Below are positions 1-53,403 of a stretch of DNA of 53,403 bases, piece after piece. Both the position numbers and the translations under genes were made by a program. Origin of the DNA: a virus (taxonomy: Duplodnaviria > Caudoviricetes); the IMG/VR virus record IMGVR_UViG_3300025432_000001, positions 1 to 53,403 of that record. One strand, written 5' to 3'. The first letter of the stretch is position 1. Every line of letters begins with the position of its first letter. The notes below the pieces were generated by a model, which had not been told where the DNA came from, made no database searches, and worked only from the letters and a program-made list of their open reading frames with translations.

Positions 1-127
1 CGCGCCATCGCATCCTCGCGTAGCTTGCCGAAGATCTCCGCGTCGCCGACGATCTGGCGGACCGTGCGTTCGGCCATGTGATCAGTTTGAGCTGATGATC
101 TGAACGAGAGCCTCGGGGCGGCGGCAG
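1..127. repeat. Terminal direct repeat (127 bp), identical to 53277-53403; circular contig overlap
   Basis: First and last 127 nt are identical. A gene (53174-53353) and the capsid stop read correctly across the junction. Confidence 0.97.
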
Positions 128-1137
128 ATCGGCAGCGGGTTCGACTCCGACTTGAGCTCGATGCCCTCGCCGTGATCCTTGATGTGAGGCGAAACGTAGA
201 TCTCGTTGCCCTTGGTGTTGACGAAGCGCAGATCGTGCGCCGGCGCGTTGTAGGTGCGGAACATCTTGCGCGTGCCGCGCGGATACGCGGTGCCGGTGTT
301 GGCCGCCCAGAACGCCTGATTGGTCAGCGTCGTCGCCGACGGCGAGGTCTTTATCGGCGCGGTGCCGTAATATTCGCGGAACAGGATGCGACCGAACTGG
401 AATTCGCGGCCCCACATATTGCCCTGGCTCTCCTTGCGCACCAGCATCGCCAGCATGATCGCCTGCTCGGCGTTCAGGTAGTATTGCAGCACGTTCGTAT
501 GAGTGACGAAGCGCTCGAAGAAGGTCGGATCGACAATCGCTTCGATGCCGGTCATCACCTCGCCGCGCAAGTTGGTGGTGATCGCTTGCCAGACCGCCGC
601 GCACTTGGCGTTCATGTCGGTTGTGGTGGTGCCGAGCACAAAATCGACCTGCGTCGGCGAGACGCCGAACACGGTGTAGAGATTGAGCAGGTTCTGCGAA
701 TTGCCGTCGATCAGGTTGCCCTGCAGGGCCTGGCAACGCAGCCATTCGCGGGTGATGTCGTGATTGAACTTGATGTCCATCAGCCGCTTGGCGACTTCTT
801 CTTCCACCGTGGTGAGGCGCTTCACGTCCTGCATCTGGATCAGGATGTCCTGGATGTCCTGAGGCGTGATCAGGTCGAGCTCGGGGAAGTGCGGCACCTC
901 GACGAAGATCGTCTTGCTCGAGCGCGGCAGCGCCGGCGTGGAGGGCGCGCCGCGTTCCTTGGCCGGCAGCACGCGCAGGACGTGCTCCTCGTAGCGCATT
1001 TCGACGATGCGCGAGATTGAGCCCTCGCTCGGAAACAGGTCGAGCTCGGAGAGGAGCCCGTAAAGCGGCGGAATGACTTCGACCTGCTCGGTGAGCTGCG
1101 TATGGGTGTAAGGAAAAATCAGACTGAGGTCTTCCAC
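82..1137 (-). CDS. Major capsid protein (lambda gpE-like family)
   Basis: About 351 aa from a GTG with an upstream GGAGAG RBS. Motifs resemble capsid E (ITREWLRCQALQG, SESNPLPICRRPEAL). Lies downstream of the decoration gene. Confidence 0.9.
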   Translation of the reverse strand: MEDLSLIFPYTHTQLTEQVEVIPPLYGLLSELDLFPSEGSISRIVEMRYEEHVLRVLPAKERGAPSTPALPRSSKTIFVEVPHFPELDLITPQDIQDILIQMQDVKRLTTVEEEVAKRLMDIKFNHDITREWLRCQALQGNLIDGNSQNLLNLYTVFGVSPTQVDFVLGTTTTDMNAKCAAVWQAITTNLRGEVMTGIEAIVDPTFFERFVTHTNVLQYYLNAEQAIMLAMLVRKESQGNMWGREFQFGRILFREYYGTAPIKTSPSATTLTNQAFWAANTGTAYPRGTRKMFRTYNAPAHDLRFVNTKGNEIYVSPHIKDHGEGIELKSESNPLPICRRPEALVQIISSN

Positions 1138-1222
1138 GGGACTCTCCGTTGTTGGAGCAGCTCGCTGCAATCAGCCGCGCGCGAGCGGGTTGGTGGTGGG
1201 CGGCGCGAGCGCGCGGGGCGCT

Positions 1223-2191
1223 TTAAGAAGGCCGGCAGATGACGTAATTGGCGGCGAGCTGCGCGAGCGCCGCGGCCTGCTGAGGCGATGTAATGCCGGC
1301 GGGCCAGATCAGATAATCGAGGAGGCCGACGACGAGCCGCTCGGCGAGCACCACGGCGGCGGTTGCGGCCGCCGGCACGGTCTGCGGCCTGACGACGATG
1401 CCGACGGCGACCGCGGAGCCATCGACGGCGGACGGATTGAGCGGCGTCACATTGCCGGAACCGGCCTGCACCGCGATGGAGAAGCCATCGCCGAGGACGA
1501 AGGCGGTGCCACCGGCGGTGATGGTGAAGCCGATCTGGTTGGAGAAGGCGGTGCCAGTCGTGCCCTCGCCGACAAACCCGCCGGAAGGATTGTAAAGGCT
1601 GAACTTGGTGGCCGCGTAGAACTCGCCGGTATAGGTGCCGGCTTGGCAGCCGGCTTTGGCGGTGACCGCGCCGCAGGTGCCGTTGCCGGTATTGCCGCCA
1701 TTGGCGGCATAGCTGCCGGGCGGCACCGCGATGGTGAAGCTGTCGCCGGCGACAAAGGCGGTGCCACCGGCGGTGATGGTGAAGCCGAGCTGATTGGCGA
1801 AGGCGGTGCCGGTCGCGCCGGAGCCGACCAGCGCACCCTTCGGATCGTAGACATTGAACGCGGTCGCGGCGGTAAAGCTGACGGTGTAAGTGCCGACCTG
1901 CTCGCCGGTCTGCGCCGTCACCGTGCCGACGGTGCCGTTGCCGGTATTGCCGCCATTGGCGACCGCAGCCGCCGGCGTGCCGCCGCCGATGATAATGCGG
2001 CCCATGACGGTGCCAATATCGAGTAGGCCGCCAATCTGCGGATTTGGCGAGCTGGTCGACGCGCTGCCCTGATTGGCCGCGCAGTTCGGCGCCGCCGTCT
2101 CCTGCTCGAAGGAGATTTCCTCGGCGGCAAACCACTTGAGGAACGCCGTCTGCAGCGTTTGGCGGAATTTGGTCTCGGTGAACAGCGTCAT
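1223..2191 (-). CDS. Head decoration protein (gpD-like) with two internal 85-aa beta-rich repeats
   Basis: Position before the capsid gene. GTVMGRI near the N-terminus and DGSAVAVGIV...LIWPAGIT near the C-terminus are typical. ANGGNTGNGT...FTITAGGTAFV occurs twice, 255 bp apart. Confidence 0.8.
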   Translation of the reverse strand: MTLFTETKFRQTLQTAFLKWFAAEEISFEQETAAPNCAANQGSASTSSPNPQIGGLLDIGTVMGRIIIGGGTPAAAVANGGNTGNGTVGTVTAQTGEQVGTYTVSFTAATAFNVYDPKGALVGSGATGTAFANQLGFTITAGGTAFVAGDSFTIAVPPGSYAANGGNTGNGTCGAVTAKAGCQAGTYTGEFYAATKFSLYNPSGGFVGEGTTGTAFSNQIGFTITAGGTAFVLGDGFSIAVQAGSGNVTPLNPSAVDGSAVAVGIVVRPQTVPAAATAAVVLAERLVVGLLDYLIWPAGITSPQQAAALAQLAANYVICRPS

Positions 2192-2263
2192 GGCTGGCTC
2201 CAATGAGCCCGCGAGCGGGCGGGTTGGTGGGCGGCACGCGCGTGCGCGGGCCGGCGAGTTGCG

Positions 2264-2761
2264 TTATCTGCCCGCGGCGGCGAGCTTTGGCTTCTTGCCG
2301 ATCTTCTCGAGCTGGTGGGCGACGGCGGCCGACAGGCCGGCAGCGCGATCGCGCTGGGCGCCGCTTTCGACGGCGTCGACCTTCGGCGCCGGCACCTTGC
2401 CGTCGAGCCGCGACGTCTTCTCCGGCGCCGCGACGGGCGCGGCCTTGAGCATCTCGATCGCCGCGGCCGGGGCGAGCTCGGTGCTGAAGGCCAGATGGTT
2501 GGCCAGGCCCTCGCGGCCCTTGGCTTCCGGCGCGTTGACGATCGCGGCAATGCGCGCTCGCTCGCCGGTCGCCGCGGCGACGGTGCCTTCCTTCTTGCCC
2601 TCGGTTTTCGCCTCGAGCAGCGCGGCGGCATGCTCCTCCTGGCTGAGGCCGATCTTGAGCGTGCCGGCCCCGATGCGCACCGTTGCGGTCCCGGATTCAC
2701 GCGAGCCATCGGGCTCGGCAGCAGCAGCAATCGCGGCGAGGCCGCGGGAATTCGCGTCCAT
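2264..2761 (-). CDS. Putative capsid scaffolding protein
   Basis: Ala-rich, with ERARIAAIVNAPEAKGREGLANHLAF resembling the Nu3-like C-terminus of lambda-type proteases. Lies between the protease and decoration genes. Confidence 0.7.
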   Translation of the reverse strand: MDANSRGLAAIAAAAEPDGSRESGTATVRIGAGTLKIGLSQEEHAAALLEAKTEGKKEGTVAAATGERARIAAIVNAPEAKGREGLANHLAFSTELAPAAAIEMLKAAPVAAPEKTSRLDGKVPAPKVDAVESGAQRDRAAGLSAAVAHQLEKIGKKPKLAAAGR

Positions 2762-2794
2762 GATGTTCTCCAGGTTTTGAGAAGAGAAAAAGCT

Positions 2795-3721
2795 TCAGCG
2801 ATTCACGCGCTGGACGAATTCGGCAAAGGCCATGCTCGGCCGCACCACGCCGTCGGCAAGTCCGGCCTCGACGGCGTCCTCGCCGCGGAAGACGCCGGCC
2901 TCCGTGGCGAGCGCAGCGCTCTTCGACAGCCGGCGGCCGCGATATCTGGCGACCGCCGTTGCGAACTGTTCGCGGCCCTCGTCGAGATCCGCCTGCCAGC
3001 GCGCGGCGACATCGGCGCCGAGCGGCTTGAACGGCGAGCCGTCGTCTTTGCGCGCGCCGGACGTCAACACGGTCACGCGCACGCCGTCATTCTCGATCGC
3101 GCGGGAAAAATCGACATGCATGGCGACGACGCCGATGGAGCCGGCATAGCCGTTCTCCGGCAGCACGATCTGCCGCGCCGCGGCGGCGAGCAGATAGCCG
3201 CCGGAGTGCGCGAAATCGGTGAGAATGGCGACCGTCGGCTTGACCGCCGAGAGCTCGGCGATCATGTCCGCGGTATCGAAGGCGCCGGCGGCCTCGCCGC
3301 CGAAGGAATCGACCTCGAAGACGACGCCGCGTACGCGCTCGTCGCGCGCCGCGCGCAGCACTTGCGTCTGGATGCCCTCGTAGGAGGTCTCGCCGGAATT
3401 GCTGTCGAGCCAGGCGCCCTTGTGTACCAGCGTGCCCTCGATCGCGATGACCGCGACCGGACCGAAGCGGGTCAGAATGTTGTCGCCGTAGCCCCTCGCC
3501 TCGATCGTCGTTCCCATCGGATCGCCGAGCCGGCCCATCTTTTCCGAAGGACGCCCGCCTGAGAAGGCGACGTGGTCGATTGCGGCCGGGCCGTCGATGA
3601 CGAGCTGGCCATCAATGAGCCGGCCGCCCATGCCGGCAACGATGGCCACCGCCTTGCCGGCGTCGACCATCAGCGGCGTGTTGAAGATGCGCGCGGCGAT
3701 GCGGGGATGACGCAGGTTCAT
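2795..3721 (-). CDS. Prohead protease, peptidase S49 (SppA/gpC-like)
   Basis: Motifs VDSFGGEA, AHSGGYLLA, GSIGVV and SGARKDDGSP. Confidence 0.92.
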   Translation of the reverse strand: MNLRHPRIAARIFNTPLMVDAGKAVAIVAGMGGRLIDGQLVIDGPAAIDHVAFSGGRPSEKMGRLGDPMGTTIEARGYGDNILTRFGPVAVIAIEGTLVHKGAWLDSNSGETSYEGIQTQVLRAARDERVRGVVFEVDSFGGEAAGAFDTADMIAELSAVKPTVAILTDFAHSGGYLLAAAARQIVLPENGYAGSIGVVAMHVDFSRAIENDGVRVTVLTSGARKDDGSPFKPLGADVAARWQADLDEGREQFATAVARYRGRRLSKSAALATEAGVFRGEDAVEAGLADGVVRPSMAFAEFVQRVNR

Positions 3722-5397
3722 GCCGCTTGCTTCTCATTGGTGACGTCTTCCGGCGCCGGCGTTCCCTCGGGATCGTCGCTCGGATCGGTGGCGATGCGGC
3801 CGGGGGCGGAGATGGCGCGCATCAGGCCGCGCGCGGCGAGCTCGTCTTTCTCGATCGCCGCCTGGTCGAGCACGTCGAGCCAGTCCTCGCCGGCGAGCGC
3901 GCATTCCGCCTCGAGCGTGGACGTGAGCTGATCCATGCGGATGCCGGCGGCCTGCGCCTCCTTGACCGGATCGACGTAGCCGCGCGACGGGCCGATCCAG
4001 CGGGCGCACAGATAGGCGCCGGGCACATCCCAGAAATCCGGCGCGCCGGCGGGCGCGGTGATGTAGCGCTTGTCGAAGGCCTCTTCGATCACCGCGTAAT
4101 AGACCGGCGCCACGACCTGCTCGACGAACGATGAGAACAGCGATTCGATGTGGCGCCAGACCTCATTGAGCGCCGCGCGCGCGGACGAATAATTCGTCTT
4201 GGTCCAGTCCATCGCCAGCTGCTCGTAGGACAGGCCGAGCGCGGAAGCGATGGCGCGCAGGAATGCCGTCTCGAAGGCGGCAAAAGCGGTAGTCTGGCGC
4301 GGCGCGGTATTGAGCTTGATCTCGTCGCCGATCGGCAACACCGGGATGCGAACGCCGTTGAGCCGCGCCGGATTCTGCCGCCAGTAAAGGTGCCGCTTGT
4401 CGGCGAAGGTGGTGGCCTGTGGCGTGAACGCCTGCGTCGCGTCGGCGACCGGCAGGTTGGAATGTACGAAGGCGGCGAACAGCGCATTCGTCGTCGCAGT
4501 GGCAATCTCGGTCTCGGCAAACTTGCCGATCATGCGCAAGCCGGTCATCAGCGCCGCGAACGGCGTGATGGCGCGCGACTGATCCTCGCGGTCCGGCTCC
4601 ATGGCGTGGATGAAAACCGGGCGGCCATCCTCGGTGGTGCGCGGGATGGTGGTCCACTTCAGGAGCTGGGCGAAGCGGAACCAGTCGGAGGGATGACCGT
4701 TGCGGACGTGATAGGCGGTCGGGACGCCGTCGTCGTCATAGGAAATGCCGCCGCGCAGCCAGAGCGTGTCGGCCTGGCCGAGCGGATTGCTGAGCCGGTC
4801 GGGATCGATCACGCGCAGGCAGGTGGCATAGCGTGCTGCCGGATGCGGTTTCCAGGTCAGGTAAGCGGTCGACTCGCCGCGGCGCACCGTCGTACGCGCC
4901 TGCAGGCGGAACAGCGTGTTGAGCGAATAGCGCCGCTGTGCGTCGGCGAAGCGCCGCGGATCGTTGGCGAACAGCGCCCACTCGCTCTTGAGCGAGGCGG
5001 CGAGTTTTTTGATGATGTCGCGGCCGGAGCGGTTTGCGGTATCGACGCCGAGCGCGTGGGCATCGGGCCGCGGCGCCAGCCGGATGCCGGCGCCGACCAG
5101 CATGTCGACCAGCCGCATGATGCCGGCGGCGGCATGCGGATTGTTGCGCGCGAGATCGTCGGCGCGACTGTTGGCCCAGACGCGGTCATAGAGGGTCGCG
5201 CTCTCGGCCGAGGTGAGCGGCGGCCGCCAGGCGTAGGTTTCCTGATAATCGAGGCTGGCGCCCTTGTAGACCGCGGGGAAGGCACCCTCGGGGCGCTCGG
5301 TGGTCTCGGTGGGGCCCCACAGCGTGTCGATGCGCGCGCGTGCCCGCGCCCAAAAACTCAGGCCCGAGGGCTGGATCGGAGCAGGCGAAGCACTCAC
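3718..5397 (-). CDS. Portal protein, lambda family
   Basis: 559 aa; RADDLARNNPHAAA, DWTKTNYSSARAAL and GYVDPVKEAQA motifs; synteny. Confidence 0.95.
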   Translation of the reverse strand: MSASPAPIQPSGLSFWARARARIDTLWGPTETTERPEGAFPAVYKGASLDYQETYAWRPPLTSAESATLYDRVWANSRADDLARNNPHAAAGIMRLVDMLVGAGIRLAPRPDAHALGVDTANRSGRDIIKKLAASLKSEWALFANDPRRFADAQRRYSLNTLFRLQARTTVRRGESTAYLTWKPHPAARYATCLRVIDPDRLSNPLGQADTLWLRGGISYDDDGVPTAYHVRNGHPSDWFRFAQLLKWTTIPRTTEDGRPVFIHAMEPDREDQSRAITPFAALMTGLRMIGKFAETEIATATTNALFAAFVHSNLPVADATQAFTPQATTFADKRHLYWRQNPARLNGVRIPVLPIGDEIKLNTAPRQTTAFAAFETAFLRAIASALGLSYEQLAMDWTKTNYSSARAALNEVWRHIESLFSSFVEQVVAPVYYAVIEEAFDKRYITAPAGAPDFWDVPGAYLCARWIGPSRGYVDPVKEAQAAGIRMDQLTSTLEAECALAGEDWLDVLDQAAIEKDELAARGLMRAISAPGRIATDPSDDPEGTPAPEDVTNEKQAA

Positions 5398-5403
5398 CGG
5401 TCT

Positions 5404-5607
5404 CTAACTCCCGCTGACCAGTTCGCCATGCTCGTCGTAACTGCGGCTGACGACGGCGAGACCTGCGCGCGCCGGCGACGCGTAATCCACTTTCGCCAGA
5501 TCCGCGGCGAGCTGCGCGGCCGGCGTGCCGAACGCTTGGGCGAGCGGCACGATTTCCAGCGATGCTTTTGCGCCGCGCGCGAGCGCACGCCGTTCTTTGC
5601 GCGTCAT
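5404..5607 (-). CDS. Hypothetical protein
   Basis: 67-aa ORF tightly packed between gpW and the portal gene. Confidence 0.55.
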   Translation of the reverse strand: MTRKERRALARGAKASLEIVPLAQAFGTPAAQLAADLAKVDYASPARAGLAVVSRSYDEHGELVSGS

Positions 5608-5608
5608 T

Positions 5609-5830
5609 TCAAAACACCACGTTGATCGCGCCGCGGCGCCGGTCGCGGCCGTGAAGCTGGTCGCGCAGCAGATCGACGTAAGCGCGCAGCTCGTTGATCT
5701 TCGGCGGGGTAAACTCGGTCGATGACCCGTCGCTCAAGCGCACGCTGACGAACGCCTCGCCGATCTGCAGCCGGTGCAGTGCGTTCTCGGCCTGGCGCAG
5801 GCGCTCGACGATCTCCGGAGTGAACGTCAT
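5609..5830 (-). CDS. Head-tail joining protein gpW-like
   Basis: 73 aa; AENALHRLQIGEAFVSV...ELRAYVDLL...RRGAINVVF; between terL and portal. Confidence 0.85.
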   Translation of the reverse strand: MTFTPEIVERLRQAENALHRLQIGEAFVSVRLSDGSSTEFTPPKINELRAYVDLLRDQLHGRDRRRGAINVVF

Positions 5831-5833
5831 CGC

Positions 5834-7786
5834 TCACAGCCCCTTGTTCAATGACGCGAGCTGCTCGAAATAGCTTTTTTGTTCGCCCGCGTTTGCCGCC
5901 GGCGCCGGCGCCTCCACCGGCAGCTCCTCGGCGCTCACGCCCCGCGCGATCGCGCGCGCAGCCCAATCGTCGGCCTTGAAGCTCGTGAAATAGGCGTGCG
6001 CGCCGGCGATGTTGCCGACGCGGCAGTCGAGGAAGTGATTGTCGCGGTGCGGCCGCTGCTTCCAAGTCTTGCGCTTGCGGCCGCGGAACGCACCGTCCTC
6101 GAGATATTCCGAGGTGATCTGCTTGAAGTAGTTCTCGTCGAGGAAGCGGCCGAAGTGGCAGAAGCCCGGTGGGAACGTGAGGCCGGCGCCGTCGGCGATC
6201 GGCATCAGCGCCGCATAGGTATAGAATTTCGACTTCAGCGGCCAGGTGCCCATCAGGCGGAGCTTGGCGCCGCCTTTGATCTTGCGGCCGCGGTAATCGA
6301 TGTCCTGGTCGGTGGCGATCCCGAGCGGCACTTTCGACCAGCCGTCGTCGCCCTTGGTCGCCCTGGTGCCGGGATGCCGCCGCGTCCACTCGTAGACGAC
6401 GTCGGTGCGATAGCCGGAGTCGATCAGGAACTCGTCGGCGCGGAATTTGCGGCCGTTGGTGTCGGGCCACTCGCGCTCGTAGAGCTTTGTGAGCTCGGCG
6501 AAGGCGCCGGCGTCGACTTCGGTGGTCGAGCCGTCGAGATAATCGGCGAAGATGGTCCAGCTCTGCTGATCGGGTGCGAACGCCACCACCTCGACATAGA
6601 TGCCGCGCATCTGCACGTCGGCCGAGACGTTGACGAGGAGCGCACCGGGCGGAATCACCTCGGGCGGATAATCCTCGCGCCGCTGCATCAGCAGCTCGTA
6701 GTCCGGTGCATCGACGGCGACGTTGAAGGGTAAGCCCAGCGTGAGATTCCAGAAGGTCTTCAGCTTGGCCGGGTCGTTGCCGGCGGCGACGTAATCCGCG
6801 GCGATGCCGTCCCAGGTGGAGAACGGCGCCGAGAGCTCATCGAAGTGATAGGACGGATATTTGCCCGGGCCCGGCGCGGTCGCAACCCATCGGCCGGTGC
6901 GGTAGACGGCGACCTTCTGCGCGCTCTCGATGACGCCGCCGCAGCATCGCGCGACGTAATAGGCCTGGTGCGGGAAGGTCTTCTTGAATTTGAGCCCGTG
7001 CGTCGTCGGATCATAAGGCGCATTCCACTCCAGCACGATGCGCTCTTTGCAGTGCGGGCAGTCGACGTGCCAGCGGCGCTGGTCGCCGGCGGCGTGTTTT
7101 TCCTCGATCTTCGAGGCGTCCTGGATGACCGGCGTCGAGACGTAGGCGCGTTTCCAGGTGCCCGAGGCCTTGAACGATTTTTGCCCGCGGGCGACCAGCG
7201 AGAGCGGATCGCCCTGGCCGTCGAGGTCATCCTCGTATTCGTCGACCTCGTCGCACAGCGCCTTCTTCGCCGTCAGCATGCGCAGGTTTGCCGGCGAGGA
7301 GGCGAGCAGCAGCGACAACGAGCCGCGCGGAAATCTCTTTTCGTAGGTGGTCGAGCCGGCGGCCGAGCGCGACGACTGCGGATAGACCTTGTCGCGGAGC
7401 GGCGCGGTCAGTTCGATCATGCGGCCGAGCTTGATCGAATTGAACTTGCGCAGCGCCACGTCGGTGGGCTGCACCACCACCATGTCGCAAGGGTCGCGGT
7501 CGATCGAATGGCCAATGGCGCATAAGAGCATGGTGGTGAAGGCGGTCTGTCCCGACTTCATCACCGCGATTTCGTTGACCGGCGCGTCCGGCCCGAGCAT
7601 GTCCAGCGGCTCGACAATGTGCGGCGTGCGGCGCAGGTCGATCTTCTCGCCGGCATATTCGCCGTCCGGCAGCACCGCAAATTCGGCCGCCCAGGCCGAT
7701 GGCGCGATCGGCGCCGCCGGCGCGAAGTGGGCGGCGAGCGTGCCGCCGACGATGGCGCGCGCCGAGTGGATGTATTCGAGCCTCAT
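5834..7786 (-). CDS. terL: Terminase large subunit, GpA family
   Basis: 650 aa; VMKSGQTAFT Walker A region, CDEVDEY Walker B, VSTP, CPHC, ADVQ and NHFLDCRV nuclease motifs. Confidence 0.96.
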   Translation of the reverse strand: MRLEYIHSARAIVGGTLAAHFAPAAPIAPSAWAAEFAVLPDGEYAGEKIDLRRTPHIVEPLDMLGPDAPVNEIAVMKSGQTAFTTMLLCAIGHSIDRDPCDMVVVQPTDVALRKFNSIKLGRMIELTAPLRDKVYPQSSRSAAGSTTYEKRFPRGSLSLLLASSPANLRMLTAKKALCDEVDEYEDDLDGQGDPLSLVARGQKSFKASGTWKRAYVSTPVIQDASKIEEKHAAGDQRRWHVDCPHCKERIVLEWNAPYDPTTHGLKFKKTFPHQAYYVARCCGGVIESAQKVAVYRTGRWVATAPGPGKYPSYHFDELSAPFSTWDGIAADYVAAGNDPAKLKTFWNLTLGLPFNVAVDAPDYELLMQRREDYPPEVIPPGALLVNVSADVQMRGIYVEVVAFAPDQQSWTIFADYLDGSTTEVDAGAFAELTKLYEREWPDTNGRKFRADEFLIDSGYRTDVVYEWTRRHPGTRATKGDDGWSKVPLGIATDQDIDYRGRKIKGGAKLRLMGTWPLKSKFYTYAALMPIADGAGLTFPPGFCHFGRFLDENYFKQITSEYLEDGAFRGRKRKTWKQRPHRDNHFLDCRVGNIAGAHAYFTSFKADDWAARAIARGVSAEELPVEAPAPAANAGEQKSYFEQLASLNKGL

Positions 7787-8484
7787 GGCGCCTGGTCGGC
7801 CTGGTCCGCCTCGTCCGGCAGATCCGCGGCGAGCGGTCCGGCGGCTTCCTCGGCTTTGCCCTGTGTCTCGAGCTTGGCGAAGGCCTCGGCCAGGCCGGTG
7901 CGCAATTCGAAGGCGATTGTCTTGAGCAGTGCGCGGGCGCCGGCTTCGCCGTTGGCGCCGACGGCTTCCGTCAGATCCGCGGAGCGCAGCGGCAACCGGT
8001 CGATTAGCTGCACCGCCGCGTCGCCCGCGGCGCGCAAGGCGGCGATGACATCGGCGATCGGCACGATCAGGCCGCGGCGCTCGGCGAGGTCGAGCTTCTT
8101 CAGCTCGGCCTCGTAATGGATTTTCTGCAGCTGCGCGCCACTGAGCGTCGGCTCGGCGCCGGACGGCGCCGCCGTTGCGCCGGGCTGCGGCTTTGTTGCG
8201 CCCGCGGGCGACTCCGGCGCGCGGAAGTGGCGCGCGGTGGCGGCCGCCTGCACCTTCACCGGGTCGGCGATCTCGCCGAGCGCGCGGGCGAACGCGGCCG
8301 GGTCGATCAGCTTCTCGCCGCGCTCGCCTTCACGCGTCTCGAGCTTGCCGGCGGCGACCAGCTTTTTGACCTGGCGCGAGATCAGCGCCTTGTCGCGTTT
8401 CCGCGTCCGCGCCAATTCCGACAGCGACAAGAGCTGCGGCGCAGCGGCGGCCGTCGCCGGTCCAGCGACTGTCACCGTTGACAC
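7783..8484 (-). CDS. terS: Terminase small subunit
   Basis: N-terminal winged-HTH-like segment (LSLSELAR...ISRQVK) and a coiled coil (AELKKLDLAERRGLIVP); overlaps the terL start. Exact start is uncertain. Confidence 0.82.
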   Translation of the reverse strand: MSTVTVAGPATAAAAPQLLSLSELARTRKRDKALISRQVKKLVAAGKLETREGERGEKLIDPAAFARALGEIADPVKVQAAATARHFRAPESPAGATKPQPGATAAPSGAEPTLSGAQLQKIHYEAELKKLDLAERRGLIVPIADVIAALRAAGDAAVQLIDRLPLRSADLTEAVGANGEAGARALLKTIAFELRTGLAEAFAKLETQGKAEEAAGPLAADLPDEADQADQAP

Positions 8485-8529
8485 CGTTGACCGTTGACCC
8501 AGGATTTTTAGAGATCAGCTAGGGCTTTT

Positions 8530-8576
8530 TCGAGCTGCCGCGCAAGCGCGGGGGGTACCCCGCCAGGAAGGACCCG
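8530..8576 (-). other. Putative cos region (cosQ-like GGGTCCT at 8569-8575, followed by candidate cosN)
   Basis: Minus strand reads CGGGTCCTTCCTGGCGGGGTACCCCCCGCGCTTGCGCGGCAGCTCG. GGGTCCT equals lambda cosQ and sits just upstream of terS. Confidence 0.65.
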
Positions 8577-8704
8577 CCGCCCTCGGCCGGTTGCGCCGCC
8601 GGATGGTTCAGACATCACTTTTGATGGTTTAAATATGACTTTTGATGACTGAGACATCACCTGGGGCGACCATCCTGCCGCGGATGTGGTTCCGGTAGCG
8701 CGGA

Positions 8705-9286
8705 TCAGCCACGCGGAGCGAAACCTGAGAGCAATGCGCCGAGCTCGCGCTCGGCCGCGATCGGCAACTCGGCGGCGACGGTCGACTCGAAGGTCGTCTT
8801 CACATCATCCTTGAGCAGCTCGCGCGGAATGGCCGGCCCGAATAGCTCTCTGATCGGCAATCGGCCGACACGCGACCCTCCGTGCACTTCACGGACGAAG
8901 ACATGGCCGCCGAGGGTAGTCCCTATAAACGCGTGCGCAAACACGCGTCGCGTGCCCCACGGCGCCGCCGAGACGCCATCCTTGCGCTGGCGCGCCGAAA
9001 ATGCCGAGAGCGGCAGGAAGCCGCCGAAGCCGACGATGCGGTAGGCGAGCTCGCCATAATTGGCGCGCCTGATCTTCAGCGCGCGGCGCACCGTGCCATA
9101 CTTCGCGCCGGTTTGCTTGACCAGCGCGCGCACGACTTTGGTGCGCGCCTTGTCGCCGACGCGATTGATGGCGCGGCGCATGATGTGCGGCGCCTGATTG
9201 CCGACTGTGCGCAGCCGCTGCGCCATCTCCTCGAAGTCGGCGCGAATGTCGAGCGTGAACAGTCCGAAATCATGAGAAGCTTTCAC
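8705..9286 (-). CDS. Minor tail protein Z-like (tail completion)
   Basis: RRAINRVGDKARTKV...AFIG...HVFVR...RLPIRELFGPAIP resembles the gpZ family. GTG start overlaps the upstream stop. Confidence 0.72.
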   Translation of the reverse strand: MKASHDFGLFTLDIRADFEEMAQRLRTVGNQAPHIMRRAINRVGDKARTKVVRALVKQTGAKYGTVRRALKIRRANYGELAYRIVGFGGFLPLSAFSARQRKDGVSAAPWGTRRVFAHAFIGTTLGGHVFVREVHGGSRVGRLPIRELFGPAIPRELLKDDVKTTFESTVAAELPIAAERELGALLSGFAPRG

Positions 9287-9477
9287 CGCCGCGCCGTCAT
9301 CCTGTGCGCCAGCGCTACGCGTGCGAGCTGCGCTCGCTGCGCGATCGCGCGCGCGTCTTCCAGCGCCGATCGGCCGACAAACGCGACTTCGCGCTTGAGC
9401 GTTTCGACGTCGCCGCGGAATGCGGCGCCGGCGGCGATGACGATCGCCTGTTTGCGCTCGGCGCAGCCGCAGCCCAT
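9283..9477 (-). CDS. Hypothetical protein (MGCGCAER...)
   Basis: 64-aa ORF translationally coupled on both sides. Confidence 0.6.
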   Translation of the reverse strand: MGCGCAERKQAIVIAAGAAFRGDVETLKREVAFVGRSALEDARAIAQRAQLARVALAHRMTARR

Positions 9478-9719
9478 CAGGCAATTCCTTTAGAGAAGGC
9501 CGATTGGGTGTCGATAGAGAAGGCCCATGGGTGTTGATGGCACGGATCGATGATGGTGTGCGTGTAGTCAGGATCGGTAATGCCCAATTCAGCTCTCGCT
9601 TTCGCGTGAGTCATCCATTCGGTTTCCGGCGAGGCTGGAAGGCGAGCAATGGCAGCCGCTGCAACAAGTGCGGCAGCCCCGGGCAATAGTGATTGTATGA
9701 ATTTTCGGCGCGCGATCAT
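9477..9719 (-). CDS. Small protein with twin-arginine-like N-terminus
   Basis: GGAGGAG RBS; MIARRKFIQSLL followed by a hydrophobic stretch. Confidence 0.55.
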   Translation of the reverse strand: MIARRKFIQSLLPGAAALVAAAAIARLPASPETEWMTHAKARAELGITDPDYTHTIIDPCHQHPWAFSIDTQSAFSKGIA

Positions 9720-9857
9720 CAGCTCCTCCTTTTCGTGGAGGGTATATAGCACGATTTCAGCGCGGCGAAATCAGCAGTTCGTGAATCTTTTTCACGCCTT
9801 TTTGGATGCTGCGCCGCGCCGCACGATAGGTCGCCGATGGCCGCGGTTGTTTGCTGC

Positions 9858-10916
9858 TCATAGAAAATCCTTCCCGGCGTGATCCTTGAACAGCCCGGCG
9901 CGACGGTCGTAGGCGCGCAGCGTGTCGACGTCGCGATGCCGCGTGACACGCATCACCGAGAAGAAGTCGGCGCCGCGCTCGAGCGCCGAGGTAACAAACC
10001 CCGCGCGCATCGAATGTCCGGAATAGATTGCATCATCAAATCCGGCGGCCGCCGCGTAATGCTTGACGATGGTCGCCACCGAGCGGTCGGTGAGCCGGCC
10101 ACCGATTCGATTGCCTTTGTCGATTGAGCGGAAAACCGGGCCCTCGGCGATCGCTGCGGCCTCGAGCCATTCCTTCAGCGCCGCGACGGGCTTAAGCTTC
10201 TTGCCGTTCGGTATGGCGATCTGGGCGCCGGCGCCTTCTTGGTCGGTCTTCGAGACGCGCACGTGCACGATGACGCCGCGCTCGACGAATTCGAGATCGG
10301 CGACGTCGAGCGCGACCAGCTCGCTTCGACGCAACGCGGCTGCGAAACCGAGCAACAGCAGCGCCCGATCGCGGAGAGCGCGAAGGTCCGGCGCCGGTTG
10401 ATCAGCTGATGATGATTCCGAAATCAGTGATTTAGGAATACGAGATCGCCGCGGCGCAAGCATCCGCGAAAGGCTCTGCGCCGTCGCCGGCGCCTTGCGC
10501 GTCACGGCGACACCGATCTTGCGGCGGATGCCCGAGAGCACCGCGCGGACCGTCTCAGCATCGCTGGGCGGGACTAAGCCTTTGAGTTTGTGAGCATACG
10601 CTACCGCAGCCAGGCGCCGCCTGATCGTCGAGACTTTTTTCCCGGCGTCGGCAAGCTGCGCGAGGTAAGTAGCGAGAGTCGTCGGCGCCGCTGGCAGCGG
10701 ACATAGGCCAACGCCGTCGCACCATCGGGCGAAATCCGCCCAATCAGCACGATAAGCGCGTCGCGTGGCCTCAGATTTGGAAGCTGCGGCATAATCGCTC
10801 GCCGATTGCAGCGCGTCGGTTAGCGCCGGATTGGTTGATCGCCGAGCCAGTACGTCCGTGGTCTCGGCGACCAGGACCGGCCGATCGGTGACGACCGGCA
10901 GATCCGTAGGGGTCAT
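9858..10916 (-). CDS. Cre-like tyrosine recombinase (SAM-like N-domain plus catalytic domain)
   Basis: TRRAYRADWADF, RDRALLLLGFAAALRRSEL, SKTDQEG, SGHSMRAGFVT and TRHRDVDTLRAY supply the full R-K-H-R-H-Y set. Confidence 0.93.
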   Translation of the reverse strand: MTPTDLPVVTDRPVLVAETTDVLARRSTNPALTDALQSASDYAAASKSEATRRAYRADWADFARWCDGVGLCPLPAAPTTLATYLAQLADAGKKVSTIRRRLAAVAYAHKLKGLVPPSDAETVRAVLSGIRRKIGVAVTRKAPATAQSLSRMLAPRRSRIPKSLISESSSADQPAPDLRALRDRALLLLGFAAALRRSELVALDVADLEFVERGVIVHVRVSKTDQEGAGAQIAIPNGKKLKPVAALKEWLEAAAIAEGPVFRSIDKGNRIGGRLTDRSVATIVKHYAAAAGFDDAIYSGHSMRAGFVTSALERGADFFSVMRVTRHRDVDTLRAYDRRAGLFKDHAGKDFL

Positions 10917-11002
10917 GGGGCCAGCCCCCATTCAGCTTGGGGTTAACCCCAAATTCGAATTGGGTTCACAACAGATCCGTTGTGTCGCCGTAGCCGCGGC
11001 TG

Positions 11003-11044
11003 ACTTCATTTTTTCAGTCAATATATTGACGGAGAAAATGAAGT
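11003..11044. repeat. 42-bp loopless AT-rich palindrome (19/21 pairs match)
   Basis: ACTTCATTTTTTCAGTCAATA|TATTGACGGAGAAAATGAAGT. Confidence 0.92.
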
Positions 11045-11052
11045 AGGACGAT

Positions 11053-11250
11053 CTAGTCCGCGTGCTCGTGCAGGACGAGGACGCCTGTGTTGATGCAAAG
11101 CGTTTCCTTCGCACCATCAGGGCGGCGCCCTTCGAGGCTCTCGACGCTCACATTGCAATAGTCTGCCGTGCCTTCGCTCAGTTGGGTAATGCGGCCCGGC
11201 AGCAGGACAACGTCGCCAACCTTCAAGGGCGTTCCGTTTCGATCGTGCAT
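11053..11250 (-). CDS. Small hypothetical protein (SH3/KOW-like)
   Basis: GGAGAG RBS; HDRNGTPLKVGDVV start is typical of small beta-barrel phage proteins. Confidence 0.7.
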   Translation of the reverse strand: MHDRNGTPLKVGDVVLLPGRITQLSEGTADYCNVSVESLEGRRPDGAKETLCINTGVLVLHEHAD

Positions 11251-11320
11251 TTCGGTCTCTCCGTTGTGTCGCCGTAGCCGAGGGCTGCAAGCTGAACGCG
11301 CCGCTCAATTGAACCATCGA

Positions 11321-11653
11321 TTAGACGCCGCCATATTCGCCTTCGGCGTAGGGCCAATCGGGCAACGGCACTGTCTTACCGGCAAGCGCGTGCGGGCTGT
11401 CAGTGCAGAATTCGATGTTCCCGCCGCGGACGAAATGATGGCAGAGTGTTTTACCATTGGACGAGACGCGGATGCTCGGCGAGAAGGTCGGCGCGTCCAC
11501 ATTGCCGTCCCATGTCCACGTCGCGCCGCCGCCTTCGATGTAGATCACGGTGCAGTCGTCGCAGCCGGGGCACCAATAGGCCAACGCCCGATAGGCAGCG
11601 CCGGCCTCGGTCTTGCCCTCGATGCTGCGAAGCTTCGCGCTCAAGCGGGCCAT
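11321..11653 (-). CDS. DUF6527-like Cys/His protein
   Basis: WCPGC...WTWDGNVDAPTFSPSI...CHHFVRGGNIEFCTDSPHALAGKTVPLPDW pattern. Confidence 0.78.
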   Translation of the reverse strand: MARLSAKLRSIEGKTEAGAAYRALAYWCPGCDDCTVIYIEGGGATWTWDGNVDAPTFSPSIRVSSNGKTLCHHFVRGGNIEFCTDSPHALAGKTVPLPDWPYAEGEYGGV

Positions 11654-11687
11654 GAGCGTTGACTCCGCGATCAACAGAGACCGTTGA

Positions 11688-11720
11688 TTGCTTCCGGGAA
11701 GCGGCCGTTATCGGAAGCAA
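11688..11720. promoter_or_regulatory. lox-like inverted repeat (13-7-13), candidate site for the Cre-like recombinase
   Basis: TTGCTTCCGGGAA-GCGGCCG-TTATCGGAAGCAA; arms match 11/13. Confidence 0.55.
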
Positions 11721-11800
11721 AAAGACCGCATTTCCTCGGCCGCGATCGCGAAAATGCCCTGCAGCACGGCGAAGCAGGCGGTGACCCAGAGCACTATCAT
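11708..11800 (-). CDS. Small hydrophobic peptide (30 aa)
   Basis: MIVLWVTACFAVLQGIFAIAAEEMRSFCFR; ATG overlaps the stop of the upstream ORF. Confidence 0.35.
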   Translation of the reverse strand: MIVLWVTACFAVLQGIFAIAAEEMRSFCFR

Positions 11801-12096
11801 GTTTGTTTGTCCGCGAGCATCCGTCGCCGCTGGATCGGAATGATGCGGCCTTTGCTGCAGATCGCGGCGATTCCGCTGTCGCGCTGCGGCGATCTAAAAG
11901 ACGTCGGCGACGTCGATTGAAAGCCCATGCGCCTTTGCAGGCCGAGGACGAATTGATCGAGCGCGTCTTTTTGTTCGAGAAATAGCCCCGGCCGCTGATT
12001 GAGCGGCGGCGACAGAAAATGGATCATGTTGCGCAACTCGTCGAGCGCACGCTCGAGCTCGGACGCGGTGAGCGCTTTTGTGGCGACGCGCGTCAC
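11797..12096 (-). CDS. Hypothetical protein, first ORF after the putative late terminator
   Basis: GTG with a GGGGAG RBS; helical protein-like composition. Confidence 0.55.
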   Translation of the reverse strand: MTRVATKALTASELERALDELRNMIHFLSPPLNQRPGLFLEQKDALDQFVLGLQRRMGFQSTSPTSFRSPQRDSGIAAICSKGRIIPIQRRRMLADKQT

Positions 12097-12114
12097 ACGG
12101 GCCGGCTCCCCATC

Positions 12115-12158
12115 AAAAAACGCGAAACCCGCCGCGGCGCGTCGGCGCCGGGCGGGCT
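12115..12158 (-). terminator. Intrinsic terminator (tR'-like)
   Basis: GC-rich hairpin followed by a T6 tract on the minus strand. Confidence 0.7.
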
Positions 12159-12169
12159 CAGAACCTTTT

Positions 12170-12210
12170 TCAGGCCTCGCTACGTTGTCAAGCTTTTGCC
12201 CCCGAGTCAA
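12170..12210 (-). promoter_or_regulatory. Putative late promoter (pR'-like)
   Basis: TTGACT (12205-12210) and TTGACA (12186-12191) hexamers just upstream of the terminator; -10 element not clear. Confidence 0.45.
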
Positions 12211-13136
12211 ATCGTCCATGGCCGCTTTGAATCCTTTGCTCTTTTTGGCCGCCGGAGCGCGCGCGCACGCTGCGGCCGGAGCGGCAAAGGTCTTTGCCGG
12301 GCAACGGCATACGACCAAACAGCGCGTTTTTTCTGTTCCGCGAGCCAAGGAGCTGCCGGCGCCGCCGGTGGCAGTGCCTCGTGCTCCGTAAGGTTAAGCG
12401 TTTGCGTGAGACTGCCGAGCGCGCGATGCCAGAGGTGATAATCGGCGCGGCCGAGCACGATCTCCGCCGGCGATGGCGCCCAGCGCAGCGGGCAATAGCA
12501 GCCGGCGGAATAGAGATTTTTGCCGCGGCATTCGCCGACGATCATCGGTCCGCGCCGGCCGGGAATCTGATACGGCCGCGGCGTTCCACTTTTCCATTTC
12601 GGCCGCGTGCCCATGACTGCATGCGTGATGACGAGCGCAGTGACGTTGATGGTGGAGACGAAGAGCACGTCGCGCGGCCGCATCTGCGGCGGTGTCGCGT
12701 CCTTGTCGTAATAGCCGGCTTCGGCCGTGCGGCCCCGTACGCGCCCTCTCGGCCGCGGCATCACATCGTTGACGCTGACCAGCGCCCGCAGCTCGCCGAC
12801 GATGATGTCAAAATCCTGCTCGATCGAGATCTTGCCGAGCGCATTGACGGCTCGCTCGATTTCCTCGGCGTCGGGATGAGGCAGGCCGAATTGCGCGTAA
12901 CGTTGCGCACCGCCGCCGGCAAAGTTGCTTTCATCCGGATTGATGCCGCCGAGCGAGCCATATTGCGAAAGCCGATCCCAGATGCCTTCGGCCGCCGATG
13001 TCTGCCGCTTGCTGAGCTCGTCGAGGTAGGCCCAGCGGATGAGCTCCTCGATATCAACTTTTTTTCGCTGCGCACCGCCGGGCGCCCCCGCGTCTTTTTG
13101 TTTTCTGACGCGGTTGGCGCCGTCCGGCACGCTCAT
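12207..13136 (-). CDS. Conserved prophage protein in the late-regulator (Q-like) position
   Basis: DIEELIRWAYLDEL and HPDAEEIERAV motifs recalled from alphaproteobacterial prophages. Lies directly before the promoter/terminator pair; function inferred from position only. Confidence 0.6.
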   Translation of the reverse strand: MSVPDGANRVRKQKDAGAPGGAQRKKVDIEELIRWAYLDELSKRQTSAAEGIWDRLSQYGSLGGINPDESNFAGGGAQRYAQFGLPHPDAEEIERAVNALGKISIEQDFDIIVGELRALVSVNDVMPRPRGRVRGRTAEAGYYDKDATPPQMRPRDVLFVSTINVTALVITHAVMGTRPKWKSGTPRPYQIPGRRGPMIVGECRGKNLYSAGCYCPLRWAPSPAEIVLGRADYHLWHRALGSLTQTLNLTEHEALPPAAPAAPWLAEQKKRAVWSYAVARQRPLPLRPQRARALRRPKRAKDSKRPWTI

Positions 13137-13222
13137 TGACGCTCCCCGAATGCGAAGTGCCGGCGCGGGACGGAATTGGGAGGAGGCTTTTCGGAAGGAA
13201 CCTGCCCCGCGCCGGTATAGAA

Positions 13223-13396
13223 TTACGCCACGCGCGCCAGCCTCATGCTGTCGAACGTGTGACCTTGCAGCTTCTGCATGAGCCAATCGGCGGCGCGCGC
13301 GACGGCCTCGTCGAGGCCCGGCTTCGCTTTGAGATCGGCGATGATGGCGATGTACGCGCGCTGCTCGACGCGCGACAAGCCGAAAATGCACGGCAT
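13223..13396 (-). CDS. Hypothetical protein (57 aa, below the ORF-track cut-off)
   Basis: MPCIFGLSRVEQRAYIAIIADLKAKPGLDEAVARAADWLMQKLQG...; GC3-rich codons. Confidence 0.6.
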   Translation of the reverse strand: MPCIFGLSRVEQRAYIAIIADLKAKPGLDEAVARAADWLMQKLQGHTFDSMRLARVA

Positions 13397-13499
13397 GGCA
13401 GCGTCCCCAACGCTGCCTCCTCTCCGGGCGCCATGATGCCGAAATCTCCGCGCACTGTCAGGCGCCGGCGCGAATCGCGGTTAATGGATTTTCCCATCG

Positions 13500-13757
13500 C
13501 TATCGCAACGGCCGCCCGGGCCGACTGCGCTCAGACCACCTCTTCCTGTCGAGATAGCCCAGCGCGCGGCGCAGAAAAGGAAGTGCCTCGACATTCAGCA
13601 TCGCGTACCCCTCGTGATCGTCCGTGCAGATTACGAGCCATTTGTCGTCGCAGCTCACGCGGGCGACCGGACCATGATAGGGATATTCTTCGTTGGACAA
13701 ATCACTCGCGCCGACGAGCCAGTCGTTGCCGTCCGCCTTTAAAAATCCCCGTGTCAT
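13500..13757 (-). CDS. Hypothetical protein
   Basis: 85 aa; ATGA overlap with the upstream gene. Confidence 0.6.
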   Translation of the reverse strand: MTRGFLKADGNDWLVGASDLSNEEYPYHGPVARVSCDDKWLVICTDDHEGYAMLNVEALPFLRRALGYLDRKRWSERSRPGRPLR

Positions 13758-14146
13758 GCCACCACCGCTGGCGCCATGATCGCCTGGGTGATCGACAGTG
13801 CGGCGCCGGTGACGATCTCGTAGTGCTCGTAGCGGTCCGGCCGCGATGCCTTGGTGAGCCTCCCGGAAAAATTCTCCTTCGGCAGCTTGCGCACGCCACC
13901 GGCGATGGCGATCAGGAACCGCTTGGTCTGCTCGAAGACGATGCGGCGCGCCTCGAGCTCGGAACCGTTGAACGCGCGGATCTCGACGACGGCATCCTCA
14001 CCCACGTCGACCCGCGCCTGGTGAATACAATTGATCCAGCGTCCGGGCCCGACCGTCAGCTGCAGGGCCGGCGGCAGGCGAAAGCGGAAGGTGAGGTCGG
14101 CGGTGAAGCCGACCAGACGTTGCGCGCTGGAAATCGAGGCTTCCAT
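13754..14146 (-). CDS. Hypothetical protein
   Basis: Protein-like ORF in the early operon; start uncertain. Confidence 0.55.
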   Translation of the reverse strand: MEASISSAQRLVGFTADLTFRFRLPPALQLTVGPGRWINCIHQARVDVGEDAVVEIRAFNGSELEARRIVFEQTKRFLIAIAGGVRKLPKENFSGRLTKASRPDRYEHYEIVTGAALSITQAIMAPAVVA

Positions 14147-14181
14147 GCGCCGCAGAATCGGCGCCAATCCTGACGTTTTTA

Positions 14182-14379
14182 TTAAGACTTTCCGGAGGTT
14201 CCCGGCTCTGGCTCGCTCGATATGGCAACCGGCTCGACCTGTTCGATCTTGACCAGCACGGCCGACCAGCGCGGCCACCATTTGGCGAAGGTCACCTCGA
14301 CAAGTCCTTCCGCTGCAAAGACTTTATGGACGCGCCCATGCACGAGCACCTCGTCGCCCTCGCGAATCGCGGCCGCCAT
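14182..14379 (-). CDS. Small hypothetical protein (SH3/KOW-like)
   Basis: GAGG RBS; IREGDEVLVHGRV motif. Confidence 0.6.
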   Translation of the reverse strand: MAAAIREGDEVLVHGRVHKVFAAEGLVEVTFAKWWPRWSAVLVKIEQVEPVAISSEPEPGTSGKS

Positions 14380-14468
14380 CGGTTTCCCTCACCGGGCGCG
14401 ACGTTACCGCAGCCGCATTGGCAATGCTATGACAAATCCGTGGCTTAGCGCAGCGCCTTAACCCACCA

Positions 14469-14738
14469 TCATAGCCCCGCGTCGGAACCACCGATCTGCT
14501 CGGCGAATCGCCGGATCTCGCGTTCCAGCGCCTCGGCCGCGGTCGCGACATCGTTGAGCCGGGCGAAGAAGCGGCGGTAGGCCTCGGCCAGCGCCGGCTT
14601 GCCCTCGATCGCCGCTAAGAGCTCGCCGCTCCGCTCTAACGCTGCGGCGCCGCGCTCGCGCTCGGCTGCAATGCGTTCGCGCAGCGTCAGCTGCGAGGAC
14701 GGCTTCGCCTGCCGCGTCGCCCGGGAAAACTCAGCCAT
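14469..14738 (-). CDS. Hypothetical coiled-coil protein
   Basis: Overlaps the end of the replication gene; GAGGAGG RBS. Confidence 0.65.
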   Translation of the reverse strand: MAEFSRATRQAKPSSQLTLRERIAAERERGAAALERSGELLAAIEGKPALAEAYRRFFARLNDVATAAEALEREIRRFAEQIGGSDAGL

Positions 14739-15855
14739 GGCCTCCTCTTCGCTTGCGGCCGTCTTCTAGCCGCGTCAGCGCGACGGCGAGCTCGCCCGTG
14801 GGCTGTTCGGCCGCCTGGTCCGCACGCACCTTCGACGGATTCGGCGGCATCAGCGGCAGCTGTAGGCCGGCCACGCGGCTGATGTGGCGGCGGATCTGGT
14901 CGACGATGAGATTGTGGAAGCGCGCGGCCACATAATCGGCCTTGTCGGCCGCCGCGATGATCTCGGCGAGTGCCGCATGGTCGCCGGAAACGTCCCGCAG
15001 CCACCTCTCGAGTCGCGTATCCGCCAGCGTCGCGTTGACATCGAGCCGCTCGATGACGATGCGCTTGCCTTGTGTGCAAAGCCAAAACTCGGCTTTGATC
15101 TGTGGATCGATCGCGACTGCGCCGGCCTGTCCTTCGGACAGCCCTGGCGACTCGCTGCTCGCGGCGGCGGCAACGTTGTCCACAGAATTGCCGGTCTTAG
15201 AAACTGTCTGATCTGATCTGGTCGTGACTGTCACGGTGTCACAACGCGACAGCACCTCCTCGGTGGATAACTGCAGAATATCACGCAGCTCAGCGCGCCA
15301 ATCGTCGAGCCCCCAGCGCGCGCGCTCCTTCAGCGCGTAAAGTTTTGTCTCCCGCAAACGGCGCTCGACCTCGTCGATGAAGCCGAGCCGAGCTTGCCGC
15401 GCGATCTCGGTTAGCGCCTTCTTGAAAGCGCGCGATCGCGCCTGCCGTTGCGCCGACGTGGCATCCTCGGTGTCGGGGTTGCGGGCCCAGAAATCGACGA
15501 TGAAATCCTGGTCGATCCAGCCGATTTCCGGCGTTTCCAGCTCGGCGTAGATGCGCGCCAGGACGTCCTCGTTGGCCAGGCTCCAGTGCGCAGCGAGCGC
15601 CTCGATCGAGAAGCCCTCGACCGAGCCGCGCGGCGTATTCTGATTGGCAAAATCATCGAGGCGGTCGATGAAGGCCTCGACCACCGGCAGCATTGCACCG
15701 ACGCGGCGCGCCACCAGGCGGAGCCGCTTGTCGTCGGCGTGCATGTACGGGCCGGCGTTGAACTTCCGCCGCCAGCTGAACCGCCGCATCCGCAGTTTCT
15801 TTTCCGCCGCGGCCGCCACGTCGGCGAGCCGCTGCATGGTGCGGTTGATGTTCAT
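14731..15855 (-). CDS. Putative phage replication initiator / replisome organiser
   Basis: N-terminal DKRLRLVARR...RGSVEGF...WARNP..EDATSAQRQARSR pattern, then a CDTVTVTTRSDQT linker typical of initiator genes; position in the early operon. Confidence 0.65.
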   Translation of the reverse strand: MNINRTMQRLADVAAAAEKKLRMRRFSWRRKFNAGPYMHADDKRLRLVARRVGAMLPVVEAFIDRLDDFANQNTPRGSVEGFSIEALAAHWSLANEDVLARIYAELETPEIGWIDQDFIVDFWARNPDTEDATSAQRQARSRAFKKALTEIARQARLGFIDEVERRLRETKLYALKERARWGLDDWRAELRDILQLSTEEVLSRCDTVTVTTRSDQTVSKTGNSVDNVAAAASSESPGLSEGQAGAVAIDPQIKAEFWLCTQGKRIVIERLDVNATLADTRLERWLRDVSGDHAALAEIIAAADKADYVAARFHNLIVDQIRRHISRVAGLQLPLMPPNPSKVRADQAAEQPTGELAVALTRLEDGRKRRGGHG

Positions 15856-16009
15856 GGAGGCACTCCGACCGGCCACGGTCTTAGCCCTGCCGGTGGGCGG
15901 ACTGACGCAACGGCGAAACGCAACAGCGCCCTCGGCGCACGCCACAGAGGCTCATTCCCCAACGCAACAAGAAAACGCGACGAACAAAAATCGGTGCGGC
16001 GCGGCGCGC

Positions 16010-16603
16010 TCATGCGGCGTCTCGCACCGGCGCATTCAGCGTGACCACCGGATCGAACTTGCCGGCTTCGAGTCCCCAGGTGTCCCAGCCCGGCCGTGAT
16101 TGCCTCGAGAACAGCTCGACACGGAAGGCGTCCGGCATGCATCGCTCGCACAATTCGAAAGCCTCATCTGGCTTGCGCGAGTGCTCGCGTGCTATCCCAT
16201 CGAAACTCGACAGGAACGCCTTATGTTTGGGACTCCCGATGCTGCCGAGCAACACGGGCTCGCTCATTGAGCGGATGCGATAGCCGGTGCCCATGCGCGG
16301 CCTGCCGCGCCGCGTCACCTTCCGCCACTGCATCAAGCCGGTCCAGGTGAAGCCCCACTCGCTCATGACCCAAATCGCGTGGGGCACCATCGGCGAGATC
16401 GCCCACAGCCATAGCAGACAGTCGCCGCGGACGAGGTGGCCGACCGGCAGCGCGGCGATGTCGCGCAGCGACATTGCACCGTAGTGTTTGGCGTAGCTCT
16501 TGCTCTCGCCCTTTTCCGAGCGCAGCTCGTAGGGCCACGGCGGGTCGGCCATGATCAGCGTGTAGGAAAACTCCTTCAACGCGCCGAACGGCCAGTTGCT
16601 CAC
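16010..16603 (-). CDS. MT-A70 family adenine methyltransferase
   Basis: IMADPPW, LWLWA, MGTGYRIRSMSE, REHSRKPDE and ELFSRQSRPGWDTWG motifs. Confidence 0.93.
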   Translation of the reverse strand: MSNWPFGALKEFSYTLIMADPPWPYELRSEKGESKSYAKHYGAMSLRDIAALPVGHLVRGDCLLWLWAISPMVPHAIWVMSEWGFTWTGLMQWRKVTRRGRPRMGTGYRIRSMSEPVLLGSIGSPKHKAFLSSFDGIAREHSRKPDEAFELCERCMPDAFRVELFSRQSRPGWDTWGLEAGKFDPVVTLNAPVRDAA

Positions 16604-16863
16604 GCCGCCCTCCGCTGGCGCGCGCGCAGCGCCTCGAAATCGCGCCGCGCAACGGCGTTGAGCCAAAGGGCGAGCTCGTCGACCGACAGCTTGTGCGCGG
16701 CGATCGCTTCGGCTTGCGTGATCACGCCGCCGCGGATTGCCATGCATAGATGCAGTTTGCGGTTCGCCGTCCAGCGCCTGACCGGCGTCAGCACGAGGCG
16801 GCGCATCATCGCGCCGCGCAGCCGCCGGCGCTCCTCGCGCGATCGCGCGGCGGCGGTGCTCAT
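16600..16863 (-). CDS. sciP: SciP/DUF1153-like protein (CtrA-inhibitor homologue)
   Basis: RRWTANRKLHLCMAIRGGVITQAEAIAAHKLSVDELALW...ALRA aligns by eye with the DUF1153 consensus RRWV.RRKA.VV.AV.GG......A...Y.L..EEF..W. Confidence 0.75.
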   Translation of the reverse strand: MSTAAARSREERRRLRGAMMRRLVLTPVRRWTANRKLHLCMAIRGGVITQAEAIAAHKLSVDELALWLNAVARRDFEALRARQRRAA

Positions 16864-17255
16864 GCCACCTCTCTGCGCTTGCGCTGCTGCAGCGCCGTCA
16901 ACGCCGCGACGAGCTTGATGGCGCGGCCGGCGAGTGCCTGTGTGCGCTGCAGCGCCAAATTCAAGATCGCCAGCTTGTGCTCGATCAGCGCGGCATCCTG
17001 GTCGTGCTCCGCCAAGCCCGACTGGTCGAGGATGTCATTGAGCGCGCGGATCGCTTCGGCCCGTTGCGCCCTGATCGTCTCGAGCGGCAGCGTAAGTCCG
17101 ACCGCCCAATCGGGCGCGCTGGTCGCCGCCGCATCAACCAAGTCTGCCCCCCCCGGTTGTGAAGGTTCGCCCGTCTCGCTCTGCGCGAGTGGCGCCGACA
17201 AATCCGGCGGCCGTTCGTCGGCGGGCAGCGCGTAGCGGGCGTTCGGGCCGCTCAT
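16860..17255 (-). CDS. Hypothetical protein
   Basis: 131 aa with ATGA overlaps at both ends. Confidence 0.65.
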
Positions 17256-17497
17256 TCGAGCATCCCCAAGGCGTGCATGTAGGTTTCGAGGACGGCTTCC
17301 TCTTCCCTACGCTCATTGATGTCCTGGCCGCGCAGCCGCACCACCGTCCGCAGCGCCTTGGCGTTGAAGCCGTTGCCCTTGGCCTCGCGGTAGATGTCGG
17401 CAATGTCGTCACCGATCGCCTTCTTCTCCTCCTGCATGCGCTCGATGCGCTCGACGAAGGCTTTCAGGTGATCTTTGGCGAAGGTAGGGGCATCCAT
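17252..17497 (-). CDS. gapR: GapR/DUF2312 nucleoid-associated protein
   Basis: [34 protein letters not shown]...[10 protein letters not shown] is the family consensus. Confidence 0.95.
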
Positions 17498-17721
17498 CAG
17501 AACAGCCCCTCGATCGCGGCGAGCAGGCTCTGCACCGTCGGCGGCGGCCCGAAGGTGACGGTGGCGAGCGCGAAGACGATGGCCAGCGCCAGCGCGGTTG
17601 CGACGAGCGCTATCGCGATCGCATATGGCACGTCGCGCCAGCAGAATCCCCGATCATCCTCGCGCGCGCGCGCGAGGGGCTCGCGGTCTGATAGATGCCC
17701 AAGCCCGAAATACTGCCCCAT
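17497..17721 (-). CDS. Small membrane protein
   Basis: Single long hydrophobic helix; coupled to gapR. Confidence 0.6.
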
Positions 17722-17766
17722 GGCGTTGCCCGTTGCGAAGCTGAAAAATCACGCGCGGAACGCCAC

Positions 17767-17775
17767 TTATCCACA
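17767..17775 (+). promoter_or_regulatory. Perfect DnaA-box consensus TTATCCACA in an intergenic region
   Basis: Exact 9-mer between divergent ORFs; function unproven. Confidence 0.35.
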
Positions 17776-17817
17776 ACCGCACTTCACGACTCGGGACGTA
17801 TCCGGCTAAGCCGGCAC

Positions 17818-18111
17818 ATGGCCCGGCTGCAAGCGACCGGCATTCCTTGGTATCGCCCGCAGGATTACTCGCGCATTCTCGCGATCATGGAGGATGCCCA
17901 CCTGCTCCCGCCCACCTATGAGATTTGGCGCGAAAAGGCCGAGCGCCTCGAGCGCGACATCAAGCGCAGCGGACAGGTCGTCGTTCGCGCCGTAATCGAT
18001 CCGGAGGAGTTCCTCGTCTTCTGCGCCGCTCGCCATCTGCACGTCGACGCCAAGGCACGCGTCGCGTTTGCCAATCAGGCCACCCTCCGCGCCGTCGCAA
18101 AGCCGGACTGA
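17818..18111 (+). CDS. Conserved hypothetical protein, antisense to the early operon
   Basis: GIPWYRPQDY...LPPTYEIWREKAE...VIDPEEF...DAKARVAFAN; good codon pattern. Confidence 0.75.
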   Translation: MARLQATGIPWYRPQDYSRILAIMEDAHLLPPTYEIWREKAERLERDIKRSGQVVVRAVIDPEEFLVFCAARHLHVDAKARVAFANQATLRAVAKPD

Positions 18112-18264
18112 GATCGCCAACGCCGTTCCGTCCATCGACTTCTCCACATTCGTCCACAGGCTAAGCCGCGGACCGGATTCGACTCTCCCGCCGGCGCCGC
18201 GCACGATGCCGGCGCGGCGAAACTCGAAGGCCCCGGAGGGCTACGCAAACCGAACAGAAAAGAC

Positions 18265-18528
18265 CTACGCGGCGCGCGACTTCGCGGCCTTCCCATGCGC
18301 TGATGCGCTCCCGGGCTTGGCAAAAAAATCGGCGAGACGCAGCGCAATGCCGCGCTCCTTGGCGTGCTCAAGCAGCGGCCGAATATGCCGCTGCGGAATT
18401 TCGCCCCCTGTTCCTCCCGACGCGCGCGACCGCTGCCAGCTGGAGACGCGCGTCCGGTGAAGGTTGAGCAACGCGGCGACCGCCGAAGGACCGCCGAGCT
18501 TCTTGATGATCCTCTGTGCTGGTTCCAT
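18265..18528 (-). CDS. cro: Cro-like HTH repressor
   Basis: IIKKLGGPSAVAALL...VSSWQR...GGTGGEIP; divergent from cI. Confidence 0.85.
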   Translation of the reverse strand: MEPAQRIIKKLGGPSAVAALLNLHRTRVSSWQRSRASGGTGGEIPQRHIRPLLEHAKERGIALRLADFFAKPGSASAHGKAAKSRAA

Positions 18529-18541
18529 GCGGGCCGGCACT

Positions 18542-18616
18542 GTAGCGATTTTCGCTACCAAGGCAAGCCCTCCCGTTGCGATTTACGCCACAGACGGACG
18601 TAGCGCTTAACGCTAC
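18542..18616. promoter_or_regulatory. OR-like operator cluster: three 17-bp GTAGCG-N5-CGCTAC-type sites (18542, 18575, 18600)
   Basis: GTAGCGATTTTCGCTAC, GTTGCGATTTACGCCAC and GTAGCGCTTAACGCTAC. A minus-strand TTGCCT-N16-TACAGT promoter overlaps the first site. Confidence 0.88.
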
Positions 18617-18623
18617 GCTTGCT

Positions 18624-19241
18624 ATGATGTCCGCAAATGCACTTTCCCGGTGGGTGACACAGGCGCTCGCTCATGCCGGAAATATGGGCCAATCCGAGCT
18701 TTCCCGGCGTGTGCATAGGAAACTGCGCCGCGTCGACGAAGACCGCTCCATCATCAATAAGGTGATCAAAGGAAAGCGGGAACTGAGCGGGCTGGAGATG
18801 CTCGCGGTGGAAGAGATTACCGGCTTTCCGGCGCCGACTCGATCGTCAGAGCGAATCACCCTGGTACCTCTCATATCCTGGGTGAGCGCGGGCTCCCTCG
18901 CCGATGCCAGCACCCAAGTGCCCGTCGAGGATGTGCCACTGCTCGCATTCGCCGACCTCGGAAGAGGCAATTTCTTCGCGCTGCGCGTGGAAGGCGATTC
19001 AATGAACCGGGTTTCTCCGGATCAGTCGGTCATCATTGTGAACCGACACGATCGGGAGCTGCATCCCGATCGCTTCTATGTGTTTGCGGTCCGCGGCGAG
19101 ACGACTTACAAACGCTGGCATGCATCGCCGCCTTATCTCGCGCCGTGTTCGACCAACCCGATGCACGAGCCAATCTTTCTCAATCGCAGCAAGGATGCTG
19201 AGGTGATTGGCCGGGTTCGCCGCAGCGTGCTCGATTTGTAG
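18624..19241 (+). CDS. cI: CI-like repressor (HTH plus S24 peptidase)
   Basis: N-terminal HTH, VSAG cleavage site, VEGDSM Ser, TYKR Lys and VIGRV terminus. Confidence 0.93.
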   Translation: MMSANALSRWVTQALAHAGNMGQSELSRRVHRKLRRVDEDRSIINKVIKGKRELSGLEMLAVEEITGFPAPTRSSERITLVPLISWVSAGSLADASTQVPVEDVPLLAFADLGRGNFFALRVEGDSMNRVSPDQSVIIVNRHDRELHPDRFYVFAVRGETTYKRWHASPPYLAPCSTNPMHEPIFLNRSKDAEVIGRVRRSVLDL

Positions 19242-19251
19242 GAGGAGAGAG

Positions 19252-19587
19252 ATGTGGAAAACCGTTGCCACCGTATGCTGCCTGGCGGGTTGCGGCTTTG
19301 CCGTCAGCTGGCCAGCACAATCGCAACCGGTCACCTTTGAAATAATTGGCCGTGTGCCCGGCTGCCACGATGCTGAACTCTTTGACAAGATTACAACTTT
19401 CATGGCCCAGAAGGATTTCGAAGCCGCAAATAAATTGTTTTTTCTGGCCCTGGCGTCTGGCAATTGCCGATGGCTGGAGGCCGGCCAACGCGTGGTCATC
19501 CAAGAAAGTCATTTTTTCGGCCACCATTGCGTTCGCATCCCTGGCGAAACGGAATGCTGGTACACGCTCAATGGCGCCATTAAGTAG
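19252..19587 (+). CDS. Exported Cys-containing protein co-transcribed with cI (superinfection-exclusion candidate)
   Basis: GGAGGAG RBS, signal-peptide-like N-terminus, lower GC. Confidence 0.65.
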   Translation: MWKTVATVCCLAGCGFAVSWPAQSQPVTFEIIGRVPGCHDAELFDKITTFMAQKDFEAANKLFFLALASGNCRWLEAGQRVVIQESHFFGHHCVRIPGETECWYTLNGAIK

Positions 19588-19590
19588 CGT

Positions 19591-19642
19591 GTAGCGAAAT
19601 TCACTACGTCACACTTGACGCCGTAGCGCTAATCGCTACAGT
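19591..19642 (+). promoter_or_regulatory. OL/PL-like region: operators at 19591-19607 and 19623-19639, promoter TTGACG-N16-TACAGT
   Basis: GTAGCGAAATTCACTAC and GTAGCGCTAATCGCTAC match the OR sites; same promoter architecture as the cro promoter. Confidence 0.88.
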
Positions 19643-19683
19643 AGCCCCCATCGCCCGATTCCCCGGGCGCATGGGAGAGCGCG

Positions 19684-20091
19684 GTGGCGTCGAGCGGGCA
19701 AGCCGAGAGTGATCAGGCGCGGATCGACGCTCTGGCCGATCAGGCGCGCCGCAATGTGCTGGCCGAATTGCCGCGCGATCGCGAAGCCGAACTGCCGCGC
19801 AAGCGCGCCGAGCCATCGTACGCCGGCGCCAGGCCGGTGCTCACGCGCATGCTGCCGGCCGGCCGCACCAATCCCGACGGCACCATGATGCTGTCGTTCG
19901 AGGACCCCGACGGCTGGATCTTCACGTTCCGCCTGCCGGTCGGGGAAATCCGCACCATGACGCGGTGCCTCGGCCAGGCACTCGAAGCCTACGACCGCGC
20001 CCGGCGCCAAGCGGAAAGCTCTTCGGGCACGCCGAGCAATGACGGATCGCCGACTGACGGCCAGGTGCAGGTGCCGGACCCCAACGCATAG
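19684..20091 (+). CDS. Hypothetical protein, first gene of the PL-like operon
   Basis: GGGAGAG RBS and GTG start right after the promoter. Confidence 0.6.
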   Translation: MASSGQAESDQARIDALADQARRNVLAELPRDREAELPRKRAEPSYAGARPVLTRMLPAGRTNPDGTMMLSFEDPDGWIFTFRLPVGEIRTMTRCLGQALEAYDRARRQAESSSGTPSNDGSPTDGQVQVPDPNA

Positions 20092-20210
20092 GCGCACGCT
20101 TGAGGACTTTCATGCGACTCCAGGGCCTCGTCTTCGAAAAAGCAGACATAGCGGCCGTCCTCGCGCCGCCGGATCGAAAACGTCCCGTACGAGGTTTCGT
20201 AAAACCACAT
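19989..20210 (-). CDS. Hypothetical protein (MWFYETSYGTFSI...), antisense moron
   Basis: GGAGAGG RBS; globular-looking 73 aa; overlaps the 3' end of the plus-strand ORF. Confidence 0.6.
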   Translation of the reverse strand: MWFYETSYGTFSIRRREDGRYVCFFEDEALESHESPQACAYALGSGTCTWPSVGDPSLLGVPEELSAWRRARS

Positions 20211-20316
20211 CGCAAATCCCTCTCCATCGTCAGCTTTCCAGAGCTCGGGCGATGGAAGCGCGAGTCGGCTGGCTTCGGCCAGCCGGCTCGCGCGCCTTTT
20301 CTGATGGAGCGCGGCC

Positions 20317-20940
20317 ATGAGTGAGCGCATCGACCAAATCGTCGCCACGCTCGCCGCCGCTGAGCCCGATGGCCTCACCAGCGCCGAGGTCGCCGCGCGC
20401 CTCAATATGACGTCCTACAACGCCTCGGGAACGCTATCGAAGCTGGCGGCCTACGGCAAAATCGCCTCTGAGAAGATCGATCGCCAGCGTTATCGCTGGA
20501 AGCTCAAGCCGATGCCACAGCCGCAGCGCGTTGCCCCATTGGCGAAGCCCGGTGAGCTGCTCAAACGCATCGACGGCGTCGCGCCGCAGCCATTGCCGCG
20601 TGAGGCGAGCGATCCGGCCTATCTGGCGATAATCCGCCAATTGCCCTGCCTCAAGTGCGGCATGGATCCATGCGGCGAAGCTGCTCACGTGCGCATGCAA
20701 TCCGGCGCCCACGGCAAGCACAGTGGCATAGGGAGAAAACCAGATGATCGTTGGGCCGCGCCGCTGTGCGCCTGCTGCCATCGCGAGGACCGCGATTCGC
20801 AGCACCGCATCGGCGAACTCGCCTTCTGGCATCGGCTCGGCAGCAATCCGCTGCTGATCTGCGAGCGGCTCTACGCCGCGCGCAGCGACCTGGTGCGCAT
20901 GCGCGCCATCGCACTCACGGCCATTGCGGAGCGCCAGTGA
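20317..20940 (+). CDS. Winged-HTH plus DUF968/HNH-like nuclease
   Basis: AYLAIIRQLPCLKCG...AAHVR...KPDDRWAAPLC..CH...QH..GE..FW motif. Confidence 0.8.
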   Translation: MSERIDQIVATLAAAEPDGLTSAEVAARLNMTSYNASGTLSKLAAYGKIASEKIDRQRYRWKLKPMPQPQRVAPLAKPGELLKRIDGVAPQPLPREASDPAYLAIIRQLPCLKCGMDPCGEAAHVRMQSGAHGKHSGIGRKPDDRWAAPLCACCHREDRDSQHRIGELAFWHRLGSNPLLICERLYAARSDLVRMRAIALTAIAERQ

Positions 20941-21149
20941 TGATCTGGCACACATTCCACTGCCCGCATTGCGGCCTCGTCGTCGATTTTATGGACGAAC
21001 CGCCAAACGAACCACCGTGCGAGGAATGCGGAGCCATCCTCGATCCAGACGAGTTCGAACCCGGCGACGATTTGCTCGACATTCCCGAATTTTTGCAGCG
21101 GTCGTTTGATCTGCCGGCATTTCTGCCGAAATGGAGCCGTGAACCGTGA
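20940..21149 (+). CDS. Zn-ribbon protein with FtsZ C-terminal-peptide-like motifs
   Basis: CPHC...CEEC followed by DDLLDIPEFLQR and FDLPAFL. Confidence 0.7.
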   Translation: MIWHTFHCPHCGLVVDFMDEPPNEPPCEECGAILDPDEFEPGDDLLDIPEFLQRSFDLPAFLPKWSREP

Positions 21150-21294
21150 GTCCGCTAAAGAGCTTTGGGATTGCCGTGCCGCCTCGTCATGGCGCCATTA
21201 CGCCACCGCACGGCAGATCAGCTTCGCCGCCGCGGCGCGTGAGGTCATCGAGCGCGGTTTTTCAGCAAAGTCCAACGAGGGAGTAGCATCATGA
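21139..21294 (+). CDS. Small hypothetical protein
   Basis: GGAG RBS, GTG start, ATGA overlap with the next gene. Confidence 0.5.
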   Translation: MNRESAKELWDCRAASSWRHYATARQISFAAAAREVIERGFSAKSNEGVAS

Positions 21295-21707
21295 GCGACA
21301 GATCACCGGGTGCCGTCGATCGCGACGTCGGCCTGCGCGTTCACCAAGCGCGGCTGATGCGCGAGATCAGCCAGACCGACCTCGGCGCCGCGCTCGGCGT
21401 CAGTTTCCAGCAGGTGCAGAAGTACGAGAAGGGCACCAACCGCATCGGCTGTTCGCAGCTCGCCCGCATCGCAGCGACGCTAGATCGTCCGGTGGCGTGG
21501 TTTTTTGCCGGCACGCCGGCCGGGCGCGCCGCCAATTTTGGCGCGTCGCCCGATCCCTGTCAGCTGCTCGGTTGCACGCGCGACGGGCTTCGGCTCGCGA
21601 TCGCCTTCAACGCCATCGCCGATCGCACGACGCGCGGCGCGATCGTCGCCGTTGCTGAAACCACGGCGCACGCCTTGGCGCCGGCGGCACGCAGAAGGGC
21701 GCCTTAG
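21291..21707 (+). CDS. XRE-family HTH transcriptional regulator
   Basis: SQTDLGAALGVSFQQVQKYEKGTNRIG is the alphaproteobacterial XRE consensus. Confidence 0.93.
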   Translation: MSDRSPGAVDRDVGLRVHQARLMREISQTDLGAALGVSFQQVQKYEKGTNRIGCSQLARIAATLDRPVAWFFAGTPAGRAANFGASPDPCQLLGCTRDGLRLAIAFNAIADRTTRGAIVAVAETTAHALAPAARRRAP

Positions 21708-21845
21708 ATGGGCGGCGTGCTCATCACGGTGGCGTTCGACGTCGTGCTCATCACGGCGGCGGCGCACGGCTCGGCGTTTAAGACGCTGCTGTTCGCCGGC
21801 CTGATGATCACCGCCATCGCGGCGCTGCTCGGGTCACAGCCGTGA
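21708..21845 (+). CDS. Small membrane protein (45 aa)
   Basis: Two hydrophobic segments; starts immediately after the XRE stop. Confidence 0.5.
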   Translation: MGGVLITVAFDVVLITAAAHGSAFKTLLFAGLMITAIAALLGSQP

Positions 21846-21853
21846 CCAAACAT

Positions 21854-21935
21854 GCGGGGGTAGCTCAGCAGCAGAGCGCCGCGGGTCTTCGTCCTCCCGC
21901 GGAGGTCGGCAGTGCAAGTCCGCCTCCCCGCTCCA
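21854..21935 (+). ncRNA. tRNA-like RNA / pseudo-tRNA with abnormal anticodon arm
   Basis: Acceptor GCGGGGG/TCCCCGC plus TCCA, D-arm GCTC/GAGC, anticodon arm CCGCGGG-N10-CCCGCGG, AGGTC variable region and T-arm GGCAG-TGCAAGT-CCGCC. Confidence 0.8.
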
Positions 21936-21954
21936 TCAGCCTGGGAGCGCGGCC

Positions 21955-22065
21955 GTGAGAAGACCGGAAATCACCCGCGCCGACGTCGTGTGGATCGTCG
22001 TCTGCATCCTGATTTTCGTCGGCGCCATCGTCTTCGCACATTTCATGATGCGGCTGGAGAACTAG
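21955..22065 (+). CDS. Small single-pass membrane peptide (36 aa)
   Basis: GGGAG RBS; VVWIVVCILIFVGAIVFAHF. Confidence 0.55.
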   Translation: MRRPEITRADVVWIVVCILIFVGAIVFAHFMMRLEN

Positions 22066-22067
22066 CG

Positions 22068-22385
22068 ATGACTATCATCTTCGGCGGCCGCCCCAACGGA
22101 TTGCGCATGTGCCGCGGCTGCGGCTGCGACGACAACCCCGCCTGCGTCGATGCGCGCGGCAATGCCTGCGCCTGGGTGCTACTCGATTTTACCATCGACG
22201 TCGCTGGGCCCGCGCCTCACTGCGACGGAAGCTATTGGCGGCCGCAGCTCGGGCAGCTCTCCGTTGAGCAGCTTCCGACCGGCGTCTGCAGCGCCTGCGC
22301 CGATCGCATCGGTTGGGATATGCGCGAGCTTGCCACGATGGGCATCGGCGATCTCGATCTCGGCGACGCAGAGGAAGCAGCATGA
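22068..22385 (+). CDS. Cys-rich hypothetical protein
   Basis: CRGCGCDDNPAC...CAWV...CSAC, a Zn-binding pattern common in phages. Confidence 0.75.
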   Translation: MTIIFGGRPNGLRMCRGCGCDDNPACVDARGNACAWVLLDFTIDVAGPAPHCDGSYWRPQLGQLSVEQLPTGVCSACADRIGWDMRELATMGIGDLDLGDAEEAA

Positions 22386-22549
22386 AGACCATCGGCTTTA
22401 ATCGCATGCGCTATCTGTCGTTTCGGTCGCAAAGTGACTTGGCGTTGGCCTGGGCGCGCGACATTGACGCCGGCGAAGCCGCCAAGCGTCCACTGCTGGA
22501 ACGTCTGTTTATCGTGATCCAATATTTTCAGCGGAAGGAAGCGGCGTGA
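22382..22549 (+). CDS. Small hypothetical protein
   Basis: Coupled overlaps on both sides. Confidence 0.55.
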   Translation: MKTIGFNRMRYLSFRSQSDLALAWARDIDAGEAAKRPLLERLFIVIQYFQRKEAA

Positions 22550-22905
22550 TGGCGACGGTCGCAACCCGCGTCGCATCGGGCGGTCAGATCGGGACGAAGC
22601 TGCGCCGCGTCGGCGACCGTGAGGGTTATCCGCACGGCGGCATCGGCCATTGGTGTCCGGCATGCCATGTGATGCACGTCTTCGCCGCCTGGAAATGGGA
22701 CGACAACGTCGCCGCGCCGACGTTCATCGGCTACCGCACCGTCGCCTGGGGCGACCAGGCGAACGCGCGCTTCAAGGGTTTCGGCGGCGGCATATGCCAC
22801 TACACGCTGATCGCCGGCATGCTCGAATTTTTTCCCGACAGCACGCACGCGCTGCGCGGTCGGAGCCTGCCGCTACCGGATCTTCCCGGCCACCTGGTCG
22901 ATTGA
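22546..22905 (+). CDS. Second DUF6527-like protein
   Basis: HWCPACHVMH...WKWDDNVAAPTF...ICHYTLIAGMLEFFPDSTHALRGRSLPLPD; paralogue of 11321-11653. Confidence 0.75.
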   Translation: MMATVATRVASGGQIGTKLRRVGDREGYPHGGIGHWCPACHVMHVFAAWKWDDNVAAPTFIGYRTVAWGDQANARFKGFGGGICHYTLIAGMLEFFPDSTHALRGRSLPLPDLPGHLVD

Positions 22906-22957
22906 AATTTTTTGTGCTGTGGCGTCCCGCGTCCGAGCAAACACCACGAGGAACGCC

Positions 22958-23227
22958 ATGGCTCATTCCATCGAAGCCCGAGTTCGCACCATCATCGCCG
23001 AAGCGATTGACGCGCCGCCCGAGTTCGTGCGGCCGGAAACCGCGCTGCGGCTCGGCGACCATGATATCGGCTGGCACGGGCTCTACGAGATCGCCGATCG
23101 CCTCGAGCGCGATTACGGCATCCACTTCGACCTCGGCGCCGCCGACATCTGGACCACCGTCACCGACGTCATCGTCGCCACCGAGCAGCTCGTCGCCACC
23201 AAGGCCGCGCAACGGAGCGCGGCATGA
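22958..23227 (+). CDS. Acyl-carrier-protein-like protein lacking the DSL serine
   Basis: SIEARVRTIIAEAI...VRPETAL...LYEIADRLERDYGIHF...AADIWTTVTDVI aligns with AcpP; the GADSL position reads DIGWH. Confidence 0.72.
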   Translation: MAHSIEARVRTIIAEAIDAPPEFVRPETALRLGDHDIGWHGLYEIADRLERDYGIHFDLGAADIWTTVTDVIVATEQLVATKAAQRSAA

Positions 23228-23628
23228 CCAGGCGCCCCAACCTCACCGCCGCCGAAAAGGAGTATGCGGCCGAGCGCCGCGAGCACGGCTGGTCGCACGA
23301 TCGCATCGCGAAGGTACTATGCTGCTCGCCTGGCGCCGTCGCGTGGCATTGTCTCGCGATGGGCGCCGACCCTCCCAACGCCAAGCCAATCAACAAGACG
23401 ATCAAGGGACCGCTCAGATATATGCGGAGCGGCAAGCCCGTGCGGCGCTTCACGGCGATCGACGATCAAGAGCTGCTCGCGCTCAGTCTCGCCGGCAAGA
23501 CGCATTCGCAGATCGGCCGGGCGATCGGGCGCCAGCCAAAGAGCATCCGCGGCCGATTGATGACGCTCGCGCGCCATGAGGCGCGCGCTGAGAAGGCGTT
23601 GCCCCTGTTGTCGCGGAGCGCGGCATGA
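23224..23628 (+). CDS. Tandem HTH protein (GcrA N-domain-like)
   Basis: Two HTH units: GWSHDRIAKVLCCSPGAV and FTAIDDQELL...GKTHSQIGRAIGRQPKSIRGRL. Confidence 0.65.
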   Translation: MTRRPNLTAAEKEYAAERREHGWSHDRIAKVLCCSPGAVAWHCLAMGADPPNAKPINKTIKGPLRYMRSGKPVRRFTAIDDQELLALSLAGKTHSQIGRAIGRQPKSIRGRLMTLARHEARAEKALPLLSRSAA

Positions 23629-23894
23629 AGGCCTCGGCGGCGGCCATGAAGACTTTCTCGCTCGCCCAGCAGATCGAGGAAGTCGACCGCGAGCTCGAGC
23701 TGCGCCGGCGCGTCTATCCGGGCCAGGTCCGCAGCGGCGCCATGCGCCAGTCGGTTGCCGACTATCACATGGCGCGCATGCAGGCGGTGTTGACGTCGCT
23801 GCGATGGCTGCAGGCGAATGAGACGGACGTCCGCGCCTTTGTGGTAGCCAAAAGGACGAAGACGGCCGCCGAGCCGGGAAGCGAGGCGGCATGA
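23625..23894 (+). CDS. Conserved phage hypothetical protein
   Basis: SLAQQIEEVDRELELRRRVYP...MQAVLTSL motif. Confidence 0.75.
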   Translation: MKASAAAMKTFSLAQQIEEVDRELELRRRVYPGQVRSGAMRQSVADYHMARMQAVLTSLRWLQANETDVRAFVVAKRTKTAAEPGSEAA

Positions 23895-24171
23895 CCCTTC
23901 GCCACAAAATTGCGGCCACACTCGCCCCGTTGTCACACACAAACGCTGAGACCCACTAGATGTTGACGGAAGTCGAGACGGTCGAACAAGAAGCCACACG
24001 TCGTTTCTCTTGGGCCTTTCCGCCAGAGAGTGACAAAGAGGACGAACGCCGCCGCGTAGAAGGCCGCAAGCCACGTTGCGGGGGCGATTGGGAGCCAACA
24101 AGACAGGCGTGCATTGAGGACGTAATCAGGATGCGACAGGCTAACCACAAACGGTAGGGCTGTGTGTCTAA

Positions 24172-24354
24172 ATGGCGGACGCTTTGAAAGCACACATCGC
24201 ACAATGTCCGGAGCATCCGATGGCGGCGATTATTAAATCGCTCCGGGCTGCCTCCCACGCATTGCGAAGCTATCAGTATGGCAATGCCTCGCCCGATCTT
24301 GCGGAGGAAATCGCTAACGATGCTGATGCCACCATCGCCAAGGTCAAGCCATGA
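24172..24354 (+). CDS. Hypothetical protein (possibly a 5'-truncated remnant)
   Basis: LKAHIAQCPEHPM motif; preceded by a lower-GC stretch (23900-24170) with no convincing gene. Confidence 0.5.
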   Translation: MADALKAHIAQCPEHPMAAIIKSLRAASHALRSYQYGNASPDLAEEIANDADATIAKVKP

Positions 24355-24905
24355 CCGCGCGGCCGCTCACCGACGCCGAGATTGCGGCAGCGAAGTTTGT
24401 TCGGCGCATGAAGGCGCTCACAATTTGGCAGCCATGGGCATCACTGATCATTGTCGGCGCCAAGCCCTACGAGTTCCGCGGCTGGGATTTTCGCATCCGC
24501 GAGCCCGAACTGGTCGGTGTGCGCGTTGTCATCCACGCCGGCGCGCGGCCGGTGAAACTGATCGAGGTCGAGGATCTGTTGCGACGGCTCGGCGGCGACG
24601 ACAATATGACCGGCCTCGTGGTCGACAAGGCACGGCAGCTGCTCGAGCGAGTACGCGACGCCTATAAATGCCGCCTGCTTCCGCTTTCCGCCGGCCTCGG
24701 CACCGCGATCATCGGCCGGCCGCGCAATGCCGGCATCATTTTCGGTGCCAATGTCGCTGACAGCGATCGCGGCGCCTTCAATTTTGCCTGGCCGCTTTCC
24801 GACGTGCGCGCGTTCGACACGCCGATTCCGGCGCGCGGCGCGCAGGGCTTCTGGACCTGGCCCTATTCGATACCCGGGGAGGCTGCCCGTGGCGATGCGG
24901 CATAG
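24351..24905 (+). CDS. ASCH domain protein
   Basis: MKALTIWQPWASLIIVGAKPYEFRGW, IHAG and PIPARGAQGFW motifs. Confidence 0.9.
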   Translation: MTARPLTDAEIAAAKFVRRMKALTIWQPWASLIIVGAKPYEFRGWDFRIREPELVGVRVVIHAGARPVKLIEVEDLLRRLGGDDNMTGLVVDKARQLLERVRDAYKCRLLPLSAGLGTAIIGRPRNAGIIFGANVADSDRGAFNFAWPLSDVRAFDTPIPARGAQGFWTWPYSIPGEAARGDAA

Positions 24906-25179
24906 GCGCGAGGCCGGCGACGTGCCGCCGATCATGGCCGCCTACCATATGGGCTGCGCCTCGCTGGCGGAGTTCGAGCAGAAGCTCCCTGCCCTGCTCG
25001 GCCGCGGCTTCCCGGCGCCCGACGAGACCACCGGCAATTTCGATCTCGACGCGATCAAGGCCTGGCGCCGCTCGCGTCATCCACAGCTTTTCCCTTCCGA
25101 TCGCTTGCTCGTCGGCCCGACTGCGCGCGACGCTAGAGACGTCGTGCCCGGCCGGCTGGCGAGGATTCGCGGTGGGTGA
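24895..25179 (+). CDS. xis: Putative excisionase / recombination directionality factor
   Basis: LLGRGFPAPDETTGNFDLDAIKAW winged-helix motif directly upstream of the integrase. Confidence 0.75.
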   Translation: MRHRREAGDVPPIMAAYHMGCASLAEFEQKLPALLGRGFPAPDETTGNFDLDAIKAWRRSRHPQLFPSDRLLVGPTARDARDVVPGRLARIRGG

Positions 25180-26401
25180 CGTGAAAATCCGGTACTACGT
25201 CACGCGGCAGCGGCCGGGAGCCCGCAAGTGGGGTTATTGGGCGCCTTGCCTCGCCCGCGGCGGCAAGCCGACGCTGATGGCCAAGCTCGGCTTCAAGATG
25301 GTCGACTGCGGCGAAGACGGCCCATACGCCTGGGCGATCGCTCATCAATGGAACGAGCGATGGGATATTGCCCGGGCGAAGCTCGCAAAGGGCGAGACGC
25401 CGGAAGTACCGGCAAAAATGGAGAGGATATTCCCGGCGGGCAGCCTCGGCGAGGCGTTCGCCCGCTTCCGCGGCACAAAGACCTGGCTGGAGAAAAAGCC
25501 TCGCACCCGCGAGGACTGGCTGCGCGGCTTCAAGCACATCGACCCGATCTTCGGCGACGTCGATCCGAAAACCGTCTCGCTCGAGGATCTCGACTCTTGG
25601 TATGCGGCGCTGCTCGCCGCCGTCGGCATTCGCGAGGCACACCGCGCTATGAAGATCTGGCGCGCGCTATGGCGCATCGCCGGCACGCTGAAGACAGGGC
25701 GCGGCGGAAAGTATTGCGAGCGCGACCAAGATCCATCGCTCGGCATCCGTCGCAAGACGCCGAAGCCACGCAATGCCATCTGGTTCGAGGGTGAGGCCGT
25801 GCGCCTGGTCAAGCGCGCCTGGCGCATGCGCTTTCGCGGCCTCGCCGCCGCGCTCGCGGTCGCCTGGGACTCGATGCTGTCGCCGGTCGACGTGCGCACG
25901 CTGACGCCGGCGCAATTGCGGCGCGACGCGCGTGGGCCGCTGTTTACGCTCGATCGCACTAAGACCGGTGCCCCGGCGATCGCCACGCTCTCCAAGCGCA
26001 CGGCGCGGCTGCTGGAGGGCTATCTCGCCACGCTGCCGACACTGCATCCGGATGCGCCGATTTTCCGCACCCGCGGCCACGCCGCGGGCCCAGGGCGGCC
26101 GCGGCCGCCGGTCCCTTACACCGCTGACACGCTCGGCGACGATTTCCGTGCCGTGCGCGAAGCGGAGTTTCCGGGCGACACGCGCCAGCTGATGGATTTC
26201 CGCCGCTCCGGTTCCGTCGAGGCCGAGGCCGGCGAGGCCGACGAGCGCGGGCTCGCCAAGAAAATGGGCAACACCATCGATAGGAACCGCGCGCTGCGGA
26301 ACACCTATTTGCCGCCGAACGCGACGGTGGTGCGGCTCACCGACGAAGCCCGCGTGCGCGGCCGGCGCCGCTTGCGCGAGAGCGGGAATGATCGAAAATG
26401 A
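25172..26401 (+). CDS. int: Phage integrase (divergent tyrosine recombinase)
   Basis: 409 aa; arm-binding N-terminus, core domain (TREDW), and RTKTG, DFRRSG, KMGNT and TYLP motifs; next to attP. Confidence 0.85.
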   Translation: MGDVKIRYYVTRQRPGARKWGYWAPCLARGGKPTLMAKLGFKMVDCGEDGPYAWAIAHQWNERWDIARAKLAKGETPEVPAKMERIFPAGSLGEAFARFRGTKTWLEKKPRTREDWLRGFKHIDPIFGDVDPKTVSLEDLDSWYAALLAAVGIREAHRAMKIWRALWRIAGTLKTGRGGKYCERDQDPSLGIRRKTPKPRNAIWFEGEAVRLVKRAWRMRFRGLAAALAVAWDSMLSPVDVRTLTPAQLRRDARGPLFTLDRTKTGAPAIATLSKRTARLLEGYLATLPTLHPDAPIFRTRGHAAGPGRPRPPVPYTADTLGDDFRAVREAEFPGDTRQLMDFRRSGSVEAEAGEADERGLAKKMGNTIDRNRALRNTYLPPNATVVRLTDEARVRGRRRLRESGNDRK

Positions 26402-26970
26402 CTGAGCGCATCCCCTATTACCGCGTCCTCGGCAAAAAGGACCATGCCTATTGGTGTCCGAACAAGCGCATGCGTTCGCTCGGCTTCGAAATGCAGGCCC
26501 TCGGCATTGCCGGGCCTGCGGCACAGGCGGCTGCGCGCGAACTCAATGCGAGATGGCAGACCGCGCGCAAAGAAAGTCCTGCGCGCCTCGGCGTGCGCGC
26601 CCCATCCTTGCAGGCGCCCGAGGCCGATGTTCACTATGTATATTTTCTCATTGCTGGTGATCGCATCAAGATTGGCGTGTCGCGGACGCCTATGTCCCGG
26701 GTTGCTGACGTTGCCCTTGGAGCGGCTGATCGCGTCCGCGAGGTGCTCGTCGTACCCGGAACGCGCGCCGACGAGAAAAAATTGCACCGGCGGTTTGCCA
26801 GCTATAGGACGCGGGGCGAATGGTTCGTCGCGAACCGGGCCCTCCAGCTCACGATCATGCGTTGTGCGGCCGCCGGCGCGGTGGTGCACGACGGGCCCGA
26901 ATCCGGAACGAATAATGGGCTTGGAGTCGAATCACGGGAGGGGGTACCGCTTGAATCACATGCCGTCTAA
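26398..26970 (+). CDS. GIY-YIG-like (T5orf172/MUG113) protein with integrase-like N-terminal domain
   Basis: YVYFL...IKIGVS..P..R...EKKLHRRFASYRTRGEWF motif. Confidence 0.82.
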   Translation: MTERIPYYRVLGKKDHAYWCPNKRMRSLGFEMQALGIAGPAAQAAARELNARWQTARKESPARLGVRAPSLQAPEADVHYVYFLIAGDRIKIGVSRTPMSRVADVALGAADRVREVLVVPGTRADEKKLHRRFASYRTRGEWFVANRALQLTIMRCAAAGAVVHDGPESGTNNGLGVESREGVPLESHAV

Positions 26971-27111
26971 GTTATTGAGATTGCTGGCGGGAGCGACGGG
27001 ACTCGAACCCGCGACCTTCGGCGTGACAGGCCGTAGGTTTAGCAACGATTTCAACGCGCGATTCGACTCCGGTGCGGGCAAAAGCCGCTGCAGAACCCAG
27101 GATTCGACTCC
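26923..27111. repeat. Candidate integrase arm-type sites GATTCGACTCC: 26923-26933 (inverted), 27060-27070 and 27101-27111
   Basis: Three exact 11-mers flanking the att core. Confidence 0.75.
26985..27033 (-). other. attP core: 3' 49 nt of tRNA-Asp(GTC)
   Basis: Minus strand reads CGGCCTGTCACGCCGAAGGTCGCGGGTTCGAGTCCCGTCGCTCCCGCCA (anticodon arm, T-arm, CCA). The 5' half is absent. Lies downstream of int. Confidence 0.92.
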
Positions 27112-27132
27112 TGAGATCCCGAGAGTTGAAAC

Positions 27133-27513
27133 GTGAACCGCAGCCGAATTCACCTGCTGCGCGTGCTCGCGATGCGCATGGTCGATACCGGCGTGCCCGA
27201 AAAGCTGATCGAGGTTATTCGCAAAGCCGCCGAGGAGCTCGAGGCGCGACAAGCGGACGGACGCACTGCCAGCCTGGAGGAGGAAAAGCGCATCGAACGG
27301 CAGCGGACGCTGTTCACGATGCTGCCGGTGTCGGATGCCGTCGATCGCCTCAGACAGGCGATGAAGCAGCGCGCCTACGATCTCATGTGGGACGGGGATG
27401 GGTTAGCAACCGATGCTATCCTCGAATTTCTGCCGGCGCGCGACGCCGACCAAGTGCTAAACGCCTGGGAAAATGACCAGGACGACGACAATCCGAAGTC
27501 GGCGTTTCACTGA
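27133..27513 (+). CDS. Hypothetical protein
   Basis: 126-aa helical ORF; start uncertain. Confidence 0.65.
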   Translation: MNRSRIHLLRVLAMRMVDTGVPEKLIEVIRKAAEELEARQADGRTASLEEEKRIERQRTLFTMLPVSDAVDRLRQAMKQRAYDLMWDGDGLATDAILEFLPARDADQVLNAWENDQDDDNPKSAFH

Positions 27514-27573
27514 GCCGGCGGCCGTCAGGAATCCATTAACCGCGCCCTGCGATTCTCCCCGACGGAGATCGCC

Positions 27574-27924
27574 ATGACCAAAAAACCCGACACCGAGGCG
27601 CTTTGCGAGGAGCTATTGAAGCTCCACAAGAGGCACGAGGCCGATTTCGCCCGCATCAAGGAGATCAAGTCGATCCTGATCGCCGCCGCGGCCGAAGCCG
27701 GCGAGAACGCCAAGATCGTCATCCCGAAGCTCGGCATCGTCAAGGTTTCGGCACCGAAGGACAAGCACTGCACCGGCACCGCGCCGGAGATCGTGGTCGA
27801 GGTGTTCCTCGCCATACCCGAGCGCGAGCGCAAGGATCTGCTCAAGCGCGGCATCGTCGTCAACGCCGAGCAGTGGACCGGCAAGTATTACGGCGCGGTC
27901 ACCGCAGAGCTTTTCTCGGCCTGA
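27574..27924 (+). CDS. Hypothetical protein
   Basis: GGAG RBS, strong GC3 bias, followed by a terminator. Confidence 0.8.
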   Translation: MTKKPDTEALCEELLKLHKRHEADFARIKEIKSILIAAAAEAGENAKIVIPKLGIVKVSAPKDKHCTGTAPEIVVEVFLAIPERERKDLLKRGIVVNAEQWTGKYYGAVTAELFSA

Positions 27925-27929
27925 AACGC

Positions 27930-27965
27930 AAAAAGAACCCTCCGGCCGGAGCCGGAGGGTTCTCT
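27930..27965. terminator. Terminator between convergent early and late operons
   Basis: 13-bp perfect stem AGAACCCTCCGGC-CGGA-GCCGGAGGGTTCT with an A-tract on the left. Confidence 0.88.
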
Positions 27966-28043
27966 CGCTCAGACAGCCGCCGGTGGGCCCGGCGGATCTC
28001 GGACGGCGGCCAGCGGCCGCCGAATTCAATTAAGGAATGCAGT

Positions 28044-28373
28044 CTAGCCGGTCGTCTTGACCGGACGGCTCCGGAGCGGGTGGATATATCCCTCGCCGTG
28101 CCGCAGCTCGTCGTACCATTGCCGCAGCTGCTCGATCGCCACCTTTTGCAACGCCACCTCGGTCATCAGCGCTTTGAGCGCCGTGACCTCGTTCTTCAGT
28201 TCGACGATCGATAATTGTGCCTGCTTAAAAAGCTCCTTCTGCAAAAGGATCGCCGATTCGACCCGTTGTGTGCCGCGGCCGAGGCGAAAGGAGACGAGTA
28301 TGCCGCCACCAAGGATGGCGAGCGTCTGGACGAAGCCGACGGCAATGCCGACGTAGACCAGCGTCTCGGGCAC
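28044..28373 (-). CDS. Membrane-anchored coiled-coil protein (holin/haemolysin-like position)
   Basis: N-terminal TM helix then a coiled coil; last late gene. Confidence 0.65.
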   Translation of the reverse strand: MPETLVYVGIAVGFVQTLAILGGGILVSFRLGRGTQRVESAILLQKELFKQAQLSIVELKNEVTALKALMTEVALQKVAIEQLRQWYDELRHGEGYIHPLRSRPVKTTG

Positions 28374-28386
28374 GGCTTGTCGCTCC

Positions 28387-29193
28387 TTATTTTATGCTGT
28401 CGAGATCGGCGGCGAGCTGCGCGGCGCCGAAGCCGTTGGGCGCCTTGCCGCTCGCTTTGTCGATCGCGTCCGGACTGAGCACGGCGTAGAGCTCGCCCTG
28501 GCCGGCGGTCGAGGCATATTTGGCCATTGCCTGATAAGTGATCTTGCCGAGCATGCCCCAGGTGTCGATCGTCACGCCGGCGGCATCGTAGGCGACGCCA
28601 GCGAAGCAGTGGCCGCTGTCCGGATCGGGATCTCCGGCGACGTCCCAGGTAAAGCCGGACGCGCCTGGCATCGGATTGATCCAGGCGTCCGGAAGCTCGA
28701 CGCCGAAGTAAAGGTTTTCGAACAGCCAGAGCGCGGCCTTGACCTCGTCCTCATTGCTGCCGTCGACGGCGACCCAGCCGGAGATCTGATGCGAGCCGGG
28801 CAATAGCCCCGTCGCCTGCCAGTAATTCAGAACATCCTGCTCGTTGCCGCCCTGGTCGGTCGAGGGCTCGCCCGGCACGTAGCCAGTGGTCGCGGAATAG
28901 AACTTGACGACATCGGCCTCGGTGAAGGGGATCGGCTGGCCGGCATTGGCCAAGAGCGTGCCGCCGATATGGAAGGCGCCGGCGGACGTGCAATCGCTCA
29001 GCGAGCCGTTGCCGAGGATCTCCGCCAGGAACGCCGCAGGCTTCGCCGAATAGTCGATCGACGTCGGCGCCGCCGGGAAACCCTTGAGCAGATAATTGCG
29101 CAGCGATAGCCGCGGACCGCGCGCGATCGGCCGTCGGCGGCCGAGTTTGAACGGCCGGCCGGTGACCGGATGAACGATGGTTTTGACGGGCAT
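28387..29193 (-). CDS. Papain-like (C1-type) cysteine peptidase
   Basis: GNGSLSDCTSAG (Cys), SGHCFAGVAYD (His) and DTWG motifs. Confidence 0.7.
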   Translation of the reverse strand: MPVKTIVHPVTGRPFKLGRRRPIARGPRLSLRNYLLKGFPAAPTSIDYSAKPAAFLAEILGNGSLSDCTSAGAFHIGGTLLANAGQPIPFTEADVVKFYSATTGYVPGEPSTDQGGNEQDVLNYWQATGLLPGSHQISGWVAVDGSNEDEVKAALWLFENLYFGVELPDAWINPMPGASGFTWDVAGDPDPDSGHCFAGVAYDAAGVTIDTWGMLGKITYQAMAKYASTAGQGELYAVLSPDAIDKASGKAPNGFGAAQLAADLDSIK

Positions 29194-29200
29194 CACGGAC

Positions 29201-29386
29201 CTACTTCGGCAATGGCACGGCCTTGCAGCCGCCGTCCTGCCGGCAATCGTGAAAAGCGTTCAGACCGAGCGTCCCCGCGGTAACACCAGCAGCACCCACG
29301 GTGAGTCCGACGACGACCCACGGCGGCAATGCGGCGCAGCCGCCAAGAGCGAGCAGCACTGCGGCAAGGGCAAAATATCTGCGCAT
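29201..29386 (-). CDS. Small lipoprotein
   Basis: Lipobox LALGGC after a basic/hydrophobic leader. Confidence 0.7.
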   Translation of the reverse strand: MRRYFALAAVLLALGGCAALPPWVVVGLTVGAAGVTAGTLGLNAFHDCRQDGGCKAVPLPK

Positions 29387-29398
29387 GCGGCCGATCTC

Positions 29399-29983
29399 CT
29401 ATTTGATGAAGTCGAGGAAGTTCTGGATGCCGTGCGCGGTTTCGCTATTCGGTCCGGGGAAATGCATCAGGATTGGGCGCCAGTCCCACGACGGCACCAT
29501 GGGCACAATATCGCCGCCGCAGCGCCAGCCGACGATCGGCACGCCGGCGAGCGCGTCCGGGGCGTCGAGAAAGACGCGCGCCGGCGCGAACAGAAAGATC
29601 GCTTCCGGCGCATTGCCCTCATCGGCAAGGAGCGCGCTCATGTCGAGCGCGACGGAACCGCCGAGACTATGGCCGATCGCGCACCACTTTTTGCCCTTCA
29701 CCGCCTGGCGCACGCCGTCGATGACGGAAAGTGTGGCGTCGCGGAAGCCGCGGTGCACCGGCGGCAGCGTCGGATGCGCGACCTGTTCCTTCGCGGCCGC
29801 TGGCCAGCCGTCGAAGTCGAGCACCCAGCCAAACTCCGAATGCGTACCTTCGGTCGAGACCGCAAGCGTGTCGCCGATCTGACTGAGGAACACGTTGACC
29901 GCGCCGCCGTAGCCGGAAAAGTCCGGCTTGCCGCCGCCATAGGTCGCCGCTGCGGCGAGCACTGCGTCGCGAGGAGAGATCAT
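29399..29983 (-). CDS. Lipase class 3-like alpha/beta hydrolase
   Basis: VHRGF, GHSLGG nucleophile elbow, DIVPMVP and a C-terminal His. Confidence 0.88.
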   Translation of the reverse strand: MISPRDAVLAAAATYGGGKPDFSGYGGAVNVFLSQIGDTLAVSTEGTHSEFGWVLDFDGWPAAAKEQVAHPTLPPVHRGFRDATLSVIDGVRQAVKGKKWCAIGHSLGGSVALDMSALLADEGNAPEAIFLFAPARVFLDAPDALAGVPIVGWRCGGDIVPMVPSWDWRPILMHFPGPNSETAHGIQNFLDFIK

Positions 29984-30183
29984 GACACAAATTTTTTCTC
30001 TGCCGCAGCGCGTATCTTCTGGTGCAGCTCGACGATCTTGTCGAGGAACACCATGAATTTCTCGACGCTTTTATCGATCGACTCGCCGGATGAGACCTGC
30101 AACCACTCTTGGTCCGCCGCGCCCTTGATCTGCTGCACCAGCGTCTCGTCGAGCGCCGCGAGCACACGCTCGCCGACGGTCAT
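29980..30183 (-). CDS. Hypothetical protein
   Basis: 67 aa, coupled to its neighbours. Confidence 0.6.
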   Translation of the reverse strand: MTVGERVLAALDETLVQQIKGAADQEWLQVSSGESIDKSVEKFMVFLDKIVELHQKIRAAAEKKFVS

Positions 30184-30185
30184 TT

Positions 30186-30986
30186 TTACAACGGGTTGAT
30201 TGGTACGAGCGCGGTGGCGCCAGTGAGAAGCGCCTGCACGGCGGCCCACAATGCCGCAGTCCCCGTTGGTCCACCAGCAATCGCGGCAGCAATGCCTGCT
30301 CCGGCGATGCCGACCTGCGCCTTGGCCTTGTTGTACATCGGCGCGCAGGCGATATTGAGCTGGTCAAAGGCGCCATTTGGGGCAAACCAATTGGCCAGCA
30401 CTTGTTCATCATCGAATGCGGTTTCGATGAATGTCGCGACTCCTGCCTGATTTGGAAGCAGCGATGGCGTAGATCCTTGCGCGAGACCAAGAAGATAGGT
30501 CCAGCATGGCTTCGTTGTTAGATTGTTATTTGTCGTCGCCTGATTGAGCGCGTTCTGTAGATCGGATGTTCCGAAATTCCGTAGCCAAGTGATGGGATCG
30601 ACGGTCTTTTGCGGAGCCGCCGCGGGAGCGGTCGCGTCCTTTTTCACCGCTGACTTGAGCTTCGTGAACTGGACGGTGTTTGCCGCCTGCGCCGGCATCG
30701 GAGCGAGCAAAGAAGCGCCGAGGATGCACAATGCCAGAAGCGCGGCAACCTTTGCCGTCGCTTTGCCTTCAGGCAGCGCGATGGCGACGATGCCGCCGAC
30801 GCCCATGCCGATCGACTGCAGGTTCGAAGCCCAATCCTGGGCGTCTCCGACATGGAACACAGCGCCGAGCACGAGCGCCAAGCCGGCGTAGGTGGACGGC
30901 TCGCGCAGGCGCGCGCCGAGCCAGGATATTTCCTGCACGACTTTCTGACTGTCGATTTGCGGCGCAGTTTTCGGATCGTCGGCCAT
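30186..30986 (-). CDS. Holin-like membrane protein with C-terminal extension
   Basis: ARLREPSTYAGLALV holin-type motif, 2-3 TM helices, then an AQA signal-like site and a soluble domain. Confidence 0.6.
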   Translation of the reverse strand: MADDPKTAPQIDSQKVVQEISWLGARLREPSTYAGLALVLGAVFHVGDAQDWASNLQSIGMGVGGIVAIALPEGKATAKVAALLALCILGASLLAPMPAQAANTVQFTKLKSAVKKDATAPAAAPQKTVDPITWLRNFGTSDLQNALNQATTNNNLTTKPCWTYLLGLAQGSTPSLLPNQAGVATFIETAFDDEQVLANWFAPNGAFDQLNIACAPMYNKAKAQVGIAGAGIAAAIAGGPTGTAALWAAVQALLTGATALVPINPL

Positions 30987-31019
30987 CGATGGCCTCCTAT
31001 GTTGCAACTACTTCGAGAT

Positions 31020-31289
31020 TTAATCGGTCGCGTGATGGGCACGCAGCATGTCGCGGCATGCCGGCGATATCCGGGTCTTGTTCGTGATCAGGCAGTGCGC
31101 GACCGGGCGCGGATTGCCGAGAAACGCCACAAACAGATCACCGGCCGAACAGAGCTTGCGGGCGTCGGCTTCGCAGGCGGCGCGTTCGGCCGTCATGTCT
31201 TGAGCATGCGACGCGATTGCAAAGAACCATTCCAGGGTGATGCCAAGGATGACGGCGGCGAGCAGCGCCTTTCTGATTTTGTTTTTCAC
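31020..31289 (-). CDS. Small exported Cys-rich protein
   Basis: Signal peptide, then ACEADARKLC...CL...ISPAC pattern. Confidence 0.7.
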   Translation of the reverse strand: MKNKIRKALLAAVILGITLEWFFAIASHAQDMTAERAACEADARKLCSAGDLFVAFLGNPRPVAHCLITNKTRISPACRDMLRAHHATD

Positions 31290-31298
31290 CGGTCACCG

Positions 31299-32129
31299 CT
31301 ACGATTGCTTCAGATTGGCGTTGATCGCCGCCCAGGTCGCGGGACCGGCGAGACCATCGATGATGAGGCCGACCGCCTGCTGGAATGCCTCGACCGCGCG
31401 GCGTGTCTCGCGGCCATAGCTGTGGTCGACGGTGAGCTGCGGGTTGGCGCCGAGCGCATTGAAGGCGGCCTGCAGCGCTCCGGCATTGTGCAAGCCGATC
31501 GGCGGCGGCGCCGGGGGCGCCGGCGGCGCTATCGAGGCCACGGCGGCGGGAAATGCGGACGGCAGCGCCAGGTCGGGGCGCAATTGCATGATCCGGTACA
31601 TCATCGGAATCACGCCGAGCTGCTCGTCTTCGGCGTTCGGGTCCCACACGCCATCGGCAGGATATTTGCCGCCGGCGTAGATGTTGGTACCGGCCCAGAG
31701 GTAGCCGGTGTGCTTGCAGTGATTGCGCGGCCCGAAGCCGTTGAACAGCTCTTCCTCGTAACAGGACCGCTCCCAGCTCCAATTTGGCGCGCCGACGGCG
31801 TCGAGATGATCAATCCGATAGGCGCGGATTTGCGCGCCGCTCCAATTCTGGAACGGGCCTTCGCCGCGCGGCACGTGCACCGACACGCGGTCCCAGGGGT
31901 CGCCCTGCGCCGGGCTCAATCGGAAATTCGACGCTGCCTCGCGCTCGAACGAGGCTGCAGCGACGATCTGTGGAACGCCGGTCGCATCGCAGCCGGCCTT
32001 GTAGCGGCCTAGATCAATGAAGCCGATCAGCTTCTTCGCCGTCGCGGTGACCGCTGCTTCGCGCGTGATCACCATGCGCGCAAGCAAAGAGGTGTATTCC
32101 GGCGCGAGAGCCGTTAACGGATGCTGCAT
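31299..32129 (-). CDS. Endolysin (lysozyme-like plus C-terminal peptidoglycan-binding domain)
   Basis: EREAA, QGDP, FNGFG and YLWAGTNIY..GKY.ADG motifs; PG_binding_1 motif AFQQAVGLIIDGLAGPATW. Confidence 0.9.
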   Translation of the reverse strand: MQHPLTALAPEYTSLLARMVITREAAVTATAKKLIGFIDLGRYKAGCDATGVPQIVAAASFEREAASNFRLSPAQGDPWDRVSVHVPRGEGPFQNWSGAQIRAYRIDHLDAVGAPNWSWERSCYEEELFNGFGPRNHCKHTGYLWAGTNIYAGGKYPADGVWDPNAEDEQLGVIPMMYRIMQLRPDLALPSAFPAAVASIAPPAPPAPPPIGLHNAGALQAAFNALGANPQLTVDHSYGRETRRAVEAFQQAVGLIIDGLAGPATWAAINANLKQS

Positions 32130-32164
32130 GGGACGATCTCAGTCTTGCGGATGCGCCGGCAGTT

Positions 32165-32533
32165 TCAGGCGCCCGCTCCCGGCAGGAAGCAGCGGATTTG
32201 CGTCGCACCGTCGACGTCGGTGTAAGGCCACACGACCGCAGGGCCGAACTTGTTGGGCTCGTTGACCACCGCGCTATCGGGCACCACGAACCATGCGCTA
32301 TTCAAGCGCACGCGGTATTCGCCGGCAGGGCCGCCGGTGTCCCAATCAACGTCCTCGACCCGGACGCCGTCGGCATTCGAACAGCACGATCCCTTGCCGC
32401 TCGCCAGACTGCTCCACCATGCCGCCGGCGGCGCCTCGCCCTTGGCTATGAGGTTCGCCCAATAGCCGGTCGGATCGCCGGCGTGCGCCGAGGCGGCGAC
32501 GCATAGGATCAATGCGGCGAGAAAGGCTCGCAT
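32165..32533 (-). CDS. Exported Cys-rich hypothetical protein
   Basis: Signal peptide ASAHA; SCCSNADG...IRCFLPG. Confidence 0.75.
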   Translation of the reverse strand: MRAFLAALILCVAASAHAGDPTGYWANLIAKGEAPPAAWWSSLASGKGSCCSNADGVRVEDVDWDTGGPAGEYRVRLNSAWFVVPDSAVVNEPNKFGPAVVWPYTDVDGATQIRCFLPGAGA

Positions 32534-32558
32534 GGATTGCCCTTGTTTGGAGAACACT

Positions 32559-32939
32559 TCAGCTCGTGAAGAAGCTCTTGCGCACTTCGATCGAGCCGAC
32601 GGCCTGCGTCGAGACGAAGCCGGATGGATCGATGGCGCGGAGCTGGTCTTTGTATTTGCCCGGCATGATCGCGGCCGACTGGCCTCCCGAGAGGATGGGC
32701 GTCGGCGTAATCGTGATCAGACACTTATTTGGCGGCGTGTCGCCGGGATCAGTCACGATGATGCCGCCGCCGGCGAGCGTGAGTTCAAGCACGACGTTGC
32801 CGTCGCAGTCCTGCATCTCCCACTCGATCACGGCGCCGGCGCCGAGATTGAACGGCGAGCCGTCGGCATAGTGCAGGCATGCATAGATCGGATAGGTATC
32901 GCCGGAAGTGAAGGCGAACGGCGGATGCAGCGCGGCCAT
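32559..32939 (-). CDS. BppU-like Ig-fold virion protein
   Basis: FTSGDT...DGSPFNL.GA.I.W...ITITP...PGKY..QLR...G.I.V pattern. Confidence 0.6.
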   Translation of the reverse strand: MAALHPPFAFTSGDTYPIYACLHYADGSPFNLGAGAVIEWEMQDCDGNVVLELTLAGGGIIVTDPGDTPPNKCLITITPTPILSGGQSAAIMPGKYKDQLRAIDPSGFVSTQAVGSIEVRKSFFTS

Positions 32940-32940
32940 T

Positions 32941-35940
32941 CTATCCCTCTTTGCCGTCGATCGCGCCGGCCGAGGCGCGTCCCGTCAGAAAGCGGACCAG
33001 GCGCAGATCCAAGACAGGAGCCAGGAACGCCAACGCCTTGGATGCCGCTGCCGTGAACGCCAGCAGTCCCACGGCACCGCCTGGCGCGGCCTGCCCCGCC
33101 GCAGCCGCGTTGCTACTCGCGACAAGTCCGACCTTGCCGGTCGCGTGGGCGGCGCCGGCTGCAGCGGCGAAACCGCGCGCCAACAGATGGACGAAATTGC
33201 CGACGCCGGTGCCGATACGGGCATTGGCCATCGCAGCCGCAGCGCCGCGGGCGAGCAATCCGACGATGCCCCTTGCCGATGCGAAAGACTTTGCCGCGCC
33301 GGAGCTGTGCGCCGCGAGCGCCGCTCGCCAAGTGCCCGCCGTAGCCGCCTTGGATGCCGCAATCGTGCGCGCCAAGAGTCCCACGGCGCCGGCAGGTGCC
33401 GCGATTGCCGCCGCCGTGCCCTTCCCCGTCGCAATGAGCGCGAGCTTTCCGCTCGCGCGGGCGGTCCCCATCGCAGCGGCGAAGCCGCGCGCGACCAGAT
33501 TGACGAAAGCACCGATGCGGATGGACGCAGCCGCCTTGGATGCCGCTGCCGTGCGCGCCAGGAGTCCCACGGCGCCGCCGGGCGCAGCGCGGGCCGTTGC
33601 AATTGCTTGCCCCGCGGCAGTGAGTCCGAGCTTTCCGGTCGCGTGGGCGCTCCCCATCGCAGCGGTGAAGCCGCGCGCGACCAGGTTGACGAAAGCGCCG
33701 ATGCGGATTGTGGCATTGCCCGCCGCAGCCATGGTGCCGCGGGCGATCAAACCGACAATGCCCGATGTCGACGCGAAAGACTTCGCCGCGCCGGAGCCGC
33801 GCGCGGAAAGCGCCAGCCGCCAAGTGCCCGAAAGGGAAGCCTTGGCTGCCGCCATGCCGCGCGAGAACAGCCCCACCGTTCCCGCGGACGTGGCGGTCCC
33901 CGACCCAGCCGCCTTCCCCGATGCGTTAAGCCCGAGCTTGCCGGCCGGCCGGGCCAGCCCGGTCGCAACCGCGAGCGTACGCGCGAGCAGATAAATAACA
34001 GCGCCGGTGCCGATACCGGCTCTGGCCATCGCCGCCGCAACGCCGCGGGCGAGCAATCCGACGACGCCGGAAGGGGAGGCACGAGCCGCAGAGAATCCCG
34101 TTCCACGCGCCGCCAAAGGCACCGCGCCCTGCAGGTTGGCATTGGCTTTCGCCAGCGCATTCGCCTTGGCGGCGAGTGCGGCGATAGCGCCGGCTTGCGC
34201 GCGCGCCATGGCGAGCGATGTTGCTCGCGTGATGACCGGCACTTTGCCGGAAAACGAAACGAGACCTTCCGCCGATCCCTTTCCAGATCCCAGCAGAGAC
34301 ACGACGCCGCGTAAGCCAGCCAGTGAGTTTGCTGCCGCCATGCCGAGCGCCCGCAACGCAACGGCCGCGACGCCTTCCGGCTCGTTACGATCAAACCATT
34401 CTATGATTGGCAGAACAGCGGGATGCCACCAAGCATGGATCGCAAGGTCAGGATCGCGCATGGACGAGGCGACGCCCGATCCGCTACTGCCGGTCGGTGC
34501 TGGCAGCGTGGCCGCAGCGAATGTTATGGCGTAGGACCCGTCAGTGTAGCCAGCGCCCGGAGTTATCGTGTAGCACCAGTTGATCGGAGCATCGGTTCTA
34601 AAGTCGATGTGCCCACCACAATCGGCGTTGTCGTAGTTGTCATTGTCGTTTTGGCCGCTGTAGTGCATAAAATCGTCTACCGCTCCTTGCGGCGACGAAC
34701 ACGTTAACCCAGGTCCCATTCCTAACCCGGTAGCAGAGATACACAAACCGTAATTTACGCCTGGGGTTATAGTAGGGACGTTTATCAGCGAGCCGTAGTT
34801 GCTAGGAATACCCCCGTTTCCTGTACTGTAGGTCGTATTAGACACGTACTGATCGAACGGGGACGTAGCCATATTCGCTATGTCATAAAAGACCCAAGTG
34901 TACCCACCGCCAAAGCTACCTGCCGTCCCCGCTATCGTGAGTGTGGCGTTGGTATCAGCCGCAGTATTTGCAGCCCAACCCATCAAATCACCTGTAGCGG
35001 AGGCTTCGTTAGTCCAAGTGTAGCTGTCGCTATCTGTGAGGGTCAGACCGGCTAAATTGCCTCCTGTAAGCGCGCGAGCGAAGCGTAAGTTGCCCGTCCA
35101 AGGAACCTGAAATTTGACGGACGTCAGGGCTGCATCAGCCAACGTCGATTGATGGATAATCTTGTTGATCCAAGGGCCGTACGCAGGCGCCGGACTACCC
35201 GCTGGCCCCGCCGTCAGTGCAATGGCAATGACGTTGTAGGTGTTTGTGGTATCACCAGTAGCGGTGAAGCCGGGATTGATAGCGGCGGCAGTTGTTTGCA
35301 AATAGTATTCTTCGGCGTGAGCAAAACCATATCCGCCGGACGCCTGCACTTCGATGCAGGTAATGTTGGCCTCAAGCAGCGTGTGCCCAGAACTGGGGAC
35401 GAACGACGACGGTGCTGTCGTCTGCACCATGTTCGCACCAGACGTGCAGCAATAAGTGACAATGAGGTTGCCGCCACCGGAATTGTTGTTGCTTGGGGTA
35501 AAGGAGCCGGCAGTCAGGTTTGGGCCGGTCTGAGCGTATGCGCCGGCGGAAGTACCGCCAGAGCCGATGATGTGGCAGAACTCTTTTATATTCCACTGCC
35601 ACGGCGGGGTCGGCATTCCGTTGAGCATCCCCGTGATGGTCATCCATCCCGGCAGAGAGCCAATCAGCAAGAAGAACCCACTTACATTATTGCCCTGCCC
35701 CACGCCGACAGTGCCAATTGGCGCAGGCCAAACACCGTTCAGATTGTCTGACAGGACGGGCGTATTGCCGTCAGGCCACGTCGCTGAAACGAGATAACAG
35801 TTGCCCGCCTGCGTCTTGTTGGGGACCTTGTACCTGAAATTGTTTTGTCCACCTGTGCCGCCTATCCCCGCCGTAGGAACACCCGCGCCATAATAATTCG
35901 AGTCAGACGAAATCATCTGCACTAAGGAGGGAGTCGGCAC
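32941..35940 (-). CDS. Large tail-associated / receptor-binding protein with Ala/Gly-rich repeat C-terminus
   Basis: 999 aa; beta-rich, lower-GC N-terminal half; roughly 19-20-aa periodic repeats in the C-terminal half. Confidence 0.75.
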   Translation of the reverse strand: MPTPSLVQMISSDSNYYGAGVPTAGIGGTGGQNNFRYKVPNKTQAGNCYLVSATWPDGNTPVLSDNLNGVWPAPIGTVGVGQGNNVSGFFLLIGSLPGWMTITGMLNGMPTPPWQWNIKEFCHIIGSGGTSAGAYAQTGPNLTAGSFTPSNNNSGGGNLIVTYCCTSGANMVQTTAPSSFVPSSGHTLLEANITCIEVQASGGYGFAHAEEYYLQTTAAAINPGFTATGDTTNTYNVIAIALTAGPAGSPAPAYGPWINKIIHQSTLADAALTSVKFQVPWTGNLRFARALTGGNLAGLTLTDSDSYTWTNEASATGDLMGWAANTAADTNATLTIAGTAGSFGGGYTWVFYDIANMATSPFDQYVSNTTYSTGNGGIPSNYGSLINVPTITPGVNYGLCISATGLGMGPGLTCSSPQGAVDDFMHYSGQNDNDNYDNADCGGHIDFRTDAPINWCYTITPGAGYTDGSYAITFAAATLPAPTGSSGSGVASSMRDPDLAIHAWWHPAVLPIIEWFDRNEPEGVAAVALRALGMAAANSLAGLRGVVSLLGSGKGSAEGLVSFSGKVPVITRATSLAMARAQAGAIAALAAKANALAKANANLQGAVPLAARGTGFSAARASPSGVVGLLARGVAAAMARAGIGTGAVIYLLARTLAVATGLARPAGKLGLNASGKAAGSGTATSAGTVGLFSRGMAAAKASLSGTWRLALSARGSGAAKSFASTSGIVGLIARGTMAAAGNATIRIGAFVNLVARGFTAAMGSAHATGKLGLTAAGQAIATARAAPGGAVGLLARTAAASKAAASIRIGAFVNLVARGFAAAMGTARASGKLALIATGKGTAAAIAAPAGAVGLLARTIAASKAATAGTWRAALAAHSSGAAKSFASARGIVGLLARGAAAAMANARIGTGVGNFVHLLARGFAAAAGAAHATGKVGLVASSNAAAAGQAAPGGAVGLLAFTAAASKALAFLAPVLDLRLVRFLTGRASAGAIDGKEG

Positions 35941-35953
35941 GGCTGGCCCCCCT

Positions 35954-36763
35954 TTAGTATTCTGTGAGGATCAAGACTGCGTTGTTAAGGCTCACGTCCT
36001 CGGCAGTGATGCCTTCCATCTGGAAGTCAAACCAATATGACGTGCCGACTAGCAGGCCTGTCACCAGCGCAGGCTGACAAACCGGAACACGCACGTCCGT
36101 CGCGGCACCAGCAGTTGTTGGGACGGAATACTCGGTGGCTTTGCCGATAACCGTACCCGTTGCGGCGGCTTGGTACGACGGTCCAGAGGCCCCGGAGGCG
36201 TAGGCCAATTGAAGAATGATGCCCTCGTCAACCGTAGTGACTGAAGAAGTAAGATAACCGGCAAGTGTCGCCTGGATGTTACCGGACTTTGCCGGGGTTA
36301 TGAGTGCCCCCATACCACCCATGACGAACGAACTGGTTGATGTCGGGACAAGAGCAGAACTCGATGTCGTCTGACTGACCGCACCGTTGGCGACCGCCTG
36401 CAATATCTGGCCGGAAGCCGTCTCAACATACCAACCTTGGCCTTCTTCGTAGGTCAACGAATAGCCGGCAGGCAACGCCACGCCTCGCAGCGTTACCAGC
36501 GTCGTGCCGTCGGTGTGCTGAACCGTCAGCGTGTTCGCTGCCGAGCCATTGTTGAAGAAGCTGAGATGCTTGATGTTGCGTTGGACGCTAGACCCTGGCG
36601 ACGACACAACGGTCGTCGTTGTTGCGGTGGAGACCGTCGTATTTTGCGTATTCGGCGTAATGGTGCCAGATGAGTTGTCCGCGAACGAGGCATGCACCAT
36701 TAAGGATTGCGCGGCGCTGGTCACCACCTGGATCAGTGCGCTTGTGCCGGCGAGAAGCAACAT
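35954..36763 (-). CDS. Virion accessory / tail protein
   Basis: Thr/Ser-rich beta-strand protein in the late operon. Confidence 0.7.
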   Translation of the reverse strand: MLLLAGTSALIQVVTSAAQSLMVHASFADNSSGTITPNTQNTTVSTATTTTVVSSPGSSVQRNIKHLSFFNNGSAANTLTVQHTDGTTLVTLRGVALPAGYSLTYEEGQGWYVETASGQILQAVANGAVSQTTSSSALVPTSTSSFVMGGMGALITPAKSGNIQATLAGYLTSSVTTVDEGIILQLAYASGASGPSYQAAATGTVIGKATEYSVPTTAGAATDVRVPVCQPALVTGLLVGTSYWFDFQMEGITAEDVSLNNAVLILTEY

Positions 36764-36796
36764 TTCAGGTCACCGCGAGTCAAAGCAAAATATCGC

Positions 36797-37909
36797 TTAC
36801 GCCAGCATCAGCGTGAAGGTCGACGTGGCGAAGCTCGCCGTCACGTTGATCGAGATCGGCTGCTGGGTGAGCTGGCGGAACTGGCCGCCGCCGATCCCGG
36901 TAGTGTTGACGCCGGCGGTGAACGTCGCGCCCGACAGGTTCGCCGTGGTCAACAGACCAGACCAGGAGCCGCCGGTTGTCGGCAGCGTGCCGCCGTACTT
37001 CTGCGTCACCACGATCGAGGAGCCGTTGGCCGGTGCGTCAGACGTGCTGTCGCAGGTCAGCACGCCAGGCGACGCCGAGCTGCAAGAGAACGGAATCCAC
37101 TTGTTGTTGCCGAGATAGTCCCAGGTGATCGGGTTGCCGCCAGATAAAGCGTCGAACAGGCCCCAAGCCACTGCGGGCGCGCTGAACAAAAGCGAATCAG
37201 TCGAACCGGACGATGCATGGGCCGCCGCAGCCGAGAGGGTAACGGTCGAACCGGCGACGCTCGCCACCGTACCGATCTGCGCCGAAGCCGTCACATCATA
37301 GACGTTAGCCCCAGCCACGACCCAGCTCGGGACCGCGGCTCCCATCGTGATCGTGGTCGAAGCGGTCGTGAACGAGGCGCCAGCCGCAAGAGCGCCGCCC
37401 CATGGCTCGGTCCCGGCGGCTTGCGGAAAGGTAACGACTGCGCCGGAATTGGTGACGTTGGCGGGAGCCGTCGCCGGCTCATTCCCCGAAGACGCCGATG
37501 CCGCCGGCCAAGCGGAGAAGGCCAGCGAGTCCGTGGATCCAGAACCAGCATTCGCGGCGTTGCCGGTCAGCGTCAGCGTGGTGCCGGTGTAGGTCAGCAC
37601 CGTGCCGATCTGCTTGCCCGCGGTGATGTCGTAGACGTTCATCCCTGCAACCACCCAGGGATAGCCGCTGACATTCGGCATCGTGATGGTCGCGCTCGAG
37701 GTCGAGATCGCGCCAGCCGCCGTGATCTCGCCCGCGACCTGCACGCGGGCATAATTTCCGCCGGCCATCTCGACTCCGCCGGTGACGGCATCCGCCGTCG
37801 GTGGAGCGACGAACAGCGTAAGGAAGCGCGACGCCATCGCCGGCATCGGCGCGTTGCCGGTTTCCCAATTCAGCACGTTCTCGGCCGAATAGTCGGATAG
37901 ACCGCTCAT
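36797..37909 (-). CDS. Tail-fibre-associated protein with two inserted repeat domains
   Basis: LSDYSAENVLNW...LFVAPP...EMAGGNYARVQV...WGLFDALSGGN scaffold, interrupted by two GxNVYDxTA..QIGTV domains. Confidence 0.75.
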   Translation of the reverse strand: MSGLSDYSAENVLNWETGNAPMPAMASRFLTLFVAPPTADAVTGGVEMAGGNYARVQVAGEITAAGAISTSSATITMPNVSGYPWVVAGMNVYDITAGKQIGTVLTYTGTTLTLTGNAANAGSGSTDSLAFSAWPAASASSGNEPATAPANVTNSGAVVTFPQAAGTEPWGGALAAGASFTTASTTITMGAAVPSWVVAGANVYDVTASAQIGTVASVAGSTVTLSAAAAHASSGSTDSLLFSAPAVAWGLFDALSGGNPITWDYLGNNKWIPFSCSSASPGVLTCDSTSDAPANGSSIVVTQKYGGTLPTTGGSWSGLLTTANLSGATFTAGVNTTGIGGGQFRQLTQQPISINVTASFATSTFTLMLA

Positions 37910-38008
37910 GATCTCGTTCTCCTTGATAGGGATGCGTAGGTGGAATTTGCCGGGTTGCCAGCGACAACCTGCGGCTGTTAAGCTTGGCTACGGAAGGAAA
38001 CCGCCCGC

Positions 38009-38836
38009 GTGGATGCGATCAGCCAAATGTCGACGACGCTCTTGAGATCCGCCGAAAACGAGGCCTCGATTTATGTCGGCTCGCGAAGGCTAAGGCTCGT
38101 CGGCACTCATTCGAACTACATGCGCGGACTGCGACGCTGGCGCGGTTTGCGGACCTGGCGAGCAGATAAAACCGCGATCGCAGCGGCGGCTATGACGCTT
38201 TCTCGCGGATCGTTATGCCTCGACGTTGGCGCCCATATCGGTTTGACCGCCATTACAGTTGCGGTCCTGCGCCCTGATTGCCGCGTCGTGGCGTTCGAGC
38301 CGCAGCCCATGGCGCAAGAGTGTCTCCGGCAAAACCTCGCAGCGAATGCGATTACCAATGTTGAGGTGATCGACGCGGCGGTAGCAGATTTCTCCGGCCC
38401 GCTCTCATTCAGCGATAATGGGCCGTGGTCGGTCGCCAACCGCGGCACCGTAGCCTGCAAGGCTGTCCGATTAGACGATCTCGGTCTCGGCGCGCCAAAT
38501 TTCATCAAGATAGATGTAGAGGGCTTTGAACCAAATGTTTTGGCCGGAGCGCGCCGACTGATCGCAGAGGCGCAACCCCTAGTCTTTATGGAGTTCTGCC
38601 CTTGGACATTGCTTCTGCACCATTACGATCCGCTGACCTTCGCCACGTCGATCTGGTCGAATTTCGACGTGCTGCAGGTCTTTCATCGCGAGCGAGCGCA
38701 ACCCTTGCCGCATGACCCGCAAACTTTTCTGCACGTCAATTTGATGCGGCACGAATGCGTAAGTGATCTTTTGCTGCGACCAAGAGCTCCGATCCCTCCA
38801 TTAGAGCAAATGGTTCATCATCGCACATCGAACTAA
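38009..38836 (+). CDS. FkbM-family SAM methyltransferase (moron)
   Basis: LDVGAHIG, AFEPQP and FIKIDVEGFE motifs; opposite strand within the tail operon. Confidence 0.92.
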   Translation: MDAISQMSTTLLRSAENEASIYVGSRRLRLVGTHSNYMRGLRRWRGLRTWRADKTAIAAAAMTLSRGSLCLDVGAHIGLTAITVAVLRPDCRVVAFEPQPMAQECLRQNLAANAITNVEVIDAAVADFSGPLSFSDNGPWSVANRGTVACKAVRLDDLGLGAPNFIKIDVEGFEPNVLAGARRLIAEAQPLVFMEFCPWTLLLHHYDPLTFATSIWSNFDVLQVFHRERAQPLPHDPQTFLHVNLMRHECVSDLLLRPRAPIPPLEQMVHHRTSN

Positions 38837-38870
38837 AACTCGGTCGTTTCGTCGATCAGCGTCGATAAGA

Positions 38871-40190
38871 TCAGAGCCGCGCGAACAGGACCGCGGTGAG
38901 CGAAAGCTGGGTGTTGTTGTGCGCGGTGCCGGAGCCGGCGGCTTGGGTCGAAATGCCGGTGTCGGCGGTATCGACGCCGACGCCGGTGCCCGATGAATTG
39001 TTGCTCACGCCGGTGCCGGATGAGTTGTTGTTGATGCCGGTCGTGGCGCTGCTTGTGGGTTCGTTGACCCAGGGAGTGCTCTGGTTGCTGGCCTCGATGT
39101 TGGTCCCAAAAACCCCAGCATTGGAAGCATAACCAGGGACCGTGTGAGAGTGCCCCGGATCGGTATGCGAGTGGTCGTGGCCCGGATCGTTGACCGAGTG
39201 GTCGTGGCCCGGATCATTGACGCCGTGGCTATGACCAGGGTCGTTGACGCCGTGATTGTGCGAAGCGAGCTCGCCGGTCGCCAGCGCGTGCAGCGACTCG
39301 CCGAGCGTCGAGCCGAACATATTGGAGGCGCCGGCGGTGATCGGCACGCCGCTCAAGCGACCCGTCGTCGCGGCGCCGCCCATGCCGTCGACGCCGATCA
39401 GCGACTTGCACTGCGAGTCGGGCAGCTGGATCGGCTTATTCGCCGTCCAGTCCGCTGAGGCCGAGCCGCCGCGGCCGCCGGTGACCGGGCAGAGCGTGTT
39501 GGAGAAATTGTTCCAGAGCAGATAGTAGAGCTGCTGGCAATCGGCGTTGGCGCGGGCGGTCGCCGCCGAGGAGGCGCTGCCGATGGTCAGGCCGTTGAGC
39601 GGCACCCAACCGGTGAGCGTCGTGCCGGCGAGTTTCCATTTCAGGTCGCCGGTGCCGCCGGCGTCGCCGCGCGGGATCTGGAATTCGGTGCCGTCGTAGG
39701 TCAGCGCCGCCATCTGACCCGCGACCAGGTCATAAGGATTGAGCGCGCTCAAGTCGGAACGCGTGAGGTTGAAAGTGCCGAGATTGCTGGTGCCGTTATA
39801 GACCTGGATGGTCGCCGCCCCGGTGATGGTATAGGCGACCTTGGTGCGGATGATGGAGCCGGCGCCGAGCGCGAAGCCCGGCTGATTGACGTTGACGATC
39901 AGCGCATTCTGCGCGCCGATATCGGCGGCATAGGGCGGCGCTGCGGCCTGGATGGCCTGCAGCAGCATGTTCGCATTGGTATTGTCCTGCGGGATGTTCT
40001 GGCCGGTGACGGCGGCGCGGAGCATCTGCAGCAGAAAATTGAAAAAAGAAGCGCCGTAGGCGGTCCCATCATTCGCGGTCGGCGAGGAGCAGTCCTTGAA
40101 AAAGGTGTTGTTCGACCCGAACACCCGCGAGTCCGCGGGCATGGCGGTGACCGAGTTTGCAGCATTGGCCGGGCCGAAGAGATCGGTCAT
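38871..40190 (-). CDS. Tail fibre protein with collar domain and HxH repeats
   Basis: TGDLKW...GWVPLNGLTIG collar; H.HGVNDPGH repeats; GSGTAHNN terminus. Confidence 0.85.
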   Translation of the reverse strand: MTDLFGPANAANSVTAMPADSRVFGSNNTFFKDCSSPTANDGTAYGASFFNFLLQMLRAAVTGQNIPQDNTNANMLLQAIQAAAPPYAADIGAQNALIVNVNQPGFALGAGSIIRTKVAYTITGAATIQVYNGTSNLGTFNLTRSDLSALNPYDLVAGQMAALTYDGTEFQIPRGDAGGTGDLKWKLAGTTLTGWVPLNGLTIGSASSAATARANADCQQLYYLLWNNFSNTLCPVTGGRGGSASADWTANKPIQLPDSQCKSLIGVDGMGGAATTGRLSGVPITAGASNMFGSTLGESLHALATGELASHNHGVNDPGHSHGVNDPGHDHSVNDPGHDHSHTDPGHSHTVPGYASNAGVFGTNIEASNQSTPWVNEPTSSATTGINNNSSGTGVSNNSSGTGVGVDTADTGISTQAAGSGTAHNNTQLSLTAVLFARL

Positions 40191-40226
40191 GGAGTGCTAC
40201 CGCGATGTGGAAAAGGAAAAAGTCAG

Positions 40227-41012
40227 CTAGATGCTGATGCGCGCCCGGCCGGATGCTGCGGCCGTGCCGCGGGCGACCAGGGCGACAAAGGCGGAAGAGT
40301 TGTCGGTGACGTAATTAACCGTCAGATGCGCCGGCAGAATGCGCTGGAAGGCGCACTCAAGCGACGTGATATTGGGCTGGCATTGTTGCTGTTGCCCCGC
40401 AAGAAAGATGCCGGCGCGCGAGGGCGTCGACATGGGTATCCCATAGGCGCCGCTGGAACCGAGAAACACCGTGATGGTGACGATGGTCGCCTGCGCGCCC
40501 GGATTGGCGAGAGCATTGCCGGCATGGCAGCAACCGGCCTGAGTGCCGCCGCCAAAATCCGAACAAGCGATCGACCAGCCGAGCGACGCGGCCAAGGCGA
40601 CCCACGATGGACAATGCGGCGAGCCGAAATAGCCGACCTTGGCGCAGAGGTTCGGATACGGATCGCAGTTATCGGGCAATCCGTATTCCGCGTTCCAGAG
40701 ATCGAGAGTCGTGGTCGCGGAGGCGCAGAAAAATTCATCCTTGAGCGCGCAGAACTGGCCCTCGATCCAGTTGCGCACGGTGCCCAGCGCGGCGACGAAG
40801 CCGGCCTGCACGTAGCCCGCTGGCCAATCGCCCGGCGCCGGAATGCGATTGCCGAGCGACGCGAGCCACGCCAGGAAATTGGCGATCGTGCCGCCGCCAT
40901 CGTTCGCCGGCCACGCTTTGCCGCGCGGCAGCAACGCCGCGGTCGCCTGAATGCTCTGCTCGAGCGTGGGGCAGGTGAACGGCGGCCGCGCCGAGGACGG
41001 GCAAGAGGTCAT
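40227..41012 (-). CDS. Baseplate protein gp48/YmfQ (DUF2313)-like
   Basis: ALLPRGKAW, LDLWNAEYGLPDNC and LECAFQRILPAHL motifs. Confidence 0.88.
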   Translation of the reverse strand: MTSCPSSARPPFTCPTLEQSIQATAALLPRGKAWPANDGGGTIANFLAWLASLGNRIPAPGDWPAGYVQAGFVAALGTVRNWIEGQFCALKDEFFCASATTTLDLWNAEYGLPDNCDPYPNLCAKVGYFGSPHCPSWVALAASLGWSIACSDFGGGTQAGCCHAGNALANPGAQATIVTITVFLGSSGAYGIPMSTPSRAGIFLAGQQQQCQPNITSLECAFQRILPAHLTVNYVTDNSSAFVALVARGTAAASGRARISI

Positions 41013-41033
41013 CTGCTCCGCTCCGGCACTAAC

Positions 41034-42401
41034 TCAGAACGTCACGGTCCCGAGCACGGCGATCTGTCCGGCGGTCAAAGAGGTGTTGCCGGGGGAAGCC
41101 GAGAACGCCAAGGAGTCGGTCGAGCCGGCGCCGGCGTTGGCCGCATTGGCCGTTAGCGTCAACGTGGTGCCGGTATAGGTCAGCACCGTGCCGATCTGTT
41201 TTCCCGCAGTAATGTCGTAGACGTTCATGCCGGGCACAACCCAGGGATAGCCCGAGACGTTCGGCATCGTGACGGTGGCGCTCGAGGTCGAGATCGCGCC
41301 GGCCGCCGTAATCAGGCCAGCCACCACGCTCACGGTGCCGCTGGTGACGCCCGGCGCGTTGTCGACGGCCTGCTGGAGCCATTGCTGCAGGAAGGTGAAC
41401 GGGATCGCGAGATAGGGCATCGACGCGTTCGGCGTGGCGATGCCGGCGACCTGCGACAGCCGAAGGAACGCCGCCTGCAGCTCGGCGATCACGGCGGCCT
41501 GCGTCGTCGGATTGGACGGCGTCAGTCCGGTGATGATGGCATTGACGGCGACCGGCGTCGGCGCCACGACGGTGACGGTGGCCGCGGACGGCTGGACGGT
41601 TTGTATGAAGGCGGTGATCCCGGCGATATCGCCGGATTGCGGGATGCCGTTCGCATAGAGGTTGTCCATCATCGGCAGCACGCGCACGGTGCCGATGCCG
41701 GCCCACAGCGGCTCGACGAACACGCGGGTGACGTTGCCGTTGGCCTGCTGCGTCCAGATCACATAGTCGGATGCCGCGCCTCCCTGCGGCGGATTTCGTT
41801 TCTTGAAAAGGATGCGGTAGCGGAACGTCCCCGGCGGCGGATTGAAAGTGGCACCGTCCTGTTCGACGTCGGTGCCCCCGGTCATGCCGCCGGTCGCGAC
41901 CATCGCCACCGCGGCGGCATCGCCGTTTACGTCGGTGGTGCCCGATGAGATCGAAAGCGACGTGCCCGCCTGAGTGACCGTGTTTGATCCGGTGCCGACC
42001 GATTGCGCCGGCACGGTAATTGTGCCCGAGCCGGTGATCGACAAGGCGGCCAAGGCGACGAACTGCACGCCGTCGCTGCGCTGGAAGATGGCGCCGTAGG
42101 CGACGTCGTAGGAATCGGCGACGACGATCGAGATATTGCCGGTCGACCGCGTCGGCTGAAAGCGCGAGAGATTGATCTCGGCGCCGTGCAGGTCGAGATC
42201 CGGACCGTTGGCGGTGAGCGCGAATTTTTGCCGCTGGATGTCGTCGGCGAAGCCGAACAGCTCCGACGTCATGCCGCCGATCACCTTGGCGGTCGGGTTG
42301 ACGTTATTCGGCCACAGCCAGGCGTCGGTGCCCGGGAGATTGGCGCGGATCGCGTTGCGCGCCCGCGTCACCAGTTGATAGAGCGACGGGATTGGAAACA
42401 T
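41034..42401 (-). CDS. Baseplate J / Mu gp47-like protein
   Basis: GGTDVE...FRYRIL...PPQGGAASDYVIW, G.GTVRV and VQPSAATVTVVAP motifs. Confidence 0.92.
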   Translation of the reverse strand: MFPIPSLYQLVTRARNAIRANLPGTDAWLWPNNVNPTAKVIGGMTSELFGFADDIQRQKFALTANGPDLDLHGAEINLSRFQPTRSTGNISIVVADSYDVAYGAIFQRSDGVQFVALAALSITGSGTITVPAQSVGTGSNTVTQAGTSLSISSGTTDVNGDAAAVAMVATGGMTGGTDVEQDGATFNPPPGTFRYRILFKKRNPPQGGAASDYVIWTQQANGNVTRVFVEPLWAGIGTVRVLPMMDNLYANGIPQSGDIAGITAFIQTVQPSAATVTVVAPTPVAVNAIITGLTPSNPTTQAAVIAELQAAFLRLSQVAGIATPNASMPYLAIPFTFLQQWLQQAVDNAPGVTSGTVSVVAGLITAAGAISTSSATVTMPNVSGYPWVVPGMNVYDITAGKQIGTVLTYTGTTLTLTANAANAGAGSTDSLAFSASPGNTSLTAGQIAVLGTVTF

Positions 42402-42422
42402 TTATGGCTCGCGCGACTATTT

Positions 42423-42968
42423 TCAGGCCGCGGCCGCCACTACCTGCTGCCACACCAGGTTGAACTTGCCGCTGTAGACGAGCGCGCCCTTCTCGCCGAA
42501 GAGATTGACGGAGAGCGCCAGCCCGTTGAGACTCGTGATCTCGGCCGAGCAATCGATCTCGACCACCGCGCCCTGTGTCTGCAGCGGCGCCAGCGCCTGC
42601 TCCGCAAGAGGAGCCGCCCATTGCGCCGCCAAATTCAGCGGCATATTCCAGAGCACCCACAATAGCGAGCCGAGCGGCCCTTCGCCGAGATCGGTGCGCA
42701 CGTCGATGCCGTCGCCCCACCAGCCGCGCGGGTCGCCGTCGCGGACATATTGCGCCAGCGGATGGTTCGCCGGCATGGCGGCGTCGCTGAACAGCGTCAG
42801 CGTCACTGCCGTCGCCAGCGCGGCATTGGCGGCGAGACCGCCGGAATTCAACGGCGCATTGCCGGCGAGCGCCCAATCGGCGGCCGCGGCAGCCTCGTTC
42901 CAGTTTGAATCCCAAAGCAGGAACGGATCGGGCTGACAGGCCTCGTTCGCCCGAATGAGGATTTCCAT
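42423..42968 (-). CDS. Mu gp46-like baseplate protein
   Basis: LATAVTLTLFSD, RGWWGD and LGSLLWVL motifs. Confidence 0.92.
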   Translation of the reverse strand: MEILIRANEACQPDPFLLWDSNWNEAAAAADWALAGNAPLNSGGLAANAALATAVTLTLFSDAAMPANHPLAQYVRDGDPRGWWGDGIDVRTDLGEGPLGSLLWVLWNMPLNLAAQWAAPLAEQALAPLQTQGAVVEIDCSAEITSLNGLALSVNLFGEKGALVYSGKFNLVWQQVVAAAA

Positions 42969-42983
42969 GGCAAGCGGCCCGTT

Positions 42984-43781
42984 TTACAGCTTGATCATCA
43001 CGTTCCAATAAGAACGTGGGTCCATGGTGCTGACCGGACTGCCGCTGCCGGTGTTCGTCGTGGTGATGCCGGTGTCGGCCCCGTTGATGCTGATCCCGGT
43101 ATAGGCCCCGTTGATGCCGATGCCGGTGGCGCTGGACCCCGTCCGCCCTTGGCCGGTCATAGTACCGCCGGAGTATGGCCCGTTGTTTCCTCCGCTGCTT
43201 TCATAAATCCAAAACCCCAGACCGAGCGGAGGACCGTGAGTGTGCCCAGGATCGGAAATACCGTGACTGTGGCTGGGATCGCTGACTCCATGCGTGTGAC
43301 TGGGATCGGAAACGCCGTGGTTATGCGCCGGCAACTGACTTGTGGTCAGGGTCTGTGTCTCTACTCCATCCGCGCCGCCGAGCGTGCGGGTCGTCAAGCC
43401 GGCGCCGGAGCCGGCGATCGCGATCGAGCGGCCGAGTTGCAGCGGCAACGTCATCCGGCAGTTTGCCGCCCAGGCTGCTGCCGCAGTGCCTTGTGCCGCG
43501 CGTGTCGTCGCTGCGCCGGCACTCGTTAAGAGTGGCACGTTCGCGTCGGTGAACGGGCTCGCATAGAACAGCGTGAACAGCGCCTGCGCGGCGGCGTTGG
43601 CATAAGTCGCGCCGGAGGCGGCGCTGCCGATAGTGCTGTCGTTCATCAGCAACCAGCCCGGGTCGGCTGTTTGCTTGAACGTCAGCTTGGCGTCGCCCGT
43701 ACTCCACGAGCTGCTGAGTGTGCCGCCGGCACCGGAAAGATCGCCGCCCAGCGTGAACGGGATCTGCGATATCTCTGTCAT
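42984..43781 (-). CDS. Tail collar / short fibre protein
   Basis: TGDAKL...PGWLLMN collar; LPAHNHGVSDPSH repeats; NVMIKL end. Confidence 0.82.
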   Translation of the reverse strand: MTEISQIPFTLGGDLSGAGGTLSSSWSTGDAKLTFKQTADPGWLLMNDSTIGSAASGATYANAAAQALFTLFYASPFTDANVPLLTSAGAATTRAAQGTAAAAWAANCRMTLPLQLGRSIAIAGSGAGLTTRTLGGADGVETQTLTTSQLPAHNHGVSDPSHTHGVSDPSHSHGISDPGHTHGPPLGLGFWIYESSGGNNGPYSGGTMTGQGRTGSSATGIGINGAYTGISINGADTGITTTNTGSGSPVSTMDPRSYWNVMIKL

Positions 43782-43790
43782 CGCGGCCTC

Positions 43791-44255
43791 TCAGGCCCCG
43801 GCCGCGCTGATAACGCCGCTCGCAGCGACGTTGCCTTGCACCGTGACGTTGCCGTTGATGGTGCATCCGCTCGGCGCGGTGATGGTGACCGCGCCGGTGC
43901 CGACGATGCGAATATTATTCTGCACGAAGCTGATCGTCTGGCCGAAGGCGTCGTAGACCGTGACGCCGCCGACCGGTTGATTTTTGGGCCGAAACTTCGC
44001 TAATTCACCGCCGAAAAAGAGCGCTTTGTCGCTGCGGCCGCCGGGACACGCGATCAGGCCGACGCCACCGGCGGGCGGGTTCGAGCTGAAGCCGAACAGC
44101 GCGACAGTCGGCACATCGGCCGGCTGATCGCCAGCGAGCCCCGATAAATTGACGAGCTGCTGGCTGCCCTGGTCGTTGACCGCCTTCACCGACGCGCGCC
44201 GCAGCATCGTGCGCAGCGCGTCGCGATCGGTGAGATAGGACGAATGCCGCGTCAT
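43791..44255 (-). CDS. Baseplate spike, Mu gp45-like
   Basis: FGFSSNPP, GGRSD, RPKNQPVGGVTVYD and INGNVTVQGNV motifs. Confidence 0.9.
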   Translation of the reverse strand: MTRHSSYLTDRDALRTMLRRASVKAVNDQGSQQLVNLSGLAGDQPADVPTVALFGFSSNPPAGGVGLIACPGGRSDKALFFGGELAKFRPKNQPVGGVTVYDAFGQTISFVQNNIRIVGTGAVTITAPSGCTINGNVTVQGNVAASGVISAAGA

Positions 44256-45433
44256 CCGGGCACCGAGCCAGGCGCGAACGGCACCGGCGGCGTACCGACG
44301 TTCCAGATGCTCGAGGCCGTGCTGCCGGGCGGGCTAGAGCCTTTTGCCGCGGTGCCGCCATAGGCACGCGGATCGACCAGCTCGAGGTGCGCGGTCGAGC
44401 CGCCCTTTGACGCGTGCTTGCCGGAGCCGGCGCCCCCGCGCTTCTGCGTGAACTTGATCTTCTTGATCAGCAGCGCCTGGCAGAGACCGATCCGCTCGCT
44501 CTCGACCCAGACGAGCCAGCCTGGCGTCCACAGCGTGCCGCCGGAATCGCGAAAGCCGTAGGTCACTGCGTGCGCTTTCAGCGCCTCGCCGGCCTCGCGC
44601 TGGCTGTGCGCGTCGGCTAGCGATTGCGCCGTTTCGCTGTCGATGTCGGAATCCTCGACGTGCACCAGCGGCCGGTAACGGCCGGTCGTGAAACCCGGCG
44701 CCGACGATGAAGGTGCGCTCTGCACCGGCGCGGCGCCGCCGCCCCAAACCGAAGCATCCTGCGCGGTCGCTTCGACCTGCAGCGCGGCGGCGTCGGTGCC
44801 CGAGGCGGATTGCCCGCGCACGATGATCGGCGAATGCCGATGCGCCCAGTTCAGATCGCCTTCCAAATCCTTGAGCGGCGCCTGGCCCTGATAAAGACCG
44901 CCGGCGTGGCGCTTGCTGCCCGGTTTGGTGAGCTTGAGCGAGCCGTCGTATTGGCCGCTGAGCGTCAGCCCCTGCGCGCGCGTCAGCTTTTCGCAGGCCG
45001 CAAATCCGGACTCGCCGGGCACGAGCTGATAGCTTTCGACGTCGTCGAGTTGTTGATCGGTCGCGACCGTGACGCCGAACGGCTGCGCCAGCGCCTGGGC
45101 GATCGCCAACGGCGACTGGTTCTGAAAATTGCCGGTGCCGCCGGGATCGATCGCGGCGCAGTCGATGAAATCCTGCGATTTCGACCGGCCGCTGATGGTC
45201 AATTTCTTGAAGGTCGGTTGCAGCCGATCGACATAGCCGGTGAAAGCGACGTCGTTGTTGAACTGGATCTGCAGCGGCGTGCCGGGAGCGAAGATCTGCA
45301 GCCGCTGCGCCGAAGGTGCGACCTCGAAGGAGAAACTATGCGCCGCATGATGATAGCCCGCGTCGACCTCGAAGTTCTTGAAGGTGCCCGTGAACGGCTG
45401 GCCGTTCGCCAGCACGGTTATAACTTCGGCCAC
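44252..45433 (-). CDS. Baseplate hub, Mu gp44/GpP-like
   Basis: FTGYVD, ISGRSKSQDFIDC and GFRDSGGTLWTPG motifs. Confidence 0.9.
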   Translation of the reverse strand: MAEVITVLANGQPFTGTFKNFEVDAGYHHAAHSFSFEVAPSAQRLQIFAPGTPLQIQFNNDVAFTGYVDRLQPTFKKLTISGRSKSQDFIDCAAIDPGGTGNFQNQSPLAIAQALAQPFGVTVATDQQLDDVESYQLVPGESGFAACEKLTRAQGLTLSGQYDGSLKLTKPGSKRHAGGLYQGQAPLKDLEGDLNWAHRHSPIIVRGQSASGTDAAALQVEATAQDASVWGGGAAPVQSAPSSSAPGFTTGRYRPLVHVEDSDIDSETAQSLADAHSQREAGEALKAHAVTYGFRDSGGTLWTPGWLVWVESERIGLCQALLIKKIKFTQKRGGAGSGKHASKGGSTAHLELVDPRAYGGTAAKGSSPPGSTASSIWNVGTPPVPFAPGSVPG

Positions 45434-45451
45434 AGCGCTCGCTCCGGCGCG

Positions 45452-46870
45452 TTAAGGACTCGGCCAATTGACCGGCATGTTCGGCGGCGCCGCGTAGCCC
45501 GGCGCCAGCGCCTCGAACGACAGCGGCATGAATGATGGGTGCACGACGTTGTTGCGCAGCACCAGGTCGACCGCGCGGGTCGGGTCCTGATAAAGCCGCC
45601 ACGCCCACCACAGGGCCGGCATCGATTGCGGCGAGCTGATCGTCACCACCGGCGCCAGATTGGCCATCAGCTGCGTCAGGTATTGCACCACGGCGCCCTG
45701 CAGGTCCTGCAGCGCGACATAGACCGGAAAGCCGGCGGCGCCGGTCCAGCTGCCGAGCTCGTCGCCGACGATTTCGGCGAACAGCGCGCGCGCGGCCACC
45801 GCATCGGCCCGGCTTTGATAAGTCTGCCGCTCGAGCGCTTCGCCCCAGGCGGCGAGCGCGGCGATCCGCGCGAACGCCAGGATGGCGGCGGCGTTCGCCG
45901 CGGCCGCAACGGCATTCGGCGATGCACCAACCGCGAGCGGTGTCGGTATGACGGCCGCGAGCGCCTGATAGAGAGATAGCATCGCGCCGGCGCCGGCATC
46001 GGGATTGCCTTGGAGGCCATCGGCGAGCTGGCTGATATTGGCGCCGATTGTCGCCGCGAGGATGGCGGTCGGATCGGTGAGCGAAGGCGAAATCGCCGGC
46101 GCCTTGTCAAGCAGGGTGACGATGGCCGAGGCGACCGCCGCTACCTCCGGGTTCGGCGAATTGATCAGCGATGACGCCGGCGTCGTCTTCAGCGGCGCGG
46201 CCGCCGGATTGCCGTAGGCGATCAGCAGTGGCGCGGCGGTGACGATCGCGACATCGGCGGCGGCGACCGCTGCCGAGGTATCGGCGTCGACCGGATTGAC
46301 AGAGCGCACCGTCTCGATCGCCGCGACCACGTTCGCGACCTCGTCGACTGCGCCGGCGACGATGTAATCGGCCGGATTGTTGAGCACCAGCGCGTCGGGA
46401 AACATCCCCGCGCCGGCCTGCCACAGCGCGGCGGCCTGTTCGAAGACCGTCTGGCCGAGCTGCGGCACAGAAACGAACGGCGCCGCCGGCGTCACCGGCC
46501 CGGCGGAGACAAACTTCAGATGGAAGGTGATGAAGCCGAGCTTGTCTTTGTCGCTGGTGCGCTTGAAGTCTTCGCAATGAACACTGACCGGGCCCATGAT
46601 CGGCACGACCAGCGTGCCCGGGCCCTTGCTCTCGAAGATCTGCTCGAGCGCGACCGCCTGCTGGTCGGCGACGTCGCTCGCCACGTAGGCGAGACCGGAG
46701 AATTTCCGCGCCTTGATGCCGGTGTCTTCGACGTCCCAGCTTTCGGCGCCGAAATATTCATGCACTTCGGCGTCGCGGCCGCCTTCGGAATCGTCGTGCT
46801 CGAAATAGAACGGCACGCCCATATAGGACGCCGGCCACAGCGTGCTGATCCAGTCGCGGGCATAAACCAT
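45452..46870 (-). CDS. DNA circularisation protein (Mu N-like)
   Basis: WISTLWPASYMGVPF, GPGTLVVP and PALWWAWRLYQD...RNNVVHPSFMP motifs. Confidence 0.92.
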   Translation of the reverse strand: MVYARDWISTLWPASYMGVPFYFEHDDSEGGRDAEVHEYFGAESWDVEDTGIKARKFSGLAYVASDVADQQAVALEQIFESKGPGTLVVPIMGPVSVHCEDFKRTSDKDKLGFITFHLKFVSAGPVTPAAPFVSVPQLGQTVFEQAAALWQAGAGMFPDALVLNNPADYIVAGAVDEVANVVAAIETVRSVNPVDADTSAAVAAADVAIVTAAPLLIAYGNPAAAPLKTTPASSLINSPNPEVAAVASAIVTLLDKAPAISPSLTDPTAILAATIGANISQLADGLQGNPDAGAGAMLSLYQALAAVIPTPLAVGASPNAVAAAANAAAILAFARIAALAAWGEALERQTYQSRADAVAARALFAEIVGDELGSWTGAAGFPVYVALQDLQGAVVQYLTQLMANLAPVVTISSPQSMPALWWAWRLYQDPTRAVDLVLRNNVVHPSFMPLSFEALAPGYAAPPNMPVNWPSP

Positions 46871-46876
46871 GGGCGG

Positions 46877-48850
46877 TCACGGCAGCATGTTGCCGGCGCC
46901 GACGTCGGGCCACGAGACGCCGCGGTTGCCGGTCGAACCGCGGACCTTGATGCCGGTGATTTCGCCGGCGTGCTCGATCGCCGCTTCCAATCCCTCCGGG
47001 ATCTCCACCTTGACCGTGAGCGTCGCCTCGCCTTTGATCTCGACCTGTTGCGGCGCCTCGACTGCGGCCTGCCATTGTTTCTCGGCGCCGACCGAAGCCA
47101 GCCAGGCAGGCGGTTCCACCGGCGCCGGCGAGGCTTTGCCGAACCATCCGCCGCCGCCTTCCATGCCGGCCCAGCCTTGGGGACCCAGCGTTTCCGCGAG
47201 GCGCGCGTTGACCTCCTTGGCGCGCTTCGGATCGCTCATGATCGAGCCGAGCCAGCCGCTATAGGCCTCGGCCGCGATCTCGAACGGCAGCACTTCCGGT
47301 CCGAGACCGAAGCGGATCGCTTTCAGCGGCGCGCGCATCAGCGTGGATGCAAATTCCTTGCTCAGCACACCGAACTTGCCGGCCATTCCGACCGCGCTCT
47401 CGTAGGCGATCAGCGCGCCGCCGGCGATCGTCGCCGCCAGGCCGGCCTCGGTGGCCTTCTGCACCGCCGGATGCTTGTGTGCGGCCTGATTGAGGTAGGC
47501 GATGCTGTCCGCAATCGCCTTGAGCGAGCTCGCCGCCGGCTGCGCCAGCGGACCGGCAGCAACTTGCATCAAATTGGTGAGCTGCTCGGTGACGGCATGA
47601 ACGCCCATGCCGACATCCTTACCCAGGAAGGTGTCGGCGGCCTCCAGCCCCTCCGCGTGCTCGATGAGTCCCCAATCCTTCATGATGCGCGATTGCTGCG
47701 TCGCGAGCACGCTGACCAATTGCTGAGCGGTCGCATCGCGAAAGACCGTAGCGATCTCGCCGAGAATCTTTGTCTTGTCGGTGATCCCCTTCTTGGCGAG
47801 CGCCGGCAGGAAAATCTCGTTCACCCAGCGATAGGGATCGGCGGCGGCGAGCTCCCAGCCGGTGACCGCACCCGGCCTGACCGACGTCACGATGCCGGCC
47901 TTGGAGATTTTGACCTTCGATTTATCGCCGATCAGGCCAAGATCGAGCAATTCGTTGGCCGCTTTCACCTGCATCCGGCCGCCGACGAGCGTCTGATAGA
48001 AAGTGCTCAACGCCTTGCCGGCCGAGGACCCGCCCATCTCCTGGGCGAAGGTGGGCGCCGTCATCAGCTGGAACCGGTCCGACAGCGCCTGCGTTGCGCC
48101 GCGACCGTATTTGAACATCGCGTAATAATCGGTGGGCTTGAGCGTGTCGCCGAAGACGTTGAGCGCCTTCGCCATATTGTCCATGTAGTGAGTGAACTTC
48201 GGCAGGTTCTGGGTAACGCCCTTGATCTCCATGCCCTTGATGAGCTGATCGAAGTCCGCTTCCAGCTCTTCGGTACGCTCGGGATGCGCACCCATGGCGA
48301 CGACGCGCATTTTCGCCATCGGCTCGACGACCTTTTGCGCCTCCTCGAACGAGCCGACGATCGAGCGCGCGTTGCGCAGCATGTGCAACAGCGTGGTCTG
48401 CGACAGTGCCGGCAGCCTGGCCGAGACGCTCGCGGCCGCCGTTTCGGCCTCGCCGATTTCCTCCGGCGTCATGCCGGCGGTTTCCATGCGCACGCGCTCG
48501 TGCTGGCCGGCTATTGCCGCATGCGCGGTTTTTGCCGCCAGCTCATGGGTAACGTGCGCCGCCTCGTAGGCCGTGGCGCCGGCCATTCCGCCGGCGATCA
48601 GCGGTCCAAGGTTCCGGCCGATGACCTGCGAGAGCCGTTCGATGCGCTGCAACTTGCCGTGCAGCATGTCGAGCTTGGTGCCGGCGTGGTCGATCGCCGA
48701 GCCGACGTTGAGAAAATTGCGGCCGACGCCGTCCATGCGCTTGCCGGCGGCCGCGAGCTTGTCGAATTTGCCTCCGACGGCGTCGAACATCGCGCCGGTC
48801 TTGTCGCGGCCGCTGATGACCAGCTGCGACTCGAGGACTTTCGGCGCCAT
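46877..48850 (-). CDS. Tape measure protein
   Basis: 657-aa Ala-rich helical ORF after the chaperone; LVISGRDKTG start. Confidence 0.85.
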   Translation of the reverse strand: MAPKVLESQLVISGRDKTGAMFDAVGGKFDKLAAAGKRMDGVGRNFLNVGSAIDHAGTKLDMLHGKLQRIERLSQVIGRNLGPLIAGGMAGATAYEAAHVTHELAAKTAHAAIAGQHERVRMETAGMTPEEIGEAETAAASVSARLPALSQTTLLHMLRNARSIVGSFEEAQKVVEPMAKMRVVAMGAHPERTEELEADFDQLIKGMEIKGVTQNLPKFTHYMDNMAKALNVFGDTLKPTDYYAMFKYGRGATQALSDRFQLMTAPTFAQEMGGSSAGKALSTFYQTLVGGRMQVKAANELLDLGLIGDKSKVKISKAGIVTSVRPGAVTGWELAAADPYRWVNEIFLPALAKKGITDKTKILGEIATVFRDATAQQLVSVLATQQSRIMKDWGLIEHAEGLEAADTFLGKDVGMGVHAVTEQLTNLMQVAAGPLAQPAASSLKAIADSIAYLNQAAHKHPAVQKATEAGLAATIAGGALIAYESAVGMAGKFGVLSKEFASTLMRAPLKAIRFGLGPEVLPFEIAAEAYSGWLGSIMSDPKRAKEVNARLAETLGPQGWAGMEGGGGWFGKASPAPVEPPAWLASVGAEKQWQAAVEAPQQVEIKGEATLTVKVEIPEGLEAAIEHAGEITGIKVRGSTGNRGVSWPDVGAGNMLP

Positions 48851-48920
48851 TATCGTTTCCGCCTATGCCAGGCCGCCGCGCGGGCGTGCCAGCGCTGGAG
48901 CTGGCCGATCGGCAGTGCGC

Positions 48921-49304
48921 TTATGGCGCTACAGTCTTGCCCGGCGCCGAAGGCGAGCTCGTCGGCGAGGTCCCCGAGGCCTCGCCCACCTCGTCGCCGT
49001 CCCGGAAAAAACTTTTCACCGCCTGGCGGACCGCTCTCGCCAGCTCCATGCCGCCGTCCTGAACGATGAGCGCGTCGGGCTCGACCAGCAGGATTTCGCA
49101 ATATTTGGTGATGACGGCCTGGTCTTCGATGATGAAGGGGATTCGCGAGCCCGGAGAGACGCCGACCAGGAATGGGTCACCGATCTCCATATATTCGGCA
49201 TAGGTCGGCTCGCGCAGGACCACTTTGGTGACCACGTCATGACCGACGATCGGCTTGTCGAGCTTGATGGTTTTGGTCCGGCCGGCTGGCTTGTTCTCGG
49301 TCAT
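48921..49304 (-). CDS. Tail assembly chaperone, with predicted -1 frameshift extension to 48850
   Basis: IKLDKPI...VVLREPT motif; slippery T TTT TTC at 49005-49011. Confidence 0.82.
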   Translation of the reverse strand: MTENKPAGRTKTIKLDKPIVGHDVVTKVVLREPTYAEYMEIGDPFLVGVSPGSRIPFIIEDQAVITKYCEILLVEPDALIVQDGGMELARAVRQAVKSFFRDGDEVGEASGTSPTSSPSAPGKTVAP

Positions 49305-49349
49305 TGTCTCCTCGTGCGCGCTCGCGCGATTGCAGAGAGCCAGCGCGCG

Positions 49350-49724
49350 CTATTGCGTCGAATAAGTGCCGCCCTCGATCTTCAGCCCGTCGATCTCGCC
49401 GGTGGATAAGTTGTGCTTGGGCGTGCCGGTGAGCCGCGTATTGGTGAACAGGTGGGTGACGTTGTTGTCGATCTCGCGGATCGTGCAGTTGCCGATCTGC
49501 AGCAGCAGCCCCTTCCAATTGATATTGGCCGATATCCGGAGCTTGAACTCGGCACCCGGCTGTTTCGGCTTGAGCATATAGGCGGGACTGCCGTCCTGAT
49601 TGGTCTTGACTTCGGCCGTATAGATTGCGGGATCGAGCATCACATCGGCGTCGGCGATCGGCGTCGACCAGCCGTTGAAGGTGAAGGTGACGCGGCCGCC
49701 GAATTGGTTCGGAACAGCAGTCAT
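49350..49724 (-). CDS. Tail tube protein
   Basis: 124 aa directly after the sheath gene; FGGRVTF, NQDGS and TGEIDGL motifs. Confidence 0.82.
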   Translation of the reverse strand: MTAVPNQFGGRVTFTFNGWSTPIADADVMLDPAIYTAEVKTNQDGSPAYMLKPKQPGAEFKLRISANINWKGLLLQIGNCTIREIDNNVTHLFTNTRLTGTPKHNLSTGEIDGLKIEGGTYSTQ

Positions 49725-49827
49725 GGAGCTTTCTCCAATTCGCCCGCGCGCGAGCGGGTTGCGATAGCGCGTTCACGCGCGTGAACGCGCGGATGCCGGC
49801 GCGACTGCGCGGGCGTACTAAAAAGCT

Positions 49828-51348
49828 TTATGGATTTGCCAAGGCCGCCAGCGGTGCGCCGGACGGCGAGTAGTATTGCAGGAACGCCGTCACGTTGGCG
49901 GCGAAGATGCGCAGCCCGGCGACGAATTCGAGCGGCAGGTACGAATCGCAGCGGCTCGGGTTGGTGGCATTCTGCACCACGACCAGAAATGTGGCGAAAC
50001 TCGCCGCATCCTGGGTGACGCCGTCGGCGACGAGATCGGTGTAGGCGTGAACTTCGACGGCCGCGACGTCGGCGGGCGTGACGATGGTCGCAACGTTGAA
50101 GGGATTTTCCGCCGCAAACGCCTTGCGGCCGAGCTGGGTCTGCACCTCGCTGCGCAGATAGCGCAGCGCGAACATGCCCTGTGCCATGGTCTCGGTGTCC
50201 ATGAACGTCTGATCGGGCGCGTTGGCCGAATTGGTCTTGTAGGTGGTGACCATGCGGTTGATCACCACTTCACCGGACGAATTCACCGTGAAGCCGGCGA
50301 TGCCGTAGCTATAGAGCGCCTGCAGGTCGGAATTCTGCCACCACTTGGTGCGATCGAATGGCGGCAGCACGCCTTGCAGCACGATGCCCTGCATCGGCAC
50401 CGAGCATTGCGGCGCGGTGCCGAGGTTCTGCACCTCGGCGCCGCCGAGCGCGGCGGCCCATTCCCAGGGCGGGGTGCGGAACACCTGCGCGCCCATGACG
50501 GTTTCGTGCTGATTGTTACGTCCGGAGCCGAATGTAGTCTGGGTCGAGAGCGTGCCGGCCGCGACCGAGGTGTGATGGCCGTAGATCTGCTGGAAGGATG
50601 ACCAGCGGCCGGACGCGTCGCTGAGAAATTGCTGGATGGCGGTGAGCGAGGTCGAGTCCGAATACGGCGACGCGATCCAGTCGAACGGTATCGAGCCGCA
50701 ATTGGCCAGCGGCGTGGTGAGTGTGGGAATGCCGGAGCCGCCGGACATCGGCGTGACGGTGGCGTTGGCCGATTGCAGCACATTCGGCTGATTGGTGACC
50801 AGCGCGACGGCGATATTGTTGCCGAGCGCGCCGAAATGGCGCGCCGTCAAATTCATCTTGTTGGTGGTCGAGCCATCGACCGCGGCGACGATCGGCAGAT
50901 TGAGCGCATTGACCGCGGCGACACCGTTGGTTGTGATTGTGGGGGCGGTGTCGGAGGCGTTCACCTGCCAGGCGACCAACCGTCCCATCACCTCGATCAG
51001 CGCGGCGCCGGCGACGCCAGGCGCGGTGAAAAGAATGCTGCCGGTCGCGGCGGCGCCGGCGGGATCGGATAGTGGGAGCGCCCAGATTTCCTGGGTCGGC
51101 GCCTGCAACCGCGCAGTGTTGTACATGCCGACCAGCATGGAACCGAGGCCGAAGCGAGCGATCGCGTCGGCCGTGCTGGCAATCGGGCCATAGGGGACGC
51201 CGGGCGTCGCGTTTCCGGCCGAAGTCATCTGCCCGACCAGCAGCTCCTGTGTCTCGCCGGAATAGGGCGTGCCGCCGGAATTGAACTCGAACGAGGCGAA
51301 GGGGACGAGCGTGTTGCCCGGCACATTATTGAAAGGAACGGTGGTCAT
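49828..51348 (-). CDS. Tail sheath protein (Mu gpL-like)
   Basis: LVGQM, FGLGSML, GRWS..QQIYGH and INRMVTTYKTN motifs. Confidence 0.95.
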   Translation of the reverse strand: MTTVPFNNVPGNTLVPFASFEFNSGGTPYSGETQELLVGQMTSAGNATPGVPYGPIASTADAIARFGLGSMLVGMYNTARLQAPTQEIWALPLSDPAGAAATGSILFTAPGVAGAALIEVMGRLVAWQVNASDTAPTITTNGVAAVNALNLPIVAAVDGSTTNKMNLTARHFGALGNNIAVALVTNQPNVLQSANATVTPMSGGSGIPTLTTPLANCGSIPFDWIASPYSDSTSLTAIQQFLSDASGRWSSFQQIYGHHTSVAAGTLSTQTTFGSGRNNQHETVMGAQVFRTPPWEWAAALGGAEVQNLGTAPQCSVPMQGIVLQGVLPPFDRTKWWQNSDLQALYSYGIAGFTVNSSGEVVINRMVTTYKTNSANAPDQTFMDTETMAQGMFALRYLRSEVQTQLGRKAFAAENPFNVATIVTPADVAAVEVHAYTDLVADGVTQDAASFATFLVVVQNATNPSRCDSYLPLEFVAGLRIFAANVTAFLQYYSPSGAPLAALANP

Positions 51349-51614
51349 CGCGTGGCCTCGGCTTTTGCCGCCGACTTCGACGGCTTGGGATCAGGCTTCG
51401 GTTGCACCGGCGCCGGCGCGGGCTCGAGCGGCGGATTTATCTCGACCACGTCATCGTCGCGCAGCCGCGCCGCCCAATAGGAATTCAGCGGCTTCCATTC
51501 GCCGGTGGCGGCGAGCGGCCGGCCGCCCTGCTGCGGGTCCGGCACGACGCGCGCGATCGGCACCTTGGTGACCGGGTCCGTCATCGGCGCCGGCTTGATG
51601 AAGACGTTTTGCAT
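51345..51614 (-). CDS. DUF2635-like small protein
   Basis: FIKPA...VPDP...L...GE......YWAARLRDDDV; overlaps the sheath start. Confidence 0.85.
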   Translation of the reverse strand: MQNVFIKPAPMTDPVTKVPIARVVPDPQQGGRPLAATGEWKPLNSYWAARLRDDDVVEINPPLEPAPAPVQPKPDPKPSKSAAKAEATR

Positions 51615-51652
51615 TTTGGTGAGTCTCTCGTGCTCGCAGCAGCGAGTTGCGC

Positions 51653-52447
51653 TCAATCAGAGGGGTAAAGATCGTCCACTTCGCCGACGATGTTCGGCGT
51701 CGCCGGAATCGCGGCGCCGGGCAGATGCGCCTTGACGTTGAGCCCGACAGTCTCCAGCGGCACGCGCAGGGGCATTTGCGGGAAGGTCGGCTCCTGGATC
51801 AGGCCGTCGATCACGCGGCGGCCATAGGAATTCTCCGGCAGCATGCAGGCGACGGTCTTGAGCGGCTCTGGCAACAGAGCAAAACCCGTGAGCTGTTGCG
51901 CCGGCGCCGGATCATAGGCATCGTCGCCGTTGACCAGCACCTTCCAGGTGATGGTGCGTCGCGCCAGGCGCCGGCCTTCCTCCGAGGTGCGATGTACGGT
52001 CGAGCGGATGTTGGTCACGCGCGAGGCACACACCTTGCGGAAGATCAGGCCCGAAGGCGCGTAGAACAGCGTGAAATAGATTTGCGCGCTGATCAGATTG
52101 AGTGCCGCCTCGAGCTCGGCATCGGTCTCCGGCCATCCGACCGTGAAAATCTGGGGATCGGCATCGGCGGCGGCCTTTACCACCACCGAGCACTCGAAGA
52201 TGAGGTCGATGCATAGCAGATAAGGCGGCCCGCCGCGTTTCTGGCCGGCCTCATGGCTGTCGTCGTCTTCCGCATAGATGACGATGATCGGCCGCTCTTC
52301 TTTCTCCTGCAGGTCCTCGAGTGGGTCGATGCGGCTGTCGTAAATGTGCTTCTTCGCCAGCGTCGGCCAGGGACCGTCGGCGAGCAGCGCCGGCGTCGGC
52401 CTTAAGCCTTCGATGGCGGCGAGTCGCAGCGCCAGGGATGACAGCAT
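51653..52447 (-). CDS. Putative tail terminator / neck protein
   Basis: IYDSRIDP and PIIVIYAEDD motifs; position upstream of the sheath gene. Confidence 0.65.
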   Translation of the reverse strand: MLSSLALRLAAIEGLRPTPALLADGPWPTLAKKHIYDSRIDPLEDLQEKEERPIIVIYAEDDDSHEAGQKRGGPPYLLCIDLIFECSVVVKAAADADPQIFTVGWPETDAELEAALNLISAQIYFTLFYAPSGLIFRKVCASRVTNIRSTVHRTSEEGRRLARRTITWKVLVNGDDAYDPAPAQQLTGFALLPEPLKTVACMLPENSYGRRVIDGLIQEPTFPQMPLRVPLETVGLNVKAHLPGAAIPATPNIVGEVDDLYPSD

Positions 52448-52462
52448 GATTGTTCCGGCCGA

Positions 52463-52756
52463 TCAGGCCGCGGTTTTCTTCTCGCCCGCGGGCTGCTTCT
52501 CCGCGTCGATCTGCTGGTCGAGCGCGGCGACTTCGCGGTCGATGTGATCGTTGACGGTCTTTACGCCGGCGTCATGTGCGGCAGTGCGTTCGTCATGCCA
52601 CTTCGAAAGGTGCTCGAGCTCGGCGGCGAGTGCAGCCTTCCTCGCGGCGACGTGATCGCCCGCTGCCTGCAAATTCTTCTCATGGATCGCCAGCTGCTTG
52701 GCTTTCCAATCGAGCAACCGCTGGCGCTCGCTTTGCAGCGTGTCGAGAACAGACAT
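52463..52756 (-). CDS. Hypothetical coiled-coil protein
   Basis: AGGA RBS; 97 aa. Confidence 0.7.
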   Translation of the reverse strand: MSVLDTLQSERQRLLDWKAKQLAIHEKNLQAAGDHVAARKAALAAELEHLSKWHDERTAAHDAGVKTVNDHIDREVAALDQQIDAEKQPAGEKKTAA

Positions 52757-52769
52757 ATTTTTGGTCCTT

Positions 52770-53177
52770 TTACTGCGGGCTCAATAGATTGAGGTCGACC
52801 TGCAGGCGGGTGCCGGCGGAAGGAAATTTCGGCTCGGCGATATGGAAGAGCTCGTCCGTCCTATGCCGGCGCAGGCGGTCGCCCTGCTGTGGCCGGTAGG
52901 GCAGCTGGTCCATATCGAAGTCGATCTGCGGCCGCGCCGAGGCGTGGCCGGGAAGCTCGGGCTTGACGCCCTGGCGGCGCGCCTCGGCCGAAAACGCGCG
53001 CGCGTAGGGCTTCAGATAGGCGCCGACGATTTCCTTCAGCACACGACCCGGATCGGGAGCGCCGCGGGCGTTGACGTCATCGTTTGCCGACGCCCAGGGT
53101 AGATACGTCCACCGCTCCGCATAGACGGCGTCGACGGAGCGAGAATGAGCCGCGAGCGCATCCTCGTACACGGTCAT
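52770..53177 (-). CDS. Putative head-tail joining protein
   Basis: RPQQGDRL..., FHIAEP motifs; position after the capsid gene. Confidence 0.65.
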   Translation of the reverse strand: MTVYEDALAAHSRSVDAVYAERWTYLPWASANDDVNARGAPDPGRVLKEIVGAYLKPYARAFSAEARRQGVKPELPGHASARPQIDFDMDQLPYRPQQGDRLRRHRTDELFHIAEPKFPSAGTRLQVDLNLLSPQ

Positions 53178-53353
53178 GTGCGAGCCGCTTTCGCATTGGC
53201 GGCGGCGAGCTCGAGCGCGTCCGCATAGAGACGCATCGCCGACAGCCCGTAAGTAAACGCGGCGAGCAGATAGCCGCGCGCCATCGCATCCTCGCGTAGC
53301 TTGCCGAAGATCTCCGCGTCGCCGACGATCTGGCGGACCGTGCGTTCGGCCAT
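53174..53353 (-). CDS. Hypothetical protein (59 aa) directly after the capsid gene
   Basis: MAERTVRQIVGDAEIFGKLREDAMARGYLLAAF...; starts 4 nt after the capsid stop, with ATGA overlap downstream. Confidence 0.6.
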   Translation of the reverse strand: MAERTVRQIVGDAEIFGKLREDAMARGYLLAAFTYGLSAMRLYADALELAAANAKAART

Positions 53354-53403
53354 GTGATCAGTTTGAGCTGATGATCTGAACGAGAGCCTCGGGGCGGCGG
53401 CAG
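53277..53403. repeat. Terminal direct repeat copy 2
   Basis: Identical to 1-127. Confidence 0.97.

Follow-up and report, generated by a model that had tools for sequence, protein, structure and literature searches.

What might a temperate phage achieve with a protein of 69 residues whose tail resembles the C-terminal peptide of FtsZ? The gene that raises this question occupies positions 20940..21149 (+ strand, stop codon included) of a 53,403-bp window, the whole stretch of DNA that was analysed, and it encodes a protein, P0001, that reads MIWHTFHCPHCG...CEECG, followed by an acidic and proline-bearing stretch, DDLLDIPEFLQR and FDLPAFLPK. An earlier note on this DNA had described a 69-aa protein with CxxC...CxxC, DDLLDIPEFLQR and FDLPAFLPK, and this description is exact in the translation. 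It had gone on to interpret the protein as a bivalent decoy, with tandem mimics of the FtsZ peptide, that titrates the anchors of FtsZ and blocks division, and it had placed the gene where kil lies in phage lambda. The analysis set out here indicates that this interpretation is partly supported.

The window is the complete record of a virus, bounded by direct terminal repeats (estimated CheckV completeness 100%), and has a G+C content of 64.6%. Its genes code for a large terminase and a portal of the lambda type and for the sheath and baseplate proteins of a contractile tail, and the only integrase with Pfam support is encoded at 9858..10931 (- strand). A 409-aa ORF at 25172..26401 was also considered as an integrase and was dropped, as it had no support from Pfam, PHROGs or PDB sequence searches. 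No tRNA genes were found in the 53,403-bp window, and a megablast of its positions 1-25000 against cultured phages returned no match. The best matches of the terminase were to Aurantimonas phage AmM-1 (43%), a Microcystis phage (38.5%) and Rhizobium phage PPF1 (33%), and a GapR-like gene lies at 17252..17497 (- strand). Because of the GapR-like gene and these terminase neighbours, the host is probably an alphaproteobacterium of peat or wetland soil. DNA of the region is present in 24 runs from 24 studies, which comprise peat, wetland and one soil metagenome; four of the 24 possibly represent the source sample, and none of the 24 is listed as an RNA run. Two scans of genome contigs gave no relatives of P0001 or of the 207-aa gene immediately upstream, and a tblastn search with P0001 against cultured phages returned 37 records, all at E >= 2, which are T4-type baseplate hub genes and at the level of chance.

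A small ORF with an unusual composition invites the question of whether it is a gene at all. The P0001 frame forms the 3' part of a longer ORF in the ORF listing, which starts with TTG and spans 20751..21149. The ATG at 20940 is preceded, at a distance of 8 nt, by a Shine-Dalgarno-like GGAG tetramer (20928..20931, + strand, read from the sequence), and the equivalent methionine is the start in three homologues of P0001. The ATG shares one base with the TGA of the 207-aa gene (TGATG, 20938..20942), and translation of P0001 may well be coupled to that of this upstream gene. The frame is stop-free and has homologues in P0002, P0008 and P0009, in P0003 and P0010, and in P0011. If the ORF were non-functional, having arisen by chance or being in decay, this would fit with its GC3 of 0.64, which is below the 0.78-0.81 of the adjoining genes and equal to that of the antisense frame, and with P0004, which we read as a copy, bearing a frameshift, of a gene like that of P0003. 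Set against this are the well-spaced GGAG and the start that overlaps the upstream stop, the occurrence of the identical protein on 23 contigs from four sources, and an ORF that stays intact in three lineages (63-79% identity) with its cysteines and motifs invariant. We regard a non-functional ORF as highly improbable, and conclude that P0001 is a genuine accessory protein; the phage that encodes it is temperate, with head genes of the lambda type and a contractile tail.

The surroundings of the gene are variable. Contigs of four runs were aligned to 20300..21320, and in one peat-metagenome contig (run X13) the segment 20934..21199, to which no strand is assigned, is replaced by 208 other letters; the joint lies at 20933/21200 and the sequence on both sides matches the window. 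A contig of run X23 spans the whole of 20300..21320, with 24 of its 26 differences falling in 20341..20772, that is in the upstream gene, and at most two elsewhere. The low GC3 and this replacement in a closely related phage mark the P0001 gene as an exchangeable accessory element, like many phage host-takeover genes.

A word-indexed search for P0001 gave one near-identical cluster, and an exhaustive search of representatives gave five proteins at E <= 0.001. P0002, P0008 and P0009 are 97-99% identical to P0001, and P0003 and P0010 are 63-65% identical, with P0003 (73 aa, 64%) keeping both motifs. A search for longer proteins added P0011 (130 aa), which is 78-79% identical, also keeps both motifs, and either runs on into or is fused to a homologue of a small ORF that the window carries at about 22382..22549. 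P0005 and P0006, long repeat proteins that lack the motif, were dropped as homologues, as was L004, an internal zinc ribbon of a terminase. In a five-sequence alignment, L46, D47, I48, P49, E50, F51, L52 and R54 of the first motif and D57, L58, P59, F61, L62 and P63 of the second are invariant, so that 14 tail positions are held constant, in contrast to the preceding linker, whose length and sequence differ. A more distant relative, P0007 (65 aa), has only the zinc ribbon in common with P0001, and its tail is unrelated and carries neither motif. Conservation of the motif in homologues, which the earlier note had proposed as a check, is thus borne out in three lineages, but does not extend to P0007. 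Since the independent tail-bearing lineages number only three, at 63-79% identity, the conservation signal is suggestive rather than strong.

Residues 1-36 (20940..21047, + strand) carry C8, C11, C27 and C30, with the C8xxC11 and C27xxC30 knuckles placed around a beta hairpin as in a C4 zinc ribbon. AlphaFold2 (AF2) predicts strands at residues 3-7 and 14-18, with pLDDT 69-76, and the four cysteines are invariant in 8/8 aligned sequences. All Pfam zinc-ribbon families score below their cut-offs, the best being Zn_Ribbon_TF, which scores 19.9 bits where its cut-off is 29, and because these matches are below the gathering scores no specific zinc-ribbon family is assigned. Searches of NCBIfam and PADLOC with P0001 gave nothing beyond a sub-threshold zinc-site match, a PDB sequence search gave nothing at E < 0.4, and an Atlas search gave unnamed small proteins with weak structural rows only. 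The ribbon is followed by the acidic and proline-bearing linker, residues 37-42 (21048..21065, + strand), which differs in length and sequence between lineages; pLDDT is below 50 for residues 40-45. Beyond it lie the first motif, DDLLDIPEFLQR (residues 43-54, 21066..21101, + strand), and the second, FDLPAFLPK (residues 56-64, 21105..21131, + strand). In an AF2 model made from a small alignment the tail has a pLDDT of about 50 and a single four-residue helix at 50-53. The model and the alignment taken together place a tail that is predicted to be disordered at the end of a linker that is variable between lineages.

P0001 is also strongly acidic, with a net charge of -13 and a pI of 4.05 in 69 residues. 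This composition suits roles other than competition with FtsZ. P0001 might belong to a different class of acidic mimics or inhibitors, such as anti-restriction proteins or small proteins that imitate nucleic acids, in which case the motifs would be incidental hydrophobic patches; its location on a low-GC, swappable cassette in an accessory region would agree with this. The charge is not a constant feature of the family, however, being -8 in P0003 and -4 in P0007, whereas the hydrophobic motif positions are invariant, and neither PADLOC nor any anti-defence family searched gave a match. An acidic mimic of this type is very unlikely.

If the motifs are not incidental, what do they resemble? When all six frames of the 53,403-bp window were scanned for [DE][IL]PxF[LIM], two matches came up, both inside P0001, and no match to the FtsZ family was found anywhere in the 53-kb record. 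When P0001 was compared by BLASTP with the 383-aa FtsZ of E. coli K-12, the best alignment was to FtsZ residues 368-383, with 10/18 positions identical (E 0.001), and the second motif aligned to residues 369-380 (E 0.031). With a profile of the module drawn from seven proteins, the sole match in E. coli FtsZ was at residues 370-382 (E 3.4e-4, hhalign probability 38%). For E. coli FtsA, the single control, the corresponding values were E 0.55 by BLASTP and E 0.33 with the profile. Judged by these alignments, the likeness of the P0001 tail to the FtsZ C-terminal peptide is real and specific, standing above the one control, E. coli FtsA.

The likeness extends to the positions that matter in FtsZ. 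The E. coli FtsZ tail is given in excerpts of PMC4117426 as DYLDIPAFLRKQAD, which is how the earlier note had correctly quoted it and how it reads in the K-12 FtsZ sequence that was fetched. The same excerpts list ZipA, FtsA, MinC, ZapD, ClpX and SlmA as binders of this tail, and name I374 and L378 as critical for ZipA, FtsA and MinC (PMC4117426). The BLASTP alignments place I48/L52 of the first motif and L58/L62 of the second on I374/L378, and the residues at both positions are hydrophobic in each motif. The FtsZ CTC is described, in excerpts of PMC9939409, as an eight-residue conserved stretch in which D, P and F are fully conserved, and FtsZ tails as disordered until bound. The D-x-P-x-F spacing occurs twice in P0001, as D47-I-P49-E-F51 and as D57-L-P59-A-F61. 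An acidic residue between P and F, as in the first of these, is also found in natural tails, namely LDIPDFLRKRTPPRN of two cyanobacteria (excerpts of PMC7714070). The basic residue directly after F-L is absent from P0001, which has Q53 and P63 there and a basic residue one place later (R54, K64), this position being judged against two natural tails only, that of E. coli (R379) and the cyanobacterial peptide (R); literature searches gave no tail sequence of an alphaproteobacterial FtsZ.

Our preferred reading, to which we give somewhat less than an even chance, is that P0001 competes for the FtsZ-tail pocket of host division proteins, and of FtsA in the first place. P0001 is built like a carrier of a short linear motif: a small folded ribbon comes first (residues 1-36), then an acidic linker that varies, and last a module of 21 residues that is conserved and disordered, the first half of which reproduces the consensus D-I-P-x-F-L of the FtsZ C-terminal peptide. 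The module would occupy the pocket on host proteins that is normally filled by the FtsZ tail. FtsA is the most widely conserved candidate target, with MinC and other tail binders possible too. FtsZ filaments would then lose their membrane attachment or their regulation, and division would be delayed or blocked during phage development. Expression of P0001, its partner, its competition with FtsZ, the consequence for division and any benefit of a second motif are all inferred from sequence.

Du et al. in 2015 reportedly found a gain in avidity for multivalent FtsZ tails. Since fragments comprising FtsZ residues 354-383 are reportedly inhibitory in vivo in E. coli (excerpts of PMC10769210), and since single FtsZ-tail peptides bind their partners weakly, at 20-81 uM (excerpts of PMC4117426), a decoy, and also a multivalent one, is a reasonable idea. 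That one P0001 molecule could hold two partners is doubtful, given that the motifs are 10 residues apart. A complex prediction for P0001 residues 36-69 with FTSA_RHIME from Swiss-Prot, taken as a stand-in for the host protein and run without controls, gave ipSAE 0.00/0.00 and weighs neither way.

The tail module is not confined to the P0001 family. A scan of viral contigs gave L001, in which a 205-aa ORF contains EDDLDIPEFLQRDYDP, and this ORF has 12 homologues at E <= 0.001 among 132 candidates, mostly of 131 aa; L001 and the contigs of this 131-aa family have a G+C content of 42-47%. The N-terminus of the family has the invariant pattern L-x-I-P-x-F-L-Q-R-D-Y-D-P...W-L-E. In an hhalign comparison of the two family profiles, P0001 residues 42-62 fall on this N-terminus over 21 columns, with a probability of 92% (E 5.9e-7), and L, I, P, F, L, R and D are invariant across both families. 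AF2 predicts a low-confidence N-terminus, a long helix at residues 42-85 and a winged helix for the 131-aa proteins, which are basic (pI 9.6). Foldseek returned generic winged-helix proteins only, all at E >= 0.03, and the family has no name in Pfam, PHROG or NCBIfam. An alignment-driven motif scan of viral contigs gave 143 stretches, of which one passed tblastn, namely L006, another member of the 131-aa family; a rough calculation puts 143 in the range that chance alone would give, and no enrichment is claimed.

Since the module sits on two unrelated bodies, the conserved unit is the 21-residue module. Its second half in the 131-aa family, DYDPLKWL, aligns to the second motif of P0001 and lacks the D-x-P-x-F spacing, which weakens the reading of the tail as a tandem mimic. 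Of the tandem FtsZ mimics proposed earlier, the likeness to FtsZ stands (E 0.001 and 0.031 for the two alignments), but the word tandem is too strong, in view of DYDPLKWL. The second motif may be a repeat of the first that has degenerated, or else the later half of a bipartite module, and the alignment of the two families suggests that the module may be one bipartite unit rather than two FtsZ tails. The module could be a mimic of the FtsZ tail to which an element has been added, or a peptide that docks onto some other target.

Under the latter, the module would dock onto another conserved host or phage protein, the FtsZ likeness would be coincidental or partial, and P0001 would inhibit or recruit that target. 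It is the whole module, beyond its FtsZ-like core, that is common to P0001 and the 131-aa family at the hhalign probability and E value given above, and both families have Q-R after F-L and then an x-[FY]-D element that is absent from FtsZ. The conserved residues after Q-R speak against competition, as does the lack of a basic residue directly after F-L, and the module could have a different target of its own. In addition, it heads a protein with a coiled coil and a winged helix, an architecture that would be typical of partner-to-DNA adaptors, and the profile of the module matches FtsZ with an hhalign probability of only 38%. Against another target, Pfam, PHROGs, NCBIfam, PADLOC, the PDB sequence search and Atlas offered no alternative motif for the tail, and the FtsZ tail is the only named protein to which it has specific similarity. 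We consider another target a serious possibility, if still on the unlikely side, and keep competition for the FtsZ-tail pocket as the preferred reading.

The recurrence of one module on two unrelated bodies could also mean that it serves as an address, bringing the protein, and in the 131-aa family also DNA held by the winged helix, to FtsA, to the division site or to the membrane. P0001 would then be an adaptor in which the ribbon is the active or recruiting part. P0007, which has the ribbon with a different tail, agrees with this, since it indicates that body and tail are separable. The ribbon is minimal, however, at about 36 residues, with no recognisable functional family or indicated partner, and the weak binding of single tails noted above (excerpts of PMC4117426) also tells against an address; this use of the module is quite unlikely. 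A wider proposal, which we rate as unlikely, is that the 21-residue module is a portable docking device, fitted to one body or another by phages whose hosts differ widely. On a zinc ribbon it would titrate the tail binders and stop division, and on a coiled-coil, winged-helix DNA binder it would tie DNA, or else a regulator, to FtsA or to the divisome.

To our knowledge, the known phage division inhibitors all act on FtsZ itself, on MinC or on late divisome proteins. The FtsZ-tail pocket has been discussed in reviews as an antibacterial target. Full-text literature searches, confined to one library that does not include all subscription journals, gave no description of a phage-encoded FtsZ-tail mimic. 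If competition for the pocket is true, P0001 would be a natural FtsZ-tail decoy that works on a different principle, with the ring starved of anchors and regulators by mimicry of a short motif. It would also provide a natural, evolution-tuned competitor peptide for this pocket, and a way to learn which of the tail binders are important in alphaproteobacteria. What is new here, at the level of sequence comparison, is that the 21-residue tail module recurs on an unrelated phage family of 131 aa. If the module is indeed portable, phages would have in FtsZ-tail mimicry a general means of tapping into the division machinery of their hosts, distinct from all of their known division inhibitors. P0001 would thus add a new variant to the phage division inhibitors if the proposed mechanism holds, and more than that if the module is a general docking device.

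The position of the gene bears on the comparison with lambda. In the lambda map kil lies leftward of cI, on the cI strand, between cIII and gam. In the window a CI/LexA-like repressor (Peptidase_S24, Pfam E 1.6e-16) is encoded at 18576..19241 (+ strand), with a small cro-like HTH gene divergent from it at 18265..18561 (- strand; YdaS_toxin E 0.0013 and P22_Cro E 0.0068, both below cut-offs). The P0001 gene is downstream of this repressor and on the same strand, and a lipoprotein-like ORF, a 135-aa ORF and a hairpin lie between the two. The hairpin, a 16-bp G+C-rich stem-loop followed by GCCTTTTCTG (20258..20293, + strand), lies 24 nt before the 207-aa gene and is a terminator-like site, but it is weak evidence for a terminator because the scan gave 8 sites against 7.0 expected in shuffles. 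The 207-aa gene itself (20317..20940, + strand) encodes a winged-helix-like N-terminal part and an HNH/DUF968-like C-terminal part with Cys and His residues; its Pfam matches are DUF968 (E 1.1e-4) and MarR_2 (E 5.4e-4), both below cut-offs, and its PHROG match is HNH endonuclease phrog_131 (E 7.1e-9). Neither Pfam nor PHROGs gave a counterpart of N, cIII, gam, bet or exo among the neighbours tested. The likeness to the kil position is a loose analogy, which applies to the general region only, namely a location downstream of a CI-like repressor and on its strand; to that extent it counts in favour of competition.

One of the closest known systems is the 'grappling hook' of FtsZ, the CTC/CCTP. 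Its core, D-I-P-x-F-L, recurs in P0001 with the D, P and F aligned, and in both a disordered acidic linker comes first. In FtsZ, however, the CTC is attached to a tubulin-like GTPase, whereas P0001 has no GTPase and consists of 69 residues with a zinc ribbon only. Moreover, the first motif of P0001 is not at the C-terminal end of the chain but is followed by a second element, in contrast to the short variable end of FtsZ. The 131-aa family, whose module starts LL[DE]IPxFLQRDYDP, has the 21-residue module in common with P0001, but carries it at the N-terminus of a body made of a coiled coil and a winged helix, whereas in P0001 it is C-terminal to a zinc ribbon. The inhibitory E. coli FtsZ 354-383 fragments, which came out of fragment screens, are free tail-like peptides for which titration of the tail binders has been proposed, as it is here for P0001; they are laboratory constructs of FtsZ, whereas P0001 is a natural phage gene product with a diverged motif and a zinc-ribbon carrier.

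Lambda Kil (47 aa), too, is small and is an accessory protein of a temperate phage, with a gene that lies downstream of the repressor and on the same strand, and the proposed outcome, a block to division, is alike for the two. BLASTP of P0001 against lambda Kil without its first residue gave no alignment at E <= 100. Kil has been modelled as a helix-turn-helix (excerpts of PMC11762379), in contrast to the two short strands and four-residue helix that AF2 predicts for P0001. Excerpts of PMC11762379 and PMC3961180 describe Kil as acting on FtsZ and as needing ZipA, and in the excerpts on lambda Kil and its HK629 relative the target is FtsZ assembly. Kil thus acts on FtsZ itself, whereas P0001 would act on the partners of FtsZ.

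The 21-residue module that bears the two FtsZ-C-terminal-peptide-like motifs in the zinc-ribbon protein P0001 recurs in a phage family without a name, whose proteins are mostly 131 aa long and for which 12 homologues were identified (E <= 0.001). The N-terminus of these proteins holds an invariant LL[DE]IPxFLQRDYDP...WLE followed by EPWWMPDLQ, after which the body is made up of a long basic helix, with a winged helix at the C-terminus. Members are encoded on viral contigs L001 (5785..6402) and L006 (2983..3378). Immediately 3′ of the L006 gene lies a gene for a 79-aa acidic protein (3375..3614, +), whose cysteine pairs read as CxxCxGxG-type.

The P0001 cassette varies between relatives. In one peat-metagenome contig (run X13), 208 unrelated letters stand in place of window positions 20934..21199, with matching flanks, and the gene order surrounding the cassette is not the same from phage to phage. 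P0009, a metagenome variant of P0001 known from a single 734-nt contig, has threonine for the motif-1 proline (DITEFL), a change that may be erroneous or may mark a natural allele in which the motif is lost. In P0011, a 130-aa relative from another phage (992-nt contig), the zinc-ribbon protein shares a single reading frame with a homologue of the 55-aa ORF located downstream of P0001 in the window (22382..22549, +); either the two are fused in P0011 or the ORF call ran on. Variation is also seen within the upstream gene, where 24 of the 26 differences in a soil-metagenome contig (run X23) fall at 20341..20772, the first two thirds of the gene, with almost none further downstream. The pattern suggests a recombination boundary inside the upstream gene.

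Elsewhere in the window, a tyrosine recombinase (9858..10931, −; Phage_integrase, E 4.5e-15) occupies a mid-position within the minus-strand block, and an MT-A70 methyltransferase (16010..16747, −; E 7.7e-27) is encoded close to a GapR-like gene. Searches of Pfam, PHROGs and PDB sequences matched nothing to the final ORF of the plus-strand block (25172..26401, +; 409 aa), and an integrase identity for it was dropped. Immediately 3′ of the CI-like repressor gene, and just downstream of a strong AGGAGG, is a 111-aa ORF (19252..19587, +) with nothing matching in Pfam, PHROGs, NCBIfam or PADLOC. Its N-terminus (…CCLAGC…) reads like a lipoprotein signal, and the ORF is a candidate moron expressed in the lysogen. 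The HTH_3 protein encoded 142 nt 3′ of P0001 (21291..21707, +) shows sub-threshold similarity to DicA, antitoxin-type repressors and the Wmk family of Wolbachia phage, in each case through the HTH only.
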